Below are positions 1 to 64,000 of a stretch of DNA of 64,000 nt, one piece after another. The stretch covers positions 124,001 through 188,000 of the IMG/VR virus record IMGVR_UViG_3300018424_000006; one strand, 5' to 3'. The notes below the pieces were generated by a model, which saw only the letters and a program-made list of their open reading frames with translations, did not search any database and was not told the origin of the DNA. Position 1 is the first letter of the stretch. Each line of letters begins with the position of its first letter. Both the position numbers and the translations under genes were made by a program.

Positions 1-1216
1 TTAGTTGCTTACCATGGAATGCACTAAGAGAGATTGATAAGAACACACTACCAACAGCAGAGAGTTGAGGCCCCAACCCAATGCCTGATTTAGCAACGGT
101 ATCGCCAATACATTTTTCGCAATAGTTGCCAGACTTCACACGACACCCAATCGGGCTTCGTATAATGACTTCTTTTCCAATCAAACCTTTTAGGTCTGAT
201 TCCGATAAAGGTTTGCTAGGAGCACTTACTTTGTAGTGTCCTACAAATTCTTTATAGTTTTCTTTGGTGATGTTAATGGGGAGACCTACTTTACTTCCAC
301 AATCTGCTTCAGTAATTTTGGTATTCTGATACATACGACCAGACATCTTAGCAGCCTCACCACCTAACGCCGTATCCTTACCGCGGTCATAAGAACCACT
401 TCGAAGGTTATTGGCAATGGCAGGTAAATCTTCTGCTCTCCACCCTTCCTCTAGAGAACGAGGGATAGTTTCTACCTTCGTCTCATCATCAAGTCTAGGT
501 ACGCCACCTATCATACCGTGAGTCATCTTACGTACAGTATTTATCGACTTATCTTTAATAAAGAAACCTTCGGCCTCATCCCCTTCTAGTTCTTCCTTCA
601 ACGCTTTGGTTATCTCAGCATCAATCTTAGAAACTACAACAGGATCATGAAGGTTATCGATATTTTCCTTTATCAGCCTGTCTTTAAGTTCAGCTACCTT
701 CTTAGAAGGAGCCAATACTTTAGGGCTGGCTGTAGGAACACAGAAATCTGTAAAGAGAGTAATGAAACCCATCGACTTCATGAACTTACGATATTCATCG
801 ATCGTAATGAGTTCTTCTCTCAAGTTACGTTCAATTATGCCGTTCAGTATTTTACCATTAAGTTCACCAGCCATAAAGGTAACTTTGTTACCAAAAGGTT
901 CAGCGAAGATAATGGCATTTAACAATATTTTACGATAGGTTGTTTTAATCGGTTCAGGAATATTTGGTAACATCTCAGTCTGGGCAGTTACTGCCTCATC
1001 AATGCCAAAGAAAGGCTTATCTAAAGCTGCCCCTTCAACTTGGATTGGTTCGCCACCCAAAAGAAATATTACTTTACCATTTACCACTGAAGGATCTTCA
1101 TCAGCTTCTTCTCGCTGACGAATAATCCCTAAGGTTCGTATAAGCCATGTTTTAGACTTATACTTCTTTTCCCGTAGACACTCAGTTAAGTAATCTACTT
1201 TCTTAATTATCTTCAT
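1..1216 (-). CDS. Virion RNA polymerase beta' subunit fragment (phiKZ gp80-like), running off the window edge
   Basis: Not in the ORF track. Read by hand from ATG at 1216 (MKIIKKVDYL...). Contains bridge-helix-like RSGSYDRGKDTALGG, the Zn motif RSPIGC...YCEKC, and C-terminal SLSAFHG. Confidence 0.85.
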   Translation of the reverse strand, partial: MKIIKKVDYLTECLREKKYKSKTWLIRTLGIIRQREEADEDPSVVNGKVIFLLGGEPIQVEGAALDKPFFGIDEAVTAQTEMLPNIPEPIKTTYRKILLNAIIFAEPFGNKVTFMAGELNGKILNGIIERNLREELITIDEYRKFMKSMGFITLFTDFCVPTASPKVLAPSKKVAELKDRLIKENIDNLHDPVVVSKIDAEITKALKEELEGDEAEGFFIKDKSINTVRKMTHGMIGGVPRLDDETKVETIPRSLEEGWRAEDLPAIANNLRSGSYDRGKDTALGGEAAKMSGRMYQNTKITEADCGSKVGLPINITKENYKEFVGHYKVSAPSKPLSESDLKGLIGKEVIIRSPIGCRVKSGNYCEKCIGDTVAKSGIGLGPQLSAVGSVFLSISLSAFHGKQL

Positions 1217-2072
1217 CGTCAGCTAACCATTTCTTTAGAAGTTTGCCTACCATACCAGAGACATTACCGATGAAGAACAATTCTACATCTAGGTCATCTA
1301 GTAATTCACCAATCTTCTCTTGGATTAAAACTTGGTCTTCATTCGACGCTAAAGCAAGTAAAGTTAATTCGCTACTTACCCGCTCAATGTCTTTTGTTTC
1401 AATGAAGTACTCTAAGTCTTTGAAGATTGCTCTTACAGCCACTTCGAAATTAAAACCAAAGGCGAAGGAAACAGGTCGCATTTTAATGTGTTCTCTTGCA
1501 AGAAGCACTTTGTCGTTTGTTTCCATTTTAGTCAAAGCTTTCTTAGTCCGTAATCTAGATTTATGGATGATTTCTTTTTCATCTTCATCTAGTTCAACAT
1601 CGAACTTAACTTTAACATTCATAATTACTTCGTTATAGAACTCACCGATAATTGGATATAGTTCGCCCATCCCAATATTCGTTAGTTCATTAACTAGATT
1701 AATGAAAGATTCTTCAGGACTTAGTTCTTCATCAGAGAAGTGTTTGTCAACTAAATCCCTGTTGGTAGTATCAGCAATGTCTTCCATTGCATCTAACAAT
1801 GCGGCTAAAAGCTGTAGACTAATATCTTCATCGTTAGTTAAAACTAAACCAATTTCTTTAAGTACTTTCTTAGTATGTACTTTATAGACATCTTCGATTT
1901 CAGATGCTTTATCAGACTCGGTTGCTTCTGGGTGTGAAAGAGCCTGAGTAACTTCTGATTCATGATCACTATAATCGAATTTATCGAAAATAGAATCAAT
2001 GGATTCCAGATATCCTAATACGTCGGGTTTCATGATAGGGAGCAGGGTTTCCCTTTCGTTTTGAATGATCAT
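1203..2072 (-). CDS. Conserved hypothetical/virion protein (phiKZ gp79 position)
   Basis: Acidic ORF; start moved to ATG 2072 after an AGGAG RBS; lies directly upstream of the gp80-like gene. Confidence 0.6.
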   Translation of the reverse strand: MIIQNERETLLPIMKPDVLGYLESIDSIFDKFDYSDHESEVTQALSHPEATESDKASEIEDVYKVHTKKVLKEIGLVLTNDEDISLQLLAALLDAMEDIADTTNRDLVDKHFSDEELSPEESFINLVNELTNIGMGELYPIIGEFYNEVIMNVKVKFDVELDEDEKEIIHKSRLRTKKALTKMETNDKVLLAREHIKMRPVSFAFGFNFEVAVRAIFKDLEYFIETKDIERVSSELTLLALASNEDQVLIQEKIGELLDDLDVELFFIGNVSGMVGKLLKKWLADDEDN

Positions 2073-2184
2073 TCGGCATTCTCCTGTATACAATAGATTC
2101 GCCGAATTAAAATAAAAAGGAAGGGGATATAATAAGGTAAGAAATGCCCTTTTCTAATAATATTTTTAAGTAAGGATTCATAAA

Positions 2185-2667
2185 ATGGCAAGCACTGAAA
2201 AGTCGGCTTCTGAAGTCGCATCCATGGAACGCTATCGTAAAGAAAAAGCACAGAAAGCGGAAAAGAAAAAGCAGCGTGAAGAAGAGCAGCTAACTGAAGA
2301 AGCTGCTCTACAATCTTGGGATGATGTTCATTCCATTATTGGTGATGTCCGTAATATGATCGGACAAATCACAATCTCTATTCAACAAGCGATTACTCTT
2401 GCCGCATCCATCGACCTAGACTACTCAACGAACATCGAAAATCTAAAGTTACATTCAGCAGATCTGGCTAAGGCCTCTATCGAATTCAATAATGACGTCA
2501 AGCAATATGACGACAAGAAAGGTCCAGTTGCTCCTGAAGACTATATGACCTTCCTAAGTGCCATGAGCAAAATGATGTCTGGTTACATCGAATCGTTCCA
2601 TCAAAAGATTGTTGCTATCGGCGATATCATCGAAGCCGTTAAGAAAGAAGCGAAGGATAAACAGTAA
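2185..2667 (+). CDS. Hypothetical helical protein
   Basis: 160 aa ORF, AAGGA RBS, TAATG stop/start coupling to the next gene. Confidence 0.7.
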   Translation: MASTEKSASEVASMERYRKEKAQKAEKKKQREEEQLTEEAALQSWDDVHSIIGDVRNMIGQITISIQQAITLAASIDLDYSTNIENLKLHSADLAKASIEFNNDVKQYDDKKGPVAPEDYMTFLSAMSKMMSGYIESFHQKIVAIGDIIEAVKKEAKDKQ

Positions 2668-4181
2668 TGTCTTACGAAGAAACAGTACAACAAAACGAAG
2701 ATGTTAGTATTGATACTAGCGACTTCGCAAATGCAGTTAGTCCTACTGGAGAGTATGGGGATGACTTCCCTCTCTCCGCTCTAACTGAAAACCTTTCTAA
2801 TGAAGCATTTCTTGCTATCCAGAAAATCTTTAAAGAAAACACTAATATCGATAAAGAGACTCGGGAATTAATTCTTGAGTCTTTCCGTAGTGCTCTGTCT
2901 TCTCAGTTCTTTGATGATACTTATCAACGTTTAGTAGATGCTGCTAATCGCGACTGGAAACAAGTCGTTGAAGTAGACGGCAATAAGCTTCGTATAATGA
3001 AGCGTTCAGCCGCTAAGCCTACTGGCGGTAAGAAGTTACAAGGTCAAGCCGCTATCGACTTCATGAACAGCCAGATTAATGGTACTGGCTCTGTTAAGGT
3101 TCCTTTATGGAACAGTGGCATCACTGTCCTTTTGGGTAACTTTAAAGAACTCGAGTATATGGAAGTAATCGCTAAGATTGCTTTAAGCCGTATGGAGCTA
3201 GGTGCTTCTACTCGCGGTGCTCTATTCAGCGGTGATGATGTTTACATTACCATGGAAGTTGTAGACTTTATTTTAAGTAAAGTTATGGCTTCTACTCTGA
3301 AAGATTCTTCTAAGTCTAACTTAAAAGAACACATTTTAGTTTCTGATATCCCTACTCTTCTTGCAGGTGCGTTATCTGCCCTTAACCCTAAAGGCTATCC
3401 TATTAACCATACGTGTGTTAATGTGGCTAAAGGCGAATGTACATACGGCACTAAGATTGAAGAGAAAGACGGTAAGTATAAACAATACGGGATGGTTGAC
3501 TTTAAGAAGCTTCTATGGGTTGACCGTGGTCGTGTTTCTAAAGAACTAGGCCGTTTAGTAAATGCTAGCTGGGAATCAGTTTCAAATGAAGAAGTTAAGA
3601 AGATGCAAGCTTCTCTTCTTCCAGATCAAATCATTGGTCCTCTTGAATCTGATGCGGGCCTATTTAAGATTGTAGGTCAACATCCTAATCTAGCAGACTA
3701 CCAACGTCTTTCTACTGAATGGATTAATGAAGTTATCAATGCTGTTAACCGTGTTATGGTTACTGCCGATGATGCTACTGAACGTGAGCGTATTGAAACT
3801 CGTGTTCGTGAAATTGAAACATTCCAAGAAACGATTGGACGTCGTCGTAACATTGCATGGATTAAAGAAATCATCATGGAAATTCCAGATGAAGATGAGT
3901 CTATTGTGATGGAAGGTGAAGAAGCTATTGCAGGTATTCTTGATCAGCAGCTTGGTACTTTATACGCCGAAGAAATTGATGAAGGTATTCGTGACTATAA
4001 AGACGCTTGTACAATCTCTGTAGTAGGCTTGCCTAACTTTGAATGTCCTGTATGTCATAGTTCTCAAACTGACTCTAGTCGCTATCCTAGTCTGATTCCT
4101 TTGAATCTGATTACCTATTTTTTCAATATAGGGGAATGGAAGCGTATGACGACGCAACAGAGAGCGGGAATCTACCGATAA
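2667..4181 (+). CDS. Conserved protein (phiKZ gp77-like); putative tail/baseplate assembly chaperone
   Basis: 504 aa with C-x6-C and CPVC motifs and a C-terminal YFF encoded by a slippery site; synteny next to the helicase block. Confidence 0.6.
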   Translation: MSYEETVQQNEDVSIDTSDFANAVSPTGEYGDDFPLSALTENLSNEAFLAIQKIFKENTNIDKETRELILESFRSALSSQFFDDTYQRLVDAANRDWKQVVEVDGNKLRIMKRSAAKPTGGKKLQGQAAIDFMNSQINGTGSVKVPLWNSGITVLLGNFKELEYMEVIAKIALSRMELGASTRGALFSGDDVYITMEVVDFILSKVMASTLKDSSKSNLKEHILVSDIPTLLAGALSALNPKGYPINHTCVNVAKGECTYGTKIEEKDGKYKQYGMVDFKKLLWVDRGRVSKELGRLVNASWESVSNEEVKKMQASLLPDQIIGPLESDAGLFKIVGQHPNLADYQRLSTEWINEVINAVNRVMVTADDATERERIETRVREIETFQETIGRRRNIAWIKEIIMEIPDEDESIVMEGEEAIAGILDQQLGTLYAEEIDEGIRDYKDACTISVVGLPNFECPVCHSSQTDSSRYPSLIPLNLITYFFNIGEWKRMTTQQRAGIYR

Positions 4182-4597
4182 CATCTAGGTTCTTTGAACC
4201 GCCCAAAGATGCTTTCAGTAATACCATGAACGAATTGATAAGGCTACCTCCTAAGTTAACGGGGGTAGCCTTTGATATGGCCGCTACAGAAATCTACGAA
4301 CGGAACTTTGGTATCTATTCCCATTCCCCGGAAACCGATCCGAATAATCCAGTTCCCTTATCTACTTATAACTCTAAGATAGATGCTCGTAGAACTAACC
4401 CGTTACGAAATGAAGTTAAGCGACTTCTTTCCATGCAAGCTCCAAAAAAATTAGGTATGGGTATTATGGATATCCTTAATCTAGATCCTCATACTTATGC
4501 AAGTCTTATTGAAGGCCTAGAATCTTATAATAAAACTGAACTAGCTATGAGAGAGCAACAGGAAGAAGAACTTAAAGAAATGACAGGTCAGGATTAA
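4136..4597 (+). CDS. Hypothetical protein; probable -1 frameshift extension (GT-like) of the upstream gene
   Basis: Overlaps the upstream ORF in the -1 frame; GIMDILNLDP...Y..LIE resembles tail-chaperone GT/T4 gp51-type C-termini. Confidence 0.55.
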   Translation: MEAYDDATESGNLPITSRFFEPPKDAFSNTMNELIRLPPKLTGVAFDMAATEIYERNFGIYSHSPETDPNNPVPLSTYNSKIDARRTNPLRNEVKRLLSMQAPKKLGMGIMDILNLDPHTYASLIEGLESYNKTELAMREQQEEELKEMTGQD

Positions 4598-4609
4598 ACA
4601 AAAAAATAA

Positions 4610-4639
4610 AGCTACTACTCCCATGAGGGAGTAGTAGCT
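4610..4639. terminator. Bidirectional intrinsic terminator
   Basis: 13-bp inverted repeat AGCTACTACTCCC/GGGAGTAGTAGCT between convergent genes, with an adjacent A-tract. Confidence 0.85.
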
Positions 4640-4648
4640 ATTATGCCG

Positions 4649-5506
4649 TTAGATTAGGTGAAGGCTATGGATAGTTACTTCACGACCTACTACATCTTCA
4701 GAGATACAGTCAGCTAGGTTAAGGCCTTCCTTACCAATCTCTTCTAGAGTACGATCGAATCTTATTGCAGCGAATTCGTCATCAAAGTTTATCTCTGCTG
4801 CATCCAGAGTACCTTTAGTTATCGCCGATGTAAGATTAGTAATCTCATAGAAAGATAGTACACGAGTAGGAGAAGAGTCTTTGATTCCAGCCAGTAAGAT
4901 AGGACGTCCATTTGACTTAGTAGCAATTGCTATATAGTCAACTAACGTACTAGGGCCATCACCAATTGAGACGCTGAAGTCAGGACAGTTCTCCATCATA
5001 TCAAGTACAGTTTGTACAGAGAATGTTTTATCGCCAACAGCTTCAGACTCACCAAATTCCATAGCTAGAGCGTCTAAAGCAGATAACTTAGAAAGTTGCT
5101 TAAACTTCGGACTAAAGTCTTCAGTTCTCTCTAATTTTTTATCTCCTTTAAACTCTGACACCAAGCGGCTGATTGCAGGCTTCAAACCTTTCAATAAAGG
5201 TAGAAGAGCTTTAACGCCACCTAGGAACTCATCCATTTCTTTACATGCAAAGAAGTTAACAAGAGCCATCCATTGATTAGCCGGAACATCAATCTCCATT
5301 ATTGACCGTACTCCTGTCTCGGTATAGATAAAGGCAATGCGATTGCCTTTATCGTCCGTCTCATCGAAGTTAGTACGAGAATGCATAATCGTCATCAGGT
5401 CATCTAACTCTTTAGAGTCGATGAAGTTTTTAGTAACGTTTACAAAAGCTGCAAGATAGCCATTCATTTCTTCGTTGGTAAGAGTAGTAGTTAGTGCAAA
5501 TTTCAT
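4649..5506 (-). CDS. Hypothetical early protein
   Basis: 285 aa ORF, GGAG RBS, downstream of a TATATTAC promoter. Confidence 0.75.
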   Translation of the reverse strand: MKFALTTTLTNEEMNGYLAAFVNVTKNFIDSKELDDLMTIMHSRTNFDETDDKGNRIAFIYTETGVRSIMEIDVPANQWMALVNFFACKEMDEFLGGVKALLPLLKGLKPAISRLVSEFKGDKKLERTEDFSPKFKQLSKLSALDALAMEFGESEAVGDKTFSVQTVLDMMENCPDFSVSIGDGPSTLVDYIAIATKSNGRPILLAGIKDSSPTRVLSFYEITNLTSAITKGTLDAAEINFDDEFAAIRFDRTLEEIGKEGLNLADCISEDVVGREVTIHSLHLI

Positions 5507-5575
5507 TATTTGTTTTCTCCATTTATAATGAATTATTGTTATTTGACAGGAGATTAATTATCTCTAGTCATTAAA

Positions 5576-5583
5576 GTAATATA
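5576..5583 (-). promoter_or_regulatory. Early (virion RNAP) promoter TATATTAC
   Basis: Exact phiKZ-type early motif, with TCTAG upstream, in an intergenic position. Confidence 0.75.
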
Positions 5584-5616
5584 GTACCTTTTTAGTCTAG
5601 AACACGGTTTAACGGC

Positions 5617-5654
5617 ATAATACCCCATACCCTTAGCTGGGTATGGGGTATTAT
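5617..5654 (-). terminator. Intrinsic terminator after dUTPase
   Basis: 16-bp perfect inverted repeat followed by TATGCCG on the minus strand. Confidence 0.8.
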
Positions 5655-5704
5655 TATATCGAAACTAGAAGTAACGAGCCATCCTGTATCTTGAGATCAG
5701 CTAC

Positions 5705-6514
5705 TTATTCAGTAGTCGCTTCTATTGATTTAGCCAATGCTTCGGTCTTTTCGATTACTTCAGGAGTCGCTGCCGCAAGAGCCGCTTCTAGAGATTCGTA
5801 CTTAAGGTTAGCTCGTTCGTTTAGATCTATGATATAAATAATGTGGTGAGTAGCTTCTACTACATTATCTTTACCCGTAGTACCCAATAGAACTTCTTCA
5901 TAGCGAGCTTCTAGAGCTGCACGGATCTGATCAACAACATCGGTAGCTTCGGTATCGATCTTCGCCAGTTCTTCTTTAAGAACTTCGTTATCTTCTTTAC
6001 CAAACCACTGTTTGATATAAGTACCTTGTTTGTAACCGGCGTCTTGACGGAATACGTTAAGTACGTTCTTCGCCACATACAGTTCGTATAACTTATCCCA
6101 AGACAATTCTACTTCATCTAGGACATGTTGCCAATGGCGACCTAGAGGAAGAGTCTGAGCGTAGTTATGTAAACAGAACTCAAGGGTAGTCATCTTAAGG
6201 GATGGCGCTGGATGAACATCAATAAGCTGGAAGTTAATGTGTTTAGCAGCACGTTCGTGATCACCACTAAGCTCTTTAATTTGACGAGAGACATAGAAGT
6301 GGAATGCATCCACTACTTCTAACTGGGCTTGTTCAAGATTAGGAACAACCTTCTTCCACCATTTGTAAGCACCCATATGTTCAATTGCTTCCGCAATTTC
6401 AAGAGCACCTGCGGTTTCCCAGTTCCAAGGCATGGTAACCCAATTAGGATTTACCTTGGAGTTAATTCCGTCTTGTAGACGAACGATTGTTGATAGCTGA
6501 GCTAAGGTTAACAT
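5705..6514 (-). CDS. dut: Dimeric (all-alpha) dUTPase
   Basis: YKWWK, LEVVDAFHF and KNVLNVFRQDAGYKQGTYIK..GKEDNE motifs; true start ATG 6514 after AAGGA. Confidence 0.9.
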   Translation of the reverse strand: MLTLAQLSTIVRLQDGINSKVNPNWVTMPWNWETAGALEIAEAIEHMGAYKWWKKVVPNLEQAQLEVVDAFHFYVSRQIKELSGDHERAAKHINFQLIDVHPAPSLKMTTLEFCLHNYAQTLPLGRHWQHVLDEVELSWDKLYELYVAKNVLNVFRQDAGYKQGTYIKQWFGKEDNEVLKEELAKIDTEATDVVDQIRAALEARYEEVLLGTTGKDNVVEATHHIIYIIDLNERANLKYESLEAALAAATPEVIEKTEALAKSIEATTE

Positions 6515-6536
6515 TTCTGTTCCTTTTTTGGTTGGT

Positions 6537-7265
6537 TTAAAATAAGAAATGGTTTCGGATATACTTAATGAGTTTATCCACCTCATGACCGAGGTCTTCT
6601 TCTGGACCGTTATTATCCAGAATATAATCGGCACTTGATTTGGAGATATTGAAGCTGGTTGCTGGTTCCAGTTCTTTACGCTCACAAGCATCTACCCAAA
6701 CAGAGAAGTCAAAGATACCTGCTTCTTCAGAAGGTTCAAATTCTTCAAAGTTTCGGTTCCCACAATAAATATCTTCATTGTGTTCAACAAGGATAAGTTC
6801 GAACAATGCTTTCTTATTATGGTAGCAAAACAAACGAATACCTTGATGCCATAGGGGACGGTGGTTGTCGCGATCCTCGAAGCACTCCTTGACTGTTTTA
6901 TAGCCATAGGTGTCTTTCATTAGATCGAACATGAACGCCTCAGCACAGATCTCTGAGGAGCTTCCGAAGGTAAGTCCTAGTCGGTCTCTGATCATCTCAG
7001 CTACCGTATCCTTACCGTGACGCTTATGACCAATAATAGCGATCTTTGGACGACGTACTAAGCGGAAATCAATAGCCTTTGCCCACTCAGGAATCTCAGT
7101 GCTAGGGATTTCTGTAATACGTACAAACTCCGGAATGGCGTCTTCTTCTCGAAACCGTCTCCCTAAGGTGTATTCATATGCACCATGTAAGTACTTGCCG
7201 ATCTTGATATAATACCCGTTCCGAATATTTGCATCGGAAGATCGGACTTGATAGATAGTTAGCAT
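6537..7265 (-). CDS. Deoxynucleoside monophosphate kinase
   Basis: P-loop IIGHKRHGKDTVAE and C-terminal ADYILDNNG; about 70 aa N-terminal extension. Confidence 0.8.
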   Translation of the reverse strand: MLTIYQVRSSDANIRNGYYIKIGKYLHGAYEYTLGRRFREEDAIPEFVRITEIPSTEIPEWAKAIDFRLVRRPKIAIIGHKRHGKDTVAEMIRDRLGLTFGSSSEICAEAFMFDLMKDTYGYKTVKECFEDRDNHRPLWHQGIRLFCYHNKKALFELILVEHNEDIYCGNRNFEEFEPSEEAGIFDFSVWVDACERKELEPATSFNISKSSADYILDNNGPEEDLGHEVDKLIKYIRNHFLF

Positions 7266-7321
7266 TTGCGGTTTCCCATTGTCCTATAAGTACTCAATCA
7301 GCTTAGACAGTAAAAAAAAAA

Positions 7322-7353
7322 TAGTCTCCTCATCCCGAAGAATGAGGAGACTA
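7322..7353 (-). terminator. Intrinsic terminator
   Basis: 12-bp stem with UUCG-containing loop and a long U-tract on the minus strand. Confidence 0.85.
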
Positions 7354-7356
7354 GAA

Positions 7357-7461
7357 TTAAGCTCGAGGATAAACCCCAAGTATAGTTTGATAGCTATGTA
7401 AAATCTTAGCGATATCGCCCATGTCACCAAGTATGGTTTCTTCGATGTCATCATCATACAT
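7357..7461 (-). CDS. 34 aa peptide MYDDDIEETILGDMGDIAKILHSYQTILGVYPRA
   Basis: Read by hand; starts 1 nt after the ClpP stop and ends just before the terminator. Confidence 0.5.
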   Translation of the reverse strand: MYDDDIEETILGDMGDIAKILHSYQTILGVYPRA

Positions 7462-7462
7462 A

Positions 7463-7945
7463 TTAAAGAATCCTATCCGCTGTACCGAAGTCAATTACTT
7501 CTTCGGCAGTTAAGAACATTTCTAATTTAGTAGCTTCTTGTACGCTTTCTGGATTACGTCCGGAATTACGTCCAATTACTTCTTCTTGGAAGCGTTTCAT
7601 CTGCTTACCAAAATCAGATGAAGCACTATCGTTAGGGAAACAACCACGAGGCATATGGAACATTACTTCAGAATGTTTACTCACTACCCGCTTGCCTTTG
7701 GTTCCATTAGAAGCTATTGTAGCAGCAGCACTAGAAGCCTCTCCTACAACGATGGTCCAAATGTCATTTGGAATTTCATCCATCGTACTTACAATCCCGA
7801 AACAAGCGTTAAGATCCCCACCACAGCTAGCAATATACATAAAGATGTCATCGGAATTCTCCTTGGATATCTCTACCAATTTACGGATAATGGCCTTGCC
7901 TGACGCAGAGGTCAACGTACCTTCAAGTACAACTATATTACTCAT
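7463..7945 (-). CDS. clpP: ClpP-family serine protease
   Basis: YIASCGG, GEASSAAA (Ser), VMFHMP (His) and FLTAEEVIDFGTAD motifs. Confidence 0.85.
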   Translation of the reverse strand: MSNIVVLEGTLTSASGKAIIRKLVEISKENSDDIFMYIASCGGDLNACFGIVSTMDEIPNDIWTIVVGEASSAAATIASNGTKGKRVVSKHSEVMFHMPRGCFPNDSASSDFGKQMKRFQEEVIGRNSGRNPESVQEATKLEMFLTAEEVIDFGTADRIL

Positions 7946-7948
7946 AGC

Positions 7949-8428
7949 TTAGTCCTCAATAACATTGCCAGCAACCATATCTTCTTTATAAAGATACTTA
8001 CCTTCAGAAATCCATTCACGGATCTCTTCTAGAGAGAAATCGGTTAGGTCTTCAATAATAGCCAAAGAACGTTTCTCGATGCGTTCTGCTGAATCTGCAC
8101 TCAGAGAAATCTCGTCTACAGAACCAGACATTAATCCAACTTCTTTACTGAAGTGGATATTAGAATAAGGACTAAACTTACGACTAGCTTTATCGGCAGC
8201 TAGCATTACAATTAAGCCGTACTGGTTTGTACCGCCGATTAATTCAAAGTTAAATTTATAACCGGCTTTCTTGTATTGAAGAACTAAGTCGTGCATGCCC
8301 AATGCCTTTAAGCGGGTAGGATAGAAGCAGCTAGAACGGAAGGTTACTTCCACTTCTTCTTTCTCATCTACGCCAGCTAGTTCGGCAAAAGAGTGTAGAC
8401 TTAATTCATCTAAATAAACTTTCTTCAT
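7949..8428 (-). CDS. Degenerate ClpP paralog, probably inactive
   Basis: Same length and layout as ClpP (RKFSPYSNIHFS, GSVDEI handle, YLYKEDMVAGNVIE) but no catalytic Ser or His. Confidence 0.6.
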   Translation of the reverse strand: MKKVYLDELSLHSFAELAGVDEKEEVEVTFRSSCFYPTRLKALGMHDLVLQYKKAGYKFNFELIGGTNQYGLIVMLAADKASRKFSPYSNIHFSKEVGLMSGSVDEISLSADSAERIEKRSLAIIEDLTDFSLEEIREWISEGKYLYKEDMVAGNVIED

Positions 8429-8456
8429 TTTCTATTCCTCAGAAAACAGCAAAAAA

Positions 8457-8488
8457 AAAATAAGAGCGACGAGTGCCGCTCTTATTTT
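8457..8488 (-). terminator. Intrinsic terminator after helicase
   Basis: AATAAGAGCG/CGCTCTTATT stem with a 10-nt U-tract. Confidence 0.8.
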
Positions 8489-8489
8489 G

Positions 8490-10016
8490 TTATACCCAGT
8501 GAACACTATCGAGTACCTCAACAGACTTTGACTTATCGACAAAATCTTTAAGGTGTCCTATGTCATACTCAACATGCTTCGGAATGTTCATGCATGATAA
8601 GTAATAGAACTTAGGATCGATATCGGGATACAGTTTTATAGGACGAGTACGACCGAGTATTTGTTGACTCAACTGCTTAGATGCAATGGCCGGTGTCATT
8701 ATAGACATATACAAGTTCGGGATATCCTTACCTGTACCACAACTCTTAGGAGTCGTAACAATTATCTCGAAGTCCTCTAAAACTGTCTCGGGTTCTGCTG
8801 CTGTAAATATAGAGACGGACATATCATCACTTAACTTTTCCTTTAAGTAATCAGCTATGATGACACAACTATCAACCATACTTGCAAAGACCAGCATCTT
8901 CATGCCTTCTTTACGATTTGCAAGATACTCTTCTTCAATAATATTGTAAATCATACTGAGGTAGTTCTCAGTCATCTCTCTATTCTTGAAGATGGACTTC
9001 TCAAACTCATTATGACTATAGCCCATCGCACCAATACATTTAATCTTGTTAGGATCATGAGCATGATAGCGATACGACTTAACGTCAATATGTGCATTAT
9101 TCTTAAAGTCTCTAAACCGATCTTTCAGAGGGAAAACAATTTCATAAAGTCTTTTGATCATCATACGACTAGGGTCCAGAGTAGCAGACAAATAAATCTG
9201 CAGCGGGACATTCGTCATGATCGCGCGGCGAACAACTTGATGTAACGCTTCGTGGCATTCGTCGGTTACGGATACGCCCGCACCAATCGTACTGAAGAAT
9301 TTATCAGGAGTCACGTCGTACTCTCGATCTTCTTCCATAGCGCCATGAAGAAATGTTTTCAAGTAATTATTAAAGGTAGTTGAAGATATTAAAATTATCT
9401 TCTCCCGAATATTACCGCTTAGACCTAAGTTGATTAAAGCATGCATGGATTTAGACCCACTAATAACTAGAATATCTTTCTTAGTTAAATTAGTATTCTC
9501 CATTATACTTTTAACCCAAGTAGGTATATGGACTGCTTGACCGAAAATCACTGTACGTTCTTTTCGTTGTGCCAGATATAGTAACGTAGTAAGAGTCTTA
9601 CCCTGTCCCGTAGGTAGAGGCAGTACCCGAATCCGCTTACCCGGCTCGTCCATAAACTTTAATGCAGAAACCTGTCCTTCTCGCGGTGTAATTCCCGGTA
9701 ACTCAAAGTCTATCGGTACGCCCGCATCAGGATGGTTTTCCCGTATCTCGTAATCGTGCTCTTTATAGCCAGCCATTTGTAGCTGACGTAAGAACTTTGG
9801 AAACTCCCCCAATACAAAACCGAAGGTGTCCTTATTTGGATTGGCACAAGCATAAGTCTTTTTAGGGACCTCTATCTTTCGACGGGCACGCTTATTCCAA
9901 ACCTTTTCATATTCTGTCAGCTCTCGACAAAAATTAAAGACAACTTGTCGGTCCGATGCATAGGGAACGAAAACATGAAACCCATGAGAAAACTTCTCTA
10001 TAATGAATTTCTTCAC
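8490..10016 (-). CDS. SF2 DExH helicase (phiKZ gp75-like)
   Basis: LPTGQGKT, DECH, SAT, GTGKDIP and QILGR motifs. Confidence 0.92.
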   Translation of the reverse strand: MKKFIIEKFSHGFHVFVPYASDRQVVFNFCRELTEYEKVWNKRARRKIEVPKKTYACANPNKDTFGFVLGEFPKFLRQLQMAGYKEHDYEIRENHPDAGVPIDFELPGITPREGQVSALKFMDEPGKRIRVLPLPTGQGKTLTTLLYLAQRKERTVIFGQAVHIPTWVKSIMENTNLTKKDILVISGSKSMHALINLGLSGNIREKIILISSTTFNNYLKTFLHGAMEEDREYDVTPDKFFSTIGAGVSVTDECHEALHQVVRRAIMTNVPLQIYLSATLDPSRMMIKRLYEIVFPLKDRFRDFKNNAHIDVKSYRYHAHDPNKIKCIGAMGYSHNEFEKSIFKNREMTENYLSMIYNIIEEEYLANRKEGMKMLVFASMVDSCVIIADYLKEKLSDDMSVSIFTAAEPETVLEDFEIIVTTPKSCGTGKDIPNLYMSIMTPAIASKQLSQQILGRTRPIKLYPDIDPKFYYLSCMNIPKHVEYDIGHLKDFVDKSKSVEVLDSVHWV

Positions 10017-10044
10017 GGCAATTCCCCAACTAAAAATAAATAGA

Positions 10045-10070
10045 TATAGAGGGACCGAAGTCCCCCTATA
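10045..10070 (-). terminator. Terminator-like hairpin
   Basis: GGGAC-UUCG-GTCCC hairpin followed by a U-rich tail on the minus strand. Confidence 0.65.
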
Positions 10071-10080
10071 CTATCAATCG

Positions 10081-12183
10081 CTACTGCGGAGGCGGAGTCG
10101 AGTTACCCAACATCATATCCAACGGATGATCTGGTCGATCTTTATAGATATAGGTTGCAGGGTTAGTCAGAATCTCAGCATGGAATCCAAATGCCATAGC
10201 GCCGCCCATAGAACGGTTCTTAATAACATTATGCATTCCCACAAACTGGAAGTCGCCATCTCCAATCGGCATACGGTAATTACCGTTATCCGGATCAATA
10301 CACATTAATGAACGTATAAAGACTTCTACTTCAGAGAAGTTTACGTTAATACGCGTTGCCCGTTCATTGCCGGGGATATCAGGAGGCGTCAAAATATCTA
10401 GGAAAGTTTCCATTGCTTCTTCGGCACTGGCGCAGTCTAGAACAGTTTGCATTTCAGCAGCTTTTGTATCGGTCTTCTTCTCAGGACTACCTAGAAGGAA
10501 GGTCATGATGGTGTTTAGGAAACTCATCATATCTTCGTTTTTACGCGGAGACATTAAGAATGGTTTCGAGAAATCCCATCCTTTCAAATCAAACGTTACG
10601 CTGTTCTCATCAAAAGTCCAACCTCGCTTCTTAGCGAATACTAGGAAGTCTGTAGTTAATGCAGACCCTGTACCGGAAATTTCTGTATCGAACTTAACGC
10701 TACGAACTACCTTGTTGTTTTTATCCAACAATTCTAGCTCAACGTTACGAACGTGAGAAATACGGCTAGGCGTTAGAGTACGGGCATCTTTCGCTTCAGA
10801 TAAGTTACCGATGTTTGAAACTTGTAGGCTAGGAATACGCATTACGTAGCGCAGTTCATCTTTGCCCATTAGTTTATCAACCACCTTACCAACTTTCTCT
10901 TTGGCTTTCTCGATAATGCCTTTCGGCTTATGAGAAGGATCGTTCAATGATACGAGCCATTTCTTTTCTTTGTTCAGGTGCACAAACGCCAATGCTGACT
11001 TAGGCAGATCTAGATACAAAGATTCCATACTTACTTCCAAGTGCTTTGTAGATAACAAGCGCTGGGAAATCTGGGAGCAGGGCCCAATAGATAGGAAATG
11101 GCCAACGTGTACTTTCGGCGGAATGATCAATGCATTGTGACCTAGACAGGTACGACATACATTTTGACCAGTGCCATTTGCACACTTTAATATAGAACGT
11201 ACTTTGATGGTTTCTCCAATCAAGTAGTCCATTGAACTTTCGAACTTCGTAAGCTTCTTGTGTTTCTTGCTTATGAAGTATTTGCCCTGTAGAATCTTCA
11301 GGTCGTCTTTACGTACCGTCCAATTCAAGAACTCTCTCGTTCCACAATCGTCTTCGGCTACATGACCAATCGACCCAACTAAAAGCTGCACTCGACGGTT
11401 AAAGTATTCTGACGTTTGTAGCGGAGCATCTTGCATATACAAGGCTCGCTTAGCAGAACAACTTTCTGTAGCAGAATCATAAAGGGTAGACAGGCCTTCA
11501 CCATAACTCACTTCGATTGGTAACGGGAATGTCTCACCATTAATATCTTTCGTGTAACCACGGAAGTCGGTAGTCTGCGCAATAGAACGACGATCCAAAG
11601 TACCTGACGAAATACCTTTACGGATTTCATTGGTTGCTAATAAAGGATCATTAGATTGCATCAGAGCCAGCGAACTATCGTAAACGTTTTCGATACGTTC
11701 ACCGTTAGACAGATCCATGTTATTGGCTTCTGCGTGATAGTTTTGTTTCGCTGCAACTACCTCTGGGTGAGTGATTGCCTCAAACAAATCTTTAAGGGAT
11801 AACGTATTTACATACGCCCCCAACAAATCCCCAACGTCATTAAACAGATCGTTAGTTGCTTCGTAGATTGCTTTAGCTAGTTTATATACAGTATCGTATT
11901 CCGGATTCGGCATACTGTTATAAACATTCCAAAATACCGTTGACGCGATATTTAAATGGTGTCCGCCTGTATAAGCACCGCCTTCCAATACATCTTCACA
12001 TAAAGGATTTGCACGATTGCTAAACAAGGCATAAAGACGCCAATAATACCACGTCAAGATAATACGACGGGAGGTAGTTTCCACCTCGCCGTCTTTGCAA
12101 GAAATGGTATACTTACCTTTCTGCATATTCCAGACATCGTCTTTAGACATTCTGACAATTTCTTTTGCCTGAATATAAAGCAT
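10081..12183 (-). CDS. Non-virion RNA polymerase beta' subunit, C-terminal part (gp74-like)
   Basis: RGY.KDING, SYGEGL, SEYFNRR, DCGT, RSILKC...VCRTC.G and SQRLLSTKH motifs. Confidence 0.92.
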   Translation of the reverse strand: MLYIQAKEIVRMSKDDVWNMQKGKYTISCKDGEVETTSRRIILTWYYWRLYALFSNRANPLCEDVLEGGAYTGGHHLNIASTVFWNVYNSMPNPEYDTVYKLAKAIYEATNDLFNDVGDLLGAYVNTLSLKDLFEAITHPEVVAAKQNYHAEANNMDLSNGERIENVYDSSLALMQSNDPLLATNEIRKGISSGTLDRRSIAQTTDFRGYTKDINGETFPLPIEVSYGEGLSTLYDSATESCSAKRALYMQDAPLQTSEYFNRRVQLLVGSIGHVAEDDCGTREFLNWTVRKDDLKILQGKYFISKKHKKLTKFESSMDYLIGETIKVRSILKCANGTGQNVCRTCLGHNALIIPPKVHVGHFLSIGPCSQISQRLLSTKHLEVSMESLYLDLPKSALAFVHLNKEKKWLVSLNDPSHKPKGIIEKAKEKVGKVVDKLMGKDELRYVMRIPSLQVSNIGNLSEAKDARTLTPSRISHVRNVELELLDKNNKVVRSVKFDTEISGTGSALTTDFLVFAKKRGWTFDENSVTFDLKGWDFSKPFLMSPRKNEDMMSFLNTIMTFLLGSPEKKTDTKAAEMQTVLDCASAEEAMETFLDILTPPDIPGNERATRINVNFSEVEVFIRSLMCIDPDNGNYRMPIGDGDFQFVGMHNVIKNRSMGGAMAFGFHAEILTNPATYIYKDRPDHPLDMMLGNSTPPPQ

Positions 12184-12195
12184 GTATACTCCCCT

Positions 12196-14244
12196 TTATA
12201 CATTCTCGATTCCGACACCCTGAGAATTCAGGAGGTGATTAACAAAGGCACATGCTCGTTCATTCCCTAGGGGGAACTTCTCACGATCAACAACCATTGG
12301 AATATCCGACGGGTTCTCTGCCATTAATATGTTCTTCACCACTTCACGGTGTACGGCTGGGTTGGTAGTTAGGCCAATTAAATGCGCGGTGGCTGTGCTA
12401 CCGATTGAACCACTTAATGCTCTACCCTCAGACTCACCGTATACACGAGGGGCCTGTTCTTTGGTTGGAGTAGAATAACGAGTAGCTCGGCTGCTAGATG
12501 CTGGTAAGCCGTGGTGTTGTAAACGAGGACCAGTACAAGCCATAGACTTGGATTCTGATTTCTCAAGAACAATCATGTACTTACCGCCGATTAATACTTC
12601 GGACTTGGTACGTACTCGGTTACCTGCGCTGTTGGTGTAGGTTACTGGCGAAATGTTAACTGGACGGAATTCTTCCATTTTCCTATACAAGTCAATGGTT
12701 GTCCAATCATTATCTGCCGGGATGTGCAAATAGATTCCATCTCGATAGACAGTTTCTAAATGGGCATTACGCTTATTACCCTTAAGCTTTCTGAATAAGT
12801 CTGCCATTGGCGGACTTGCAATTTCATAGTACTTAAGTAGATGAATAGCTGCACCATCCATATCGCCTTTATCCATCATTGCTTTAACATCAAGCGTGAT
12901 GTCACGACTAGCTGCATTAATGTACTGTTCATACAACTGACCCGGGTTTAGACGGGCTATTGCAGAACGACCATAAACACAGACATCTGCCACGTTACCG
13001 AAATCATCGGTAGGCATTTGATCGTCAGGCAAAATTACGCACTCTACACCTTTACCGCCATGAAGATCCGAAAGTTTAGCAGATTCCATTAAATCGAAAT
13101 CGTATTCATACTTAACTTCTACGCGGAACTCATTTAGCTCAGCAGCACGATAGGTTCGCTTAATGGACTTAGAAGCATGATTAAGCTTTGCTCGGTTTTC
13201 TGCATTAGGCTCGTAGGCATATGCCCGGGCGAACAACGACAAAAGTTTCGGCTGAATCTTACTGTCGTTACCAGACATTTGAATTGACTTACGAATATCC
13301 AGTAGCTTATCAAAATATGCTTTCTGCAAATCGTTATATCGCAAAGCCTGTCCGGCCAGCTCGTCTGGTACCGTCCGGTAACGAGTCTTTGAGTTGGTAC
13401 AGTTAAGTACATCGACATCATATATCAAGGCACCCGGCTTACCGAATATCAAATCATCGAAAACCAAATCTGGTTCCATTAAAGCTTCTGGCGTTAAGGC
13501 TATTGCATCAACTGCACTGCCTTTCTTACGACGCCCAAAAACAATCCCATGGTCTGGGACTCGATCCCCCACGTCTGGATGGATCTTAGGATTTTCCGGA
13601 GTACCATAAAGGTTCAACGGTACCCAATCTCCTCCAAACTCAATCACTCGGCTGGAGACGCCTTTACTTTTACAGCGTTCGTTAAACGATTCCGATACTA
13701 CAAAACCGTCCTCTATTACACCGGGTACGCCTAGATAACATACGTTAGCCATTACGCCCGGAGAATAATATCCGTTCTTGATATTATTACTGTAGGATAG
13801 CATGGTACCTTTCTCAATGAAATCGCCACGCTGAAGATGCTGATAAGCTGGATTGATCTGGCTCTTAAAACCAAATGTATCATGATTCTTATGGTACATC
13901 TCGATATCCATAGTATCGAAGTTTCCAAATTCATCTTGATAGATAATAGTTGTAAGAGGGTTAGTTTTAATCGCATATTCCCCATACTGTGCCGAGTATT
14001 TAGGAATAACATCTACGATCGTTAAATCACACGGTGCCTTTGTACCGAAAACATATTCGGACATTTGGGTTTCGAATCCATGAAGACAACGTGAAGGTTC
14101 GGCTCCTGCAACTTGAATTGCTTGTGCTAACTGACTAGTTACCATAGCTAGACGAGATGAGGAATCTTTCGTAACAAATGAAGTATACGTGGATGCAGCG
14201 CCCATTGCTTGAACGTCATTATGCATCTTTGTGGGTTGGTTCAT
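12196..14244 (-). CDS. Non-virion RNA polymerase beta subunit, C-terminal part (gp71-73-like), intronless
   Basis: DSSSRLAM..SQLAQA, IEDGFVVSES, KLSDLHGGKG, RLNPGQLYE and RVYGESE motifs. Confidence 0.93.
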   Translation of the reverse strand: MNQPTKMHNDVQAMGAASTYTSFVTKDSSSRLAMVTSQLAQAIQVAGAEPSRCLHGFETQMSEYVFGTKAPCDLTIVDVIPKYSAQYGEYAIKTNPLTTIIYQDEFGNFDTMDIEMYHKNHDTFGFKSQINPAYQHLQRGDFIEKGTMLSYSNNIKNGYYSPGVMANVCYLGVPGVIEDGFVVSESFNERCKSKGVSSRVIEFGGDWVPLNLYGTPENPKIHPDVGDRVPDHGIVFGRRKKGSAVDAIALTPEALMEPDLVFDDLIFGKPGALIYDVDVLNCTNSKTRYRTVPDELAGQALRYNDLQKAYFDKLLDIRKSIQMSGNDSKIQPKLLSLFARAYAYEPNAENRAKLNHASKSIKRTYRAAELNEFRVEVKYEYDFDLMESAKLSDLHGGKGVECVILPDDQMPTDDFGNVADVCVYGRSAIARLNPGQLYEQYINAASRDITLDVKAMMDKGDMDGAAIHLLKYYEIASPPMADLFRKLKGNKRNAHLETVYRDGIYLHIPADNDWTTIDLYRKMEEFRPVNISPVTYTNSAGNRVRTKSEVLIGGKYMIVLEKSESKSMACTGPRLQHHGLPASSSRATRYSTPTKEQAPRVYGESEGRALSGSIGSTATAHLIGLTTNPAVHREVVKNILMAENPSDIPMVVDREKFPLGNERACAFVNHLLNSQGVGIENV

Positions 14245-14277
14245 TTAATACTCCGTATTGTTTGTTAACCCTTAAAA

Positions 14278-14285
14278 GTAATATA
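14278..14285 (-). promoter_or_regulatory. Early promoter TATATTAC for the nvRNAP beta/beta' operon
   Basis: Exact motif 34 nt upstream of the start codon. Confidence 0.75.
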
Positions 14286-14315
14286 GTTTTGAAAAACTCT
14301 CGAACAGGAAAAGTC

Positions 14316-14657
14316 ATGACTCAACCAATTCATAGCCTTCAGCAGAATAAAGGCAATCCAGAGTACTATAGTACTGAGTTTAAGCAACTACTTGAGGACC
14401 ATTTACCAAATATTAAAACCCGTTACATGCGTACATTTGTTCCTACTGAAGAACAGAATATGCGTGCAGAAGGAGACTTCTATGGCCTGTTGACTGAACA
14501 TAATATTCCAATGGATCTACATTGGGTAACTATGCGAATCAACGGTTTGACCTCTCCTACGGACTATGAAGGTAATTTGGCAACGGTCTTCATACCAGAT
14601 GCGTCGGTAATCTCTGGTTTACTTCAGAAATTTAGGGCCAAAAAGTCATTGGCTTAA
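14316..14657 (+). CDS. Conserved small protein, LysM/T4 gp53-like baseplate-type (gp70.1 position)
   Basis: Start ATG 14316 after AGGA; YGLL...LHWVTMRINGLTSP...VFIPD pattern. Confidence 0.55.
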   Translation: MTQPIHSLQQNKGNPEYYSTEFKQLLEDHLPNIKTRYMRTFVPTEEQNMRAEGDFYGLLTEHNIPMDLHWVTMRINGLTSPTDYEGNLATVFIPDASVISGLLQKFRAKKSLA

Positions 14658-14664
14658 GAAAGAA

Positions 14665-14703
14665 AAATATAGACGGGAGGGCTTACGCCCCCTGTCTATA
14701 TTT
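14665..14703. terminator. Bidirectional terminator
   Basis: Long inverted repeat between convergent genes, followed by TTATGCCG. Confidence 0.8.
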
Positions 14704-14712
14704 ATGCCGTCA

Positions 14713-16242
14713 TTAGAACGTAGTTCCAATTGGCTGTTGCGGCATACGACCGATAGGTTGCCCTTGAGCATTATAGACAGTGCCATACTGATCTACACTA
14801 CTTCCCGGAGGAAATTGAGGCTGCTGCATAGGCTGACCATATTGCTGTGGCGGTACCATCTGAGGCTGTGCCGCATACTGAACAGGTTGCTGGACTGGTT
14901 GCTGATATACCGGCTGCTGTTGAGGAACTGCCATAGGCTGTTGCGGAGCGTTAGGATTCCAACCCCCACGCTGTGGCGCTTGATAACCTACAGGCTGCCC
15001 GCCATAAGGCATTTGCTGCATTTGGTCTTGCTGACTAATGCGAGCCATACGCTGCTCACGGCTTTCTTCTACAGGTTGCTGGACTGGTTGTTGGACTGGT
15101 TGCTGATATACCGGCTGTTGCTGCGGAGCAACTTGGGCCATAGCAGGAGCCTGAGTTTGGGCTACAGGAGCAGTCTGAACTGGAGCTGCTTCTGGAGCTG
15201 GTGCCATTACTGGCGCAGGCTCATTTAATGCTTTCTTGGCAGCAGCAACGTTGAAAATAGAACTCGACATTGTAGGTTCATCTTCCTTGTATGGACTTTC
15301 AGGTTTAGGGGCTTCGGCTGGCACAGTTTTAACAGGTACTTCAGTTGTCTCTTGTTTAACGGAAGGATCTTCATTCTTACCGCCACCCAAGTTACCCTCG
15401 AAGTTCATATTAAGTTCTGCGTCATGCATCTTTTCCAGATTTGGAATAACGCGCTTCCAACTAAGATCGGTCATAAAATCTTCCACGTCATGGGCAGACT
15501 TCAGAGCGGTCAAATAGTCATTAAATGTCGTCATGATAGCAACGTATGCTTTCAGCAGTGATTCAAAATACGGATGGCTGCGACTAGCACTACCTTCCTT
15601 AACTGTTTGATTAAGGACTGTAGAATATGCAACTCGTAGATTGTTCAATGCACGACGACTTGGAGGCTTAATTCCAAACGGCTGCTCTTCTTCTAAAGTC
15701 TTTAGAATGCGCGGACTAATAATTGTAATCCGGCTAAACTCTTTAGATTCAGATGCAGAAGTTCTAATGGAGCGATGCTGAGTCAACTTTTCTTTCGACT
15801 TAGCAATCGCCTCATTAATAGACGCCCAGTATTTCACGTCCCGGTCGTTAATCGGAGTTTCAAAATCACTGATCAATTCAAAGGCATCTTCAGGCAGGTG
15901 CTTCTGATAGTCAGTGTGTCGAGCAGTTTCATAAACCATGCTGGCGACAAGTAATGCGATCTTGTCAACCTTGGCTTTCGTAAATCTCGCTAAGAAGTTA
16001 AATACTTCAGAACGTCCACGGAAACAATTTTCGGATGTTGGGTGGAATTTCAACATGGTGTGATCTTCCGGCATAGACAAAACCTTCTCTGTAGGAAGGA
16101 ATAGTCGACCATCAGTCTTACCATGAATGGAATGGTTGTATGGCACAACAATTTGTTCGCCATTATAAAGAAGTTCATCGTTTTCACCGATAGTGATATC
16201 AAGTGAAGCAAGGTACTTCTTATAGAACGTAATGAGTTTCAT
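14713..16242 (-). CDS. Conserved protein (gp70-like) with a Q/P-rich disordered C-terminus
   Basis: FHPTSEN..RG.SEV motif; directly follows the gp69-like gene; QQPV repeats. Confidence 0.7.
   Translation of the reverse strand: MKLITFYKKYLASLDITIGENDELLYNGEQIVVPYNHSIHGKTDGRLFLPTEKVLSMPEDHTMLKFHPTSENCFRGRSEVFNFLARFTKAKVDKIALLVASMVYETARHTDYQKHLPEDAFELISDFETPINDRDVKYWASINEAIAKSKEKLTQHRSIRTSASESKEFSRITIISPRILKTLEEEQPFGIKPPSRRALNNLRVAYSTVLNQTVKEGSASRSHPYFESLLKAYVAIMTTFNDYLTALKSAHDVEDFMTDLSWKRVIPNLEKMHDAELNMNFEGNLGGGKNEDPSVKQETTEVPVKTVPAEAPKPESPYKEDEPTMSSSIFNVAAAKKALNEPAPVMAPAPEAAPVQTAPVAQTQAPAMAQVAPQQQPVYQQPVQQPVQQPVEESREQRMARISQQDQMQQMPYGGQPVGYQAPQRGGWNPNAPQQPMAVPQQQPVYQQPVQQPVQYAAQPQMVPPQQYGQPMQQPQFPPGSSVDQYGTVYNAQGQPIGRMPQQPIGTTF
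14891..15116. repeat. Coding direct repeats (QQPVYQQPVQQPV)
   Basis: TGGACTGGTTGCTGATATACCGGCTG occurs at about 14891 and 15092, plus 12-nt QQPV units. Confidence 0.75.
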
Positions 16243-16254
16243 ACTGTTCCCTAG

Positions 16255-17700
16255 TTACATTTGGAATTGTCCAGCCAAGTGGATTGCAGGCTGAAATGTA
16301 GAGTCAATTGCTAGACGTAAGTCAGATGCAACGTTGTTTAGTTGGTCTTGGCTAACGCCTACTACCGGAGTAGTGATTGAGTTGCAGAAAGCTGGAGCAC
16401 TAAATACGCACCATTCTTTACCGTCGATACTTAGATTAATATCAACGTTACCCATCAAGTTACACGACACGTTGATAGTAAACAGCGTGCAATTTGGAAC
16501 AACACAGGCGGCCATGATTTCATCAATCAATACTCGCTCAAGTGCCATCATTTTCATTGGGTTAATTGGAACTTCTGAAAACATGGAAATCGGATCGCTC
16601 GTAGGAGCCAGGGCCGGAGAATTTGTCATGTTTTGATTACTCATCTCGAAGCTAAAGCCGGAGATAAAGAAGTCGCCAAGAATGGTTGGTACTAAGTGAG
16701 TCAGGGTATAAGCAATCTTAGTTTCGATTGTACTCATGCCCCAGTCCATTGAATGCTGAGCCATATCAACGATTTCACCATTACCCAAGAATTGGATTGC
16801 ATAGGTGCCATCGTTGTAGTCTGGCCAAAGCTGCTGAACGTCACCAAGCGTTACTGTACGAGTTGTAGCGTATCCACAACGACGATCCATTTCAGTTAAG
16901 AACTGGGAGTTGGTGTGAGTCGCTTCACGTAAGTTTTCTGCTGCGTGATTACAAGTAAAGTCTTCTGAGCCATAACCGCAGTCGTCGTCATTCATAGCCA
17001 TGTTATAGCTGTTCAACACCCCACTCAGGAATTGACCAGAACGAACATTGCCTGTTTTAGACATACAAACTTTGTTATTCAAAGAAGTACGAGAATCCAC
17101 CACATTGGCATCATACATTGTCAAAGAACCCTGACCCATGGTGAGTAGAGTATCCTGGGGACGCATACCTACGCCATCTACTTGGCCATGTCCTGCCAAA
17201 GCAATTGGATTCAATACTTGTGATAACTTACGATCACTAGTCGCATGGTTTTCAATGCCCATTGCGGTCTGGGTCGCCATGATTTCATAAGGCATGAAAC
17301 CATTAAACCAGATGAACATGCCCGGATCTAGAAATCCGTTATGGGAGGCGTCTACTTTATCCGTAAAGCCAGTTAGCATTTCATATGCCTTACCAGTTGG
17401 ACGCGAAACTTCAATAAGCATGTAAACTGCAAACCGGCGTTCTTGCCAACCATTAGCAATGTCCAGTTGTCCGGAGGATTGTACTCTAGGCGTGAATAAT
17501 TTATTCGCTACGCCGTTTAAAGCAGGAGCAGATAAACTACCAGAGCCGTCCATTACACGGGAACTAATATTTTGCAATTCTAGCTCGATCTCTGAATTGA
17601 ACGTAGTGTCAAAAGGACGGTAGTGCTGTTGTCCTTGAGCAGCCTGCTCAACAAAGAACATACGCTTTAGTGTTAACGTAGGCTGGTAAAAGTGATTCAT
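16255..17700 (-). CDS. picA: Phage-nucleus protein import factor PicA/Imp1 (gp69-like)
   Basis: IANGWQERRF, RPQD and APAFC motifs; position right after the gp68-like gene; start ATG 17700 after AGGA. Confidence 0.7.
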   Translation of the reverse strand: MNHFYQPTLTLKRMFFVEQAAQGQQHYRPFDTTFNSEIELELQNISSRVMDGSGSLSAPALNGVANKLFTPRVQSSGQLDIANGWQERRFAVYMLIEVSRPTGKAYEMLTGFTDKVDASHNGFLDPGMFIWFNGFMPYEIMATQTAMGIENHATSDRKLSQVLNPIALAGHGQVDGVGMRPQDTLLTMGQGSLTMYDANVVDSRTSLNNKVCMSKTGNVRSGQFLSGVLNSYNMAMNDDDCGYGSEDFTCNHAAENLREATHTNSQFLTEMDRRCGYATTRTVTLGDVQQLWPDYNDGTYAIQFLGNGEIVDMAQHSMDWGMSTIETKIAYTLTHLVPTILGDFFISGFSFEMSNQNMTNSPALAPTSDPISMFSEVPINPMKMMALERVLIDEIMAACVVPNCTLFTINVSCNLMGNVDINLSIDGKEWCVFSAPAFCNSITTPVVGVSQDQLNNVASDLRLAIDSTFQPAIHLAGQFQM

Positions 17701-17721
17701 AATGGGTTTTTCCTGTTTCAA

Positions 17722-19143
17722 TTAAAGCAAAAGGAATTTAGCATAACTGTTTCGAATATCAGTCAAGTAGAATTGATCGATATCCCAGTCGTAAGTATTC
17801 AGGAATTTCACTAGGGCTTGGATAGCTTTCAAGCCTTCGTTTTCTGCTTTACTTGACTTAGAACGTTTAGAGATATAGAAATACTTTTCCTTCAGCGCTA
17901 ATTCATGAGGCTTCTGCAATGCGTTCATTGAGAATCCACCAATCTTCATGGCATTGGGATCTTTATCGATACGTTCGGCAATGATCAGCTCAGCTAAGTC
18001 TTGGAAACCTAATTGAATTAGTTTCACGTAGGCTACAGCTATAGCAGATTGCATTGACGGTAAGTCAAGATGCTGGGTCGTATGCAGATGCATTTGACGG
18101 TGCAGTACCTTGGTTACAATTGGGTGGTGGAAATCGGATATAAAGAACGAAGGAATCTTCTCCATCTTCTCTCGAGCTTTAAGAACCATTTGCCACTGTT
18201 CATCGGTCATATCTTCGATTGCGTCTTTGGCTAAACGCGGGGTATCGGTGATATAAGTTTTAGCACACTCTATGACATAGTCCGGCACAGCTTGAGCAAT
18301 ACGGAATTGTTCCGCCTGTGAGTCACGATCTTGTTCCTCAGAGTTATTTACTCGACGCATATTCGGACCTTTCATAAGGTCTACTTTTTCATCCTTTAGG
18401 AAATTGAAAATTCCCGTAATCAGATTTTTACTTTCTACTTGGAATCGATGCGGAGGAATCCGCTTAACGATTGCGCCCGCTAAGAAATAAAACGGAATTT
18501 GTGTTTCCGGCATTTGCAGTGTAATTGAAGCATTAGACTTGTCTTTTATTTTCTCTGCACTAACAGTACAGTAACGCTTTAACTTCATTAAGGCTTCAGT
18601 CTTCATAAACTGAGAATCATTAATGAGTAGTAGAGCGTACAACTCCTTTTTCTTCGTACCTACTTCATTCATCATTTCATAGGTAAATTCTCCCCAGATG
18701 GGAGTAAGTGCTTTCACTACAGTTGAAAATGCCACTAATTTAAAGTAGTCACGTTTCAGATACGTTTGATCTTTATCATGGCTACCATAATCGTCAAGGA
18801 ATGAAGAATCCATATTGATATACTCGCCCTTCATAAGTTCTTCAACTTCGTCTAGGTTATGTAAGTCAACAAGTTCACAACAGATTCTTGACAGTTCAGG
18901 GTCTCTTGGTCCGATAGCTTGGTCAGAACTTAATAAGTCATGAGCAGCTAGATAGAGTTCAGAAACTTTGTTTTGGAATGCCTCCCCCTTGGAATCCCAA
19001 TACAAGAATAGAAGTCCGAAAACATCGCCATCGTTTTCGTGCTTAATTCTGCTCCACGTATGACTGGTCCACTCTAGCTCAATGCCATTATGTTCCGTCA
19101 AAATTCCGTGGCGTTTCCGTTCACTTTTGAGTAATATTCTCAT
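17722..19143 (-). CDS. Non-virion RNAP sigma-like subunit (gp68-like)
   Basis: TYLKRDY..L...KALTPIWGEF...KKELYA motif, size and synteny. Confidence 0.8.
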   Translation of the reverse strand: MRILLKSERKRHGILTEHNGIELEWTSHTWSRIKHENDGDVFGLLFLYWDSKGEAFQNKVSELYLAAHDLLSSDQAIGPRDPELSRICCELVDLHNLDEVEELMKGEYINMDSSFLDDYGSHDKDQTYLKRDYFKLVAFSTVVKALTPIWGEFTYEMMNEVGTKKKELYALLLINDSQFMKTEALMKLKRYCTVSAEKIKDKSNASITLQMPETQIPFYFLAGAIVKRIPPHRFQVESKNLITGIFNFLKDEKVDLMKGPNMRRVNNSEEQDRDSQAEQFRIAQAVPDYVIECAKTYITDTPRLAKDAIEDMTDEQWQMVLKAREKMEKIPSFFISDFHHPIVTKVLHRQMHLHTTQHLDLPSMQSAIAVAYVKLIQLGFQDLAELIIAERIDKDPNAMKIGGFSMNALQKPHELALKEKYFYISKRSKSSKAENEGLKAIQALVKFLNTYDWDIDQFYLTDIRNSYAKFLLL

Positions 19144-19187
19144 AGTGTAACCTTTGTTTCTCCCGTTTATTATTAAGGCTCATGTAG

Positions 19188-19195
19188 GTAATATA
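19188..19195 (-). promoter_or_regulatory. Early promoter TATATTAC (gp68-69-70 operon)
   Basis: TTTCAATTCTATATTAC context. Confidence 0.8.
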
Positions 19196-19282
19196 GAATT
19201 GAAAATTCTTACAGCACATAACCTATCCGTATACTATATATTTATCTTTTATTTTTTGTTTTAATATAATAAGGTGAAAAGA

Positions 19283-19318
19283 AATGCCCCCTACCGACGA
19301 AAGCCGGTAGGGGGTATT
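19283..19318 (-). terminator. Intrinsic terminator
   Basis: CCCCCTACCG/CGGTAGGGGG stem with a U-rich tail. Confidence 0.8.
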
Positions 19319-19326
19319 AGTCTGCT

Positions 19327-19998
19327 TTAACCTACTAGAGTTTCTGGTAGTCCAGAACTTCCAAAGGTTTCAGTATTAGCATCGGCTTGTTGGGCCTTCT
19401 TACGATTCATGAATTCTTCACGCTCTTTACGAAGGATTCGTTCATCAACATGATTCGTTACTAACACTTGGTTTGCTACTGCATCGATTACATTTAACCA
19501 TGACTTAGCTACAATCGTTGAGCACAATGTACGAGTCATTGGCTCGCCATTATAAGTTAGGTTATACCACTGACTATTAAGTAGCGGGAATCGAGGAGTC
19601 GGTCGACCGGGTACGTCCAGTTCAATATAGATAACGCCAGTTTCTGTACGGACAATCTTTACTTCAGATTGCTTGATTCGTGAGCCCGGAGCTTCCGGAG
19701 AAACCGTATTATTAACTACTGAATAAGAACAAGGGGTTTCGGTGCGAATAACTTTACCTAGTAGTTCTTTGAAGGTCTCAAAGATTACCGGGTCCATATT
19801 TGCACTAATTGCTTTCTTGCTCTTTACTGGGTCGGTTGCTTCTTCTGGGTGGTTTAACCAACTTTCCAAGCGTACGTTATTGTTAATAATCCGTACGCCT
19901 AGAATAGGAGACTTTTTACTGTCTCCCCATGGGTATCCCCAGATTTTTAACTTCTGCTTATCTAGAGCAGAATTGAAACGATTTTCTAGGTTTGACAT
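19327..19998 (-). CDS. Conserved protein (gp67 position)
   Basis: 223 aa ORF between the gp66-like and gp68-like genes. Confidence 0.6.
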   Translation of the reverse strand: MSNLENRFNSALDKQKLKIWGYPWGDSKKSPILGVRIINNNVRLESWLNHPEEATDPVKSKKAISANMDPVIFETFKELLGKVIRTETPCSYSVVNNTVSPEAPGSRIKQSEVKIVRTETGVIYIELDVPGRPTPRFPLLNSQWYNLTYNGEPMTRTLCSTIVAKSWLNVIDAVANQVLVTNHVDERILRKEREEFMNRKKAQQADANTETFGSSGLPETLVG

Positions 19999-20011
19999 AA
20001 TGGGTTTCCTG

Positions 20012-20821
20012 TTAAGGTAAACTAGATCGTGATATATGTAAAAACAAATCTTTATTGGCGGTTCCGTATTTGTTTATATCACTTTTTATTTTTGTCATCG
20101 AAGTAAGCGGTGTCCACTTACCTGAGGCGGCAATATCTAGCAACTCATTCTTAACAGAAGGTTTGGCTGCATAGAAGTTAGCGCTCCTGTCTCCTAATAC
20201 TTGGAGAGTAAGAGTATTAAACGGTAGATGGAAATACTTAGGATCTTTGTTTAGCTTCTTGATCCATTCGTATCTACCTTTCGTTTCGCCTGTATGACTT
20301 TCGAGTAGGATCAATTTCCCAAATTCATAGTGGGAAAGTAAGTCTACTGGATAGCTGGTTAGAATGTGTGTAAATTTCGACCTATCTCCATTTAATCGAA
20401 CTACAAATTCCTTTAAGAGACTATCGGGTATGGAACGTTTAGCCATATCGATCGCCATCTCTTCTATATCAGCTAGGAAGGCCTGTTTTGGAGTTTTAGG
20501 TATCTTTACCTTAGCCCATCTAAAGATACGCTCCAGACGCCTAGGAGGAGCCGTAGTATAGTAAACAACTTCTACGTTTTGCTGTTCCAGTAGCGAAAGG
20601 ATATCTTGTATTTCACTAATGAAGTTTTCCAGTAAATCCTGACGACTATAGCGCTCTGGGTTCTCTATGGAATTAACAAAGTTACGTACTAACGTTCTTA
20701 CATTAACCCATAGAGTTTCTACCTTGCTATTCTCAGTAAAGATAGCTGACTCCAATGGCATTGCCGTACCGATACTAAAAGCTAGGCTCTCACCTAACTC
20801 CCGTTCAATTACTTTAGCCAT
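20012..20821 (-). CDS. Conserved protein (gp66-like), possibly PIN/5'-3' nuclease-like fold
   Basis: SIGT, WVNVRTL.RN, LLESHTG, LPFN..TLQV.GD motifs; synteny with SbcD. Confidence 0.6.
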   Translation of the reverse strand: MAKVIERELGESLAFSIGTAMPLESAIFTENSKVETLWVNVRTLVRNFVNSIENPERYSRQDLLENFISEIQDILSLLEQQNVEVVYYTTAPPRRLERIFRWAKVKIPKTPKQAFLADIEEMAIDMAKRSIPDSLLKEFVVRLNGDRSKFTHILTSYPVDLLSHYEFGKLILLESHTGETKGRYEWIKKLNKDPKYFHLPFNTLTLQVLGDRSANFYAAKPSVKNELLDIAASGKWTPLTSMTKIKSDINKYGTANKDLFLHISRSSLP

Positions 20822-21953
20822 TGACAATCTCCGCTAGTTCATCAAGAACCGGTAGTTTAATTTCTTCATCATATTCAGAATCGTCGAGACGTTTGCTGAT
20901 TAGAGAAGCGATGTTTCTTTCGTTAATAGGAACTGCTTCAGTAAGAACATTAATTCTCTTCTGATTAAGTTCGTCTCCGTCCACTTTAACCGGATTGGTT
21001 TTCCAATGGATATTCGGGAAACGATCTCTAAGAGAATCATACAGCGCTAAGAAAGAGGCCATCTTAACAAAAGTTAACCTTACCCAAGAGCCATCTGGAA
21101 GTTTCTTAACACATTCTACAATATGCTTTTCTGCTTCCTCTAGAGTAAACTTAGTAATATCGATTGTATCGAAACGACAAGCTCCTTCATTTACTACAAA
21201 GGTAACCTTATCCAACTCCGGATTCTCAATATCACATTCTACTCTATAATGCCCTTTGTCCTCTTCTTCACCAAAGCAAAGTCTATCAAAAGAACCTTGT
21301 GCCAAAATTCTTTTGTAGCGAGAAGGGTTATGGACATGCCCTATAAAGATATACCTTTCGGTAATACTTAGGTATCGTTCTTCCTTATGACAAGGAAGAG
21401 ATAATCCATTTGGCAATTGGTATTCAAACATACCATGCATGATGCTGAAGTCTACTTTCTCAAGTCCTTCTACACGCATTACTTCTTTTACTTGTTCCCA
21501 AGTATCGTCATTGTCAGAAGACCATTCGTCTGGTATATAGAGAATAGTAATGCCGATATCCTCCATCTTTTCAATAGAAAGAGTATCTACGTATTTACAA
21601 TCTACTACATTGCCCATTGCCGCATTAGCAATATCGAATTCTTTTGACTGACGTCTATCGTGACTAGGAGTACCTTCAAGTACCCTTAGCTTAATATTCC
21701 ATTGCTTGCAAATATTAAGTAGTCGGTTAATCCATCGTTGTGCTTGTCGTACTTCACTATCGGAGAACTCTCTAATGCGATCGAATATATCGCCCGGTAG
21801 GAATATAATATCTAAAGCGCCAGTCTCCGGAGTATTAGGGAAGGCGCTATTGAGATTCTCTATAATAAATGAAGTCGGAACTCGCTTATGAAAAAGATGG
21901 ATATCTGAAGCGCTTGCTACATTAAGCGTCTTACCATTCTTCGTATTCATCAT
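20814..21953 (-). CDS. sbcD: SbcD/Mre11-like metallophosphoesterase nuclease (gp65-like)
   Basis: SDIH, GDIFD, GTPSHD, MHG, GHVH and GSFDR motifs. Confidence 0.9.
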   Translation of the reverse strand: MMNTKNGKTLNVASASDIHLFHKRVPTSFIIENLNSAFPNTPETGALDIIFLPGDIFDRIREFSDSEVRQAQRWINRLLNICKQWNIKLRVLEGTPSHDRRQSKEFDIANAAMGNVVDCKYVDTLSIEKMEDIGITILYIPDEWSSDNDDTWEQVKEVMRVEGLEKVDFSIMHGMFEYQLPNGLSLPCHKEERYLSITERYIFIGHVHNPSRYKRILAQGSFDRLCFGEEEDKGHYRVECDIENPELDKVTFVVNEGACRFDTIDITKFTLEEAEKHIVECVKKLPDGSWVRLTFVKMASFLALYDSLRDRFPNIHWKTNPVKVDGDELNQKRINVLTEAVPINERNIASLISKRLDDSEYDEEIKLPVLDELAEIVNG

Positions 21954-22416
21954 TACTGTCCGGAAGATTATTTGGTCTGTTATCCGATCCAGTCAATTTG
22001 TTTTTATTTAAAACATATTTATCATGAATCATCTTCCATTGAGCACGGTCTTCGTCGGTCATAGATGCTTTACCTACAAAACCTTTTAAATGGTAATTAG
22101 CATAGACTTCTCCCTTAATAGGATTCGCTCTACGACGAAGTTCTACTTCCCTTAATACTTCACCCATGTTTCTATTATGAGTGTTTAGAACGGGCTTCTG
22201 TTCGATTGGAGGTACCCAGAATAAAACCCCTCCTTGTTCATCGATTACATTAACTCGAATGAATGGATTGCCGCCGGTAGCTTTCTCTACCCAGATATCA
22301 CGCTTTTCTTTGCTATCCATATTAAAAAGAATATCAACAAAGTATTCACGAAATACATATTCAGGTACTTCAGGATTGTCTCCCATAATAGCATCTAAGA
22401 AATCTGTATCTGACAT
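21931..22416 (-). CDS. Conserved hypothetical protein
   Basis: 161 aa; VPE..F, W....GNPF..V.V.D and LFWVPPI pattern. Confidence 0.65.
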   Translation of the reverse strand: MSDTDFLDAIMGDNPEVPEYVFREYFVDILFNMDSKEKRDIWVEKATGGNPFIRVNVIDEQGGVLFWVPPIEQKPVLNTHNRNMGEVLREVELRRRANPIKGEVYANYHLKGFVGKASMTDEDRAQWKMIHDKYVLNKNKLTGSDNRPNNLPDSNDEYEEW

Positions 22417-22419
22417 GGA

Positions 22420-22827
22420 TTACTCCTTGGCATTCAGTCTACGAATCTCCATGTGGATATTGGAGATATCTCTGGTACTAATTGTGGAACCTAGGCTTGT
22501 AGAAATACCGCCATCGGTAGTAGCGACAATGTCAATATCAATCTTGCGCGATTGAATATATTCATCATCGGAAGAATCTGCAATTTGTACATCTACTTCT
22601 GCGAAATAACGCAGTAGATATTTATTGAAAGCTGTAGTTAGCTCTCTACGGATTGTTTCTATATCATTCGGATTGTCAGAGATGATGGCCTGAACAGAAA
22701 TAACTTCACCATGGTAAAGATTACTCTGACTGCGATCAGAAACAAATGCTTGTTCGTATAACTTAGAAAGGGATTGAGCAGGATCACTAATCCATGCTTC
22801 GGCACCCAATACAGGAACTTCGTTCAT
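22420..22827 (-). CDS. Conserved hypothetical protein (gp62-like)
   Basis: SDRSQSNLY motif; start ATG 22827. Confidence 0.6.
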   Translation of the reverse strand: MNEVPVLGAEAWISDPAQSLSKLYEQAFVSDRSQSNLYHGEVISVQAIISDNPNDIETIRRELTTAFNKYLLRYFAEVDVQIADSSDDEYIQSRKIDIDIVATTDGGISTSLGSTISTRDISNIHMEIRRLNAKE

Positions 22828-22859
22828 TGCAATTACCTGCGAAAACAAAAAAAATAAAG

Positions 22860-22893
22860 AAACAGAAAAGCCGACGAGCGGCTTTTCTGTTTT
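22860..22893 (-). terminator. Intrinsic terminator
   Basis: AAACAGAAAAGCCG/CGGCTTTTCTGTTT stem plus U-tract. Confidence 0.85.
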
Positions 22894-22897
22894 TATG

Positions 22898-23512
22898 CTA
22901 AAGAATCAAATCATTCCACTCTGAGGTTGGATCGACTGGACTGTTCTCAAGAGAACTATCAATCATATCCCACGTACGGAGGATTGATACCTTTTCAGGA
23001 GTCAGTAGAGGTTTGTCATCTTCTACGATTTTCTCGTAGTAGTTAACTACCTGATATTGATCTTCATGCTTAACGACCATACCGTCAGTTGCCCGACGAT
23101 AATCATAATGGTCTTTGCCAATAGCACCGGGGTGCATATCGGCATAACGATCACCGTAACCCTCGATCGAGTTGTCGTGATAAAGCTGTCTTAGAGTTGG
23201 TTGTGCCATTACCCATCTCACCATCTGCTGCGGCGCGTTCTGGATTTCCCCTGTCCGCTGCAAATAACGAATGGCGTCCGGCTGGCCGACAGCACTCACC
23301 TTATTGATGATTGCTTCCGCCTTGCGATAAATATCATAAAAGCCAGACGACTTTACCCTCTCTTGGAACTGCTGTAGCTGACCAGAAGCACTATCAAGCA
23401 CTTGACTATAGTCGGCCATACGACCTCGAACATATTCCGAAACGGCTGCTGTGGCTCGTCCGCCAATTGCTGCCATTGCGATGTTAGGGTTACCATAATT
23501 AACGGTAGCCAT
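22898..23512 (-). CDS. Conserved protein (gp59-like)
   Basis: MVRWVMAQP, YDYRRATDG and DPTSEW motifs; directly follows nvRNAP beta'-N. Confidence 0.65.
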   Translation of the reverse strand: MATVNYGNPNIAMAAIGGRATAAVSEYVRGRMADYSQVLDSASGQLQQFQERVKSSGFYDIYRKAEAIINKVSAVGQPDAIRYLQRTGEIQNAPQQMVRWVMAQPTLRQLYHDNSIEGYGDRYADMHPGAIGKDHYDYRRATDGMVVKHEDQYQVVNYYEKIVEDDKPLLTPEKVSILRTWDMIDSSLENSPVDPTSEWNDLIL

Positions 23513-23523
23513 ATACTCTCCGG

Positions 23524-23742
23524 TTATGCCGCTAGGTTAGAACCACGACCTTCAATCTCGTAGTCTTCCTCTTCGATCCAGTTATGTATAGTACCTACCG
23601 TAGCATCAGGCAACTGAATATTTTTATTCAACTTACCTGGGGATGCTGGGTTGTGGATACCATAGTGTGGTCTTAGATTCTCTACCATCTCCCGTTCTAC
23701 TCCAGAAGGGATTAGGCAGCCAGACATTTGGTCACCATCGAA
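23524..23742 (-). CDS. nvRNAP beta'-N exon 2
   Basis: Begins TTC GAT GGT GAC (FDGD) right after the intron's terminal G, completing NADFDGD. Confidence 0.92.
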   Translation of the reverse strand, partial: FDGDQMSGCLIPSGVEREMVENLRPHYGIHNPASPGKLNKNIQLPDATVGTIHNWIEEEDYEIEGRGSNLAA

Positions 23743-24939
23743 CTAATATCTTCGACAAGTATCGCTACTACTTGCCCGTTCTCTTATGAACTGCTTCAGG
23801 TTTTCCCTGAATGTAGAGACTATATCTTCATCCTCATGTACTCCATTTGTACGTAAAGGAGACCCCCATTCGATCCGCATTCGGACCACTTAGTCGTTGA
23901 ACCTATCTCATATTCTCGAAAGAACTTAGAGACTTCGCTGCGCCGGTTCTCCATCTATCCGTAAGGGTTTTTACCATGCCTAACGCTTCCATTACTGGGT
24001 TAGGTATTACACTCTATTTCTAGGTGTAAGTGGTACCTTACGGCTTTAGTGAGTTCCCGCAATTAGAGGGTTTGTTTTCTAGTAAATTACTTTACTAGGC
24101 AGACTTTTTAAACATAAAGCCTTGATAAGGCTCCATTGTCTTTATGCAGCGAGCAATGCGTTTTGAATTTATACCTGTAACTTTCTCCGCATGACGGATA
24201 GAGTTATACGTTTCTTCATTATCTCCATTAATGGAAACTACTTTGAAACGCGGAGGCATTTTATTCCTAGAGTAATTCACCAAGTTTCCATCTATATCAA
24301 CTAGATGGACTTGGTATCCGCAGTACTCCATTCCATTCCCATTCTTATCAAGAGCTTCAGAGAAGCTTGCAGGATTTCGGTCAAGGAATGTTGCTGCGTC
24401 AGCTTGGCTGACATGGCTAAACTTTTTACCTGTTTTCATGCATGTAAGTACAACAAAATTGTTATCCTTACGAAGTCCATGTTTAAAGGCATGTTTAGAA
24501 TTCTCTGCATAGCTAACCCATTCAAGATTAGCAGGTTTGTTATTTCGCTTGTCTCCATCAATATGGTTGATGAGAGGCTTGTCTTTTAGATTTGGTATAA
24601 AGGCTAATGCAACTAGTCTATGATGTAACTCATTCTTTCCATTTACTCTAACAGTAGAGTATCCGGCGGATTGAGTTTCTGACGTAGCTACTTTACCTCT
24701 AGGACCAAATACTTCTAGAGTTTCTTTCGAAATAACATATCCATCAAACCCCGGTATAAAGTAAAGGTTATCTTTACAAACCAATGGTTTAGTGAAATAC
24801 AGAGAGCCGTCAACAAATACCACAAAGCGATGAAGCCCTGTTGGCAGTTCAGGCATATGTTCCATACAAAGATCTTGGAAACACTTATCGTTGGAATCAC
24901 TACTATTTTCCACGACTTAGTTCCATATGTTATTGGTTT
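23743..24939 (-). mobile_element. Group I self-splicing intron (1197 nt) with homing endonuclease
   Basis: The 5' exon ends in U (GAT) and the intron ends in G. Conserved core elements are present: P AATTGCGGGAA, Q CGCAGC, R GTTCAACGACTA, S AAGATATAGTC, and P3 ACCCTC/GGGGGT. Removal restores frame and the catalytic motif. Confidence 0.93.
24095..24913 (-). CDS. Intron-encoded HNH homing endonuclease (NUMOD4-like + HNH + NUMOD1-like repeats)
   Basis: HRLVALAFIPN..INHIDGDKRNN..NLEWVSYAEN; C-terminal YNSIRHAEKVTGI helix-turn-helix. Confidence 0.93.
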   Translation of the reverse strand: MENSSDSNDKCFQDLCMEHMPELPTGLHRFVVFVDGSLYFTKPLVCKDNLYFIPGFDGYVISKETLEVFGPRGKVATSETQSAGYSTVRVNGKNELHHRLVALAFIPNLKDKPLINHIDGDKRNNKPANLEWVSYAENSKHAFKHGLRKDNNFVVLTCMKTGKKFSHVSQADAATFLDRNPASFSEALDKNGNGMEYCGYQVHLVDIDGNLVNYSRNKMPPRFKVVSINGDNEETYNSIRHAEKVTGINSKRIARCIKTMEPYQGFMFKKSA

Positions 24940-26175
24940 ATCTGCGTTGGGCGCTGCAATAGCTAGAACGCTAATTTCGGAAGAGTTTCGACTAAACCCT
25001 GTAATACGGAACAACTGAGTTGAACCATATGCTAGTGTAGGATAACGAGTGAACGTTACCCAGAAGCCTTCTCCATTTGGAGTCTCTTTCACAAGCTGAT
25101 GCAGTTCGTCCCATAGGAATGAGTCGATTTTCGCACTATGCTTTATGATGTAGTCGTAGGCATCTTTTTCACTATAGCCATGCTTGTTCATAAGTCTATT
25201 TATTAAATGGACTCGGAACAGTACACAGCCTTCTGAGTAGGGAATAGTTAGTTCTTCATAATGATGGCGATCAGTACGAGAAGTAATTGTGGTACGGAAG
25301 CTGAAAGCTACACGGCTACCATAAATGGAGCTTCGGAACCAACCTGATTTAGATGCCAATATCTCTTTGAGAATATGGGTATAGTAGTCTGCTAAGTTAA
25401 CAGATACTTGGGTCAGTTTGTTTCCTATGCGCCGCAGGTCACTTTCATCTCGCAATTCAATCACTTTAAAGATTGCTTCACGAGCATGTCGCAAGGAGCT
25501 ATCTGAATAGTCTCCCATAGCGGTCTTCTCGATTACAAAAGCGATCTTATTTGGAATCGGCAAATACTTGCACGTAAGCTCGTTTCTGTAACGATGAAAG
25601 AACGTAATATACTCTTTATGAGTATTACGCCCTCGTAGACGTTTATCGATTAAATCAATCACACGATCGAAATCTTCGATGGTTTCATTGAGCCCCCGCC
25701 TTAAACCCATGTCATCAATTTGATTCTTGAGTCGAATGGCTTGGGAATTGGTTGGTTCTGGTGCTCGATAGTTCGTATTACAAAGATACTCAATACCGGA
25801 CCAAGAGCCTTGCTGCTTAACCGTTAAGGCTGACGATAACATCTCCCAAACAATGGGAGTGAACATGCCGTGGATGCCCTCTGGCGCACGTATCCAGAGA
25901 TTACTCTCAATAGGTCGAGTGTAATCGTAATCTACCGTCTGATTGCATTTAGGGCATGTCATACCAACAAAGGTACTGTTTGCCAAATAGCCGCAACCGC
26001 AGGTAGGAACACTGTTCAGCGTTACCTCATCCTTACCATAAGTAGTAAGGATTAAATTTTCAAGGGTCTCTTGATTTAATTTAGTAGATAAGTCGAAGTC
26101 ATTAAGTATGACTGGCTTAAATGGTAAAGCTTGAAAGAGTCTGTCTGGGTTTACTAAGGATAGCGTTTTTGCCAT
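24940..26175 (-). CDS. nvRNAP beta'-N exon 1 (gp55-like); spliced product 484 aa
   Basis: CGCG...CPKC Zn finger, KSGWFR..YGSR, RYPTL..GS; ends APNAD. Confidence 0.92.
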
Positions 26176-26208
26176 TTCCTACCTCTAACTGGCTTAAGAA
26201 AAAAATAG

Positions 26209-26238
26209 AAAGAAACCCAGCCTAGACCGGGTTTCTTT
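26209..26238 (-). terminator. Terminator after chimallin
   Basis: AAAGAAACCC/GGGTTTCTTT stem plus U-tract. Confidence 0.75.
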
Positions 26239-26269
26239 TTTCAGTCGTCTTTCTTCTTTAAGCTAGTGC

Positions 26270-28096
26270 TTAGTAGAAGTAAGTACGGCTGTTATCTTGC
26301 CAGTTAGTGTTATTGCTAACATATAGGCCAGCAGGAGCATGGATGTTAGCCATGTCAGGCGCGGCATTCCAGTGGCTAGCAACTAACTGAGGCACAAGGT
26401 TAGTGAACCCTTCGGTACGCATAGTCATGCCCGCAGCGTGGATAGCTTGAAGCATTGCGTTGATTAGGTTCGGGTGGAACGTTAGACGGAAGATGATACC
26501 GCGCTGTTCGAAACCACCTGCTAGTAACTGCTTAAGGTTCTCACGGTAGTCGTGACAAGTCTTGTCGTTAGCAGTAGTAGGCTGAGAAGCCTGCTGGTAG
26601 ATTTCCATTAGCTGCGCATCGCCTTTAGAAAGCTCAAGAGTTTTCAAGTAGTCGATGTCACGGATATCACGAGTTACGCCGTCTTCGTCAACGTAAGTAC
26701 CGTCAACACGCTTAGTGGCACCTTGAAGCATGATTGGGTTTTGACCCCAAATGCCTTTGAACTTACCGTTGGTGAAACGATCGATTTCATTGATGATCAT
26801 TTCGTTCGCACGAGCTTGCGCTTGTGGATCACGATTTAACCCGGCAGCATCCATGAAGAAACGCTGTACCCAGTGTAGTCGAGAACCAACCTGGAAGTCT
26901 AGAGAAACAACTACACCTTCACGGAACAAGTTCGGAGAGATGGTGTATGGAGTTACTGCACCTTGTGCTACAGGAGCACCAATGTGCTGCGGAGTCAACT
27001 GGAAAGGCTTAGCGTCTTTCTTAGCTGGGATACCGCCGCTTGCTAGAGCTGTGTAGTCAAATTCGTAACCAAGGTTAGCTAGAGAGGCTTTACGGCTAGA
27101 GGCAGTGTTGTAAACTGACAATAGGTGATCGCCCTGTACTAAGTTAGCAATAGATACTAAGCTTAGAAGCTGACCAGATAGACCTTCACGAGTCACTTCC
27201 GCGCCCATGTTAGACATATCGGTTAGGACAACATGCTTCATGTAAGGAGGAGCAACTTTGTTCATGGCTGGGTTTTGGCCAACGCTGGTACGAATGATGT
27301 CAACGAAACCAGAAGCTTTTGCTAACTGCATGTTTACATCTTTCTTGTGCGGATCGTTAGACTTCTTGGCAGCTTCAGTAGTTAGCTGTAGAGTTGCAGT
27401 GAAGTCAGTGCTGATTGGTAGCCCGGCATTGTTAACATCGCCAGCACCCGGATTAACTTCTAGCTTGTTTACTAGAGTTAGTGGTACAGATGCAGATTGG
27501 ATATCGCCAATAGTTGGAGAGCTTAGTTCCAATACGTTTTCAGCACAAGCTAGTACCGCAGATTCAACTGTGCTGCGTGCAATACGCTCATCAGTGAAGT
27601 CAACAGTTTTAGGAACCATGCAGAAGCCGATAGTACGAACTTTAAGGCCGTCTTTATCAACTACTTTAGAAACCGCAGAAGCCACTTTGTCTTTTAGAGT
27701 GTCAGAGAACAACTCAGTAACTAGCGGATCGATTTCAATCTGGGTGCCCATGTTTTCAACGAACTTAGATTCTAGAGTATTGTCGCGCAGGAACTTCTCT
27801 AGAAGTAAGCAGAAAGTGAACGCCGTGTCACCTTTAATTAAATAAACAGCGAGAGTAGGTATGGCCAATTCATCGCTAATTAGTGCCAAGCCGCCGGAAA
27901 CCTGAGAGTTCTTCGCACAGAAGTCTTGAAGTAAAACTTCAGCCTGCTCATTGAAAATTTTCAAAGAGTCGGCTAGACCTTGACTTGAAGAAACAGTGCG
28001 CATTAGCATGTCTTCAATAGAACCGCCAAATGGAGACGCTGGAGTCTCGATTGGGTTGGCTTGTGGCTGCTGGGTATCGTTACCAGTATGGATCAT
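26270..28096 (-). CDS. chmA: Chimallin, major phage-nucleus shell protein (gp54-like)
   Basis: 608 aa, GTY.D.DG..RDIRDIDYL motif, strongly biased codon usage, directly upstream of nvRNAP beta'-N. Confidence 0.88.
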   Translation of the reverse strand: MIHTGNDTQQPQANPIETPASPFGGSIEDMLMRTVSSSQGLADSLKIFNEQAEVLLQDFCAKNSQVSGGLALISDELAIPTLAVYLIKGDTAFTFCLLLEKFLRDNTLESKFVENMGTQIEIDPLVTELFSDTLKDKVASAVSKVVDKDGLKVRTIGFCMVPKTVDFTDERIARSTVESAVLACAENVLELSSPTIGDIQSASVPLTLVNKLEVNPGAGDVNNAGLPISTDFTATLQLTTEAAKKSNDPHKKDVNMQLAKASGFVDIIRTSVGQNPAMNKVAPPYMKHVVLTDMSNMGAEVTREGLSGQLLSLVSIANLVQGDHLLSVYNTASSRKASLANLGYEFDYTALASGGIPAKKDAKPFQLTPQHIGAPVAQGAVTPYTISPNLFREGVVVSLDFQVGSRLHWVQRFFMDAAGLNRDPQAQARANEMIINEIDRFTNGKFKGIWGQNPIMLQGATKRVDGTYVDEDGVTRDIRDIDYLKTLELSKGDAQLMEIYQQASQPTTANDKTCHDYRENLKQLLAGGFEQRGIIFRLTFHPNLINAMLQAIHAAGMTMRTEGFTNLVPQLVASHWNAAPDMANIHAPAGLYVSNNTNWQDNSRTYFY

Positions 28097-28164
28097 AGTA
28101 CTATAAACCTTTTATTCGAATGGTTGGTTAACGAGATGTGATAGATAGTATCACTCTCAATATA

Positions 28165-28172
28165 ATGATATA
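28165..28172 (-). promoter_or_regulatory. Early promoter variant TATATCAT upstream of chimallin
   Basis: ATTCTATATCAT, same context as the other early promoters. Confidence 0.55.
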
Positions 28173-28324
28173 GAATCGTATTTTCTTGAAACACGGATTT
28201 TCAAGGGCAGAACGACATAGACCCTTAAGGGCAATTTGCATTGCTCTCTATAGAATATAAGGTGATATTATTTTTTTGCACGGTTGATCATATAGAGACT
28301 GAATCTATATAAAGGAATTTGGTA

Positions 28325-29419
28325 ATGTACAATATTTTTAAATATGCTGCGAGTAGTAGTCGCGGCAGTAAAGTTAATAATGATCTAAATAGATTGTTAT
28401 GGCAGCAGAATGAATCATGTGAAAAATTAATTGCGTATGAGCAAAAGAAAGGTTCTATAGTAGATGGTAGGCATCCACTCATTCGAGTCTTTCATACTCT
28501 TCCTGTTTTAGAACCAAAGGTAGATGCCTCTACTTACTACAACTCTGTAAGGAATGAAGAGATTGAGATCGGTAATTCAATTGATATTACTAATAGCCAT
28601 AATGAAGGCAAGATCTTTGATGATTTATTCTTCATGGGTAAAACAATCTTTCTTCAGGATAGAGAAGTTATTCCATTTACCGAATTACTGAATATCGATG
28701 AGACTAACTGGAAGACTCGTATTGTTCCTTTGAAGTGTTTACGTCTTTCTTCTTTTGTTAATCAAATTAATGATGCTAAACCTGAATCTAGTCAGATGGG
28801 TCTAGAAGACTATTCTGTGGTTAGTCTTAATATCCCTAAATTAGGTTTGATGTACTACTACTGGAAACAAGAAAATGCTAAGCGTCCAAGTGATGAGCGT
28901 GAGACTCCTGCTATCTTTATTTCCCGTTATGTAATTCCTAACATGTATAAGAGTCAAATGCAAGCAGGGCTTGTAAATGATCTTTATACTCTACTATCTG
29001 GTTTTAGTATCATTAAAGAAAAGCCTGAGACTAGCTTCTGGGTTATTGACCGTAACGAAGAAATGCTAAAAGAATATGAGGAGATGATTGAAGGCCTCCC
29101 CCTTAAGTCTTATGAGTTTGATGAGATACTTTTTGTCATGCCTAGTTATGAAGATAAAGTTATCTTAAGTCATATTCCAAATTTAATGGATCAAGAAACC
29201 CTTAATAACAAATGGGCTATTCTAGCAGCTTCTATTGATATGATTTCTTTAGCAGCTTTATTAGTTAGCAATAGTTCTTCTGGGTTAAGCGAGTTAAGAA
29301 CTCGATTCAAAGTACTTAATCGTCATATTAAGAATAACGGTATTCTTCGTAAGATTGATGATAAAGATATTCGAGAGACTTTGTCTTCTCGTTTAGATGA
29401 GATTGCGGATTTATTTTAG
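28325..29419 (+). CDS. Conserved protein (gp52-like)
   Basis: Opposite-strand gene between chimallin and DNA polymerase; start ATG 28325. Confidence 0.6.
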   Translation: MYNIFKYAASSSRGSKVNNDLNRLLWQQNESCEKLIAYEQKKGSIVDGRHPLIRVFHTLPVLEPKVDASTYYNSVRNEEIEIGNSIDITNSHNEGKIFDDLFFMGKTIFLQDREVIPFTELLNIDETNWKTRIVPLKCLRLSSFVNQINDAKPESSQMGLEDYSVVSLNIPKLGLMYYYWKQENAKRPSDERETPAIFISRYVIPNMYKSQMQAGLVNDLYTLLSGFSIIKEKPETSFWVIDRNEEMLKEYEEMIEGLPLKSYEFDEILFVMPSYEDKVILSHIPNLMDQETLNNKWAILAASIDMISLAALLVSNSSSGLSELRTRFKVLNRHIKNNGILRKIDDKDIRETLSSRLDEIADLF

Positions 29420-29427
29420 CGGCATAA

Positions 29428-29456
29428 AACCCTACCTCCAGTTAGGAGGTAGGGTT
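29428..29456. terminator. Bidirectional terminator
   Basis: AACCCTACCTCC/GGAGGTAGGGTT between convergent genes. Confidence 0.85.
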
Positions 29457-29463
29457 ATTCTGT

Positions 29464-31659
29464 TTACCCGAAATGTTTGTCAAAGTCTATTATAAGATTG
29501 TCTTTGGCTGTCTGCATATCAATATCATGATATGCGAAACGAGTCTTGTGTTTATTCTTATAATAGATACCTAGACATTCCAGCATGTAGTAGAACGATT
29601 CAGTTAGGTCTGTTAACAGTTTACCAATATCCACTGCTTCCCAGATCTCATCCGGAATAGTATTGTTTTCTAGATGCTCTTGACTTACTAACAGCATAGT
29701 GAAGTTAGTTCGTCCAGATTTCTCTAGCCAGCCACGCATTCTACCAGCTACAGCGGGATCAATTCTATCCAGCCATGCCGCCAAAGCAGTCTTGTTTGGT
29801 AAGTCTACAGGAATCTTTTTGCATTCCACAGTTGGGTCCGGCATCGCTCCGTATTTAGGCGCAAATACTTCCTGCCATAGATCATAGTAGACTAAGATAC
29901 TCGATTCAGGATTCTTATAAGCACTCGCATCTTTAATACGAACGTTATAAAGAGATTCCGAATTACCATTCCGCAAGTCTTCTTGGATTTTGTGTTCCAA
30001 ATAGGCTGGTACAGATATAGCTTGTGCTGGAGTAATCTTTTCACCTTTCTTAAAAGTCTCTACGATAGCGGTTACGTAATCATTAAAGATTTCGATAATC
30101 CAACGAGGTACTTTACTAGACTTAAGGGCTACCCCTTTTGTCTCGAGTTCTTCTTCCGGATATACGTTTCCTTCACAAGCTGAGATGGTTGCTATGTAAT
30201 GTTTAGAACGGTTAGTCACACCCATTACCGGCATAGCAAATTCTGGCTTCATCTTCAGAGTAAACATATGTTCTTCTGGAGTGCCGATGTTTGCTGACAT
30301 CTTCGCTAGGAAATGTGTTACCAACTGAGAGTTTAAGTAAGTCATTAACTCACGTGCACAGTCAGCTTGGAAGTCAAACTTAAGTTCGCCTAAATACCAC
30401 TCAATAATACTTTGCGTTGTAAACAAGGTACTATCTGTATCGGATGCTATTACGCATTCACGGACAGAAGTTGGGAAGTGGTGAATAGAACTTGGAGTCA
30501 AGTCAGTACACATAAATGCTTCAAAGAAAAGATTGTATCTTCCTGTGATCGCTTCTGTGATATATTTAACTCGATAAGCAAAGCGCTTATAGACCTTCGG
30601 ATCTTCCTCAACCAAATCTCCAATGGATCTACCTGCTAAATCCTGAGCAGACAAAGAAGCTACTAACGAATCAATATAGTCGTCAGCTCCTTTAATCCAT
30701 TTCTTAGCCTCATCTATTTCCATCTCTGGGAAGTCTTCAAAACCAAACAAAGTTAGTTCGTCAAACATCTTACGGACAAAGTCTGGATTAATATCCATCC
30801 AAGTCTTTAAGTCTGAAACGCCTATTACAACCATCAGTTGTACTGGATTAAGTTTACGCAAGAAAGCTTCTAACTTATTCCACTCTGGAGTACTCATCCA
30901 ATAGCGATCACAAGCATTCTTAAAACGCTCTAGGACGTATTCAATTGAAGGTAGTTTGAAACCATAAGTCTCAATAGCTTTCTTCACTAACTCCATATCC
31001 ACTAACTGAATAGCTGCTACTGCATTCTCCAGTGCAATGCTAGGCATATAGTAGTGACGGTTACCCATCATAAAACGTTCTGTGGAGCTATTAGAATTGG
31101 TTGTAGCTACACGACACGTAGAAGTTAATGAAGTATGTGCACTTCCGGCATAGTTTGGATTGTGAGGGCTACAGTGAGCCCCAGAGAACGAGTTATTCAA
31201 TATCTTGATATTAACCTGTTCTTTATCCCAGTAGCCTGCCATGTCTTCGTCGCCGGCCATCTTAGCTTCGAACTTTTTATTCTTTACTTTCTTACGGCGA
31301 CTTAGACCCTCATCAATAAAGTCCCCTTGATAGCAACGTTCTTTTTTTGGATCTTCATAGGCAATTAAACTTGGGCTTAGTACCAGATTCTTTTGCTGAA
31401 CCGTACGTAAGAATTCGGATAGTTTAATTTTACCTTTCTCTCTATCCGCATGCGCATGCTTGCGGAAGATAACCTTTAATTCTGGATCTTTAGGTTCCAG
31501 AGGACCGCCGGGTTTCGAAAGCTCTACTGCTTTCTGTAACGCTTCTTCATATGGAATATCTTTCATAATAGAAGCATAGCATGCTAGATGCTCACGATAG
31601 TTTCGAACAACGTTTAAGTCACGCTCATAGTCATTCGGCCCCTTTAAGAAAAGACTCAT
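29464..31659 (-). CDS. polB: Family B DNA polymerase, polymerase part of the split enzyme (gp50-like)
   Basis: Q.NIKILNNSFSG, ASDTDS, KHY and KGV.LKSS motifs; no exonuclease domain. Confidence 0.9.
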   Translation of the reverse strand: MSLFLKGPNDYERDLNVVRNYREHLACYASIMKDIPYEEALQKAVELSKPGGPLEPKDPELKVIFRKHAHADREKGKIKLSEFLRTVQQKNLVLSPSLIAYEDPKKERCYQGDFIDEGLSRRKKVKNKKFEAKMAGDEDMAGYWDKEQVNIKILNNSFSGAHCSPHNPNYAGSAHTSLTSTCRVATTNSNSSTERFMMGNRHYYMPSIALENAVAAIQLVDMELVKKAIETYGFKLPSIEYVLERFKNACDRYWMSTPEWNKLEAFLRKLNPVQLMVVIGVSDLKTWMDINPDFVRKMFDELTLFGFEDFPEMEIDEAKKWIKGADDYIDSLVASLSAQDLAGRSIGDLVEEDPKVYKRFAYRVKYITEAITGRYNLFFEAFMCTDLTPSSIHHFPTSVRECVIASDTDSTLFTTQSIIEWYLGELKFDFQADCARELMTYLNSQLVTHFLAKMSANIGTPEEHMFTLKMKPEFAMPVMGVTNRSKHYIATISACEGNVYPEEELETKGVALKSSKVPRWIIEIFNDYVTAIVETFKKGEKITPAQAISVPAYLEHKIQEDLRNGNSESLYNVRIKDASAYKNPESSILVYYDLWQEVFAPKYGAMPDPTVECKKIPVDLPNKTALAAWLDRIDPAVAGRMRGWLEKSGRTNFTMLLVSQEHLENNTIPDEIWEAVDIGKLLTDLTESFYYMLECLGIYYKNKHKTRFAYHDIDMQTAKDNLIIDFDKHFG

Positions 31660-31720
31660 AATTTAATTTCTCCACTCTCTCTAATATAGAATAAAAAAGA
31701 AATGTAAATTAGGCAGCAGA

Positions 31721-31754
31721 ATTACTCTACCTGCCCTAAGACAAGTAGAGTAAT
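31721..31754. terminator. Terminator-like hairpin
   Basis: ATTACTCTAC/GTAGAGTAAT stem. Confidence 0.6.
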
Positions 31755-31763
31755 CAAAAAAAA

Positions 31764-32174
31764 TTATTCGGACACCGAAAGTACTTCATATCCATTCAAC
31801 GTTAACAACGACTTGATACGAACATAATCCGCCTCTTTGAAGTTGTTAAGCTGAATAGTTACCAATCGATTTGAGACCGATGCTAAACTATTAGCATTGA
31901 TCCACGGAATGCCAATGTACACAATGGTAGTTGAATCCGTAGCCAATGCTAGATAGTTGTAAGAGGTAAAGTCATTACTAATTAATGCTTGGTCTTCTGC
32001 TGGGATAGAAGGCCAAATATTAGTATGATTTACCTGTGCATTTGAATCGGCTGGCAAGGCTCTAGGATTTACTACGCCTAGAACCTTACCTGTGAACGAC
32101 TGAACGCCGCCAATCAAACCGTGAGTTGTAAACTGAATTTCGTCATCAAGGATCAAGCTTGTTTGTGAGAGCAT
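31764..32174 (-). CDS. Conserved protein (gp49-like)
   Basis: H.NIWP.IP, YNYL and IGIPWI motifs; directly upstream of the polymerase. Confidence 0.65.
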   Translation of the reverse strand: MLSQTSLILDDEIQFTTHGLIGGVQSFTGKVLGVVNPRALPADSNAQVNHTNIWPSIPAEDQALISNDFTSYNYLALATDSTTIVYIGIPWINANSLASVSNRLVTIQLNNFKEADYVRIKSLLTLNGYEVLSVSE

Positions 32175-32475
32175 GAGGGATCTCCAATAGAATACTGGTT
32201 CCGCCAATTAGCTTTAGACTATCTACATCTGGCGATGTAGACAAAGAAGCTTCTTTGCGGATGTCATTTAAAATTTCCATTATAAGATCAGTCGGCTCTT
32301 CTTCAATAAGTTCACCATAAACAATGGCAACCTCAAGAAGTTCTTCTGCTTTCGCATAGAGTTGTTTCCGAACTTCCTTACAAGAAGGAGTATCCGGTAA
32401 GCTTTGATTATGAAGTAGGTTAATCAGTTTTAAAACCGCGTTTGACTGACAGAGTAGTACTACGGGCTTATCCAT
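32146..32475 (-). CDS. Hypothetical protein, paralog array member 6
   Basis: 109 aa; C-terminal LIGGTSILL. Confidence 0.6.
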   Translation of the reverse strand: MDKPVVLLCQSNAVLKLINLLHNQSLPDTPSCKEVRKQLYAKAEELLEVAIVYGELIEEEPTDLIMEILNDIRKEASLSTSPDVDSLKLIGGTSILLEIPHALTNKLDP

Positions 32476-32484
32476 GTACCTTAC

Positions 32485-32895
32485 CTATTTATAGTTGACT
32501 ATACCGAAACTGGCCGACCATTGATCGATGGTGACGAGTTCAGCTTCTAAGTATTCGATACCATCTACGTTTAAATTTTTCTCGGCGAATGAGACAAGGC
32601 GATAAAATATCTCCTTAAAGTAAACGTAGAAAGTGTCTTCTTCAACATGTCCTATTGATAGACGGATACCATTAATTATGTCATCCGAAAAAGAATGCTC
32701 TGCAACTGCGATATGTTGCAGCATATCTATAAAATTATCTTCTACGTTATCAGGCATGTAGCCACGACTAAGTAGACGCCGTTTAGCATCGATAATTATA
32801 TCTTTAATATCAATTATAAGGATCAAGGGCTGGTGTTCAGACAAGCCTGTTCGGGAGAGTACTTCTCCCTGCGGTGCTTTGAACGGGAATGGCAT
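32485..32895 (-). CDS. Hypothetical protein, paralog array member 5
   Basis: 136 aa; LIIDIKD. Confidence 0.6.
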   Translation of the reverse strand: MPFPFKAPQGEVLSRTGLSEHQPLILIIDIKDIIIDAKRRLLSRGYMPDNVEDNFIDMLQHIAVAEHSFSDDIINGIRLSIGHVEEDTFYVYFKEIFYRLVSFAEKNLNVDGIEYLEAELVTIDQWSASFGIVNYK

Positions 32896-33313
32896 TTTGC
32901 ATTGCGCCTCGATTAACGTTCTGAATGAAGTCTATTGTAAAAGACGTACCTCCTACATACTTCGCCATAATGCTTAAATTGGGGCGATGAATATGGTAAA
33001 TAGGTGGCAGCGCAGAAAACTCAGTTTGCATATACGCGCCCACATCCATTATCAAAGTATACGCATGACTTTGCTGATTGGCCAGAAGGTTGCAATCTCC
33101 GCAAATATAACTTACGTCACACTGACAAGTTTTAGGTGGTGAGTACAAGTCTAGATAGTCAGTAGAGACCATATCGTCAATGATATTTTCTAGAGTCTGG
33201 AACTGGAACACTGCTTCTATACAATGGCAAGCTAAGGTAACGTTGTCAATAGTAGCCAACTTACCCTGCAAGATTGGAACATCGATAATGAGTCGACTGG
33301 GTAGTACGTCCAT
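32837..33313 (-). CDS. Hypothetical protein, paralog array member 4, with Cys-rich insert
   Basis: Start ATG 33313 after AAGGA; LIIDVP, CQC..ICGDC, YVGGTSF. Confidence 0.6.
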   Translation of the reverse strand: MDVLPSRLIIDVPILQGKLATIDNVTLACHCIEAVFQFQTLENIIDDMVSTDYLDLYSPPKTCQCDVSYICGDCNLLANQQSHAYTLIMDVGAYMQTEFSALPPIYHIHRPNLSIMAKYVGGTSFTIDFIQNVNRGAMQNAIPVQSTAGRSTLPNRLV

Positions 33314-33323
33314 ATCTATTTCC

Positions 33324-33758
33324 TTATAGGTTTTCTTTGAGAAGAACCCCTTCGTTGGGACCAATCCATTGAAACTTAATTCTTTCCAATGGCCATCCTG
33401 CCGGAAGAAATACTAGTAAAGCTCTCAGCTTATCTTTAATCATTTCGCTGGCTAGATTAAAGGTTGACTCGGCATGATAGGTAGGCATACCTAACGTGAC
33501 GAACATGTCGAAGTTATGCGGAGTTTTCATTAACCTCTGATAGAGATCTCTGACTCCTTCCCCATAAAGAATGCAACTGACTTCTGCGTCCAAAAACCCT
33601 CGTATATCAAAGAAGCTTATTCCTAGATTCGAGTGGTTCTCAAGCGATTGTCGGATGTGTTCTTTGACATCAACAAAACTGATAACTTCTATTTCATTAT
33701 TTTCGTTTAGGATCGGTGAATATATTTCCCGTCCCGGTCGGTATTGAGTCGCTCCCAT
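33324..33758 (-). CDS. Hypothetical protein, paralog array member 3
   Basis: 144 aa; SFVDVKE, WIGPNEGVLL. Confidence 0.6.
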   Translation of the reverse strand: MGATQYRPGREIYSPILNENNEIEVISFVDVKEHIRQSLENHSNLGISFFDIRGFLDAEVSCILYGEGVRDLYQRLMKTPHNFDMFVTLGMPTYHAESTFNLASEMIKDKLRALLVFLPAGWPLERIKFQWIGPNEGVLLKENL

Positions 33759-34198
33759 TCTAAAACCCTATAATCTCCAAGTGGTTCGGCTACTACGGTA
33801 GTATTCATGCATGTAACATGAAATACCTCGAACATGTTTTCTGGGCAATAAGGTGTGACTTCCCGTAGAATGAATAGATTGATAGGGTCGTAGTAACGAA
33901 CACCGTAAACCAACTCATTAACGTCTTGGTCAGTAAACGTAATAGTACTCTTCAAGGCAAACATTCTAGAGATGATATCTCGACGTACACCATGTAGTTT
34001 GTCTCCCACATTACCGCCACCCAAATACTGGTTTAAGTCATGATGCAACGAATCTGCCACAGCAGCCGTTATTAACTCTAAACCAAATAGTTCCCAGATC
34101 TGGTGAAAGGGACTACCCTTACCATGAGACGACTCTAGAAACTCTAGAGTAGACCGCGTTATCCCCCCAATATCTATCAGGATAGTTTTATTTTGCAT
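33707..34198 (-). CDS. Hypothetical protein, paralog array member 2
   Basis: Start ATG 34198 after GGAG; ILIDIGG. Confidence 0.6.
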   Translation of the reverse strand: MQNKTILIDIGGITRSTLEFLESSHGKGSPFHQIWELFGLELITAAVADSLHHDLNQYLGGGNVGDKLHGVRRDIISRMFALKSTITFTDQDVNELVYGVRYYDPINLFILREVTPYCPENMFEVFHVTCMNTTVVAEPLGDYRVLEWERLNTDRDGKYIHRS

Positions 34199-34571
34199 AT
34201 TCTTTCTCCAAAGCTGCAAAACTGGTTCCGCCCAAATATCGAATTTCAAAGTTCTCTGGTAGGTGATGGCTAGTTGGAATACTCTCTCGTATTTCAGCAG
34301 ACATTTCCGCAAGGATCTTTCGATCTAATGCTTCCAGAGGTTCGAAATCAAAAGCGGTACTTTTTGTTCCACTTAAATCACAAACTAAATACATCCCTTC
34401 TATAACCCGTCCGATCCAGAAGACGACAATATCGATAGGCTCATTACCTAACGAGTCTACAGGATGTGCATTTGGGTTGTTTGGATTTTTAATTTCAGAT
34501 TTAACAATGGAAATAGCATCATAAAAACTTTCCGGTACTGCAAAGATAGTTCCTTTAAGTCCATTAACCAT
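34188..34571 (-). CDS. Hypothetical protein, paralog array member 1
   Basis: 127 aa; C-terminal YLGGTSF. Confidence 0.6.
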   Translation of the reverse strand: MVNGLKGTIFAVPESFYDAISIVKSEIKNPNNPNAHPVDSLGNEPIDIVVFWIGRVIEGMYLVCDLSGTKSTAFDFEPLEALDRKILAEMSAEIRESIPTSHHLPENFEIRYLGGTSFAALEKEYAK

Positions 34572-34596
34572 TTTTAATAAACCCTATATTAAGAAA

Positions 34597-34628
34597 AAAA
34601 TATCGGGAGAATTAACTCCCGATATTTT
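34597..34628 (-). terminator. Terminator after PhuZ
   Basis: AAAATATCGGGAG/CTCCCGATATTTT stem with U-tract. Confidence 0.8.
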
Positions 34629-34639
34629 AAGTTTTGCCT

Positions 34640-35641
34640 TTAGAAAACGAAACCGTCTTCTTCTTCACCGGCTACTTCAGTAGTCTTAGAAGCTTCTTCT
34701 ACCAATGCAGATGCCGCACGAGTAAAGTCTGCTACTTTTTCTTTTAGCTTGGCGATACGAGGCTCACGCTGAACCGCTGTAGTCGCGAAGTGTAGAGATA
34801 GCTTTTCATCTGGCATACTGTCCAGAATCTCTTTAGGGTAGTAACCTACAGTTGAGTACAACTGGCTACCAGAGATTTGCTCAGAATCTGCATTAGGAAT
34901 AACCGATGCAGTACTGATCATCTTGCCCTTTAGAGTGTCTAGACGACTGACGTCAGACGTAATAACGACATCCACTAGTTGTGGAGGTACGCTAGTTACT
35001 TTGTTATAGCAGATGAAGTTAGCAATGTCTGCACGGTCTAGCTCAAGGTGTTGTTCACCCATCAATAGAGCCATGCGAGTTGCATCGTCAAGAACGCGAG
35101 CATCAACCTTTGTACGAGTATTGATGTTACGACTACCTTCTTCGCCATTAGTGATGTTCTCATAATAGCTAATAAGGATTGGGTTCTTGGCGGTCTTTGA
35201 AGCTAGGTTCTGAAGAGTAGCTAGAGTCTTCAAAGTGTTGTCAGTTTCTTTTGCAGAGATAGTGCTACCCACTACTAAGCAAATTGCTGGTACCTGACGA
35301 CGCGCTAGTTCTGCAGCTACTAATGGGCCAATAACAGAACCAGAACCACCAGAGGTGCTGAACAGTACAAGGTTAGTAGTACCCGGTTTGAAAGTTTTCA
35401 ACATTTCAACCACTTGGTCATATGCAGCTTGGTGAGCCACTGCACGATTCTTGCCTGCTCCAGACATACCTGCTACCACGAAGGTATTGGCATTGTCTTC
35501 TTCGGTTACGTTTGAATGGCTGGTATCCAAGAAAGTCTTTTCAACTGCTGGATAACCTACAGCGTTAGGGACAGTCAATTGCTTGGCCAAGTTAATGCCA
35601 CAACCACCACAACCGTAAATACGAAGTTTTGCTTTTTCCAT
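34640..35641 (-). CDS. phuZ: Phage tubulin PhuZ
   Basis: YGCGGCGIN, DTS.SN, G.GKNR, tubulin signature SGGSGS, LDRADI, acidic tail ending DGFVF. Confidence 0.95.
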   Translation of the reverse strand: MEKAKLRIYGCGGCGINLAKQLTVPNAVGYPAVEKTFLDTSHSNVTEEDNANTFVVAGMSGAGKNRAVAHQAAYDQVVEMLKTFKPGTTNLVLFSTSGGSGSVIGPLVAAELARRQVPAICLVVGSTISAKETDNTLKTLATLQNLASKTAKNPILISYYENITNGEEGSRNINTRTKVDARVLDDATRMALLMGEQHLELDRADIANFICYNKVTSVPPQLVDVVITSDVSRLDTLKGKMISTASVIPNADSEQISGSQLYSTVGYYPKEILDSMPDEKLSLHFATTAVQREPRIAKLKEKVADFTRAASALVEEASKTTEVAGEEEDGFVF

Positions 35642-35722
35642 AGTTCTCCCCTTTAGGAAATAAGATTAATGTATTTGGGTTTTCTTACTACCATGAGAGT
35701 TTTATTATCTCATGCCACTAAA

Positions 35723-35730
35723 GTAATATA
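35723..35730 (-). promoter_or_regulatory. Early promoter TATATTAC upstream of phuZ
   Basis: TCTAG...TTTCAATTCTATATTAC. Confidence 0.8.
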
Positions 35731-35814
35731 GAATTGAAATTCCCTAGAACTCCCATGAAATCAAGGGTCTAGGTATTTTTAGTTAATCCTCTGTAAAGCA
35801 ATGAGGATATAAAA

Positions 35815-36597
35815 ATGAACGCTATTGACTATGCTTTGAATAATCTTTTTCAACGTATACCTTCTGAACTAATCACTCAGGCTTTTGGTACTTCTCCTGT
35901 CTATGGTTATATTGATAATCGTAGCTTAGAGCAGCGAGTTCGTGAAACCGTAATTGATTCTTTTGTTTCTATAGACTGCAATTTAGTAGGTGGACAACAG
36001 GTAATGCTTCCGATGAGTACTTTGCCAGGCAAGCCTGTGGAAACTGGATGGATTTATGAAATACCTTTAGCCATGACTCAAGGAAGAAAGATTACTTCTG
36101 TATTGGGAGTAGAGTATTCGTCTGGCAATGGGAACCTTTCTAATCCTGATATGAATGCAATGGGTAGAAGTTTAATGGATATGGTAAACTTCGCTACAGG
36201 GCCTTCCGGAGGCGTCGCTAGCGGTAACGTCATGCTGGTGGGACCTAATACTGTTTTCGTTGGATCGAATATGGGAACCGGTAGCTTGTACCTGCGGTGC
36301 ATGATTGCGAATGATTCACAGATGGCTAATCTGAATCCACGTGCACTTCCTATCTTTGCTCAGTTATGTGAGTATGCTTGTAAAGGAATGATTTACAATG
36401 CATTACGAATTAAGCTTGGTGAAGGTTCGATTACGGGTGGTTCTTTAAATAGCTACTTGAATCAGATACTGGATGAATACTCTGATTCTTTTACGTTGTA
36501 CAATGAACTACGTGACGGTAAGTGGAAGAAGGTTTCTATTCTTGCTGATGACTTCACTCGACGTGAGTTGACTAGAATGTCATTACCTAGAAGCTAA
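35815..36597 (+). CDS. Conserved core protein (probably gp42-like)
   Basis: MNAIDYAL....RIP..LI N-terminus and T.GR.I.SV motif typical of a phiKZ-like core gene. Confidence 0.6.
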   Translation: MNAIDYALNNLFQRIPSELITQAFGTSPVYGYIDNRSLEQRVRETVIDSFVSIDCNLVGGQQVMLPMSTLPGKPVETGWIYEIPLAMTQGRKITSVLGVEYSSGNGNLSNPDMNAMGRSLMDMVNFATGPSGGVASGNVMLVGPNTVFVGSNMGTGSLYLRCMIANDSQMANLNPRALPIFAQLCEYACKGMIYNALRIKLGEGSITGGSLNSYLNQILDEYSDSFTLYNELRDGKWKKVSILADDFTRRELTRMSLPRS

Positions 36598-36608
36598 AAG
36601 CATATTTA

Positions 36609-36637
36609 CTCTATACCCAGCATAGCTGGGTATAGAG
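36609..36637 (+). terminator. Intrinsic terminator
   Basis: CTCTATACCCAGC/GCTGGGTATAGAG plus U-rich tail. Confidence 0.85.
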
Positions 36638-36649
36638 CTTTATTCTGTT

Positions 36650-36880
36650 TTAAATTTTCTAAATGTAAATCATATAGATATTAATAATTAATTATAATAT
36701 TAATTTAATATTTATTTTTATTCTTTAAAATTACTTAAAAAATTTATTCCCTTATATTATAGACAGTAATATATTTGACGAGGAACGAGGCAAATATATA
36801 TACATTTAGTAGTCAATATCAGAACTACTAAAAATAGACCTATTTTAAGCTACTTTCTATCTTAGGATAGGAGGTAGTTA
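36650..36880. other. AT-rich tract plus hairpin cluster (candidate origin)
   Basis: Nearly pure A/T at about 36678-36750, then hairpins at 36769-36799, 36807-36830, 36831-36846 and 36849-36878. Confidence 0.4.
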
Positions 36881-36952
36881 TTATGCTGTTTAAAAATACA
36901 AATAGGTATTAGGGTATGAATTAAACATAAACCAACCAAAAGGAATTTAGAT

Positions 36953-37519
36953 ATGAACTTCTTTAAGTTATTATGGAAACGGATAGTAATATCCATTCTA
37001 GTGGATAGACCTTTCTTTGCTTTCTCAAATGAGATAGTGGAAAGTTTCTATCGGGGTTATAAGTCAATAGGTCGTACTAGGTTTACCCAAGAGCTGGATA
37101 GGCTCTTCGTGGCAAAGAGAGCTAAGATTGATCCTAAGTACACAAGTCCTAAAGCTTTAGGTTCTTATTCAGCCTTAGAAAGATTGAAAACTTTAAACTA
37201 CTGGGCTGCTTATCACACTAACCTATTTGCAGACGCATGGGCGCTTATGTCTAAAGAGCCATTGTTTTTCTCTATCTTACCTCTAAGCAAGACTCGATAC
37301 GAAGACGAAGATAGTCTACAGGACTATCTAGAAGACTCTAGAGATCTTTTTACGTTTTTGGATATAGAAGATCTATGGAGCAGTAGTCCTAGACTAGATT
37401 TATATAACCGCCTAGTCGCTTACAAGGAAGTCTATGAAGAACGTGGTCAGTTAGAATACTGGCAACGAATCTATGATATGCTAAAACCAAGATTGATTGA
37501 GGTGGGTTATGACCTATAA
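36953..37519 (+). CDS. Hypothetical protein (KR.IL family 1)
   Basis: 188 aa, AAGGA RBS, TATG upstream. Confidence 0.7.
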   Translation: MNFFKLLWKRIVISILVDRPFFAFSNEIVESFYRGYKSIGRTRFTQELDRLFVAKRAKIDPKYTSPKALGSYSALERLKTLNYWAAYHTNLFADAWALMSKEPLFFSILPLSKTRYEDEDSLQDYLEDSRDLFTFLDIEDLWSSSPRLDLYNRLVAYKEVYEERGQLEYWQRIYDMLKPRLIEVGYDL

Positions 37520-38066
37520 GAATTGGTTCAAACGAAAGATCCTAAGTTTCTTTCTTGATATTCCTATGGACTATGTTCCGATGCGTTATGCAGACGCAGC
37601 ATTTGCACATCTGACTAATGGTCCTTGGGAAACCAGAAAGTATCGTGCTCGGATGTATTTAGCTCAGTGTAGAAGTATTCCGTGCAAAGACTCTACCCCG
37701 GATGTACTTTATTTATATCCGTTCCATGAGGTACTTACCTATCTTGCCGATAATCAATACGACATGGAGAAGGCCAAGTTCTTATGGAAAGATAAGAACA
37801 TGGCCAAACACTGGATGGAAGTCTTTAGGGTATATAAGCTAGCGGATGGTACATATTCCAATAGTAATTTTATTTCGAATTACTATCTTAAGTTGGCAGG
37901 CTATATCGATATGGGTACTCCCGGGTTTTTAGAAGCGCTGGATGACTTTATTATGAATTTGAATGTAGTAGCCTACTCTGTCCAGGATGCCGATAAACAC
38001 GTTGCTCTAGTTCAGGAGATTGAAGTTTATAAGAAGCTACAATCTAAGCTTAGGGGCGAATCATGA
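37509..38066 (+). CDS. Hypothetical protein (KR.IL family 2)
   Basis: Start ATG 37509 after GAGGTG. Confidence 0.7.
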   Translation: MTYKNWFKRKILSFFLDIPMDYVPMRYADAAFAHLTNGPWETRKYRARMYLAQCRSIPCKDSTPDVLYLYPFHEVLTYLADNQYDMEKAKFLWKDKNMAKHWMEVFRVYKLADGTYSNSNFISNYYLKLAGYIDMGTPGFLEALDDFIMNLNVVAYSVQDADKHVALVQEIEVYKKLQSKLRGES

Positions 38067-38626
38067 TCAGACTAAAGCGCTATATACTAGAGGTCGTCCT
38101 ACAACGGCCTCTAGAGTCGCTCACGGATAAAAACATCCTTGAGATATGGCATTACCTTCCTGATGGCGTAAAAGGTCTTATGGGGGTTTACAGCGCCCCT
38201 AAGGAATGGATTAGGAATCTTTATTTCCTAGGACTTCTCCCTATAACGGAATTTACGATCTCTGAGATTCATGATTTCTTTATAAATCCAATGTGTGATA
38301 TCCATCCAGATATTCCGGGCGAACCTATACTTCCATATTACTTATCTGAAGCAGCGAAGCATAAACGCAAAGTAGAGATCTTTAAAGACTTCTGGGAAAC
38401 CTGTCCTCCAAAGACTTTATTTGCATTCTTTATGAGTCCTCATCAAAGTACTCATAAGCTGCTGTTAGAAAATGTAATAAGGGAGACGGGTAATGGCCGC
38501 TACGATTATCAGAAGTGGCTACTGAAGTATGGGAAAGATTATAGTCATATTTTCCATCAGTTACCGATGCCTTTTATACATGTCGATTTAATAACTAAGT
38601 TGGAGTTTGATTTAAGACGTAAATAG
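38063..38626 (+). CDS. Hypothetical protein (KR.IL family 3)
   Basis: 187 aa; ATGA overlap with the upstream gene. Confidence 0.7.
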   Translation: MIRLKRYILEVVLQRPLESLTDKNILEIWHYLPDGVKGLMGVYSAPKEWIRNLYFLGLLPITEFTISEIHDFFINPMCDIHPDIPGEPILPYYLSEAAKHKRKVEIFKDFWETCPPKTLFAFFMSPHQSTHKLLLENVIRETGNGRYDYQKWLLKYGKDYSHIFHQLPMPFIHVDLITKLEFDLRRK

Positions 38627-38684
38627 GTTGTTAATCCTATGTATTAGCTTGTTCATTAATTAACCTGAAAAAGGAGAAAAGGTT

Positions 38685-39227
38685 ATGAGCTTTAAAATCT
38701 CAATGAAAACTTTGTTTATAAAGTTTTTACCATTAGCGTTGTTGTCTGGGTTGTCTCGACGCTTAACTGCTGCGTTGTTTATTGGTCCTCGCGGTTTTAA
38801 ATTAGATAACGAAGGTCTTGATATGGCAATCGCTGCTATCAAGAAAACGCCTCTGTCAATCTTTCTGCGTCCATTTGAATTACTAGAGAAGCTTTATCTA
38901 GCTAATAAGCTAGAGGCTTCTCAATTGTTCAATGAAGAGATTGCAAACTTTACTGAAGAATCCTACATCGCCATTATTAACCGCTACCTGACTCTGAATC
39001 CAGAGCGGGCTAGAATGATATGGAACTGGACCTCTTTAGATCGTCAATTACATATTCTTTTGAATAGCCATTTCTTGTCTGCTAAGATCAGCAACCTTGG
39101 CGATGTAATTGCAAACGAGCCGTTGATTAAAACTGTTTGGGATGCAAACACCCCATTCAAGAAAGGTGAGCGTCAGCGTGCTAAGAACTTAATCCGCAGA
39201 ATGTATCCGCATCTGGATTTGACTTAA
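38685..39227 (+). CDS. Hypothetical protein
   Basis: 180 aa, AAGGAG RBS. Confidence 0.7.
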   Translation: MSFKISMKTLFIKFLPLALLSGLSRRLTAALFIGPRGFKLDNEGLDMAIAAIKKTPLSIFLRPFELLEKLYLANKLEASQLFNEEIANFTEESYIAIINRYLTLNPERARMIWNWTSLDRQLHILLNSHFLSAKISNLGDVIANEPLIKTVWDANTPFKKGERQRAKNLIRRMYPHLDLT

Positions 39228-39329
39228 AATAAACAGATGACCTTATACTTTGTAATTACTATTGATCCAGTCGTTAACTTGTTTGGTAGTGGTTCTTTAA
39301 AAATTCGATTTTAAATCAAATTTTAAATT

Positions 39330-39766
39330 AGCCCTTAGGAACAATATTGATAGTTCCGTGCCTTTTATGGTGGGCAATAAGACTAACAGTAAAGAGACTC
39401 CTGTTAACTGGTCCTCGTTTTCCCGGGTTACACTGACCGTTAGTCTTCTCCAAATTTACGTCTTCTTGTCGGATCTGCTGGGTGTCCGACATTTAGGTTG
39501 GAAAGGTATGAAGGCCGCTATAAGCTTTAGCGTTTTTTTGCGGCTTCTCCCACTCGTGCTGCTTTGTTACTTACGCTCGTTATTGGCAACGTCCTTTTGG
39601 TTGGTTCGTCGTGCCAGAATAAGCTATTCCGGATATTTTTCTAATGGGTTTATATCCGTGCGACTCACAGCGGCCTTTATACCGATCCTTCTCCACTTCT
39701 CCCTTACCCGCACAGACTTTGTCCTCACTGCAGTCTTCGGATTGCAGTGGGGCGTTTTCTGCCGTT
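39330..39766 (+). ncRNA. Putative structured non-coding RNA (~430 nt)
   Basis: Helices 39379-87/39439-47, 39467-73/39485-91, a 15-bp long-range helix 39505-19/39669-83, 39630-36/39652-58, and a terminal cUUCGg hairpin 39721-53 with U tail. G-U pairs favour the + strand. Confidence 0.6.
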
Positions 39767-39826
39767 AAAAAAAAATAAAGAGGCTCCTGAGTTATTGTAA
39801 TCAACCCAGCCAAGAGAAAAACTTCG

Positions 39827-40813
39827 ATGTTAAAATTACATAAACTCCCCTACTCTCGATTTCAAGAACTTGTCGATGAAGATATCTTCCCTGCCGCTAT
39901 CGGTGATGAGCTACTTGCTTTCCAAATCCAGAAGAAAGAAGGTAACTTGTTTATCGCTTATTTCGATATGGATAAATTCGGTACCGTTAATACTGAAACT
40001 AACGTTACCTATCGTGAGTTACAACTACCGGTAGAAGTTGAAACTATCGGTAGATTGCGCCTAGAATGTAGTAATGCATTCGCGGTCCCAGTAACATATA
40101 AAGACCCCCAAACTAAAAAGATCGTCAATCAGCTACTGCATGTCAAAGATTATCTGCCGGGTCAAGAAACTCTAATCACTTTTGATAATCTTAATCTGAC
40201 AGATCACTATGAGCTTGAGATTAATGAGAAAAGTTTTAAGGTAACTCCGGCAACTGGTACTGTACTGAAGATTTCAGATTCCGATAAACTTGGTGAAATT
40301 TGTGATAGTGCTGTTGAAGCGATCAATAAAAACCCTGAAATCCATCTACAGTTTGCTTTTGAATTGCAGATGCCGTTCAGTATTCTAGGCGGTATTGATA
40401 ATCTGTTCTTCGCATATATGGATTTAGCAAAAGGACATCGCACGGCATTTGTAATCGATAGAAATACTGGCGAAGCTAAGTTGTTGTCTCAGTTATTTGC
40501 ACCTCTTAATCTAGAACGCAAGTCAATAGCGATTTGCGGACATAACTCCGACGGCTTCTTTGTGCTCTTCGGCCATCAAGATGGCGAGCGTAGTGGTTCG
40601 ATTATGTTCGTTACTTATGACGAACTACGTAACTGGAAGATCACAGATGGCTCTTTAACTACTGAAGCGATTGTGTTCCGAGACGAAATCTATCTTCTTG
40701 GTGAAGATGGTTACTTCATTAATGATGCCACTGGTGATATCGTTGGTCGTCTTAATGAAGACGAACTACTTGTTGCAGTATCTCCAAATCTACCTTTCAT
40801 TTTGATTGGTTAA
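39827..40813 (+). CDS. Hypothetical beta-rich protein
   Basis: 328 aa ORF followed by a terminator. Confidence 0.7.
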   Translation: MLKLHKLPYSRFQELVDEDIFPAAIGDELLAFQIQKKEGNLFIAYFDMDKFGTVNTETNVTYRELQLPVEVETIGRLRLECSNAFAVPVTYKDPQTKKIVNQLLHVKDYLPGQETLITFDNLNLTDHYELEINEKSFKVTPATGTVLKISDSDKLGEICDSAVEAINKNPEIHLQFAFELQMPFSILGGIDNLFFAYMDLAKGHRTAFVIDRNTGEAKLLSQLFAPLNLERKSIAICGHNSDGFFVLFGHQDGERSGSIMFVTYDELRNWKITDGSLTTEAIVFRDEIYLLGEDGYFINDATGDIVGRLNEDELLVAVSPNLPFILIG

Positions 40814-40825
40814 AAAAGAAAAAAA

Positions 40826-40859
40826 GACTACTCCCTAGGCTAATGCCTAGGGAGTAGTT
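40826..40859. terminator. Bidirectional terminator
   Basis: ACTACTCCCTAGGC/GCCTAGGGAGTAGT. Confidence 0.85.
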
Positions 40860-40867
40860 AGTCTGCC

Positions 40868-41299
40868 TTAAAGAGTAGATTCTGGGAATATCTTCTTTAT
40901 GGTAATGTTGACTAGTGGAATCACATCTAGGTATGGAACTAAGATATCTAGGACCGCTTGACGATCGTAGTTATCCACCCACCTACTATCTAGAGTTAGG
41001 AAACCAGCATTGCGTACTTTATCTCGAGCAGGATGAGAATACGTTATCACTGTTTGGAATAGGATATCGTAGTAATAGTTCTCGGCATACTTGATAGCAG
41101 CTTCTGCGATCTCTTCTGGATTGAAATTCTCGCCTACACGACCACTAAATAGAAGATAGCCAAAATGATCCTTGGCGACCCTATGGGCTCCGTACAGAGC
41201 CATTGTTTCCGACCGGTCAATGAAGTTATGTACTTCATCGATAAGTGCTAGCGAAAGGGGCAAAGTTTCATATTGCATATCCAATCTCCTTATTGACAT
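40868..41299 (-). CDS. Hypothetical protein
   Basis: 143 aa ORF overlapping the upstream gene; true start may be MQYET. Confidence 0.65.
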   Translation of the reverse strand: MSIRRLDMQYETLPLSLALIDEVHNFIDRSETMALYGAHRVAKDHFGYLLFSGRVGENFNPEEIAEAAIKYAENYYYDILFQTVITYSHPARDKVRNAGFLTLDSRWVDNYDRQAVLDILVPYLDVIPLVNITIKKIFPESTL

Positions 41300-42258
41300 T
41301 CTGCTAAACTCGAAAAATAATCTTCCAGCATTTTACGTACAAATTCTTTGCACTCGCTGCGACTATTATATTTCTTAAAGTTTTCCAGTCTTTTCCAAGG
41401 ACTTCTACGATCCACTGCCATATAAAAGTTTCCAATTCGAATGGAAGGAACACCTTCTCTAGAAGTACCTAGAGAAATAACTCCCGTTCCAGTATGGTTT
41501 TCTTCTATGGCCGGATAGTAGACATCGACAAATGGACCATTATACCCCCTATGATAGAGAACTCCATAGCTATCTTGCTTCTGACTAATCTCTATAATCC
41601 TTGGGAATAAAGAGTATATAGTCTCCACTGCCTTTTCTTGCTCAGCATTTAAAGCCAGAGTAATAAAAGACCGTTTGACAGTTTCCTTGCCTCGATTAAG
41701 GCTAATATACATAGGAGAATATTTAGTACGTAGGTTGTACGTTTTATCGAAACAAAAGAACTGACGTTCAAGAATGAGCCTGGCTCGTTGAAATAAAACA
41801 AGAAGTGCTACATCCTCGAAACTTACATTTAAGTTACTAAGATATAACTTAGTAGTTACGCTAAGCCCAAAGAAATCTTTGTCAGGCTCAGGCCTGCTTG
41901 GCTTTAGTAGTTTATGCATCGATTCAGCTAGCATCTCTTTCTGTTCACATTCCACGTCTTTTTCAAAACGCCCGTGACGAAAGTAATCATAGATGTTTTT
42001 ATAGATCGGAAAATACTTTCTAAGTGCAAGTATTTTTTTAATTTTCTCTTGGTCTTCTCCGCCATGTCGTAGAGTATTTCCTGAGTCGCTATACATCCAC
42101 CACCAGTCGTAATGGTCAAGTAGTAAGAAAAAATCTTCTGGGGTATAGTCCTCTGGATTAACCAGCGTTCTTTTTCGTATCATCAAATCCCCAATTAATT
42201 TACCGTGCTCTTGGGTATCCTTTATAAACTGCTTTTCTTCTGTTGTTAAAAATCGCAT
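41290..42258 (-). CDS. Hypothetical early protein
   Basis: 322 aa; HYDWWWMYSD motif; downstream of an early promoter. Confidence 0.7.
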   Translation of the reverse strand: MRFLTTEEKQFIKDTQEHGKLIGDLMIRKRTLVNPEDYTPEDFFLLLDHYDWWWMYSDSGNTLRHGGEDQEKIKKILALRKYFPIYKNIYDYFRHGRFEKDVECEQKEMLAESMHKLLKPSRPEPDKDFFGLSVTTKLYLSNLNVSFEDVALLVLFQRARLILERQFFCFDKTYNLRTKYSPMYISLNRGKETVKRSFITLALNAEQEKAVETIYSLFPRIIEISQKQDSYGVLYHRGYNGPFVDVYYPAIEENHTGTGVISLGTSREGVPSIRIGNFYMAVDRRSPWKRLENFKKYNSRSECKEFVRKMLEDYFSSLAECQ

Positions 42259-42326
42259 TTGTGTTGCTCTCCTTTAAATGGATTATTTTATAGGAGACTT
42301 AGATTATATATCACAGCCTCACTTAA

Positions 42327-42334
42327 GTAATATA
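42327..42334 (-). promoter_or_regulatory. Early promoter TATATTAC
   Basis: GAATTCTATATTAC. Confidence 0.75.
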
Positions 42335-42419
42335 GAATTCAAATATTCTAAAAATACATATCCTACTTAGCGTATGAAGTAGTAACCAACCAAATTAAAA
42401 AAACCTACGGAGAAGGAAA

Positions 42420-42917
42420 ATGATTACATATGTTGAAGGCGATGTCTTCGATAAGAAACTCCTTAAAGAAAATGACTTCTTTTTACATCTAGCCAATTGC
42501 CATAAAACAATGGGTGCGGGTGTAGCTCTGGGAGTGAAGCATTTTATGCCGGAGCTATATCAGGCTGACCTAAATGATTCTCGAACCCCAAAACAGAGGC
42601 TGGGTTCTTATAGTACCGCCAGCGTTACTCTGACTGAAAGTATCCCTAGTATGAGAATTCCTGCCGAAAAAATAACGGGTGTCAATATTTATGGCCAGTT
42701 TTATTACGGTAGAGAACAAACCTACGTACGGTATAAAGACTTAGAGGCAGCACTTTTAGCTTTCCATAAATCTTTCGAGTTGAAAGAAACCTCTAGAATC
42801 ATCATGCCTATGATGGGTTCCGGTCTAGCTGGCGGTAGTTGGAAACGTGTTGAAGAAATCATCGGACGCACTTTCCCATTGCAAAAAGTAACAGTAGTTA
42901 TTAAGAAGGATCAGTAA
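42420..42917 (+). CDS. Macrodomain (ADP-ribose binding/hydrolase) protein
   Basis: YVEGDVF, H.ANC..TMGAGVA, N.YGQ and PMMGSGLAGGSW motifs. Confidence 0.9.
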   Translation: MITYVEGDVFDKKLLKENDFFLHLANCHKTMGAGVALGVKHFMPELYQADLNDSRTPKQRLGSYSTASVTLTESIPSMRIPAEKITGVNIYGQFYYGREQTYVRYKDLEAALLAFHKSFELKETSRIIMPMMGSGLAGGSWKRVEEIIGRTFPLQKVTVVIKKDQ

Positions 42918-43201
42918 TGGAAAACATGACTCAGTCCCCTAACTGGGATCTACCTACGTCTTTAGCGGAATTAATTGAATACAATGAAGATTGCCTTCTT
43001 TCCGAAAAGCCGGACCGCATGGCAATTCTTCTATCTGACCCTAATGACCCGGGTAAATTGGTTATATTGGAATATGGTGATGATGGCTGGCAGAACCGTC
43101 CGGGTTCTCGTGAGTGGGTTTGTGACATGCCTATCCTGGATCTTCAGGAAGGTATTAACGCCGTACTAGAACGTCATACTTTCGATAATGAAAAAGGATA
43201 G
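42917..43201 (+). CDS. Hypothetical protein
   Basis: 94 aa acidic ORF, TAATG coupling. Confidence 0.6.
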   Translation: MENMTQSPNWDLPTSLAELIEYNEDCLLSEKPDRMAILLSDPNDPGKLVILEYGDDGWQNRPGSREWVCDMPILDLQEGINAVLERHTFDNEKG

Positions 43202-43937
43202 ATTTGGGATAGAGCAGTATCCCGATGAAATTGCTTACCAATCAGTGCCTTGTCCCGGACACGAGGCCTATCTGAGGGAAATGTATATGCCCAGTTATAA
43301 ATCTAACGTAGTTATAGAACGAGCCGCTATTTCAGCTAGACAAACTGGCAAGACTTTAGCTAATAAGTATGCGTTTGATATTCTGGCAGAACGTTTACGA
43401 GATAGTCATGGGGATAACTTTTCTTTTAGTTCGATAAGTCCTTTTGGGACTGCTTCACATATTTCCGAACTCTATCCTCGGATTAACTTAGACTATATGT
43501 ATGAAAACAGTGCGGCTATTCGTAACCATATATCTAATGCTAGGTTCTCTTTGAAGATGTTTAAAAACTCTTCAGTATTTCAGACGATGTTGAAGTGTTG
43601 GCTACGCTATACTATCGATATGAATCGCTTTGTCGATTCTCTTATAGCTAAAGAGGAGGTAAGCCGGTATAATGAAAGTCTTTCTCCGATAGGAAACTTC
43701 ATTAACCAAGCTAAGGCTAAGTTCGGATTTAGGGATGACTATTATACCCCTATTAACGTAGGTACACTTTCCAGCTATGATGAATCCAAATACGAATTTG
43801 TCTATGGCATACCACAACCTAGAAATACTTTCCCGTTCGAGATTTTTGATTACTATTTAGATAACCGTAATACTGGTCTTGATACTCTGAATGTCTTTTC
43901 GGAAGAGTTCTATTGGTTAATTATCTACCCTAGCTAA
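43188..43937 (+). CDS. Hypothetical protein
   Basis: 249 aa; contains an isolated SARQTGKT. Confidence 0.65.
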   Translation: MKKDRFGIEQYPDEIAYQSVPCPGHEAYLREMYMPSYKSNVVIERAAISARQTGKTLANKYAFDILAERLRDSHGDNFSFSSISPFGTASHISELYPRINLDYMYENSAAIRNHISNARFSLKMFKNSSVFQTMLKCWLRYTIDMNRFVDSLIAKEEVSRYNESLSPIGNFINQAKAKFGFRDDYYTPINVGTLSSYDESKYEFVYGIPQPRNTFPFEIFDYYLDNRNTGLDTLNVFSEEFYWLIIYPS

Positions 43938-43946
43938 AAAAAGAAA

Positions 43947-43984
43947 AAGCTATACACCAGAGCTAGTGCTCTGGTGTATAGCTT
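43947..43984. terminator. Bidirectional terminator
   Basis: 17-bp perfect inverted repeat. Confidence 0.85.
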
Positions 43985-44024
43985 GATCTGCGTTTAGGTA
44001 AACGTACAGGAACTACCTCGTCAG

Positions 44025-44480
44025 CTAACCTACTTTTTTCATTTGAATGACGTTGTCATATTTGCCCATGACTTTACAACCTTTAAAGTGAAGATCCTTT
44101 TCAAAGTTAAAGCAAGCTACTCGAGCTAGATTGTTTTCAATCAAGTTCTTAAGTAACTTAACGTTATCAGGATCTTCAATGGGGTTAGTATTGAACAATT
44201 CAAACATATGCTTTTGTATTTCAACAACAAGATAGGTGTTATCTACATCTTCTTTGTACATTCCAAATTGCACTCGAAACTCTTGACACTTTTTAACATA
44301 AAGACCTAGCTCATCTAGACGAGGTTTAGTCATTAAGTTAAGCGCATCCAAACGAACTGCGTCTTCAATGTCTTCCGTAAATGCTCGTACAGAATATTGA
44401 AGGTTAAGATCACGACGCGGAATGTTTTCCCCAAGTACTTTTAATTTGGAGAGTACAAACTCCTTTATTTCTTTGTTCAT
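44025..44480 (-). CDS. Hypothetical protein
   Basis: Start ATG 44480 overlaps the stop of the upstream small ORF (ATGA). Confidence 0.65.
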   Translation of the reverse strand: MNKEIKEFVLSKLKVLGENIPRRDLNLQYSVRAFTEDIEDAVRLDALNLMTKPRLDELGLYVKKCQEFRVQFGMYKEDVDNTYLVVEIQKHMFELFNTNPIEDPDNVKLLKNLIENNLARVACFNFEKDLHFKGCKVMGKYDNVIQMKKVG

Positions 44481-44626
44481 TGCTCGTCTACCCACTTAGG
44501 GTCGTTATAGCACGAAGAACAGTGATCCTGATATTCACGATTACCGTCTTCGTCTACTCCAGTTAAAACGATCTGTGCTCCGCAGCAGTCAGAAACTTTA
44601 TCGTCCATATCTGTAGTTGTTTGCAT
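44477..44626 (-). CDS. 49 aa Zn-ribbon-like protein
   Basis: Read by hand: ...VSDCCGAQI...DHCSSC...; GAGGAG RBS. Confidence 0.65.
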   Translation of the reverse strand: MQTTTDMDDKVSDCCGAQIVLTGVDEDGNREYQDHCSSCYNDPKWVDEQ

Positions 44627-44630
44627 TTTT

Positions 44631-44804
44631 TTATTTCTCCTCTCTACCAGATTTATTGTCCGTCACTCTAACCGGCCTCATATCCCAACTACATTTACTG
44701 CAGTGATCAGAATAGTAATGCCAGCCATTTTTAAATTTGCCGTAATAATCAACAGGCACATTGCAGCAGGGAGAAATAAAATCACCCTTCTTCTTAGTCC
44801 TCAT
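44631..44804 (-). CDS. 57 aa Zn-ribbon-like protein
   Basis: Read by hand: ...ISPCCNVPV...DHCSKC...; first gene after an early promoter. Confidence 0.65.
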   Translation of the reverse strand: MRTKKKGDFISPCCNVPVDYYGKFKNGWHYYSDHCSKCSWDMRPVRVTDNKSGREEK

Positions 44805-44837
44805 CTAGCAACCCTTTTATTATCTCATGTCAATATA

Positions 44838-44845
44838 GTAATATA
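44838..44845 (-). promoter_or_regulatory. Early promoter TATATTAC
   Basis: TTTCAATTCTATATTAC. Confidence 0.8.
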
Positions 44846-44875
44846 GAATTGAAATGTTTTCCACAACGGCAAAAA

Positions 44876-44904
44876 ACTCCATGCCCCAACTACGGACATG
44901 GAGT
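44876..44904 (-). terminator. Intrinsic terminator
   Basis: ACTCCATG/CATGGAGT stem, U6 tail, then GCCG. Confidence 0.75.
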
Positions 44905-44912
44905 GAAAGGCC

Positions 44913-46130
44913 TTAGCCGTTATAGTAACGGATACTAAGAATACGTAAAGAAATGTAAACTAAGACAGCTACTTTAGTTGCAGATAGAGTTGCTTCATGG
45001 CGAGCGCTTATAGAACGCTTCACAATGTCCTCTACCTTCTCTTTTATGTCTAGCACTGCTTTGTTATTAGTTCGATGCGATCGGAAGCCTGAGCGCAATC
45101 TAGAGACGATCTCGGGGATGTTCTTTTCATCTATCTCAGAACTTTTCATGAACTGGTGAATATAGACTACTAGAGCCCCTACTTCTTTAGTGATATCGAA
45201 TCGCTTCTTACCGTCAATGTTATCTGAGATAAAGTCTAGAGCTTTAACTAGATTACTCTCAGTAGCAGATTCTACTAAGTTAAGAGTTGCTTGAATTAAC
45301 TCTTCCTTAATGAAGTCATTTCGATACTGAAGAATGTCATGCATCTTCTTGGCATTATCTTCGATATTGTTAGTAAACTCACGAAGTACTTGCTCGCCTT
45401 CTAGGTTTGTAATGAAAGCTTGCTGACTAAGAATACGAGCTTCTGAATCTCGTAATTCATAGAAGGTACTAGTCAGCTTATTATAGCTCTTACGAACCCT
45501 ATCCTGAACATCATTTACTAAAGCAACTTGCTCTTCGTTATCATCCATCTTATTTAAAGCTTTTTGATGGATACTCTTCTTACTCAAGAAGCCGTCTGTA
45601 CGATATTCAATTAATGCTTTCCAATTACCAGTCAGCTTAAGTAGGCTCTTTCTGCTAAGCTGTTCATATACTGCCTGTGCCAATGCTTCATCTGCACGAT
45701 ATGGAAAACGCTTAGCGTCCACACTGGTTAGGAATTTAATCTGCAGCATGTTCATTGCTGCATGAGCACCCATCTCCTTATATTTGGAAGGAAGATCTGC
45801 TGTAAGGCATTTATGAATAATCCAAGTAAAGATATAGTTTACTGGGTTACCAGAAACCGCAAACTCTTTGTTGATCTCTGGTAGTTCGTGTAATTCTTCT
45901 TTGAAAGATTCTATATCTAGAACCTCGGCTACATCTTCGACCCAGTAGTCACGATCTTCAGACTTAAAGCGGATAGGATAAACTCCTATTAAGTTTCCGC
46001 CAAAGAACTGGATATGGTCATCGTTCTTATGAATAAAGTTATTATAACCGCGAACGATCATTTCCATCTTAGCGCGGTCAAATTTTGCCTCGCTATATTT
46101 TTCAATTAAATCTTTGATTGTTTTCTTCAT
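44913..46130 (-). CDS. Conserved core protein (probably gp32-like)
   Basis: KN.DHIQFFGGNLIGV..IRF motif; near the tail tube/sheath genes. Confidence 0.6.
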   Translation of the reverse strand: MKKTIKDLIEKYSEAKFDRAKMEMIVRGYNNFIHKNDDHIQFFGGNLIGVYPIRFKSEDRDYWVEDVAEVLDIESFKEELHELPEINKEFAVSGNPVNYIFTWIIHKCLTADLPSKYKEMGAHAAMNMLQIKFLTSVDAKRFPYRADEALAQAVYEQLSRKSLLKLTGNWKALIEYRTDGFLSKKSIHQKALNKMDDNEEQVALVNDVQDRVRKSYNKLTSTFYELRDSEARILSQQAFITNLEGEQVLREFTNNIEDNAKKMHDILQYRNDFIKEELIQATLNLVESATESNLVKALDFISDNIDGKKRFDITKEVGALVVYIHQFMKSSEIDEKNIPEIVSRLRSGFRSHRTNNKAVLDIKEKVEDIVKRSISARHEATLSATKVAVLVYISLRILSIRYYNG

Positions 46131-46578
46131 CGTAAATACTCAGTTTGCCATGGAAGGCTTCTCGGAAGTCTGGATGTTTCTTTGCTAATAACTTAGCATA
46201 TTTAACAGAGTACGAAATGCGGTCTACATCTCGCTGTAACCCTACGGAGTCAGTACCAATATCAACAAGCTTTTCATGTACCTTATCTTTACTAGGAACT
46301 GTCTCTTCTATGGTAGTATCAATAAAGTCAGCGATCATTGCAACGGAACGCATAAAGACTTTACCCGCATACTTATTCAGATACTTAGTATCCTTATAGG
46401 AGCTATGGTCGGTCAAGAAAAAATGTAGGAATTGATCCTTCGTTTTCAAGTCCTTCTCGACTATTTTAGTTAGACAGTAATCCATCATATTCCATTCCAT
46501 CTCGCCGATCGGAAAGAAACCCCAGATTATGCTATTTAATTCATGACGTAATTTATCATTCATTTGTGCTTCTAACAT
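46102..46578 (-). CDS. Hypothetical protein
   Basis: 158 aa, GGGGAG RBS. Confidence 0.65.
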   Translation of the reverse strand: MLEAQMNDKLRHELNSIIWGFFPIGEMEWNMMDYCLTKIVEKDLKTKDQFLHFFLTDHSSYKDTKYLNKYAGKVFMRSVAMIADFIDTTIEETVPSKDKVHEKLVDIGTDSVGLQRDVDRISYSVKYAKLLAKKHPDFREAFHGKLSIYDEENNQRFN

Positions 46579-46736
46579 GGCAAGCTCCCCCTTCTTATTT
46601 TTGGGCTTACATTTGATTCGGCAATTTAAAATAAAAAGGTAGGATTATATACATAATCGAAAAGTAGCCTATAAAATTTCAGTGTCGTTTTTACAGAGCT
46701 GCTTTGTTGTCAAAAACTTTCTAAAGGAAAAAAGAG

Positions 46737-47609
46737 ATGAGTGGTAACTTTCAACCCAAGCCTCGTCCAGTGATCGAAGAACCCGGTCATGACTTAAACC
46801 CAATGGCAGAATACATGATTGCCAGTAAAAAAGATTTGAAGCCTCATGCCACTCCGGGTGGTCAGGTTTCTGGTAACACCATGCCTGTAAATGGCCAGAT
46901 GGTTAAGGTGGGCACTTTCGCAGTTATTGCTAAGTACCAAATAGGTATCCCTGCCGACCATCCTAACTTCCCAGAAGTAGCTAAGTTCGCTACTACTTTC
47001 CCAGAGAACGAATACTTCGTTGCTTGGGGTAAGTCCGGCCCTGTACCTTGGGAGAAAGATGAGTCTTTCCGTTACATCCCAACCTTCTCTCGTTATGTAG
47101 TAAACGAAGCAGGTACCGTTAAAAATGCGCATACCGGCGCTGTTGTATATGAAGACGTATTCGACAAGCGTGCTCAGTTAGTAGCTGACGGTTTCATGAA
47201 TGGCCTATCTTGGGTTATGGGTAACATGATCAAGATCCTAGCATTCAGCAAACTACCTGAAACATTCACTGACTATACTTTCCAGAACTATAGCCATTCT
47301 ATTGGTGTAGTGGACGGTCAATTAGGCTGGGAACCAAAACCGGTAATCTCTGCTCGTAGTAATGTTGATGGTCAGATTGTTAAATCTCGTACTGTACAAG
47401 ATTTCATTACTTGCCGCATTAAAGACTTCACTCAGAAAGGTGAGGCGCGTAAACAGATCCGTAACCTATCTTCTACCGCTGCCGTGCGCATGGGTGAGTT
47501 TAGTGTTCTTAAAGGTGACGTTGACGACGTGACTAAGTTTGGTCCTGCTCAAGAGTCTGCTCCTGTCCCACAAGGCAATGCAAGCTTTGACAATGATCTA
47601 AGCTTCTAG
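46737..47609 (+). CDS. Hypothetical protein with a NUMOD4-like segment and no HNH site
   Basis: FRYIPTFSRYVVNEAGTVKN and KILAF, but no H..G...NN motif. Confidence 0.55.
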   Translation: MSGNFQPKPRPVIEEPGHDLNPMAEYMIASKKDLKPHATPGGQVSGNTMPVNGQMVKVGTFAVIAKYQIGIPADHPNFPEVAKFATTFPENEYFVAWGKSGPVPWEKDESFRYIPTFSRYVVNEAGTVKNAHTGAVVYEDVFDKRAQLVADGFMNGLSWVMGNMIKILAFSKLPETFTDYTFQNYSHSIGVVDGQLGWEPKPVISARSNVDGQIVKSRTVQDFITCRIKDFTQKGEARKQIRNLSSTAAVRMGEFSVLKGDVDDVTKFGPAQESAPVPQGNASFDNDLSF

Positions 47610-47622
47610 ACAAAAAAATAAA

Positions 47623-47652
47623 GCTACTCCTAGCCTAATGGCTAGGAGTAGT
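47623..47652. terminator. Bidirectional terminator
   Basis: CTACTCCTAGCC/GGCTAGGAGTAG. Confidence 0.85.
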
Positions 47653-47662
47653 CTTTTATGTC

Positions 47663-48139
47663 CTAATCGGAAATAGACTCTACCATGAGGTTGATATCAG
47701 GAAACATACCAAAGCCTCCATAATCTTCATCTGGATCGTAGATAGTTTCTATTGTGTCCGGTTCCTCTACAGCTAAGTAGGTAAGTATACCTATGGCCGG
47801 TTTTACATCCTCAAAGTAGAATACTCCAGAATGCTCCATTAAAGAACCTAGTACAATCTCGATAGCATGACGTATTAGATATTTTCTATAGTCAGTATAG
47901 CTAAGGTAGTCATACGGACCCTTTACTATATCTTCAGCAAGTGCGTGATCAGGGACTTTGTTATTCATTAATAAAATCGAGTTCATATAGCTAACCGATT
48001 TATGTAACGAACGTGCCTGAGTTCCTTTCCAATTTCCATTTACAAAGATTAGCGATGGAGAGGTTAGTGCTCTCCCTTCTATCTTTTTCTCCATTTCCAT
48101 AATCGCTAACAGAAGTTTTTCTCTAGACATTTCTGCCAT
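47663..48139 (-). CDS. Hypothetical early protein
   Basis: 158 aa, GGAG RBS, early promoter upstream. Confidence 0.7.
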   Translation of the reverse strand: MAEMSREKLLLAIMEMEKKIEGRALTSPSLIFVNGNWKGTQARSLHKSVSYMNSILLMNNKVPDHALAEDIVKGPYDYLSYTDYRKYLIRHAIEIVLGSLMEHSGVFYFEDVKPAIGILTYLAVEEPDTIETIYDPDEDYGGFGMFPDINLMVESISD

Positions 48140-48173
48140 AGGTTTCTCCAGTTATGGTTGGTAATGCATTTAA

Positions 48174-48181
48174 GTAATATA
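48174..48181 (-). promoter_or_regulatory. Early promoter TATATTAC
   Basis: AATTCTATATTAC. Confidence 0.75.
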
Positions 48182-48211
48182 GAATTACAAAATTCTCGAC
48201 AACAGAAAAAC

Positions 48212-48241
48212 CTATCCTACCCCAATAAAGGAGTAGGATAG
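48212..48241 (-). terminator. Terminator after tail tube gene
   Basis: CTATCCTAC/GTAGGATAG stem with U5 tail. Confidence 0.75.
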
Positions 48242-48250
48242 ATAAATACC

Positions 48251-49099
48251 TTATTCTTGAACTTCGTCTGGTAGACTTGCAAAGCCGTTGTCGGCTGCTG
48301 CAACGTCTGCAGAGATCTCTTCAATGAAAGTAGGTAAGGCGTCAGGATTCAAACCTAATTTGTTTAGGTTATCCAAGTAGTCCTGTGCCATGGCGCGTAC
48401 AGAATTACCACGTTCGGTAATAGCTGTAAACTCGATGTCGGTCTGAGGAGACTCTAGAGCCTCACCCATAACACGACTACCAGTATTCTCACCACCAGTC
48501 TTAGGCATCATGTTGCTACACAACCAAGCGTTTACAACGCCATCTAGAGATGGGTTAGGCTCGATGAATAGAACAGTGAAGCTAACTTGAGATTCCAATA
48601 GAGGAAGCTTGTTAGGATCGTTCTGGTACGCTTCAGTACTAATAATACCTGCACGTCCTAAGTCAGGGTCATGCAATAATGCTTTACCCAACTGTTCCCA
48701 GAAACGGTTAACTTGCTTACCATAGATCTCAGGCCATGAAAATGCCGGAACACTACGTTCAATTGTGGCATTGGTAACAGTCTCACGCATCTCACCAGAG
48801 TTGCCTTCAACAGTCTCACCAAATTCCCAAGTGATAGTAGAGTTAAGTCCAGTAATGGAAATCGCACGATCTTCGATTAGGCTCTTAAGAACCGCAACAC
48901 GCTTTTCGTAGTCATCCATATAACGCATGGCTGGAGGAGCTTCAACTAGAACAGGAATGATACGTTGTTTAACGTAGCGAGCTGAACTTTCGAAGCTGGA
49001 TGGATCGCGCATCGCGCCTTGTTGGCCACGCGCAGAAGCATCAATACCCGGAGCATAGCCGCCATTCAGACTTGTTTTTTCGTCTAATAGAACACCCAT
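48251..49099 (-). CDS. Tail tube protein (gp30-like)
   Basis: Follows the sheath gene; LFIEP and AWLCSNMMPK.GG motifs. Confidence 0.85.
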   Translation of the reverse strand: MGVLLDEKTSLNGGYAPGIDASARGQQGAMRDPSSFESSARYVKQRIIPVLVEAPPAMRYMDDYEKRVAVLKSLIEDRAISITGLNSTITWEFGETVEGNSGEMRETVTNATIERSVPAFSWPEIYGKQVNRFWEQLGKALLHDPDLGRAGIISTEAYQNDPNKLPLLESQVSFTVLFIEPNPSLDGVVNAWLCSNMMPKTGGENTGSRVMGEALESPQTDIEFTAITERGNSVRAMAQDYLDNLNKLGLNPDALPTFIEEISADVAAADNGFASLPDEVQE

Positions 49100-49110
49100 T
49101 GTTTAATCTC

Positions 49111-51168
49111 CTATGCTTCTAAGTCAGCACGACGCTTAGCGATAACGTTAAACGTACCTACAGTCTTCATTGGGTCACCGTAAACAGCAACGTCCATAGT
49201 CCAGCTATAGCCGCGTGCATCATCAGCAGTGGTGAAGTAAGTTGTAGGAACGATAGTAACGCGGTCATCGTAACGACCTTCTACTAAGTCATTCATTAAC
49301 TGGTTAGATTTCTCAATGAACTGAGCTTTAGTCAAACGAGTTTGACCACTTAGTTCACGCCATACCACGTCACAAAGTTTTGTAACGTCGACCATGATGG
49401 TCATTAGCATCTCTGAGTTCAGGATACTAGTGTCATCTTTGTACACTGTCTGGAATGCAGGATAGAAAAGAGTCTGACGGTCATTATACTGAACGTAGTT
49501 AAGACCCGCTTCCCAATCCGCTTCACGGATAGACAGTTTCTTGTAGGTACAGTTAACGTCAGAGAAACCAGCAACACGGTTAAGTGGAGCTTCATCGTAA
49601 CGCTTGTTAGGACGCATCTTACCATCGCCAGAGCCAGCATATTCTGCACGCTTCATTGCTAGGTCGTGTACAAAGCTAACCAAACCTTTATAAGGAGAGT
49701 TAGGTTGATAACCAGCATGGCCAACGATAACAGCACGACAAACAGAAGTACCGTACAATTGAGATTCTGGGAAAAGACCAATCTTGGCGTTAAGAACACC
49801 AGTGATTGAACTTTCTTCAGCGATAGTATTTTGAACGCCGCCGTTAGTCACTAAGTCGTGAGTAGAGAAGGCAACGTGAACGTCAGGACGATAGCCCATG
49901 GCTAACATCAAAGCGTCTTTAACCGCTGATGGGAAACCGGTATCGTACATCGCAGAGAAAGGATAACGAGCTACGTCTTTAAGCGCGTAGTCTGGGTTTT
50001 CCCAGTTGTAGTTCATCTCGTCGATAATACGGTTACCCAGTTCTTCAACACTTACTGTACCGTCGTTGCCGCCTGTAGCAAAATGAGTAGTGATCTCATC
50101 AAGGCTGATACTATCAGCACTATAAATGAAGCTCTCGTACTCAACGCCAGACATGTCCTTACCAGTCAAGAAGTTGATAAGGTGGGCATCAGCAAAAGTG
50201 TTAGAAGAAATTAATTCTTCTTGGGTTTTCAATAGACCAAGAACTGTTGCGATGTTATCTGAATAAACATGCATGTCTTGGAATGGGCCATACGTTGGAA
50301 CACGGCCAGAAGTAGGATCGTTATCTTCGTACGCTTTCACGATACGGTCAGAACCTAAATCTAAGTTGGTAGCGCGATCGAAAACACCTTCTTTAAAGGC
50401 GAAGTCAATGTAGCGTTCAGAATTAATAGTTTCTTGAACTACCGCAGTGCCAGTTTCGCTTAGCTCAACTAACTGAGCGCGATATAGCATTGCATTCTGA
50501 TCCAGAACGATTCCGGCATCAGCAGGATCGTTAGTACCATCAACAGGAGCACTTAGACGAATGCCCATGTTGTTGCCATAGTCACCAATATAGGTTTCTA
50601 AACCTAAGATTGGATAGATAGTCGAAGTCTCACCAGTCTTACCGGTAAGAGTACCACCAACCTGAGTTGCTACTGTTTTAATGTCAGTTGCATCATCAAC
50701 AGGCAATAAGCTCCAGCGTAACTTGTAACCTTCAACTACGTTTGAGCCGTCTTGTTGCTTCTCACCGCTACCGGCATCTACAAGAACTTTACCGTCAGCA
50801 CCACGAAGGTAGACTGGAACAGCATCGTCAAGTACGATTTCTAGAGCAAGAACAAAACGAGCAGACTTAGCATCAGCAGCTACTACACGCTTAATGAAAC
50901 ACTGGTTACCCGCACCAATTATAGATTGGGCTAGATAAGTGTGGTGGTTATAGAACTTACCACGAACATCAAAGGTTTTAGAACCGAAGATTTTTTGTAG
51001 GGGAGCACCTACAACCATCTGAGGATCTAAAGGACCACGTTCAGTTTGCAAATAAAAGAACGGTAGATGTTGGGGTAACTGTTCAACTTCGGATTGTAGA
51101 GTTCCGCCTGACTCGTCCTTAATGCCGGGACGAATAGAACGCGGAGCGGCATTTTTAATCGACGCCAT
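49111..51168 (-). CDS. Tail sheath protein (gp29-like)
   Basis: 685 aa; NAAPR..GIKD.S, PQHLP, ERGP, YDTGFP, ESQLYGT..CRA motifs. Confidence 0.9.
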   Translation of the reverse strand: MASIKNAAPRSIRPGIKDESGGTLQSEVEQLPQHLPFFYLQTERGPLDPQMVVGAPLQKIFGSKTFDVRGKFYNHHTYLAQSIIGAGNQCFIKRVVAADAKSARFVLALEIVLDDAVPVYLRGADGKVLVDAGSGEKQQDGSNVVEGYKLRWSLLPVDDATDIKTVATQVGGTLTGKTGETSTIYPILGLETYIGDYGNNMGIRLSAPVDGTNDPADAGIVLDQNAMLYRAQLVELSETGTAVVQETINSERYIDFAFKEGVFDRATNLDLGSDRIVKAYEDNDPTSGRVPTYGPFQDMHVYSDNIATVLGLLKTQEELISSNTFADAHLINFLTGKDMSGVEYESFIYSADSISLDEITTHFATGGNDGTVSVEELGNRIIDEMNYNWENPDYALKDVARYPFSAMYDTGFPSAVKDALMLAMGYRPDVHVAFSTHDLVTNGGVQNTIAEESSITGVLNAKIGLFPESQLYGTSVCRAVIVGHAGYQPNSPYKGLVSFVHDLAMKRAEYAGSGDGKMRPNKRYDEAPLNRVAGFSDVNCTYKKLSIREADWEAGLNYVQYNDRQTLFYPAFQTVYKDDTSILNSEMLMTIMVDVTKLCDVVWRELSGQTRLTKAQFIEKSNQLMNDLVEGRYDDRVTIVPTTYFTTADDARGYSWTMDVAVYGDPMKTVGTFNVIAKRRADLEA

Positions 51169-51355
51169 TTTTTACTCCTAAAGTTTCGTTGTTAACAAAC
51201 AAATTTGACTACAGAAAAAGTCACCTAATAAAGGGTAATAGATTCCGTAATCTTGTGGGCGCTAGCATCACACATTATTATGTATTAAAGTGTGCATAAA
51301 TAGTGCTAACTTTTATTTTTTTACTTGCAATGTAACTTAACTAATTGAGGGAACC

Positions 51356-52264
51356 ATGAACATTTATGAAACCTATTATGGCAAAAACCTTCGCGCACTT
51401 GCCGGTGAAGTAACAAAGCAGCTTAAAACTTACATTGCGATGAACGATGAAAATCTAAAACAGTCAGAAGTAGGCAATGTTTACTATCTTTCTATTGAAG
51501 ACGAAAACGTCATTCAATGGAATTTCCCAATCGTTATTGATGGGAAGGCTTATGTAGATCTTCGTCCCTATCTAACTAAACAAGGTACGGTTCGTAATCC
51601 TCAAGATGTCTCAGCTGCTATTCGTCGTGCCCAACTAGAACTTCTATGGTTAGAAGATCGAGACGACTTCGAAAACATTATGATTGGTACCGCAACAATC
51701 TTCGGTACTTGGATAGCTTCTTTATTGGCGTTTAGTCACAGCCTTTCTGGTCGTGATAAAGTAGTTATTGAAATAGCATTAACTGCTTACTATGCTGTTC
51801 TGTTTATGGACGAAGAAAAGCTAGACGATCGTGATGTCGAAAAGATCTTTGTACAGTTAGCTCGTAGTTCTAATGTTGGACGTCAAATCTTAGATGACGT
51901 TTTTGAAACAAAAGGTAGTGGTAGCTATACTTTAACCGAGGCTTTATTGGATAGAAGTATTGAACCTCTTGGTCCTGTACTGAACTGGATCAATAATGTA
52001 ATCGATGTAGAAATTGAAGGTCTTTCTCCTAAGCTACTTTTCAATAAAGTAGTGAATGGTAGCTGGGTAGGTGCATTAGCGCCTGAACTAGCCTCTGCTT
52101 CATTGTACCATCCACCAATCTTTATTAGCTTACTAGATCGTGCTATGACATATAGCTTCTTTGAGCGTACTGCTATTGGCCGTTCGGTTAAGAACAATAG
52201 TCGTAATCGCGCTGTACGTAATCTAGAGCCTTGGTTAAAACGGGCTCTTGAATATCAGGAGTAA
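51356..52264 (+). CDS. Virion structural protein (gp28-like)
   Basis: Divergent from the sheath gene, first in the terminase operon; YET.YG, VDLRPY and HPP.F motifs. Confidence 0.65.
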   Translation: MNIYETYYGKNLRALAGEVTKQLKTYIAMNDENLKQSEVGNVYYLSIEDENVIQWNFPIVIDGKAYVDLRPYLTKQGTVRNPQDVSAAIRRAQLELLWLEDRDDFENIMIGTATIFGTWIASLLAFSHSLSGRDKVVIEIALTAYYAVLFMDEEKLDDRDVEKIFVQLARSSNVGRQILDDVFETKGSGSYTLTEALLDRSIEPLGPVLNWINNVIDVEIEGLSPKLLFNKVVNGSWVGALAPELASASLYHPPIFISLLDRAMTYSFFERTAIGRSVKNNSRNRAVRNLEPWLKRALEYQE

Positions 52265-52267
52265 CCA

Positions 52268-54787
52268 ATGTTAGATCAACTTGTCGATCGTGCAGTCCAA
52301 GAAGTTTGGGCTGCACCGGATATCGATAGACAGTTCCTTATTGAACCTGTAGCACTTTCTGATAAGAATGGTGATATAGGTAAAGTCTATCTTCCGTATG
52401 AACAAATCATCTTGCCCGACAACAGTGAACGCTTCATGGTCTATCAAGTAGGTCAATGGGCTCCTGACAGATTGGGTATTGATGACCGTCTTTGGAACTG
52501 GGTTAAATTAAGCGACCTAAGTAATGACGATGGTCTACTAGTGCAGTTTATGATTAATCATAAGTTGTTACCTCTCCATGAAGGCTATATCCGCAGAACT
52601 AAGAATCGTGCTTTAATCTTTGCTTTCCCATTAAGGGTAGCCGAAGAAGATATTAAGGCAGTCTATAGCCCCATGGTTCGTGTCTATACAAACCACTGGT
52701 ATAGTACCCCTGAAGGAACTGCGGACCCACGTCCTTCATATATGGGTTCTACTTACAGCCAGCTTACTGGCGACCCTGCGTTCTTTACGCACTGGGCAGG
52801 CATTAAAACTAATCCTGGTTCTTTCCTATATAAGAATGGTATTCTCGTAAATGATCTTACTCCGTCTGAAATAGTGACTGGAGATAAATTATCGTTATAC
52901 GAAGACCATTCTGTTGAAGGTTATTTTGATATAGCTTTGGATGACTTACTCTTCTATACCTCTGATGTAGATTCTAAGAATAGATACATCATTCAAGTAC
53001 CAGAAGAACTAACCAGTAACCTCCATTACATAGATGACCTTGAAGTTTATATAATGGGTCATATCGAACAGAATGGGATTACTCGAGATGCAGGTATCTA
53101 CGTTCCTCGTATTACGAAGGGAACGATTAAGATGCTTACTCACTGTGACTTCGCCCTAGAAGTTAACTATGTGACTAATGCGATTAACCAGAACGATCAT
53201 TTAATTGATTTTGCTAACACCCGCATTCGAGTTTATTACCGTAAGAATAATAAACTTCGTCCAGATGTTGCTAACTCTTCGTTCCTACGTCAGTTCTACC
53301 AGCTTCCTAAAACTACTCGTCTTCTCTTGATGACAGGTACTAACTCTAACGTTGCTGTATGGCAAGCTAAGAATCTAGAGCAAGGGGCCTTTACGACATT
53401 TATGTCCATGACTCCTCTTGAGTTAACTAATGCCTTACAGATTCCTGCTGCAGGTATTAATGACGTTTATAACTATTTCGGTTTAATGGAAATCTTTGAG
53501 ACTTCCACTATTTCGAACGGTAAGATCCAGTGGTGTAGAGCAGATAAAGAGAATGGTTGCTTAATCAAGTCTTTTGATGCCGATGGGAATATGATTGATT
53601 ATCGATTTGTTGACGATATCTATACGTCAATGGAGAGAGACATCTTCCCGGGTACGACCTACATTGAAACTATCCCGGGTAAACAGACTTCAACTGCCGA
53701 GATAAATGGCTATGATGAAACAAATGACTTTGTTGGTAAATATAACGAGGTTCGTTATTTGCTAAAAGAGTCCGGGGAAGTTAAAGCCGTCTTAGATAAT
53801 GACTTTACAGTCAATAGCATAACTGGGAAGGTTACATGGGACGGGAAGAACGCAGGTATCCCCAAGCGTCTTATTCGTTCTACCGATATTATCATGAGTG
53901 AGTATACTCTAGCCGCTACCGACGTAACAGAGTCTTTGCCTCTGTTAGGTCCTGAAACTCCATTAACGTTTACTCCGGGTATTCCGGGAGTAGAAGTTTA
54001 TATTGATGGTAAGCGTGCTAACTTAGGTCTGGACTATATTCTGGAATATCCTAACTTCAGAATCTTTAAGCAGATTACTCATGACAATCCAATTGATGTT
54101 AAGGTTATCCTTCACGGCATTCCTTTAGTCGATGATAAGATCTACCCTGCTCCTAAAACAGGCTGGATTTTAGATGGTGAGATTAGTCGCAACAATGTCT
54201 TTGAGTTTTACAAGGATACCTACTCTGAGATCTATATCGATGGTAGATATGTTTCACAAGACCAAATCAAGCTCGCTGAAACTGGTTTAGGTTCAATGCC
54301 TAACTGGGTGACGAACGGCATGCCTTACGCAATCTATCCTCGCGTACAGCACATCCCTACAGACTTTGTAGATAGTGTTACTGCCGGACGATTCTGGGCA
54401 TACGAGACGCTCGATAATGCAGCAGGTGCTGTTGATAACATTCTTACTCAGGGTGCAGATCAGATACCTAGTGTGATCATTGGACAGTATGAATTAGTCA
54501 GTCCACTTCTTAAAAAGGTTATTGACGAGATTCGTAATGGTTCTATTCAGATTGATTCTAATCTTTCGGATGCTGCAGTAGGTGTTAAGATAACGCCATA
54601 CTCTAACCTAGTTGAAATTGATCCTGCTTCTGTACGGACAGATATCGAATATTTAGATTTTGTCCCTCATAGTGAGACAACCCCAATATCAGTAACTCTT
54701 TTGGAATACAATTTCCTAGAGAGAGTTAACGCAATTTATCTGAATAATAATTGCACCCTTTCATCGTACATACTTATAGGTTCTTAA
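52268..54787 (+). CDS. Virion structural protein (gp27-like)
   Basis: 839 aa; VW.AP..DRQ and MLTH.DF motifs; synteny. Confidence 0.7.
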   Translation: MLDQLVDRAVQEVWAAPDIDRQFLIEPVALSDKNGDIGKVYLPYEQIILPDNSERFMVYQVGQWAPDRLGIDDRLWNWVKLSDLSNDDGLLVQFMINHKLLPLHEGYIRRTKNRALIFAFPLRVAEEDIKAVYSPMVRVYTNHWYSTPEGTADPRPSYMGSTYSQLTGDPAFFTHWAGIKTNPGSFLYKNGILVNDLTPSEIVTGDKLSLYEDHSVEGYFDIALDDLLFYTSDVDSKNRYIIQVPEELTSNLHYIDDLEVYIMGHIEQNGITRDAGIYVPRITKGTIKMLTHCDFALEVNYVTNAINQNDHLIDFANTRIRVYYRKNNKLRPDVANSSFLRQFYQLPKTTRLLLMTGTNSNVAVWQAKNLEQGAFTTFMSMTPLELTNALQIPAAGINDVYNYFGLMEIFETSTISNGKIQWCRADKENGCLIKSFDADGNMIDYRFVDDIYTSMERDIFPGTTYIETIPGKQTSTAEINGYDETNDFVGKYNEVRYLLKESGEVKAVLDNDFTVNSITGKVTWDGKNAGIPKRLIRSTDIIMSEYTLAATDVTESLPLLGPETPLTFTPGIPGVEVYIDGKRANLGLDYILEYPNFRIFKQITHDNPIDVKVILHGIPLVDDKIYPAPKTGWILDGEISRNNVFEFYKDTYSEIYIDGRYVSQDQIKLAETGLGSMPNWVTNGMPYAIYPRVQHIPTDFVDSVTAGRFWAYETLDNAAGAVDNILTQGADQIPSVIIGQYELVSPLLKKVIDEIRNGSIQIDSNLSDAAVGVKITPYSNLVEIDPASVRTDIEYLDFVPHSETTPISVTLLEYNFLERVNAIYLNNNCTLSSYILIGS

Positions 54788-54788
54788 A

Positions 54789-56444
54789 ATGCCCATAGTT
54801 CAACATGACGGTAAAAAGTCAACTGTTATAAATATGGATGAGTTGTACCAAGGAGTCGATCCTGCCGAAGGTGAAACTCTCCATATTCCTGCTATAGGAG
54901 ATCTGGTTGTTGATTTCAATCGTGGTTTCTTTAAGGTAGACGCGGTTGACCCAATTACCAAAATCCCGACCCTATCTCCATGGAAACCTGAGACATTAGG
55001 CGACTCTGGAAATAGTGATGACATTAACGCGGGTCTAACTCGCAACTTTACTTCTGGCGCTAACCGCGCCTTTGTAAATTACAATGTTTCTCCACCGACA
55101 ATCAACATCGATCGTCGAGTACTTATTATGGATGCGGCAGCTACGACTGTTAAAATCTTTAAAGGTACTGATACTAGTTCCGCTACCGGGACGGTCATTA
55201 GTCGTGTATATGACAATAACCAAAACTTCATTAGCGAGAACGTAGAACTTGAACGCGTCTTCCCTGAGAACGACGTTATCAAATATGTTCCAGAGACTCA
55301 CATTGATACCGGCCTTAATCAGGGCGAAATTGTTACTGTAGTTGCTTACTCCGCAAATAGCGGCGTAGTACATGAAGAACATTTCACGACTCGACTAACG
55401 GACGCCATTGGTACTCCAGATCTTAATAATAAGTATCTGGTTGGTATCAGTCTGGTATCTGACTTAGTGTCTGCTGAAGATCCCGAGATGATCCTGAATG
55501 ACCTTAACGTTCCTTTCAATACTACATTAATGCAATGTCGTTTACATTATAACGACGGCTCCCATGTAGACATCGGTATCGATGGTATGAAAGCTAAGTT
55601 AATGGGTATTGATAATTTCAATGAATCTACTCTAGGTCCTGCCAATGATATTCTATTGGTATACTACCCTTCTGCAGATGAACCAGCGATAAATGTAGTT
55701 GATGGCGAGAATCCTGTTCTCACTAAGAGCTATAAGCTTTCTAATCAGCGTGGTGAGGCGACCTTCGGATTCAAGTTATATGTCATTCCGAAATATCAAG
55801 ATATTAGTCTTGGCTATACTTTAGAATATCGTCTAACTAACTTTGACTACGACATCGATGTGGACGTTACCGCAAATGTAACAACTACTCTTCGTTCAGA
55901 CGGTTCTGCATGGTCTCCGACTAACTACGGTAATCGTCAAGAGCTGTTGGCAGTACTTCGCTTAGAAGATGTAATGCCGGGCATCTATGATGGCTGGATT
56001 CATACTCAGAACTTTAATATCACTCTTGACGTTCCTACTGACGGCGCTGGTAATAGCTGGGTTATTGATTACGCGGCTGATAACTCTCGTCTATTGGGTT
56101 ACGATGTGGATATCGAAGCATCTAATATTAATAGTCGTGTGTTGATTCAGAACGGACACGTTAATCAAGCTGACTGGCTTGATAAGCTTTACTATGAAGC
56201 TGTGCCGTTGTTCGACCAAGATCTTATTTCCGCTCCTCCTCGTCCGACACATTTCCGATTCACCTATGGCGAACCGGCAATCTCTAAAGTGTTTGGCATT
56301 GACGAATGGGATAAGTATCTTTCTCGCGATACTGCTGATCCGTATACTGCACATGAAACAGCCACAATTACGTGGTTATTGGAAGATGGACCAAGTACCT
56401 TTACTTTGGGTCATACTCCACTACTAGTTCGTATTGTAGACTAA
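54789..56444 (+). CDS. Virion structural protein (gp26-like)
   Basis: 551 aa; KIFKGTD.S..G.VIS and PP.PTHF motifs; synteny. Confidence 0.7.
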   Translation: MPIVQHDGKKSTVINMDELYQGVDPAEGETLHIPAIGDLVVDFNRGFFKVDAVDPITKIPTLSPWKPETLGDSGNSDDINAGLTRNFTSGANRAFVNYNVSPPTINIDRRVLIMDAAATTVKIFKGTDTSSATGTVISRVYDNNQNFISENVELERVFPENDVIKYVPETHIDTGLNQGEIVTVVAYSANSGVVHEEHFTTRLTDAIGTPDLNNKYLVGISLVSDLVSAEDPEMILNDLNVPFNTTLMQCRLHYNDGSHVDIGIDGMKAKLMGIDNFNESTLGPANDILLVYYPSADEPAINVVDGENPVLTKSYKLSNQRGEATFGFKLYVIPKYQDISLGYTLEYRLTNFDYDIDVDVTANVTTTLRSDGSAWSPTNYGNRQELLAVLRLEDVMPGIYDGWIHTQNFNITLDVPTDGAGNSWVIDYAADNSRLLGYDVDIEASNINSRVLIQNGHVNQADWLDKLYYEAVPLFDQDLISAPPRPTHFRFTYGEPAISKVFGIDEWDKYLSRDTADPYTAHETATITWLLEDGPSTFTLGHTPLLVRIVD

Positions 56445-56448
56445 TAAT

Positions 56449-56476
56449 GAATGCTAGGTCTTCGGGCCTAGCATTC
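56449..56476 (+). terminator. cUUCGg hairpin upstream of terminase (terminator/attenuator)
   Basis: GAATGCTAGGTC-TTCG-GGCCTAGCATTC with a weak U tail. Confidence 0.65.
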
Positions 56477-56498
56477 TTATCTTACCCGGGAGTCTATT

Positions 56499-58649
56499 GT
56501 GATTTTATTTAGAAAAGATTGGGCCAAATATCCCGGCGCAATCATACATGCTAATACTAAGAATAAATCATTCTTACGCTATAGCTATATCTTAAGGGAA
56601 ATGGGAATAAAGAATAACTTCTTTCATCTAGCTTTATTGCAACCAGAGTTAGCTAACGTTGATCCCTTTGATCCTGACTTAGATAATGAAACTAAGTTCA
56701 AAATTATCCGAGAATGTAAATACAACATTTGGTACTTCTTAAGAGAAGTTGCACGATTCCCTCCAAAGGGCGGTAACGAAGCAATACCATATGCAGCCAA
56801 CCGCGGTAACATGGCCCTTACTTGGTCATTCATGAACCATATCGACTTTGCGCTTATCATGATCCGTCAGGCTGGTAAGTCGGGTTCAACTGACCAAATA
56901 CATTCTTATATAACCCATGTAGCTGGGGAAGGTAATGCTACACAGATTCTAACTAAGGATAACAAACTTAGAAAGGCAAACATCGAACGTATTAAAGCGA
57001 TTCGAGATCAATTGCCTAGTTATTTGCATACATGGACTCGTGACGATGCCGACAATACCGTTGAGGTCACCTGTAAGGCCCTAGGGAACGAGATTCAGAC
57101 TGGAGTGGCCCAGAAGTCGGAAGACGGTGCAGATAATCTTGGAAGGGGTCTGACGGCGCAGGTGCAGCATATAGACGAAGCGCCATACATTGCAAACATC
57201 CATATCTCTCTTCCGGTAGCACTTGCATCCGGTACAGCAGCACGTGACCTTGCTAAAGCAGCAGGTGGTTTCTATGGAAACATCTTCACTACAACGGCTG
57301 GTAAGAAAGATACAAAAGAGGGTCGTTATATTTATGATCTAATTCATGAAGGCATGTATTGGAATGAAGCAATCTTAGATTGTGCTGATATTAATGAAGC
57401 TATTGAAATGATTGATAAGAACTCAGTGGGAGATTCTATCATTATCAATGGTACATTCAGTCATTCTCAGATTGGTAAGTCAGATGAATGGTTACGTAAG
57501 GCAATCCTTAATACGAAAGCCACTGAAGATATCGCTGACCGAGACTTCTTCAATGTATGGACTTCCGGTTCTGAAAGTTCTCCTCTATCTCAGAAACTAA
57601 GTACGGTAATTCGTGCTTCTGAAACTAGCCCTATTTATACCAACATTACTCCAGAGAAATATCAGATACGTTGGCAGATCCCTAGAGAAGATATCTTTAG
57701 ACGAATGCAGAATGGACAATTCGTAATGGGTCTCGATACGTCGAATGCGGTAGGTCGAGATGGTAACGGTATAGTACTTATAGATGTGAAGACTCTAGAA
57801 GTAGTTATGCTTGCCAGAATAAGTGAAGCGAATATTCTTAAGTTTGCTAAGTGGATTTCTAGCTTTATGGTTATGTTCCCGTCAGTTACTTTGGTTCCAG
57901 AGAACAAGTCTTCGGGTCAGTCTATTATGGATATTATATCCACAGACTTAATGGCCGCTGGATACCATCCATTTAAACGAATCTTTAATAGATTGGTAGG
58001 CGGTAGCGAAGGGAAAGCTGAGAGAGGCTGGTTGGAGATTAAGAAGAACTTACCTTGTACTGAAGAGTTCTATGTTTCCTATAAAGGTTACTTAGGGTTT
58101 ATGACCACAGGTAATACTCGTGCTCAACTATATGACTCTGTATTTCAACAAGCTGCTGGTTCTGCGGGCCACTTAGTTAAAGATAAGATTTTGATTGACG
58201 AGATCTTAGCTCTTGTAACTAAGAATGGACGTGTTGATCACCCTTCCGATGGACACGATGATACGACTATTGCGTGGCTATTAGGTAACTGGTTCTTACG
58301 TCAAGCATCACACCTTGATAACTATGGGCTATCTAGATTGAATGTATTGGCTGAAGTATCCGATGAAGGTGCAACAGTTGATCCAGAAGAACTAGAACGT
58401 GTACGTGAACGAAACCTTGTTCGTAAAGAAATAGAAGAATTGAAACTTGCTCTTGAAGGCACTAATGACATTATTGCCAAGACTAAGATTGAAGCTCGTC
58501 TATCTATCTTAACAAACAAATCTCAAGTAGACGGCGGTGAACCTGTAAGCCTAGATGCTGTATTAGGTGAAGCTCGTGAGAAGAAGAAGTCTAAGACTAC
58601 TATTCTTGAGAAGATGAAGCGTATACAGCAATACCGTAATGCGACATAG
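56499..58649 (+). CDS. terL: Terminase large subunit (gp25-like)
   Basis: Walker A RQAGKS, GRG, Walker B HIDE, TTT, nuclease GLDTS and HDD. Confidence 0.93.
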   Translation: MILFRKDWAKYPGAIIHANTKNKSFLRYSYILREMGIKNNFFHLALLQPELANVDPFDPDLDNETKFKIIRECKYNIWYFLREVARFPPKGGNEAIPYAANRGNMALTWSFMNHIDFALIMIRQAGKSGSTDQIHSYITHVAGEGNATQILTKDNKLRKANIERIKAIRDQLPSYLHTWTRDDADNTVEVTCKALGNEIQTGVAQKSEDGADNLGRGLTAQVQHIDEAPYIANIHISLPVALASGTAARDLAKAAGGFYGNIFTTTAGKKDTKEGRYIYDLIHEGMYWNEAILDCADINEAIEMIDKNSVGDSIIINGTFSHSQIGKSDEWLRKAILNTKATEDIADRDFFNVWTSGSESSPLSQKLSTVIRASETSPIYTNITPEKYQIRWQIPREDIFRRMQNGQFVMGLDTSNAVGRDGNGIVLIDVKTLEVVMLARISEANILKFAKWISSFMVMFPSVTLVPENKSSGQSIMDIISTDLMAAGYHPFKRIFNRLVGGSEGKAERGWLEIKKNLPCTEEFYVSYKGYLGFMTTGNTRAQLYDSVFQQAAGSAGHLVKDKILIDEILALVTKNGRVDHPSDGHDDTTIAWLLGNWFLRQASHLDNYGLSRLNVLAEVSDEGATVDPEELERVRERNLVRKEIEELKLALEGTNDIIAKTKIEARLSILTNKSQVDGGEPVSLDAVLGEAREKKKSKTTILEKMKRIQQYRNAT

Positions 58650-58652
58650 TAA

Positions 58653-58684
58653 GCTACTCCTCCAGCCTGGGCTGGAGGAGTAGT
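58653..58684. terminator. Bidirectional terminator
   Basis: CTACTCCTCCAGCC/GGCTGGAGGAGTAG. Confidence 0.85.
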
Positions 58685-58686
58685 CT

Positions 58687-59499
58687 TTATGCAAATCCAA
58701 AATCAGCAGCAGTCTTTTCGCCAATACCTATATCTTTAAGTAATGGATTCAGCTCACTAATCAAATCTTTATGGAAAGTTAAAATCGAATTAGAGCTATT
58801 GAAAGTTAATTGATCATTAGTCTTATTAGCAATAAAGATAACAGGACGAATTTCGCCTAACTCAGTTCTAACGAAGTCATCCCACCCAGGAGCATTAAGG
58901 ATTTCAGGAACCTTACAAATATACTCCATAAACTTTAAATAATTAGGGTGACTACTATTCTTATTATAATAGTTCTTAAAGTCATTCAGATAAGCGCCAA
59001 ATGTTGGATCATTCATTAAGTTGGATTTAACTACAAAATTAACACTGGAAGTATTCATCTTGTCATAACCACCTAAGGCAGCGACGATTTGCGGAATGTC
59101 TGACGGGAATACTGAGATCAAAGCAAGCATAAGTAAGTTACGGTTAGTATCTTCCATACCACTTGTATCAGTATGAGCTACATCCCCCGCTTCAAATAGC
59201 TGGACTTTAGTATCTCTTCCAGATCCTAAACTCTCCCATTTAGCTCGTATAGCAGGCCCATCTAAACGAGCTGGATTTAGAGCAGTCATAGAAATGAATG
59301 CTTCATATGCATCCACAATCATAACTGCATACTTATGAAAGATACATTCTTCTACTACTGGAGTAGGCTGTACTTTGTTATATGCAGGATAGTCTCCGGT
59401 TGCAGGGACTTCTACCGTAGGATAGTCGGTATACTCCCTGTAGTGTGGAGGACGTCGAAACATCCCCTCTAAATACTTAAGCGCTTCTGGCTGTTCCAT
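58687..59499 (-). CDS. Hypothetical protein
   Basis: 270 aa ORF. Confidence 0.7.
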   Translation of the reverse strand: MEQPEALKYLEGMFRRPPHYREYTDYPTVEVPATGDYPAYNKVQPTPVVEECIFHKYAVMIVDAYEAFISMTALNPARLDGPAIRAKWESLGSGRDTKVQLFEAGDVAHTDTSGMEDTNRNLLMLALISVFPSDIPQIVAALGGYDKMNTSSVNFVVKSNLMNDPTFGAYLNDFKNYYNKNSSHPNYLKFMEYICKVPEILNAPGWDDFVRTELGEIRPVIFIANKTNDQLTFNSSNSILTFHKDLISELNPLLKDIGIGEKTAADFGFA

Positions 59500-60082
59500 C
59501 TGGTTTTCCTATATAGTCTTGTGTGCCAGCGATAAGAACTTTAGCTTCAAAACGAGCATCGTCAAGAGCATGATGCTTTCTTCCTTCAAAAGGAATTTTG
59601 TGAGTAAGCTTTTCGCCGTGTTTGTATACATACAATCTATTGACTGTTCTTAAGGATTCTTGATTCCAGAAGAACCATGGAATAGGCATACCGACATGAG
59701 TATAAGCATTGTTTAAGATACTACAATCAAACTCTGGACCATTCCCATATACAACAACACGACTAGCGTCTCCAAAATGCTTCATTAGAAAATCAGAGAA
59801 CTCTCTAAGAGTATCTTTCAGTGTCAACCTTTCTTTTTCGCGGGTAAAGACCTCATCATAAGCTTCAGGAGAATCTTTCTTCTGCCTTCCCCAGAAACGT
59901 AATGTATCTTCGCAAGTATCACGCTCACGATTGTGCAGACATTGATGCGCTACTCGTCGATAGAACGTCCCTACCTCTTCCCCTGTTATAGGGTTAACAA
60001 TTACACAGCCTACGTTAGTAATAACTGCATTCTCTTTCTTAGAGAAAGTTTCGATATCGGCTACCGCCGCTAATTGATTCAT
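59477..60082 (-). CDS. DEDDh 3'-5' exonuclease
   Basis: DIET, GNGPEFD and HHALDDA motifs. Confidence 0.88.
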   Translation of the reverse strand: MNQLAAVADIETFSKKENAVITNVGCVIVNPITGEEVGTFYRRVAHQCLHNRERDTCEDTLRFWGRQKKDSPEAYDEVFTREKERLTLKDTLREFSDFLMKHFGDASRVVVYGNGPEFDCSILNNAYTHVGMPIPWFFWNQESLRTVNRLYVYKHGEKLTHKIPFEGRKHHALDDARFEAKVLIAGTQDYIGKPDGTARSA

Positions 60083-60117
60083 TTTAAAATCCAACAAAAA
60101 ATAAACCCACTAGACAC

Positions 60118-60486
60118 CTAAGTGCCTAGTAGAGTTGTAACATAAGTAGTTAGGAGGATGATCGGAATAGCTACTTTCAGATAGCGCTTTCTAAAACTCC
60201 GTTCATCTTCAAGAGTTCTCCGGTCCAGACCATAACTACCGATACAGGCCATGAATAAACAAAGGATTCCTAAATGCCCTAGAAGTATTATGCCCGGCAT
60301 GTTTCTTAGTACGTCGGTAATATACTCTAGACTATTGGGCCCCGTAACAATCTTTATAATGAACACAGACATTGATAGTTGAAAGAGAGCGTGGAGTAAC
60401 AGGAAGCCAAATACTCTTTTACGGTGACCAAATCCTATTCCAAGCATAAGTTGGAATAGGATTATCGTGGAAAGGTAAGCTACCAT
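60118..60486 (-). CDS. Small membrane protein (about 4 TM)
   Basis: Four hydrophobic segments. Confidence 0.6.
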   Translation of the reverse strand: MVAYLSTIILFQLMLGIGFGHRKRVFGFLLLHALFQLSMSVFIIKIVTGPNSLEYITDVLRNMPGIILLGHLGILCLFMACIGSYGLDRRTLEDERSFRKRYLKVAIPIILLTTYVTTLLGT

Positions 60487-60905
60487 TAAACTTGCATCAC
60501 TGCGATAAGAACGACGATAATAACGCGGATAGCCAAAGTCTCAATAAGCGGAATTATAAAATCTTTGTACTCGCGTAGATCATCTTTCATGTTGCGCGCT
60601 TTGATTAATATGGAATAGACAACGTCAAGTAGAACACTAATAATTAAAAGTGCGGCTACTTCGCCCAGCGCACTAGTCGCACTAAGATTAGCTAAAGCGG
60701 TAATCGCACCGCCGATCAATAACGTATAGCCGTGATCACGAATATTTGAATAGCCTAAGCGACGGACGAAGTTTTCATTTTTTGTATCAACAACTTGATC
60801 GACATACGCTTTCGTATAAGCACGATAAAGGCTAGAACGCGTCTTAGTAAAAGTCCAGACCATAACCGCTAGTAGAAATAGCGAAATAGCGAAATTAGTT
60901 TCCAT
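60486..60905 (-). CDS. Small membrane protein (about 4 TM)
   Basis: Start ATG 60905 after AAGGA; hydrophobic segments. Confidence 0.65.
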   Translation of the reverse strand: METNFAISLFLLAVMVWTFTKTRSSLYRAYTKAYVDQVVDTKNENFVRRLGYSNIRDHGYTLLIGGAITALANLSATSALGEVAALLIISVLLDVVYSILIKARNMKDDLREYKDFIIPLIETLAIRVIIVVLIAVMQV

Positions 60906-60980
60906 GATTATTTTCCTTTTGGTTGGGATAATTGAGTTATACAGGCTATAAGAAAAATAAATAAAAAAAGAAAGAGGGTA

Positions 60981-61003
60981 CTCTCTCCCACAGGGGGAGA
61001 GAG
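60981..61003 (-). terminator. Terminator-like hairpin
   Basis: CTCTCTCCC/GGGAGAGAG with a U-rich tail. Confidence 0.65.
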
Positions 61004-61021
61004 CTGGGTGCATTGACAGGG

Positions 61022-61426
61022 CTAGGCTAACTCTTCTTCCGTGAGAGTCATGTCTGCTGCCATACGACGAATAGTATCGAAGTTAGGCATCGCTGTTACC
61101 AACGAAGTCTTAACATCGATATTGTCGCCGTCTTTTGAAGCGTAGATGTCACTGGTAACGTGATCAGTGAAACGCACAGTAGTAACTACTTCATGCATAT
61201 CACTATTGATTACGCCAGCACCTACTTCAGCTGTTGCGAGGGTCGCAGCTTCAGTAAAGTTCTGAGTGAACTCCATTGCTTCGTTATATTGTTCAGGTGT
61301 CAGCGTTGCAGGTAACATACCTTGTACAACATCTTGTCCGATGTTGGCAATGCCGTTCTGATCAAAATTAATTTCGTCTTTAATTTGAGCGCTAAGTGCA
61401 GTCAAACTAGTTGGTAGTGTAGACAT
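61022..61426 (-). CDS. Hypothetical acidic protein
   Basis: 134 aa, AAGGAG RBS. Confidence 0.7.
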   Translation of the reverse strand: MSTLPTSLTALSAQIKDEINFDQNGIANIGQDVVQGMLPATLTPEQYNEAMEFTQNFTEAATLATAEVGAGVINSDMHEVVTTVRFTDHVTSDIYASKDGDNIDVKTSLVTAMPNFDTIRRMAADMTLTEEELA

Positions 61427-61535
61427 TATTTCTCCTTAATGTCAATGGGTTTTACACTCGACTAAATGCCGAGATGTTCTTTTGCCTTTTCTTCAATAAA
61501 GCTTTCGAAAGCATTACGAAGATCAGGCTTAAGTC

Positions 61536-61925
61536 TTATGCCATATACAAAACGACAGATGGTAAAACGAATACATAGCCCAATGTCATCGGGCCCATGT
61601 TACCGCCTAGCGAATTACGAATACTGACTCGAGACTTCTTATTTGTATAAAGCACGAAAGCTAAAACATGAAGAAAGATCTCGATGAACAAGACAGAGAA
61701 GATGGTTTCCAAATGCTCAGTGATCGGTTCTTGGCTAATGCTAATTAAGAACAAAACAATTAAAGAGCCCGAGGCAAATCCGAAAATTCGACGAACTTTA
61801 TTTATGCGCCTTTGTTCTGCAGGTGTATAGGGTTTGGAAATAGCCCCTACTTCTGTCTTATAAATTAGATACTGCATAATAAATATAAGTGCATAAGCAG
61901 TACCGATTAGTAAAAAAAGTTCCAT
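61536..61925 (-). CDS. Small early membrane protein
   Basis: Start ATG 61925; four hydrophobic segments. Confidence 0.6.
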   Translation of the reverse strand: MELFLLIGTAYALIFIMQYLIYKTEVGAISKPYTPAEQRRINKVRRIFGFASGSLIVLFLISISQEPITEHLETIFSVLFIEIFLHVLAFVLYTNKKSRVSIRNSLGGNMGPMTLGYVFVLPSVVLYMA

Positions 61926-61985
61926 AGTTTTATCCCCCAAAACTTATAGTAGTTTAATAGAGATTATATATCTCTACTCATTAAA

Positions 61986-61993
61986 ATAATATA
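61986..61993 (-). promoter_or_regulatory. Early promoter variant TATATTAT
   Basis: TCTAG...CAATTCTATATTAT. Confidence 0.65.
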
Positions 61994-62023
61994 GAATTGT
62001 AATTTCCTAGACAACGGCATAGT

Positions 62024-62053
62024 AAGGACTACTACCAAACGGTAGTAGTCCTT
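62024..62053 (-). terminator. Intrinsic terminator
   Basis: AAGGACTACTACC/GGTAGTAGTCCTT followed by TATGCCG. Confidence 0.8.
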
Positions 62054-62061
62054 TAAAATCT

Positions 62062-62379
62062 CTAAAAATAAGAGAGAATAAATCCTAGAAGAAATGTTAA
62101 TGCAAATGTAAGCAAGAAAATATAAGATTTATACTTCTTAGCTTTCTTTGAAATATATTCCATAGAAACGTTTCTACGTTCACTAACGGAATAGAATACA
62201 AGACCGTATGAAACGTTCAGGCTAATATTTATCCGATTAAAGATAATCACCAGCTTTCTAGTCCAGCCTTTACTTGTAAACTTATTAGACACAAACTTAG
62301 CTATTAGTAATGATAGTAAGAACCACACTATAATAGCTATTCCCATAGCAGCGCTATATAAGAGCCTCTCTTCAACCAT
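62062..62379 (-). CDS. Small membrane protein (about 3 TM)
   Basis: Hydrophobic segments with basic loops. Confidence 0.6.
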   Translation of the reverse strand: MVEERLLYSAAMGIAIIVWFLLSLLIAKFVSNKFTSKGWTRKLVIIFNRINISLNVSYGLVFYSVSERRNVSMEYISKKAKKYKSYIFLLTFALTFLLGFILSYF

Positions 62380-62416
62380 TTCCCCTTTTACTCCCTCTTT
62401 TATTTATTCTTAAAGA

Positions 62417-63178
62417 TTACCAATCCATAGAACTTGGCTTAATAAGCTGGGTCTTAGACCAGCCTAAATCATCACGAATCATCGTGGTGGTTACCAATGG
62501 ATTACTTTCCAGACCAGCGCCATCAATCAATACAGCTTGCTCGGCCATATTTAAAAGCTCTGGAGTTACTTCAAAGCTATAAGCAGATTCCAAACCAGCA
62601 GAGTCGTATTTGTTAGCGATTAGAATACCGCCATCATTAACATTATCCCAAGTAATTAATTCACGTACCTCGCGAACCAGACGGCCATTTACTGGACGCT
62701 CGCCACAGATAGTACGAACAGAGAAGCAAACGTTCTCTTCTTTATTACTTAGTTGATCAAGAAGTACATCACGCTTAACGCCTGATGGACGAACACTTGC
62801 TTCAACTAGAATAATATCACGACCTTCATGGTCTTTAGCTGCAGTAGCAGTAACGTCTTTAAAGTGGCAGATGGTATTGCGACCATCGATCATACGAAGA
62901 CGGTTAAAGTACTGAGCCATATTTTGACCCGGGGTCATTTGGGGATGCTCAACTTCTCCACGAAGACGTCCAGCGCTAATGCGCTGTTGTAAGAGAGAGC
63001 CCTGAGAGAACATATTCTTCAAATAGTTATTGAAGGTATAGAAAGTCCCGTGAGCATTATAGGCTTCAAAAGCACCTAAGTTAACTCGGTAGTAACCGTC
63101 AGCATCCGCTTTCAGTTTACCTACCTTATTAGTGCCATTTAAAACCGTTCTTTCGAATTTCATTTTTTGATCGGCCAT
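62417..63178 (-). CDS. Prohead protease (gp175-like)
   Basis: RGEVEHP (His), FSVR (Ser) and TWD (Asp) motifs; two C-terminal AGLE-S self-cleavage-type sites. Confidence 0.88.
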   Translation of the reverse strand: MADQKMKFERTVLNGTNKVGKLKADADGYYRVNLGAFEAYNAHGTFYTFNNYLKNMFSQGSLLQQRISAGRLRGEVEHPQMTPGQNMAQYFNRLRMIDGRNTICHFKDVTATAAKDHEGRDIILVEASVRPSGVKRDVLLDQLSNKEENVCFSVRTICGERPVNGRLVREVRELITWDNVNDGGILIANKYDSAGLESAYSFEVTPELLNMAEQAVLIDGAGLESNPLVTTTMIRDDLGWSKTQLIKPSSMDW

Positions 63179-63180
63179 AA

Positions 63181-63903
63181 TTATTTCCTTAATAGCTCTT
63201 CAATTTCTTCGGTTTGTTTGGCAGGGTTAAGCAGCGAGGAATTAATACCCTCACTTAAATACGCGCCAGTAAGGCGAGCCGTGGTGTTGGTTGCACCATA
63301 TGACACAGAGCGCAATGGGATAACGTCTGTTGGCATATTTATCAAATCATCTTGAGTCTTATATACTTCACGAGCATAACGAGACCGGTCACCCGGAATA
63401 CGAACGCGAGAAGCAGTAAAGATCTGAAGAATGGCAGGAGCAGAATGTAAGTTCGCGCCAGCATGTTTAACGGAACTATCAAACAACGTACCTAGATCGA
63501 CAGGTGTTAGATACCACGGAGTTTTCCCTTTAGCTACGATTTCATCGTAAACAGCGTATGCCATTTTATCATTAACCACCAAGTTCCGGTTTGGGCATAC
63601 TACCGATCCAGCTTCCCAAGATAGTTCAGCATACGGAGTTCCGTCGATAGTAACAACATTGGTTTCGTCAGGAGTAAATGGCATGACGGCTAAGGCAGAT
63701 GAAACGCCATAACTATCACCCATCACTACCGCAAAGATGGCGATGGTATTAAAGCGTTCATCAACACTACCTAACTGTGAGTCTAGGTAGTGTTTAGGGA
63801 AAAGTACCTTACAAGGAACCTTAGTGACAATCTGCCCGCCTTTCTGATTAACCCAGTTGCGGTGAATGACGTCGGGTGCTCGCTTCAAATTTGAGATATC
63901 CAC
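63181..63903 (-). CDS. Conserved protein (gp176-like)
   Basis: KGK.PWY, NTTARL.GAY and E.IEELLR motifs; upstream of the protease. Confidence 0.65.
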   Translation of the reverse strand: MDISNLKRAPDVIHRNWVNQKGGQIVTKVPCKVLFPKHYLDSQLGSVDERFNTIAIFAVVMGDSYGVSSALAVMPFTPDETNVVTIDGTPYAELSWEAGSVVCPNRNLVVNDKMAYAVYDEIVAKGKTPWYLTPVDLGTLFDSSVKHAGANLHSAPAILQIFTASRVRIPGDRSRYAREVYKTQDDLINMPTDVIPLRSVSYGATNTTARLTGAYLSEGINSSLLNPAKQTEEIEELLRK

Positions 63904-63922
63904 GAAAGGTTCCTCCTAAAGA

Positions 63923-64000
63923 TTAAAATGCTTCGCAAGAAAGCTGATCAGCAATCCAATTAGCAACTAGATCACATACTGCTAAACAAGCAGCATCGCT
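63923..64000 (-). CDS. 3' end of a conserved protein (gp177 position), partial
   Basis: Read by hand: ...SDAACLAVCDLVANWIADQLSCEAF*. Confidence 0.5.
   Translation of the reverse strand, partial: SDAACLAVCDLVANWIADQLSCEAF

Follow-up and report, generated by a model that had tools for sequence, protein, structure and literature searches.

[quoted passage not shown] The myovirus P2 E/E+E' pair is reported to use a T-run slip site. The T4 baseplate-hub assembly chaperones gp26 and gp51 (both covered by Pfam PF12322) form a separate family, of which gp51 is needed for hub assembly but is absent from particles (PMC3004832), and T4 gene 26 also yields two nested products (26 and 26' in the RefSeq record), the second from an internal start. 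Slippery heptamers of the U_UUU_UUN class are used at HIV-1 gag-pol, where the site is U_UUU_UUA (PMC4373837), and U_UU.U_UU.C is used by IS transposases (PMC4066793). Finally, phiKZ gp77 is Chimalliviridae core gene cg18 (PMC10299810; Goslar gp081, RAY gp267, 201phi2-1 gp136), which published tables and database records list as a hypothetical protein followed by a separate small ORF (phiKZ gp76.4, 201phi2-1 gp135). Here we describe a homologue of this gene in a 64,000-nucleotide stretch of a virus record from a metagenome assembly (hereafter the window), which very probably combines the expression logic of the first system with a protein that looks like a distant, enlarged relative of the second. 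The features of the locus are as follows.

2185..2667, plus strand: upstream ORF of 160 aa, the positional equivalent of phiKZ gp78, whose stop overlaps the ATG of the next ORF (ATGA), so that the two are probably translationally coupled.
2667..4181, plus strand: ORF A, the 0-frame product of 504 aa, homologue of phiKZ gp77/cg18.
3414..3440, plus strand: codons of C250 (3414-3416) and C258 (3438-3440), the first cysteine pair of the putative Zn site.
4044..4055, plus strand: codons of C460 (4044-4046) and C463 (4053-4055), the CPxC second cysteine pair.
4088..4090, plus strand: TAG in the -1 frame, which is open only from here on.
4118..4124, plus strand: slippery heptamer T_TTT_TTC (U_UUU_UUC), in phase with ORF A (Y484 wobble base, F485, F486).
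4124..4597, plus strand: the -1 frame extension (B), 157 codons plus the stop, the C-terminal part of the predicted 643-aa trans-frame product, including the annotated ORF 4136-4597.
4125..4181, plus strand: 0-frame tail after the slip site (18 codons plus stop), a stretch read in two frames.
4130..4138, plus strand: AGGGGA directly followed by ATG 4136, the annotated start of ORF B.
4610..4639, no strand assigned: perfect 13-bp hairpin between the stop of B and the convergent gene 4649-5506, which looks like a terminator and would mark the end of the gp78-like/A/B transcription unit.

The sequence-only reading of this locus had proposed that an in-phase heptamer near the end of ORF 2667-4181 leads by a -1 slip into ORF 4136-4597, with products of 504 and about 643 aa, and this observation is correct. 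The codons TAT TTT TTC lie at 4116-4124 in the frame of ORF A, which ends ...ITYFFNIGEWKR..., and 18 codons separate the heptamer from the stop. The -1 frame is open from 4091 to 4594, ahead of the TAA at 4595-4597, and after the slip it reads QYRGMEAYDD... for 157 aa, giving products of 504 aa and 486+157 = 643 aa (the junction would read YFF-QYR here and TFF-YFGG in phiKZ). Within the window, 76 ORFs of at least 100 aa hold 65 in-phase X_XXY_YYZ heptamers, and only 2 of these lead into a -1 ORF of at least 100 codons that runs well past the 0-frame stop: this site, and an overlap between an RNA polymerase ORF and an HNH endonuclease ORF.

To test whether the site is conserved beyond what the protein sequence requires, we compared homologous loci. 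A megablast of the region against phage records found nothing, so the phage is new at the DNA level, and a search for related loci in IMG/VR gave pattern matches of which none was confirmed, while a second found no conserved stretch. The comparison instead used 32 loci, comprising 22 from phage records (phiKZ, 201phi2-1, SPN3US, PCH45, RSF1, Vibrio, Erwinia, Klebsiella and Xanthomonas phages and one Bacillus phage) and 10 from metagenome contigs. Canonical T_TTT_TTN is present at the same conserved Phe-Phe in 28 of the 32, while three have N_TTT_TTY and one has TAT TTC, these four keeping the T_TTY tetramer. The preceding codon varies (TAT, GGT, ACT, CTT, GTT, GCT) but ends in T in 29 of 32 loci, including all 28 canonical sites, the first Phe codon is TTT in 31 of 32, and three loci have Leu (TTG or TTA) in place of the second Phe but keep the T run. 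From each gene's own codon usage 6.5 canonical sites are expected and 28 are seen, with a P of about 2e-19 if the loci were independent, although the loci are related and this value overstates the independence of the evidence. The GC-rich Xoo-sp14 has an expectation of 0.001 and still carries the site.

All 32 loci also keep a homologous -1 ORF of 143-177 aa that opens 1-40 codons upstream of the slip site, mostly with no ATG for tens of codons. In the 22 loci aligned for this purpose the extension is homologous from the slip site onward, including stretches upstream of any ATG. None of the 150 best of 1172 family cluster representatives has a C-terminal in-frame fusion of the two parts. The heptamer itself is of an efficient type, since H_HH.U_UU.Y is among the most efficient -1 motifs in E. 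coli and U_UU.U_UU.Y is among the efficient ones, with the U_UU.C and U_UU.U tetramers ranking second and third (PMC4066793). We found no conserved downstream hairpin, pseudoknot or upstream Shine-Dalgarno stimulator: folding z-scores run from -3.4 to +1.4 and are near zero in most loci, and there is no relevant Rfam match, although many bacterial and phage sites lack a defined stimulator. Metatranscriptome contigs spanning the site carry the genomic T6 with no inserted base, but contigs hide minor variants and so cannot exclude minor slipped transcripts.

The identity of ORF A as the phiKZ gp77 homologue is supported by sequence and position. A tblastn search with A hits 124 phage records and with phiKZ gp77 226 records, in the same set of phages, and A matches PHROG 4585 at E 2e-63, while the extension matches PHROG 12109. 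Pfam, NCBIfam and PHROGs gave no functional name for A, for B or for the upstream ORF, which has no family match. An ORF of 113-260 aa abuts or overlaps the start of the A homologue in the fetched loci that reach far enough upstream. A further search for homologous proteins with the profile returned only the same six proteins. The four cysteines C250, C258, C460 and C463 are invariant in an alignment of 122 sequences and in a second of 74, from which it is inferred that the protein probably binds zinc, as the sequence-only reading had suggested.

The AlphaFold2 model of A (pLDDT 90, pTM 0.90) has no PDB relative: Foldseek and an exhaustive structural aligner gave nothing meaningful (best Z 5.9), and there is no PDB sequence match. 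Outside its own family, the model matches only T4-like entries in BFVD described as baseplate hub assembly protein, chaperone or hub subunit (E 1e-3 to 0.5, probability up to 1.0, TM by target 0.45-0.52), and an ESM Atlas cluster with PF12322 in 87% of its members (TM 0.53 by target over residues 120-488, 248 residues aligned, rmsd 5.1). gp26 and gp51 had been named beforehand as proteins to compare with, and this comparison gave only a fold and motif resemblance, which is suggestive but not decisive, with no solved structure of that family to compare with. gp26 shares the CxC...CPxC...FF-end layout, with KCTCG and a CPEC followed by ..EFFELL at its end, and gp51 has CPKC and CC. On the other side, the PF12322 HMM hits neither A, nor 74 family members, nor this genome or those of phiKZ, SPN3US, AgentSmith, MJ359 and AH06, and hhalign of the A profile against the single T4 gp26 and gp51 sequences aligned only the CPxC motif, with probability 10-20%. 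The extension is predicted to be helical (pLDDT 73), its BFVD hits are only the same orphan ORF in related phages, and the only "tail assembly chaperone" row there has E 2.3 and probability 0.10. The idea that the extension is a gp25-like or hub protein is rejected, since hhalign of its profile against T4 gp25, 26, 51, 27, 28, 48 and 54 gave probabilities below 1%. Complex prediction of A(1-486) with the extension scored 0.05, which is evidence neither for nor against the extension packing on the core.

The neighbours of the gene are virion and non-virion RNA polymerase subunits, a gp79-like ORF, an NTP pyrophosphohydrolase and other nucleotide-metabolism genes, and a helicase, with no tape-measure gene beside it, and the synteny is the same in the other phages. 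The protein is not seen in virions: the Goslar homologue gp081 is not among the proteins to which all hub and inner-baseplate density was assigned (PMC13742148), and 201phi2-1 gp136 and gp135 carry no mass-spectrometry note, unlike their neighbour gp138.

Taken together, we consider that ORF A and the ORF after it are one recoded gene, with a probability of roughly 0.8 for the claim of one gene and two products by a -1 shift at this site. In this view most ribosomes read A to its stop, while a fraction slip back one base with both tRNAs on U_UUU_UUC and read 157 more codons, making a 643-aa protein with the same first 486 residues and a different, helical C-terminal domain. The arrangement would be ancestral to the whole phiKZ-like (Chimalliviridae) group and at least one related Bacillus jumbo phage, and the fact that no homologue seen has the two parts fused in frame suggests that both forms, in a set ratio, are needed. 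What the analysis establishes directly is the site, its phase, the -1 ORF and their conservation at the nucleotide level, whereas the existence of the trans-frame protein follows from sequence and conservation and not from protein detection, and we infer that the slip is ribosomal rather than transcriptional (likely, given recoding), the binding of zinc, and the assembly function, which is about as likely as not. As a putative Zn-binding, roughly two-fold enlarged distant relative of gp26/gp51, protein A may act as a non-virion assembly factor for the baseplate hub or tail, and the extension would add a second binding surface, which would be the logic of lambda G/GT carried out in a different protein family. 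The interpretation offered in the sequence-only reading, namely that the pair is the tail chaperone of phiKZ-like phages on G/GT logic, is therefore only partly supported: the frameshift, the gp77 identity, the putative zinc site and the absence of a tape-measure neighbour hold, and the expression logic fits, but membership of the lambda G/GT family is not supported, and a tail or baseplate role rests only on remote fold similarity.

The alternative that survives best, although we consider it doubtful, is that the recoding is real but the protein acts in transcription, replication or nucleus-related functions, as its conserved neighbours do. The synteny with RNA polymerase beta/beta' subunits and the gp75-like helicase is conserved from this window to phiKZ, the Vibrio phages and SPN3US, zinc-ribbon-like CPxC motifs are common in nucleic-acid enzymes, and the fold match to gp26/gp51 is only moderate (TM about 0.5). 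However, the only structural relatives outside the family are PF12322 hub-assembly proteins, found in two independent libraries, no nucleic-acid enzyme fold was found in the PDB by Foldseek or by the exhaustive aligner, and the block also holds virion genes, as the phiKZ gp79 homologue is a head protein and gp80 is the virion polymerase.

Transcriptional slippage, in which the host RNA polymerase or the phage's own multisubunit polymerases (whose slippage behavior is not known) would add one extra U on the T run in a fraction of transcripts, seems unlikely. The run is homopolymeric, with 7-8 T in many loci, UUUUUUU is avoided in all frames in E. coli genes partly for this reason (PMC4066793), and since the protein product would be identical the comparative data cannot separate the two mechanisms outright. 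Nevertheless, at least 11 of 32 loci, including this window, have only T6 followed by C and the tetramer-only loci have still shorter runs, which are short for polymerase slippage. What is conserved is a phased pattern (wobble T + TTT + TTN) and not the run length, and phase would not matter for polymerase slippage, while the four exceptions keep the ribosomal A-site tetramer U_UUY rather than a long run.

Still less likely is that A and B are two ordinary genes with B starting at its own ATG, as gene callers and GenBank records list them everywhere. An ATG lies 4 codons after the slip in this window, so independent initiation of B cannot be excluded for this particular phage, but the spacing from AGGGGA to this ATG is 0, in agreement with the sequence-only reading that it lacks a properly spaced ribosome binding site. 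Neither the spacing nor the ATG is conserved, and the ATG is not kept even in the closest relatives, since the closest of the compared loci (L024) has L at this position and another (L025) has K. In 26 of the 31 other loci the first ATG in the -1 frame is 17-139 codons after the slip, with homologous residues upstream of it, and it is at +4 only in two further loci (L026 and L031). In phiKZ about 85 conserved codons between gp77 and the annotated gp76.4 would be left unexplained, and this reading does not explain why the T run is kept against codon usage. A homopolymer sequencing or assembly error splitting one 640-aa ORF, conceivable because such runs are error-prone and the window is metagenomic, can be dismissed, since the same frame relation is found in 32 independent genomes and contigs from many laboratories and platforms with none in frame, the 0-frame tail is itself conserved (consensus ..YFFxxxxxR..) and modelled with high confidence as a helix (481-499), and RNA-derived contigs agree with the DNA.

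If the recoding is correct, one of the 72 core genes of the Chimalliviridae is mis-annotated in every deposited genome we looked at, and would encode two isoforms made by a frameshift kept since before these phages diverged. This would give a first functional handle on the gene, as a Zn-binding relative of the T4 hub-assembly chaperones, would extend the rule that tail assembly genes use a -1 frameshift to a new protein family and to giant contractile tails, and matters for annotation pipelines and for interpreting transposon, CRISPRi and proteomic data on these phages. A more tentative possibility is that nucleus-forming jumbo phages and their relatives have a single gp26/gp51-type hub-assembly chaperone gene that must be recoded, with the 0-frame and trans-frame isoforms playing the two roles that T4 divides between its paralogues gp26 and gp51, or lambda between G and GT, and with the slip ratio setting the stoichiometry of giant-tail initiation. 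That would make it an unrecognised, family-defining recoding event in an essential core gene and the first assembly-chaperone frameshift outside the classical tail-assembly-chaperone families.

Compared with phiKZ gp77/cg18, the gene is of the same family and has the same position between the gp78 and gp75-76 equivalents, and a literature search that did not cover subscription papers found no mention of a frameshift. Compared with HIV-1 gag-pol and the IS elements, the slippery heptamer class is the same, with U_UUU_UUA found here in two relatives, but those sites have a defined downstream stem-loop or pseudoknot and none is evident or conserved here. Compared with T4 gp26 and gp51, the only outside fold match, the 2+2 cysteine layout is shared, in gp26 CPxC is likewise followed by FF close to the C-terminus, and gp51 is absent from particles just as the Goslar homologue is absent from the solved baseplate, but A is more than twice as long, and T4 has two paralogous genes and no frameshift. 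We considered whether T4 gene 26 itself shifts into gene 25, which starts on its stop codon in the -1 frame, but this does not look so, as the FF of gp26 is TTC TTT, which is not slippery, and the -1 frame is closed by TGA. Compared with lambda G/GT and its equivalents, there is likewise a -1 slip near the 3' end of a putative non-virion assembly gene, with short and long products that share their N-terminal part, but there is no sequence or fold match to the tail-assembly-chaperone families, the 0-frame product is 504 aa rather than about 100-150 aa (4-5 times larger), it has a four-cysteine site, and the gene lies in an RNA polymerase/helicase block rather than immediately upstream of a tape-measure gene.

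To define the candidate recoding site, we first examined the reading frames of the window directly. The features on which the following analysis depends are these:

2667-4181, ORF A, the 0-frame product of 504 aa
4088-4090, TAG stop codon in the -1 frame
4116-4124, the codons TAT TTT TTC, in the frame of ORF A
4118-4124, the heptamer T_TTT_TTC, a correctly phased X_XXY_YYZ site
4136, ATG in the -1 frame, touched directly by AGGGGA with no spacer
4595-4597, TAA stop codon of the -1 frame (ORF B, the ORF that follows A)
4610-4639, perfect 13-bp hairpin between the convergent genes B and 4649-5506, with a T tract on the minus-strand side, terminator-like and possibly working in both directions

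There are 18 codons between the heptamer and the stop of ORF A, and the -1 frame is open from the TAG to the TAA, so that after a slip it reads QYRGMEAYDD... for 157 codons. The two predicted products are therefore 504 aa and 486+157 = 643 aa, and the anatomy described in the sequence-only reading, including these two sizes, was found to be correct. Within the window, 76 ORFs of at least 100 aa contain 65 in-phase heptamers, of which only two lead into a long -1 ORF that runs well past the 0-frame stop. One is the site considered here, while the other lies on the minus strand at 24095-26175, where an HNH endonuclease ORF (24095-24913, PHROG 59) overlaps by about 200 nt the 3' end of an RNA-polymerase beta-subunit-like ORF (24715-26175, PHROG 2987, whose profile match stops at residue 412 of 486), and an in-phase G_GGT_TTG near 24745-24751 leads into the endonuclease frame. 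This second case is probably a homing-endonuclease insertion beside or within the polymerase gene rather than a second recoding site.

The window is part of a 219,819-bp viral contig with direct terminal repeats that was assembled from a salt-marsh metagenome, and it has no close DNA relative among deposited phages. The gene order around the site matches the phiKZ block gp80-gp79-gp78-gp77 ... gp75-gp74, with a virion RNA-polymerase beta-like ORF, a gp79-like ORF, a 160-aa ORF whose stop overlaps the start of A, then A and B, and then nucleotide-metabolism genes, a helicase, and non-virion RNA-polymerase subunits. Elsewhere in the window, a single 682-aa ORF on the minus strand (12196-14244) matches one full-length RNA-polymerase PHROG (3295) and also two half-length ones (18919 over residues 18-397 and 23982 over residues 407-680), and a non-virion polymerase subunit that is split into two genes in some relatives appears to be one gene here. 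ORF A matches PHROG 4585 (E 2e-63) and by tblastn hits 124 phage records, while phiKZ gp77 hits 226, and an exhaustive HMMER search finds 1172 cluster representatives. In the Chimalliviridae core-genome table phiKZ gp077 is cg18, with Goslar gp081 and RAY gp267 as its equivalents, and it is listed as a "hypothetical protein" (PMC10299810).

To test whether the site is conserved, we compared 32 homologous loci. Of these, 22 were taken from phage records (phiKZ, 201phi2-1, HHBS36_1, Psa21, PCH45, SPN3US, RSF1, Xoo-sp14, five Erwinia phages, three Vibrio phages, Klebsiella and Serratia phages, Halocynthia phage JM-2012, and Bacillus phage AgentSmith) and 10 from metagenome contigs that carry the closest representatives, with amino-acid identity to A mostly at 20-40%. 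In 28 of the 32 loci, T_TTT_TTN is present at the position of the conserved Phe-Phe, of which F485 is invariant in an alignment of 122 sequences. Three exceptions have A_TTT_TTC, A_TTT_TTT, and C_TTT_TTT. The fourth, a 182-kb metagenome contig (L028, positions 2698-2712), is the only locus of the 32 without a T run and has TAT TTC CTG, which still contains the A-site tetramer T_TTC. Its -1 ORF is intact and opens just two codons before the site, and an ATT GGG GGC lies 4 codons downstream. It may be a naturally weakened or relocated site.

Every locus has a -1 ORF of 143-177 aa that opens only 1-40 codons upstream of the site. In 26 of the 31 loci other than the window, the first ATG in that frame lies 17-139 codons after the site, and it is at +4 only in two of the compared loci (L026 and L031). 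In phiKZ, about 85 conserved codons lie between the site and the annotated start of gp76.4. The extension is homologous across all loci from the slip site onward, where it begins Y-P or Y-x-G, followed by an HV..FG stretch, an AYDxxYGI-like motif, a G(M/L)sFxEF stretch, and a charged terminal helix. In the clade of PCH45, Ea277G, MJ359, and Yaphecito, the 0-frame continues 37-45 codons after the slip site, against 8-23 in the others, which makes the dual-coded stretch much longer, and PCH45 also has a second in-phase heptamer, G_GGG_GGC, 12 codons downstream. Bacillus phage vB_BspM_AgentSmith, a Gram-positive jumbo phage, carries the same gene (1922-4074 of its locus) with T_TTT_TTA and a 164-aa -1 ORF, and thus the gene with its predicted recoding reaches beyond the Gram-negative phiKZ-like phages.

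The codon preceding the run encodes Y, G, T, L, V, A, or I, and ends in T in 29 of 32 loci, including all 28 canonical sites. The first Phe codon is TTT in 31 of 32, and three loci replace the second Phe by Leu (TTG or TTA) and still keep the T run. Given the amino-acid sequence and codon usage of each gene, 6.5 canonical heptamers are expected and 28 are observed, with a Poisson-binomial P of about 2e-19 if the loci were independent, which they are not fully. The GC-rich Xoo-sp14 gene uses TTT for 6% of Phe codons and CTT for 2% of Leu codons, yet it has CTT TTT TTC. None of the 150 best family representatives carries the extension fused in frame, and the 0-frame tail after the site is conserved and is modelled as a confident helix, which points to a need for both products. 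We place the probability of recoding of some kind at about 0.93.

A ribosomal mechanism seems likely given recoding. U_UU.U_UU.Y belongs to the class of most efficient -1 heptamers measured in E. coli (H_HH.U_UU.Y), U_UU.U_UU.C and U_UU.U_UU.U shift measurably even without a stimulator, and the tetramers U_UU.C and U_UU.U rank second and third among tetramers (PMC4066793), which also covers the four non-canonical loci. U_UUU_UUA, seen in two relatives, is the HIV-1 site (PMC4373837). A folding analysis of the loci gave no conserved downstream structure, and no Rfam element was found.

With regard to the identity of the protein, searches returned no Pfam or NCBIfam hits and no PDB sequence match. 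With 122 homologues, AlphaFold2 gives a confident model of A (pLDDT 90, pTM 0.90), for which Foldseek and an exhaustive aligner find no solved relative. In BFVD, the hits after the family's own members are T4-like "baseplate hub assembly protein," "hub assembly chaperone," and "hub subunit" entries of 250-310 aa (E 1e-3 to 0.5, probability up to 1.0, TM by target 0.45-0.52), and in the ESM Atlas a cluster in which 87% of members carry PF12322 aligns to residues 120-488 with a TM of 0.53 by target. PF12322 covers both T4 gp26 and gp51. T4 gp26 has a CxC pair, then CPEC, then ...EFFELL at its C-terminus, and A has the same layout, with C250/C258, C460-P-x-C463, and FF 22 residues later, all four cysteines being invariant. 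However, the HMM-level tests for PF12322 fail, and we therefore describe A as a probable remote, enlarged relative of the family, not a member. gp26 and gp51 are hub-assembly chaperones, and gp51 is essential but absent from particles (PMC3004832). Two observations suggest that A is likewise not a virion part, namely that the Goslar virion structure assigns all hub and inner-baseplate density to other proteins (PMC13742148), and that in 201phi2-1 the homologue and the ORF after it carry no mass-spectrometry note, whereas their neighbour does. The extension is predicted to be helical, with only moderate confidence when modelled alone (pLDDT 73, pTM 0.39), and it matches only the same orphan ORF in related phages and no T4 hub or wedge protein.

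While the heptamer, its phase, the -1 ORF, and their conservation are read directly from the sequences, the slip itself and its ribosomal nature, zinc binding, and a role in assembly are inferred. The functional assignment is less certain and rests on fold similarity of about TM 0.5, and a role connected with the neighbouring transcription and replication genes remains a live rival, although we consider it the less likely one. For the mechanism, the main alternative is transcriptional slippage adding one U, which would give the same protein, but this seems unlikely since the conserved feature is a phased 6-T pattern rather than the run length, many loci have only T6, and RNA-library contigs from two samples span the site with no inserted base, although contigs cannot exclude a minor slipped species. 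Contigs from four salt-marsh metatranscriptome libraries cover much of 2000-5000 of the window at low depth with 100% identity, so that the phage, or its DNA, was present in those RNA libraries, whether through transcription or as carried-over DNA.

The interpretation offered in the sequence-only reading is thus supported in part. The frameshift it proposed is strongly supported, and the zinc binding it considered probable is supported by the four invariant cysteines. No paper in the literature searched links a frameshift to this gene or to any Chimalliviridae gene, and no database record that we examined annotates one.

It is also useful to compare the arrangement with known systems. In T4 (minus strand, 7740-7900 of the fetched region), gene 26 ends ...EFFELL and the ATG of gene 25 overlaps its stop codon in the -1 frame, which is the same frame relation as that of A and B, but T4 has TTC TTT and a TGA in the -1 frame, so there is no slip site, and the RefSeq record lists a nested product 26' from an internal start. 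The analogy to the tail chaperones G/GT, also drawn in the sequence-only reading, holds for the expression logic and plausibly for the kind of job (an assembly factor not built into the virion), but A is not a G/GT-family protein, being four to five times larger and not beside a tape-measure gene. Frameshifting in phage tail-assembly genes is already known, whereas here it occurs, on the comparative evidence, in a different protein family, is conserved across a whole family of giant phages, and sits in a core gene whose function is otherwise unknown.

What the first reader, a model, noticed from the sequence alone, without database searches (positions are those of the whole stretch)
32146..34571. 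Six overlapping, deeply diverged paralogs between PhuZ and the DNA polymerase block
Seen in sequence: six ORFs of 109-163 aa, mostly overlapping. They share an N-terminal hydrophobic strand often ending in D (ILIDI, SFVDV, LIIDV, LIIDI) and a C-terminal turn (YLGGTSF, YVGGTSF, LIGGTSI, WIGPNEG). One has a CxC..CxxC insert. From memory, phiKZ genes at this position (gp47, gp48) were implicated in nuclear protein import. Inference: an expanded family of cargo-specificity adaptors, or subunits of a hetero-oligomeric ring linked to the phage nucleus.
Basis: partly seen in the sequence, partly recalled or inferred. Interest (0 to 1): 0.62.

Follow-up and report, generated by a model that had tools for sequence, protein, structure and literature searches.

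The report
Fast-evolving small-gene array beside phage tubulin
Six small genes between the tubulin and DNA polymerase genes of an uncultured salt-marsh nucleus-forming jumbo phage are real and present in RNA libraries; one is a clear relative of phiKZ gp43, and models suggest this conserved slot holds one very diverged protein fold that also includes the phiKZ nuclear-import adaptors Imp2 and Imp4, though five of the six remain orphans.

Summary
The six minus-strand ORFs (127, 163, 144, 158, 136, 109 aa) exist as described. Each has its best codon usage in its own frame, and all lie in metatranscriptome contigs. They fill a slot conserved across about 85 chimallivirus loci: PhuZ, then 2-17 small genes, then SH3DP, then DNA polymerase.

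Sequence does not show six mutual paralogs.
- ORF B is the N-terminal half of the phiKZ gp43 family (profile E 2e-10, HH 96%).
- C sits where the C-terminal half lies in phages with a split gp43, but this is unproven (HH about 15%).
- A, D and F share a C-terminal h-h-G-G-T-S-h motif found nowhere else in the 220-kb genome.
- D shares a CxC...CxxC knuckle with BONAISHI-like array proteins.
- E has no link to anything.

No ORF matches Imp2 (gp47) or Imp4 (gp48) by sequence.

Models tell more. B (pLDDT 83) and Imp4 (pLDDT 73) both have an N-terminal strand, helices and a C-terminal hairpin. Each pulls almost only chimallivirus array proteins from BFVD, and the two hit lists overlap.

A single diverged fold family, possibly cargo adaptors, is plausible. 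It is shown only for B and inferred for the rest.

The parts
34188..34571 (-). ORF A, 127 aa. Orphan with C-terminal YLGGTSF (34218-34238).
   Evidence: ORF, public gene call, codon frame. No Pfam or PHROG hit. tblastn against phages finds nothing at E<=1. The ESM Atlas model is poor. Motif and leave-one-out test.
33707..34198 (-). ORF B, 163 aa. N-terminal half of the phiKZ gp43 family (PHROG 14023). Carries DYRVLEWE (33752-33775) after the hairpin.
   Evidence: hmmsearch with cluster c1 gives E 2e-10. An HMM of full-length gp43-like proteins hits B at positions 17-168 of 325, E 2e-7. hhsearch 96%. phrog_14023 E 1e-3, and that PHROG is phiKZ gp43. AF2 model pLDDT 83. BFVD hits include the PhiPA3 039, Psa21, Noxifer and Goslar gp43 homologues.
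33324..33758 (-). ORF C, 144 aa. Candidate C-terminal half of a split gp43; not proven.
   Evidence: C overlaps B by 52 nt, like the second gene in 17 loci where gp43 is split. HH to the C-half profile is only 14-15%, but the alignment is colinear. tblastn finds nothing.
32837..33313 (-). ORF D, 158 aa. Orphan with a CxC(x5)CxxC knuckle (33092-33127) and YVGGTSF (32939-32959).
   Evidence: phmmer against 1.84 billion representatives finds only itself, plus a marginal hit to a Cys-repeat protein. The knuckle is shared only with BONAISHI ORF62 and ORF66 and with L027/L067 array proteins. HH to cluster c58 is 48%.
32485..32895 (-). ORF E, 136 aa. Orphan with an N-terminal LILIIDI run.
   Evidence: No family, profile or tblastn match.
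32146..32475 (-). ORF F, 109 aa. Orphan with LIGGTSI (32191-32211). It occupies the position of phiKZ gp48, just upstream of SH3DP.
   Evidence: The ESM Atlas model is poor. tblastn gives only a chance-level hit.
31764..32174 (-). SH3DP gene (phiKZ gp49 homologue). It closes the array and precedes the polymerase.
   Evidence: PF20287 E 6e-22. Present in nearly all loci examined.
34597..34628 (-). Terminator-like hairpin (13-bp stem followed by a T run) between PhuZ and ORF A.
   Evidence: RNA-library contigs of one run break here; contigs of others read through.
31767..31779 (-). Terminator-like hairpin with T7 at the SH3DP stop codon.
   Evidence: Contigs of three RNA libraries end at 31769-31776.
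34640..35641 (-). PhuZ tubulin; upstream anchor of the array.
29464..31659 (-). Divergent family-B DNA polymerase; downstream anchor of the array.
   Evidence: PF20286.
16255..17721 (-). Imp1/PicA homologue. Context only: the core importer that the phiKZ adaptors work with.
   Evidence: tblastn: PHIKZ069 at 25% identity, E 1e-24, 90% coverage; also PhiPA3 063.

Best explanation
The six genes are this phage's version of a hypervariable small-gene array that every PhuZ-encoding chimallivirus examined carries between PhuZ and the SH3DP/DNA-polymerase pair.

The array appears to be built from one small alpha/beta fold specific to these phages: an N-terminal strand, a helical core of variable length, and a C-terminal beta hairpin. 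This fold has diverged beyond sequence recognition. Its members include phiKZ gp43, Imp2 (gp47) and Imp4 (gp48).

In this window:
- B is the N-terminal half of gp43 (shown).
- C is probably the split-off C-terminal half (inferred from position and overlap).
- A, D and F are a lineage-specific trio sharing a G-G-T-S hairpin turn (moderately supported). D also has a probable zinc knuckle shared with BONAISHI-like phages.
- E is unplaced.

The genes are probably transcribed from downstream of the PhuZ terminator to a terminator at the SH3DP stop codon.

Most likely role, by analogy only: small soluble proteins that each bind one cargo, phage or host, and present it to the Imp1/PicA importer encoded at 16255-17721. 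That would make them cargo-specific licensing adaptors, which may themselves enter the phage nucleus.
For: Shown:
- The ORFs are real and coding.
- They are present at 100% identity in four salt-marsh metatranscriptome libraries. Contig ends fall at the terminator-like hairpin by the SH3DP stop.
- The synteny holds in 85 loci.
- B belongs to the gp43 N-half.
- gp43 occurs fused (about 305-377 aa) or split into two overlapping genes in 17 loci.
- The model of B has pLDDT 83 and elements E-H...H-E-E-H.
- The Imp4-family model has pLDDT 73 and elements E-H-H-H-E-E.
- In the BFVD search with B, 30 of 33 named hits in the top 50 come from PhuZ-encoding jumbo phages.
- At least 9 of B's top-50 BFVD hits recur in the Imp4 model's top 50.
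- By length, the Noxifer hits are exactly the seven consecutive array genes gp036-gp042. These include gp041, an Imp2-family member (prob 0.92 and TM 0.46 to B), gp042 (Imp4 family) and gp040 (gp46 family).
- PhiEaH1, Psa21, 201phi2-1, PhiPA3 044 and Eowyn hits map onto array genes in the same way.
- The A/D/F motif is unique in the genome.
- D's knuckle occurs only in arrays of the closest clade.
- An Imp1/PicA homologue is present.

From the literature: Imp2 and Imp4 are cargo-specific adaptors. No disruptive transposon insertions were found in them in phiKZ.
Against: - No sequence or profile link joins A, C, D, E or F to any array family at 50% HH probability or more, or to each other beyond short C-terminal stretches.
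- No usable model exists for these five ORFs, so their fold is inferred from hydrophobic patterns only.
- Cross-family Foldseek matches are individually weak: E 0.05-1, TM 0.25-0.5.
- BFVD targets were mapped to genes by organism and length, not by accession.
- The gp43 N-half and C-half profiles are not related by HH (6%).
- The function of gp43 itself is unknown.
- The authors describe Imp2 and Imp4 as conserved only in Pseudomonas phiKZ-like phages.
Confidence: 0.45

Rival explanations
1. The slot is a hypervariable island of unrelated, fast-evolving accessory genes. Only B (gp43) is conserved. The shared strand and turn patterns are what any small alpha/beta protein shows, and the GGTS motif in A, D and F is a local duplication remnant or chance.
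For: All profile comparisons among the five orphans are negative. D is an ORFan in 1.84 billion proteins. In the nearest relative (PhuZ 41% identity) the first two array genes are unrecognisable. Short motif HMMs built from strand 1 and the hairpin do not pick out the six ORFs. The bare 4-mer statistic is only p about 0.013.
Against: The BFVD hit lists of two different array proteins are almost exclusively array proteins of chimalliviruses, and the lists overlap. Unrelated folds would not give that result.
Confidence: 0.25
2. The proteins form one fold family, but they work in DNA replication inside the phage nucleus, as partners of SH3DP and the divergent polymerase or as other replisome accessories. 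On this view they are cargo rather than adaptors.
For: The array always lies directly upstream of SH3DP and the polymerase on the same strand. It appears to share a transcript end with SH3DP. Imp2 is itself imported, and Imp4 concerns host topoisomerase TopA, a replication factor.
Against: The only genetic data for array members (Imp2, Imp4) point to import. No DNA-binding or enzymatic fold was found.
Confidence: 0.18
3. The genes are anti-defence or host-takeover genes, evolving quickly in an arms race with the host.
For: Small size, extreme divergence, variable copy number (2-17) and lineage-specific members. A related contig carries an Acb2/Tad1-like gene next to the polymerase.
Against: No PADLOC or anti-defence family was tested or hit. 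The slot is fixed next to core replication genes. orf47 and orf48 carry no disruptive transposon insertions in phiKZ, which is unusual for accessory counter-defence genes.
Confidence: 0.09
4. The six proteins are subunits of one hetero-oligomeric ring at the phage nucleus.
For: None beyond gene adjacency and overlap.
Against: Copy number ranges from 2 to 17 between phages, which does not fit a fixed-stoichiometry ring.
Confidence: 0.03

Closest known systems
phiKZ gp43 family (PHROG 14023; PhiPA3 gp039, 201phi2-1 gp75)
   Same: B aligns with the N-terminal half over its full length (HMM positions 17-168 of 325). It keeps the D-Y-R-[IV]-x-E-W-E segment after the hairpin. It sits in the same slot after PhuZ.
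   Different: In this phage the gene is split. B is only the N-half, and the following overlapping gene C cannot be shown to be the C-half. C lacks the C-terminal G-D-Y-L-P...R helix of that half. The family has no known function and no Pfam model.
phiKZ Imp2 (gp47) and Imp4 (gp48), cargo-specific nuclear import adaptors
   Same: Same gene slot: Imp4 lies directly upstream of SH3DP, as F does. Similar size. Same order of predicted elements in Imp4 and B. BFVD neighbourhoods overlap. The Imp4-family hairpin signature P-[MLI]-D-x-x-G-T loosely resembles the G-G-T-S turn of A, D and F.
   Different: No sequence or profile similarity to any of the six ORFs. Function, cargo and Imp1 binding are untested here.
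Vibrio phage BONAISHI ORF62 and ORF66 and their IMG/VR relatives (clusters c56, c58)
   Same: D shares their mid-protein CxC(x4-7)CxxC knuckle. It also shares array position (4th gene) and a C-terminal hydrophobic hairpin.
   Different: Homology is only marginal (hmmsearch E 8e-4 in a small database, HH 48%). BONAISHI has two such genes; the window has one.
SH3DP plus divergent DNA polymerase module of jumbo phages (PF20287, PF20286)
   Same: It is the conserved downstream neighbour of the array in all loci examined.
   Different: It has a different fold and is not part of the small-protein family.

Membership tests
phiKZ gp43 family (PHROG 14023) | Significant profile match over the N-terminal domain | tested here: met
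   For B: E 2e-10, E 2e-7 at HMM positions 17-168 of 325, HH 96%, phrog_14023 E 1e-3.
phiKZ gp43 family (PHROG 14023) | Conserved D-Y-R-x-x-E-W segment after the hairpin | tested here: met
   B has DYRVLEWE. D142 and R144 are the only invariant columns of the 51-sequence alignment.
phiKZ gp43 family (PHROG 14023) | C-terminal domain present, either fused or as an overlapping downstream gene | tested here: inconclusive
   C is in the right place with a 52-nt overlap. HH is only 14-15%. C lacks the terminal GDYLP helix.
phiKZ gp43 family (PHROG 14023) | Fold match to family members | tested here: met
   The model of B hits PhiPA3 039 (E 2e-4, TMq 0.64), Psa21 305 aa (E 1e-4, TMq 0.68), and the Noxifer and Goslar homologues.
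Imp2 (phiKZ gp47, PHROG 17816) | Sequence or profile similarity | tested here: not met
   No HH hit of A-F to cluster c2 above background.
Imp2 (phiKZ gp47, PHROG 17816) | Shared fold | tested here: inconclusive
   The model of B matches Noxifer gp041, an Imp2-family member identified by length (prob 0.92, TM 0.46), and the Psa21 183-aa protein (prob 0.54). A, C, D, E and F could not be modelled.
Imp4 (phiKZ gp48, PHROG 26533) | Sequence or profile similarity, including the P-[MLI]-D-x-x-G-T hairpin signature | tested here: not met
   No HH hit to c3 or c75. A, D and F have G-G-T-S but lack the invariant Pro.
Imp4 (phiKZ gp48, PHROG 26533) | Position directly upstream of SH3DP | tested here: met
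   F occupies that position.
Cargo-specific nuclear import adaptor (functional class) | Needed for import of a specific cargo; depends on Imp1; located at or in the phage nucleus | not testable with these tools
   This needs genetics and microscopy in a cultured host. Only the presence of an Imp1/PicA homologue was shown.
BONAISHI ORF62/66-like Cys-knuckle array proteins | CxC(x4-7)CxxC in mid-protein, inside the PhuZ-polymerase array | tested here: met
   D has it. The motif occurs 9 times in 137,000 aa of array ORFs against 4 times in 855,000 aa elsewhere.
BONAISHI ORF62/66-like Cys-knuckle array proteins | Significant profile match | tested here: inconclusive
   hmmsearch c58 to D gives E 8e-4 in an 881-sequence database. 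HH 48%.

The most novel reading that the evidence does not exclude
The PhuZ-to-polymerase slot is the place where nucleus-forming phages generate import adaptors. A single small fold is tandemly duplicated, split, fused and diversified so fast that sequence similarity is lost. Its members include gp43, Imp2 and Imp4. On this reading, each member licenses a different cargo through Imp1/PicA in all chimalliviruses, not only in Pseudomonas phages. The six proteins here would then be six adaptors with new specificities, one of them zinc-bound.
Probability: 0.2. Interest if true: 0.8.

Novelty: new variant of a known kind. Interest (0 to 1): 0.55.

Why it matters
How the protein shell of the phage nucleus chooses its cargo is an open question. 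Imp2 and Imp4 were reported as adaptors restricted to Pseudomonas phiKZ-like phages. If they belong to a fold family that fills a conserved slot in every chimallivirus, two things follow. Cargo selection by small, rapidly diversifying adaptors would be a general feature of these phages. And each uncharacterised gene in the slot, including phiKZ gp43-46, becomes a testable adaptor candidate. The case also shows that a syntenic array can keep its fold while losing all detectable sequence similarity, even though the core importer Imp1 keeps 25% identity.

Tried and rejected
- Pfam and PHROG scans of A-F gave nothing except B's weak hit to phrog_14023.
- megablast of the region against phages found nothing.
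- tblastn of A, C, D, E and F against 50,697 phage records found nothing; F had one chance-level hit at E 0.2.
- The word-based search of B in 5.8 billion proteins found only itself.
- phmmer of D against 1.84 billion representatives found only itself and a marginal Cys-repeat protein.
- IMG/VR with SH3DP peptides found nothing.
- The JGI metagenome scan with the polymerase alignment found no closer relative.
- The 13 contigs carrying B are 100% identical, so no dN/dS could be computed.
- The nearest PhuZ (41% identity) sits on a 4.8-kb contig whose two array genes do not match A or B.
- hhalign and hhsearch of A-F against 255 array clusters, and all-against-all, found only B-gp43, Imp4-c3 and a few minor family merges.
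- Short HMMs of strand 1 and of the hairpin had no discriminating power.
- The ESM Atlas had no feature hits for A or F, and its own models are poor.
- The ESM Atlas shape search with the model of B gave TM 0.35 or less.
- Complex prediction of B with C gave no verdict (score 0.01). It is not evidence either way.
- A programmed frameshift joining B and C was considered and set aside. The frame offset between the two halves differs among the phages with split genes, being +1 in some and +2 in others (coordinates).
- The sigma-70 promoter scan found no more sites than shuffled sequence, and it does not apply to these phages anyway.

Procedure notes:
- Only genetic code 11 was used.
Full report
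**What is there.** The window is bases 124001-188000 of a single 219,819-bp contig. It is a nucleus-forming jumbo phage. It carries PhuZ at 34640-35641(-), chimallin just below the polymerase (PF25677), and an Imp1/PicA homologue at 16255-17721(-) (25% identity to PHIKZ069, E 1e-24).

Six ORFs lie on the minus strand between PhuZ and the polymerase: A 127 aa, B 163, C 144, D 158, E 136 and F 109. A seventh gene follows, SH3DP (31764-32174, PF20287, E 6e-22). Gene calls on public copies of the phage give the same lengths. Junctions are A/B -11, B/C -52, C/D +10, D/E -59, E/F +9 and F/SH3DP -29 nt. For every ORF, codon usage trained on the phage's long genes is positive only in the ORF's own frame.

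**Expression.** Thirteen runs hold the stretch or part of it. Four salt-marsh metatranscriptome libraries hold more than half of it. Their contigs are 100% identical to the window. In three libraries a contig ends at 31769-31776, next to a terminator-like hairpin with T7 at the SH3DP stop codon (31767-31779). A much stronger hairpin (13-bp stem plus a T run, 34597-34628) lies between PhuZ and A; one run's contigs break there and others read through. Contigs cannot prove transcript ends, and DNA can contaminate RNA libraries. I therefore read this as support for transcription, not proof.

**An isolated lineage.**
- The region has no nucleotide match among 50,697 phage records.
- The best PhuZ match there is 36% identical.
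- In 5.8 billion proteins the best PhuZ is 41% identical.
- B finds only itself by word search.
- D finds only itself among 1.84 billion representatives by phmmer.
- A, C, D, E and F have no tblastn match in phages.
- All 13 public contigs that carry B are identical across the region, so selection could not be measured.

**The slot is conserved; its content is not.** I fetched five GenBank loci (RTH11, LucasX, BONAISHI, phiKZ, PhiPA3) and 80 IMG/VR loci found with a polymerase alignment. The order PhuZ, small same-strand genes, SH3DP, polymerase recurs throughout, with 2 to 17 small genes. The 875 array ORFs fall into 255 phmmer clusters. In phiKZ the slot holds gp40-48. gp47 is Imp2 (needed for Nlp1 import and itself imported through Imp1). 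gp48 is Imp4 (needed for import of host TopA) (bioRxiv 10.1101/2024.03.27.586873).

**B is gp43.** The largest non-SH3DP cluster, c1 (77 members), contains phiKZ gp43. Its HMM hits B at E 2e-10. An HMM made only from full-length members (about 305-377 aa) aligns B to positions 17-168 of 325 (E 2e-7). hhsearch gives 96%. B's weak PHROG hit is phrog_14023, which is phiKZ gp43 (E 2e-153).

In 17 loci the family is split into two overlapping genes of about 130-245 and 130-170 aa, matching the N- and C-halves. B overlaps C by 52 nt in the same way. C aligns colinearly with the C-half profile, but only at 14-15% probability, and it lacks the terminal GDYLP...R helix. I judge 'C is the gp43 C-half' at about 0.6. 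The N-half and C-half profiles are not detectably related to each other (6%).

**The other four.** No profile link at 50% or more joins A, D, E or F to any cluster.

A, D and F share the motif h-h-G-G-T-S-h starting 16-40 residues before the C-terminus. It occurs in no other ORF of the genome. Leave-one-out profiles of the C-terminal 57-64 residues recover the third member at rank 1 (E 0.007), rank 1 (E 0.06) and rank 3 among the other ORFs of the genome (445 in all). The bare shared 4-mer has p about 0.013 in shuffles. A-D similarity has p about 0.0035. That is moderate support for a lineage-specific trio.

D's CxC(x5)CxxC knuckle recurs only in array proteins of BONAISHI (ORF62, ORF66) and of IMG/VR loci L027 and L067. 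Those phages also have the closest SH3DP. The motif is roughly 14-fold enriched in arrays. E has no link at all.

**Fold level.** With a 51-sequence gp43-N alignment (A3), AlphaFold2 gives B a model with pLDDT 83 and pTM 0.77. Its elements are strand 6-9, six helices, hairpin 124-131/134-142 and helix 143-156.

A Foldseek search of BFVD with this model returns the gp43 homologues of PhiPA3 (039), Psa21, Noxifer and Goslar. It then returns many 114-190-aa proteins. Thirty of the 33 named hits in the top 50 come from PhuZ-encoding jumbo phages.

I used the second fold on the Imp4 family (26 sequences; the first row differs from phiKZ gp48 by one residue). It has pLDDT 73 and elements strand 3-10, three helices around a disordered acidic loop, and hairpin 105-112/118-125. 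Its BFVD list is again almost entirely chimallivirus small proteins. It shares at least nine entries with B's list. It also includes PhiPA3 044, the Imp2 homologue named in the paper.

Mapping hits by organism and length onto annotated arrays gives the following.
- Noxifer: the hits are exactly gp036-gp042, seven consecutive array genes. By HMM, gp036 is in the gp43 family, gp040 in the gp46 family, gp041 in the Imp2 family and gp042 in the Imp4 family.
- PhiEaH1: gp026, gp027, gp029 and gp031.
- Eowyn: gp075, a B-like second gene, and gp076, the overlapping third gene.
- Psa21: 305, 183, 129 and 126 aa, and 201phi2-1: 153 and 128 aa, fit clusters c1, c2, c4, c3 and c11, c3.

Individually the cross-family matches are weak (E 0.05-1, TM 0.25-0.5), and the gene mapping rests on length. 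Even so, the taxonomic and positional exclusivity is hard to explain unless the array is one fold family. Neither model has a solved relative.

**Reading for this window.** All six proteins begin with a run of hydrophobic residues, often capped by Asp, followed by an amphipathic stretch. All end with two hydrophobic runs around a tight turn. This is the pattern of the two models, but it is seen in sequence only. Short HMMs of these elements do not discriminate. The ESM Atlas models of A and F are poor. No alignment can be built for A, C, D, E or F. Membership of the fold family is therefore shown for B, likely for C, plausible for A, D and F, and open for E.

**Mechanism.** The best-supported analogy is with Imp2 and Imp4: small proteins that bind one cargo and are recognised by a dedicated surface of Imp1/PicA. 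Imp1 here keeps 25% identity to phiKZ while the array has lost all similarity. That fits adaptors tracking changing cargo or host proteins. It fits equally well with any fast-evolving accessory role, and the constant link to SH3DP and the polymerase keeps a replication role open.

**Novelty.** In the paper library searched, I found no description of the slot as one fold family, and none of gp43 function. The authors call Imp2 and Imp4 conserved only in Pseudomonas phages. My clusters already extend the Imp4 family to 26 distinct sequences (HH 95% between c3 and c75) and to Noxifer gp042.

**Verdict.** Paralogy of all six, and homology to gp47/48, are not shown. The only firm homology is B to gp43.

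Noticed in passing
window 34597-34628 (-): A strong terminator-like hairpin (13-bp stem, 6-nt loop, T run) lies in the 68-nt gap between PhuZ and ORF A. This suggests PhuZ and the array are separate or attenuated transcription units.
   Followed up: partly
window 31767-31779 (-) and 31660-31763: A short hairpin plus T7 sits at the SH3DP stop codon. Contigs of three independent metatranscriptome runs end within 8 nt of it. The polymerase gene 104 nt downstream may therefore have its own promoter.
   Followed up: partly
L008-L012, L016, L018, L021-L025, L027, L033, L062, L067, L001, L002 compared with phiKZ-like loci: The phiKZ gp43 family occurs either as one gene of about 305-377 aa or as two overlapping genes. 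The frame offset between the halves differs among lineages. A third form (L023, L026, L028, L031, L069, L074) has an extra N-terminal region plus the N-half only.
   Followed up: partly
window 35815-36597 (+): A DUF7484 protein (260 aa) is transcribed divergently from PhuZ. It is the phiKZ gp42 homologue and keeps this position in RTH11, LucasX, BONAISHI, L095 and L096.
   Followed up: no
window 16255-17721 (-): The Imp1/PicA homologue has 25% identity to PHIKZ069 over 90% of its length and matches 148 phage records. It is flanked by two ORFs of similar size (509 and 473 aa) with no Pfam hit.
   Followed up: partly
ENA contig of P0006 (no DNA held): A related chimallivirus contig carries an Acb2/Tad1-hairpin protein (PF24729, an anti-CBASS/Thoeris sponge family) directly downstream of its DNA polymerase. 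It also has an SNF2 helicase directly upstream of PhuZ.
   Followed up: no
whole region, 13 public contigs and 13 runs: The phage occurs in salt-marsh metagenomes and metatranscriptomes from 2018, and partly in an aquaculture and an estuary sample. There is not a single nucleotide difference across 4.1 kb, which points to a clonal population or one bloom.
   Followed up: partly
window 32078-32101 (-), SH3DP residues 25-32: SH3DP has LIGGVQSF near its N-terminus, which resembles the LIGGTSI/YLGGTSF turn of F and A. This is probably coincidence within a beta-rich SH3 fold.
   Followed up: no
L027:6860-7558: The IMG/VR relative of BONAISHI ORF62 carries two CxC...CxxC knuckles in one 232-aa protein, so the knuckle has itself been duplicated.
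   Followed up: no
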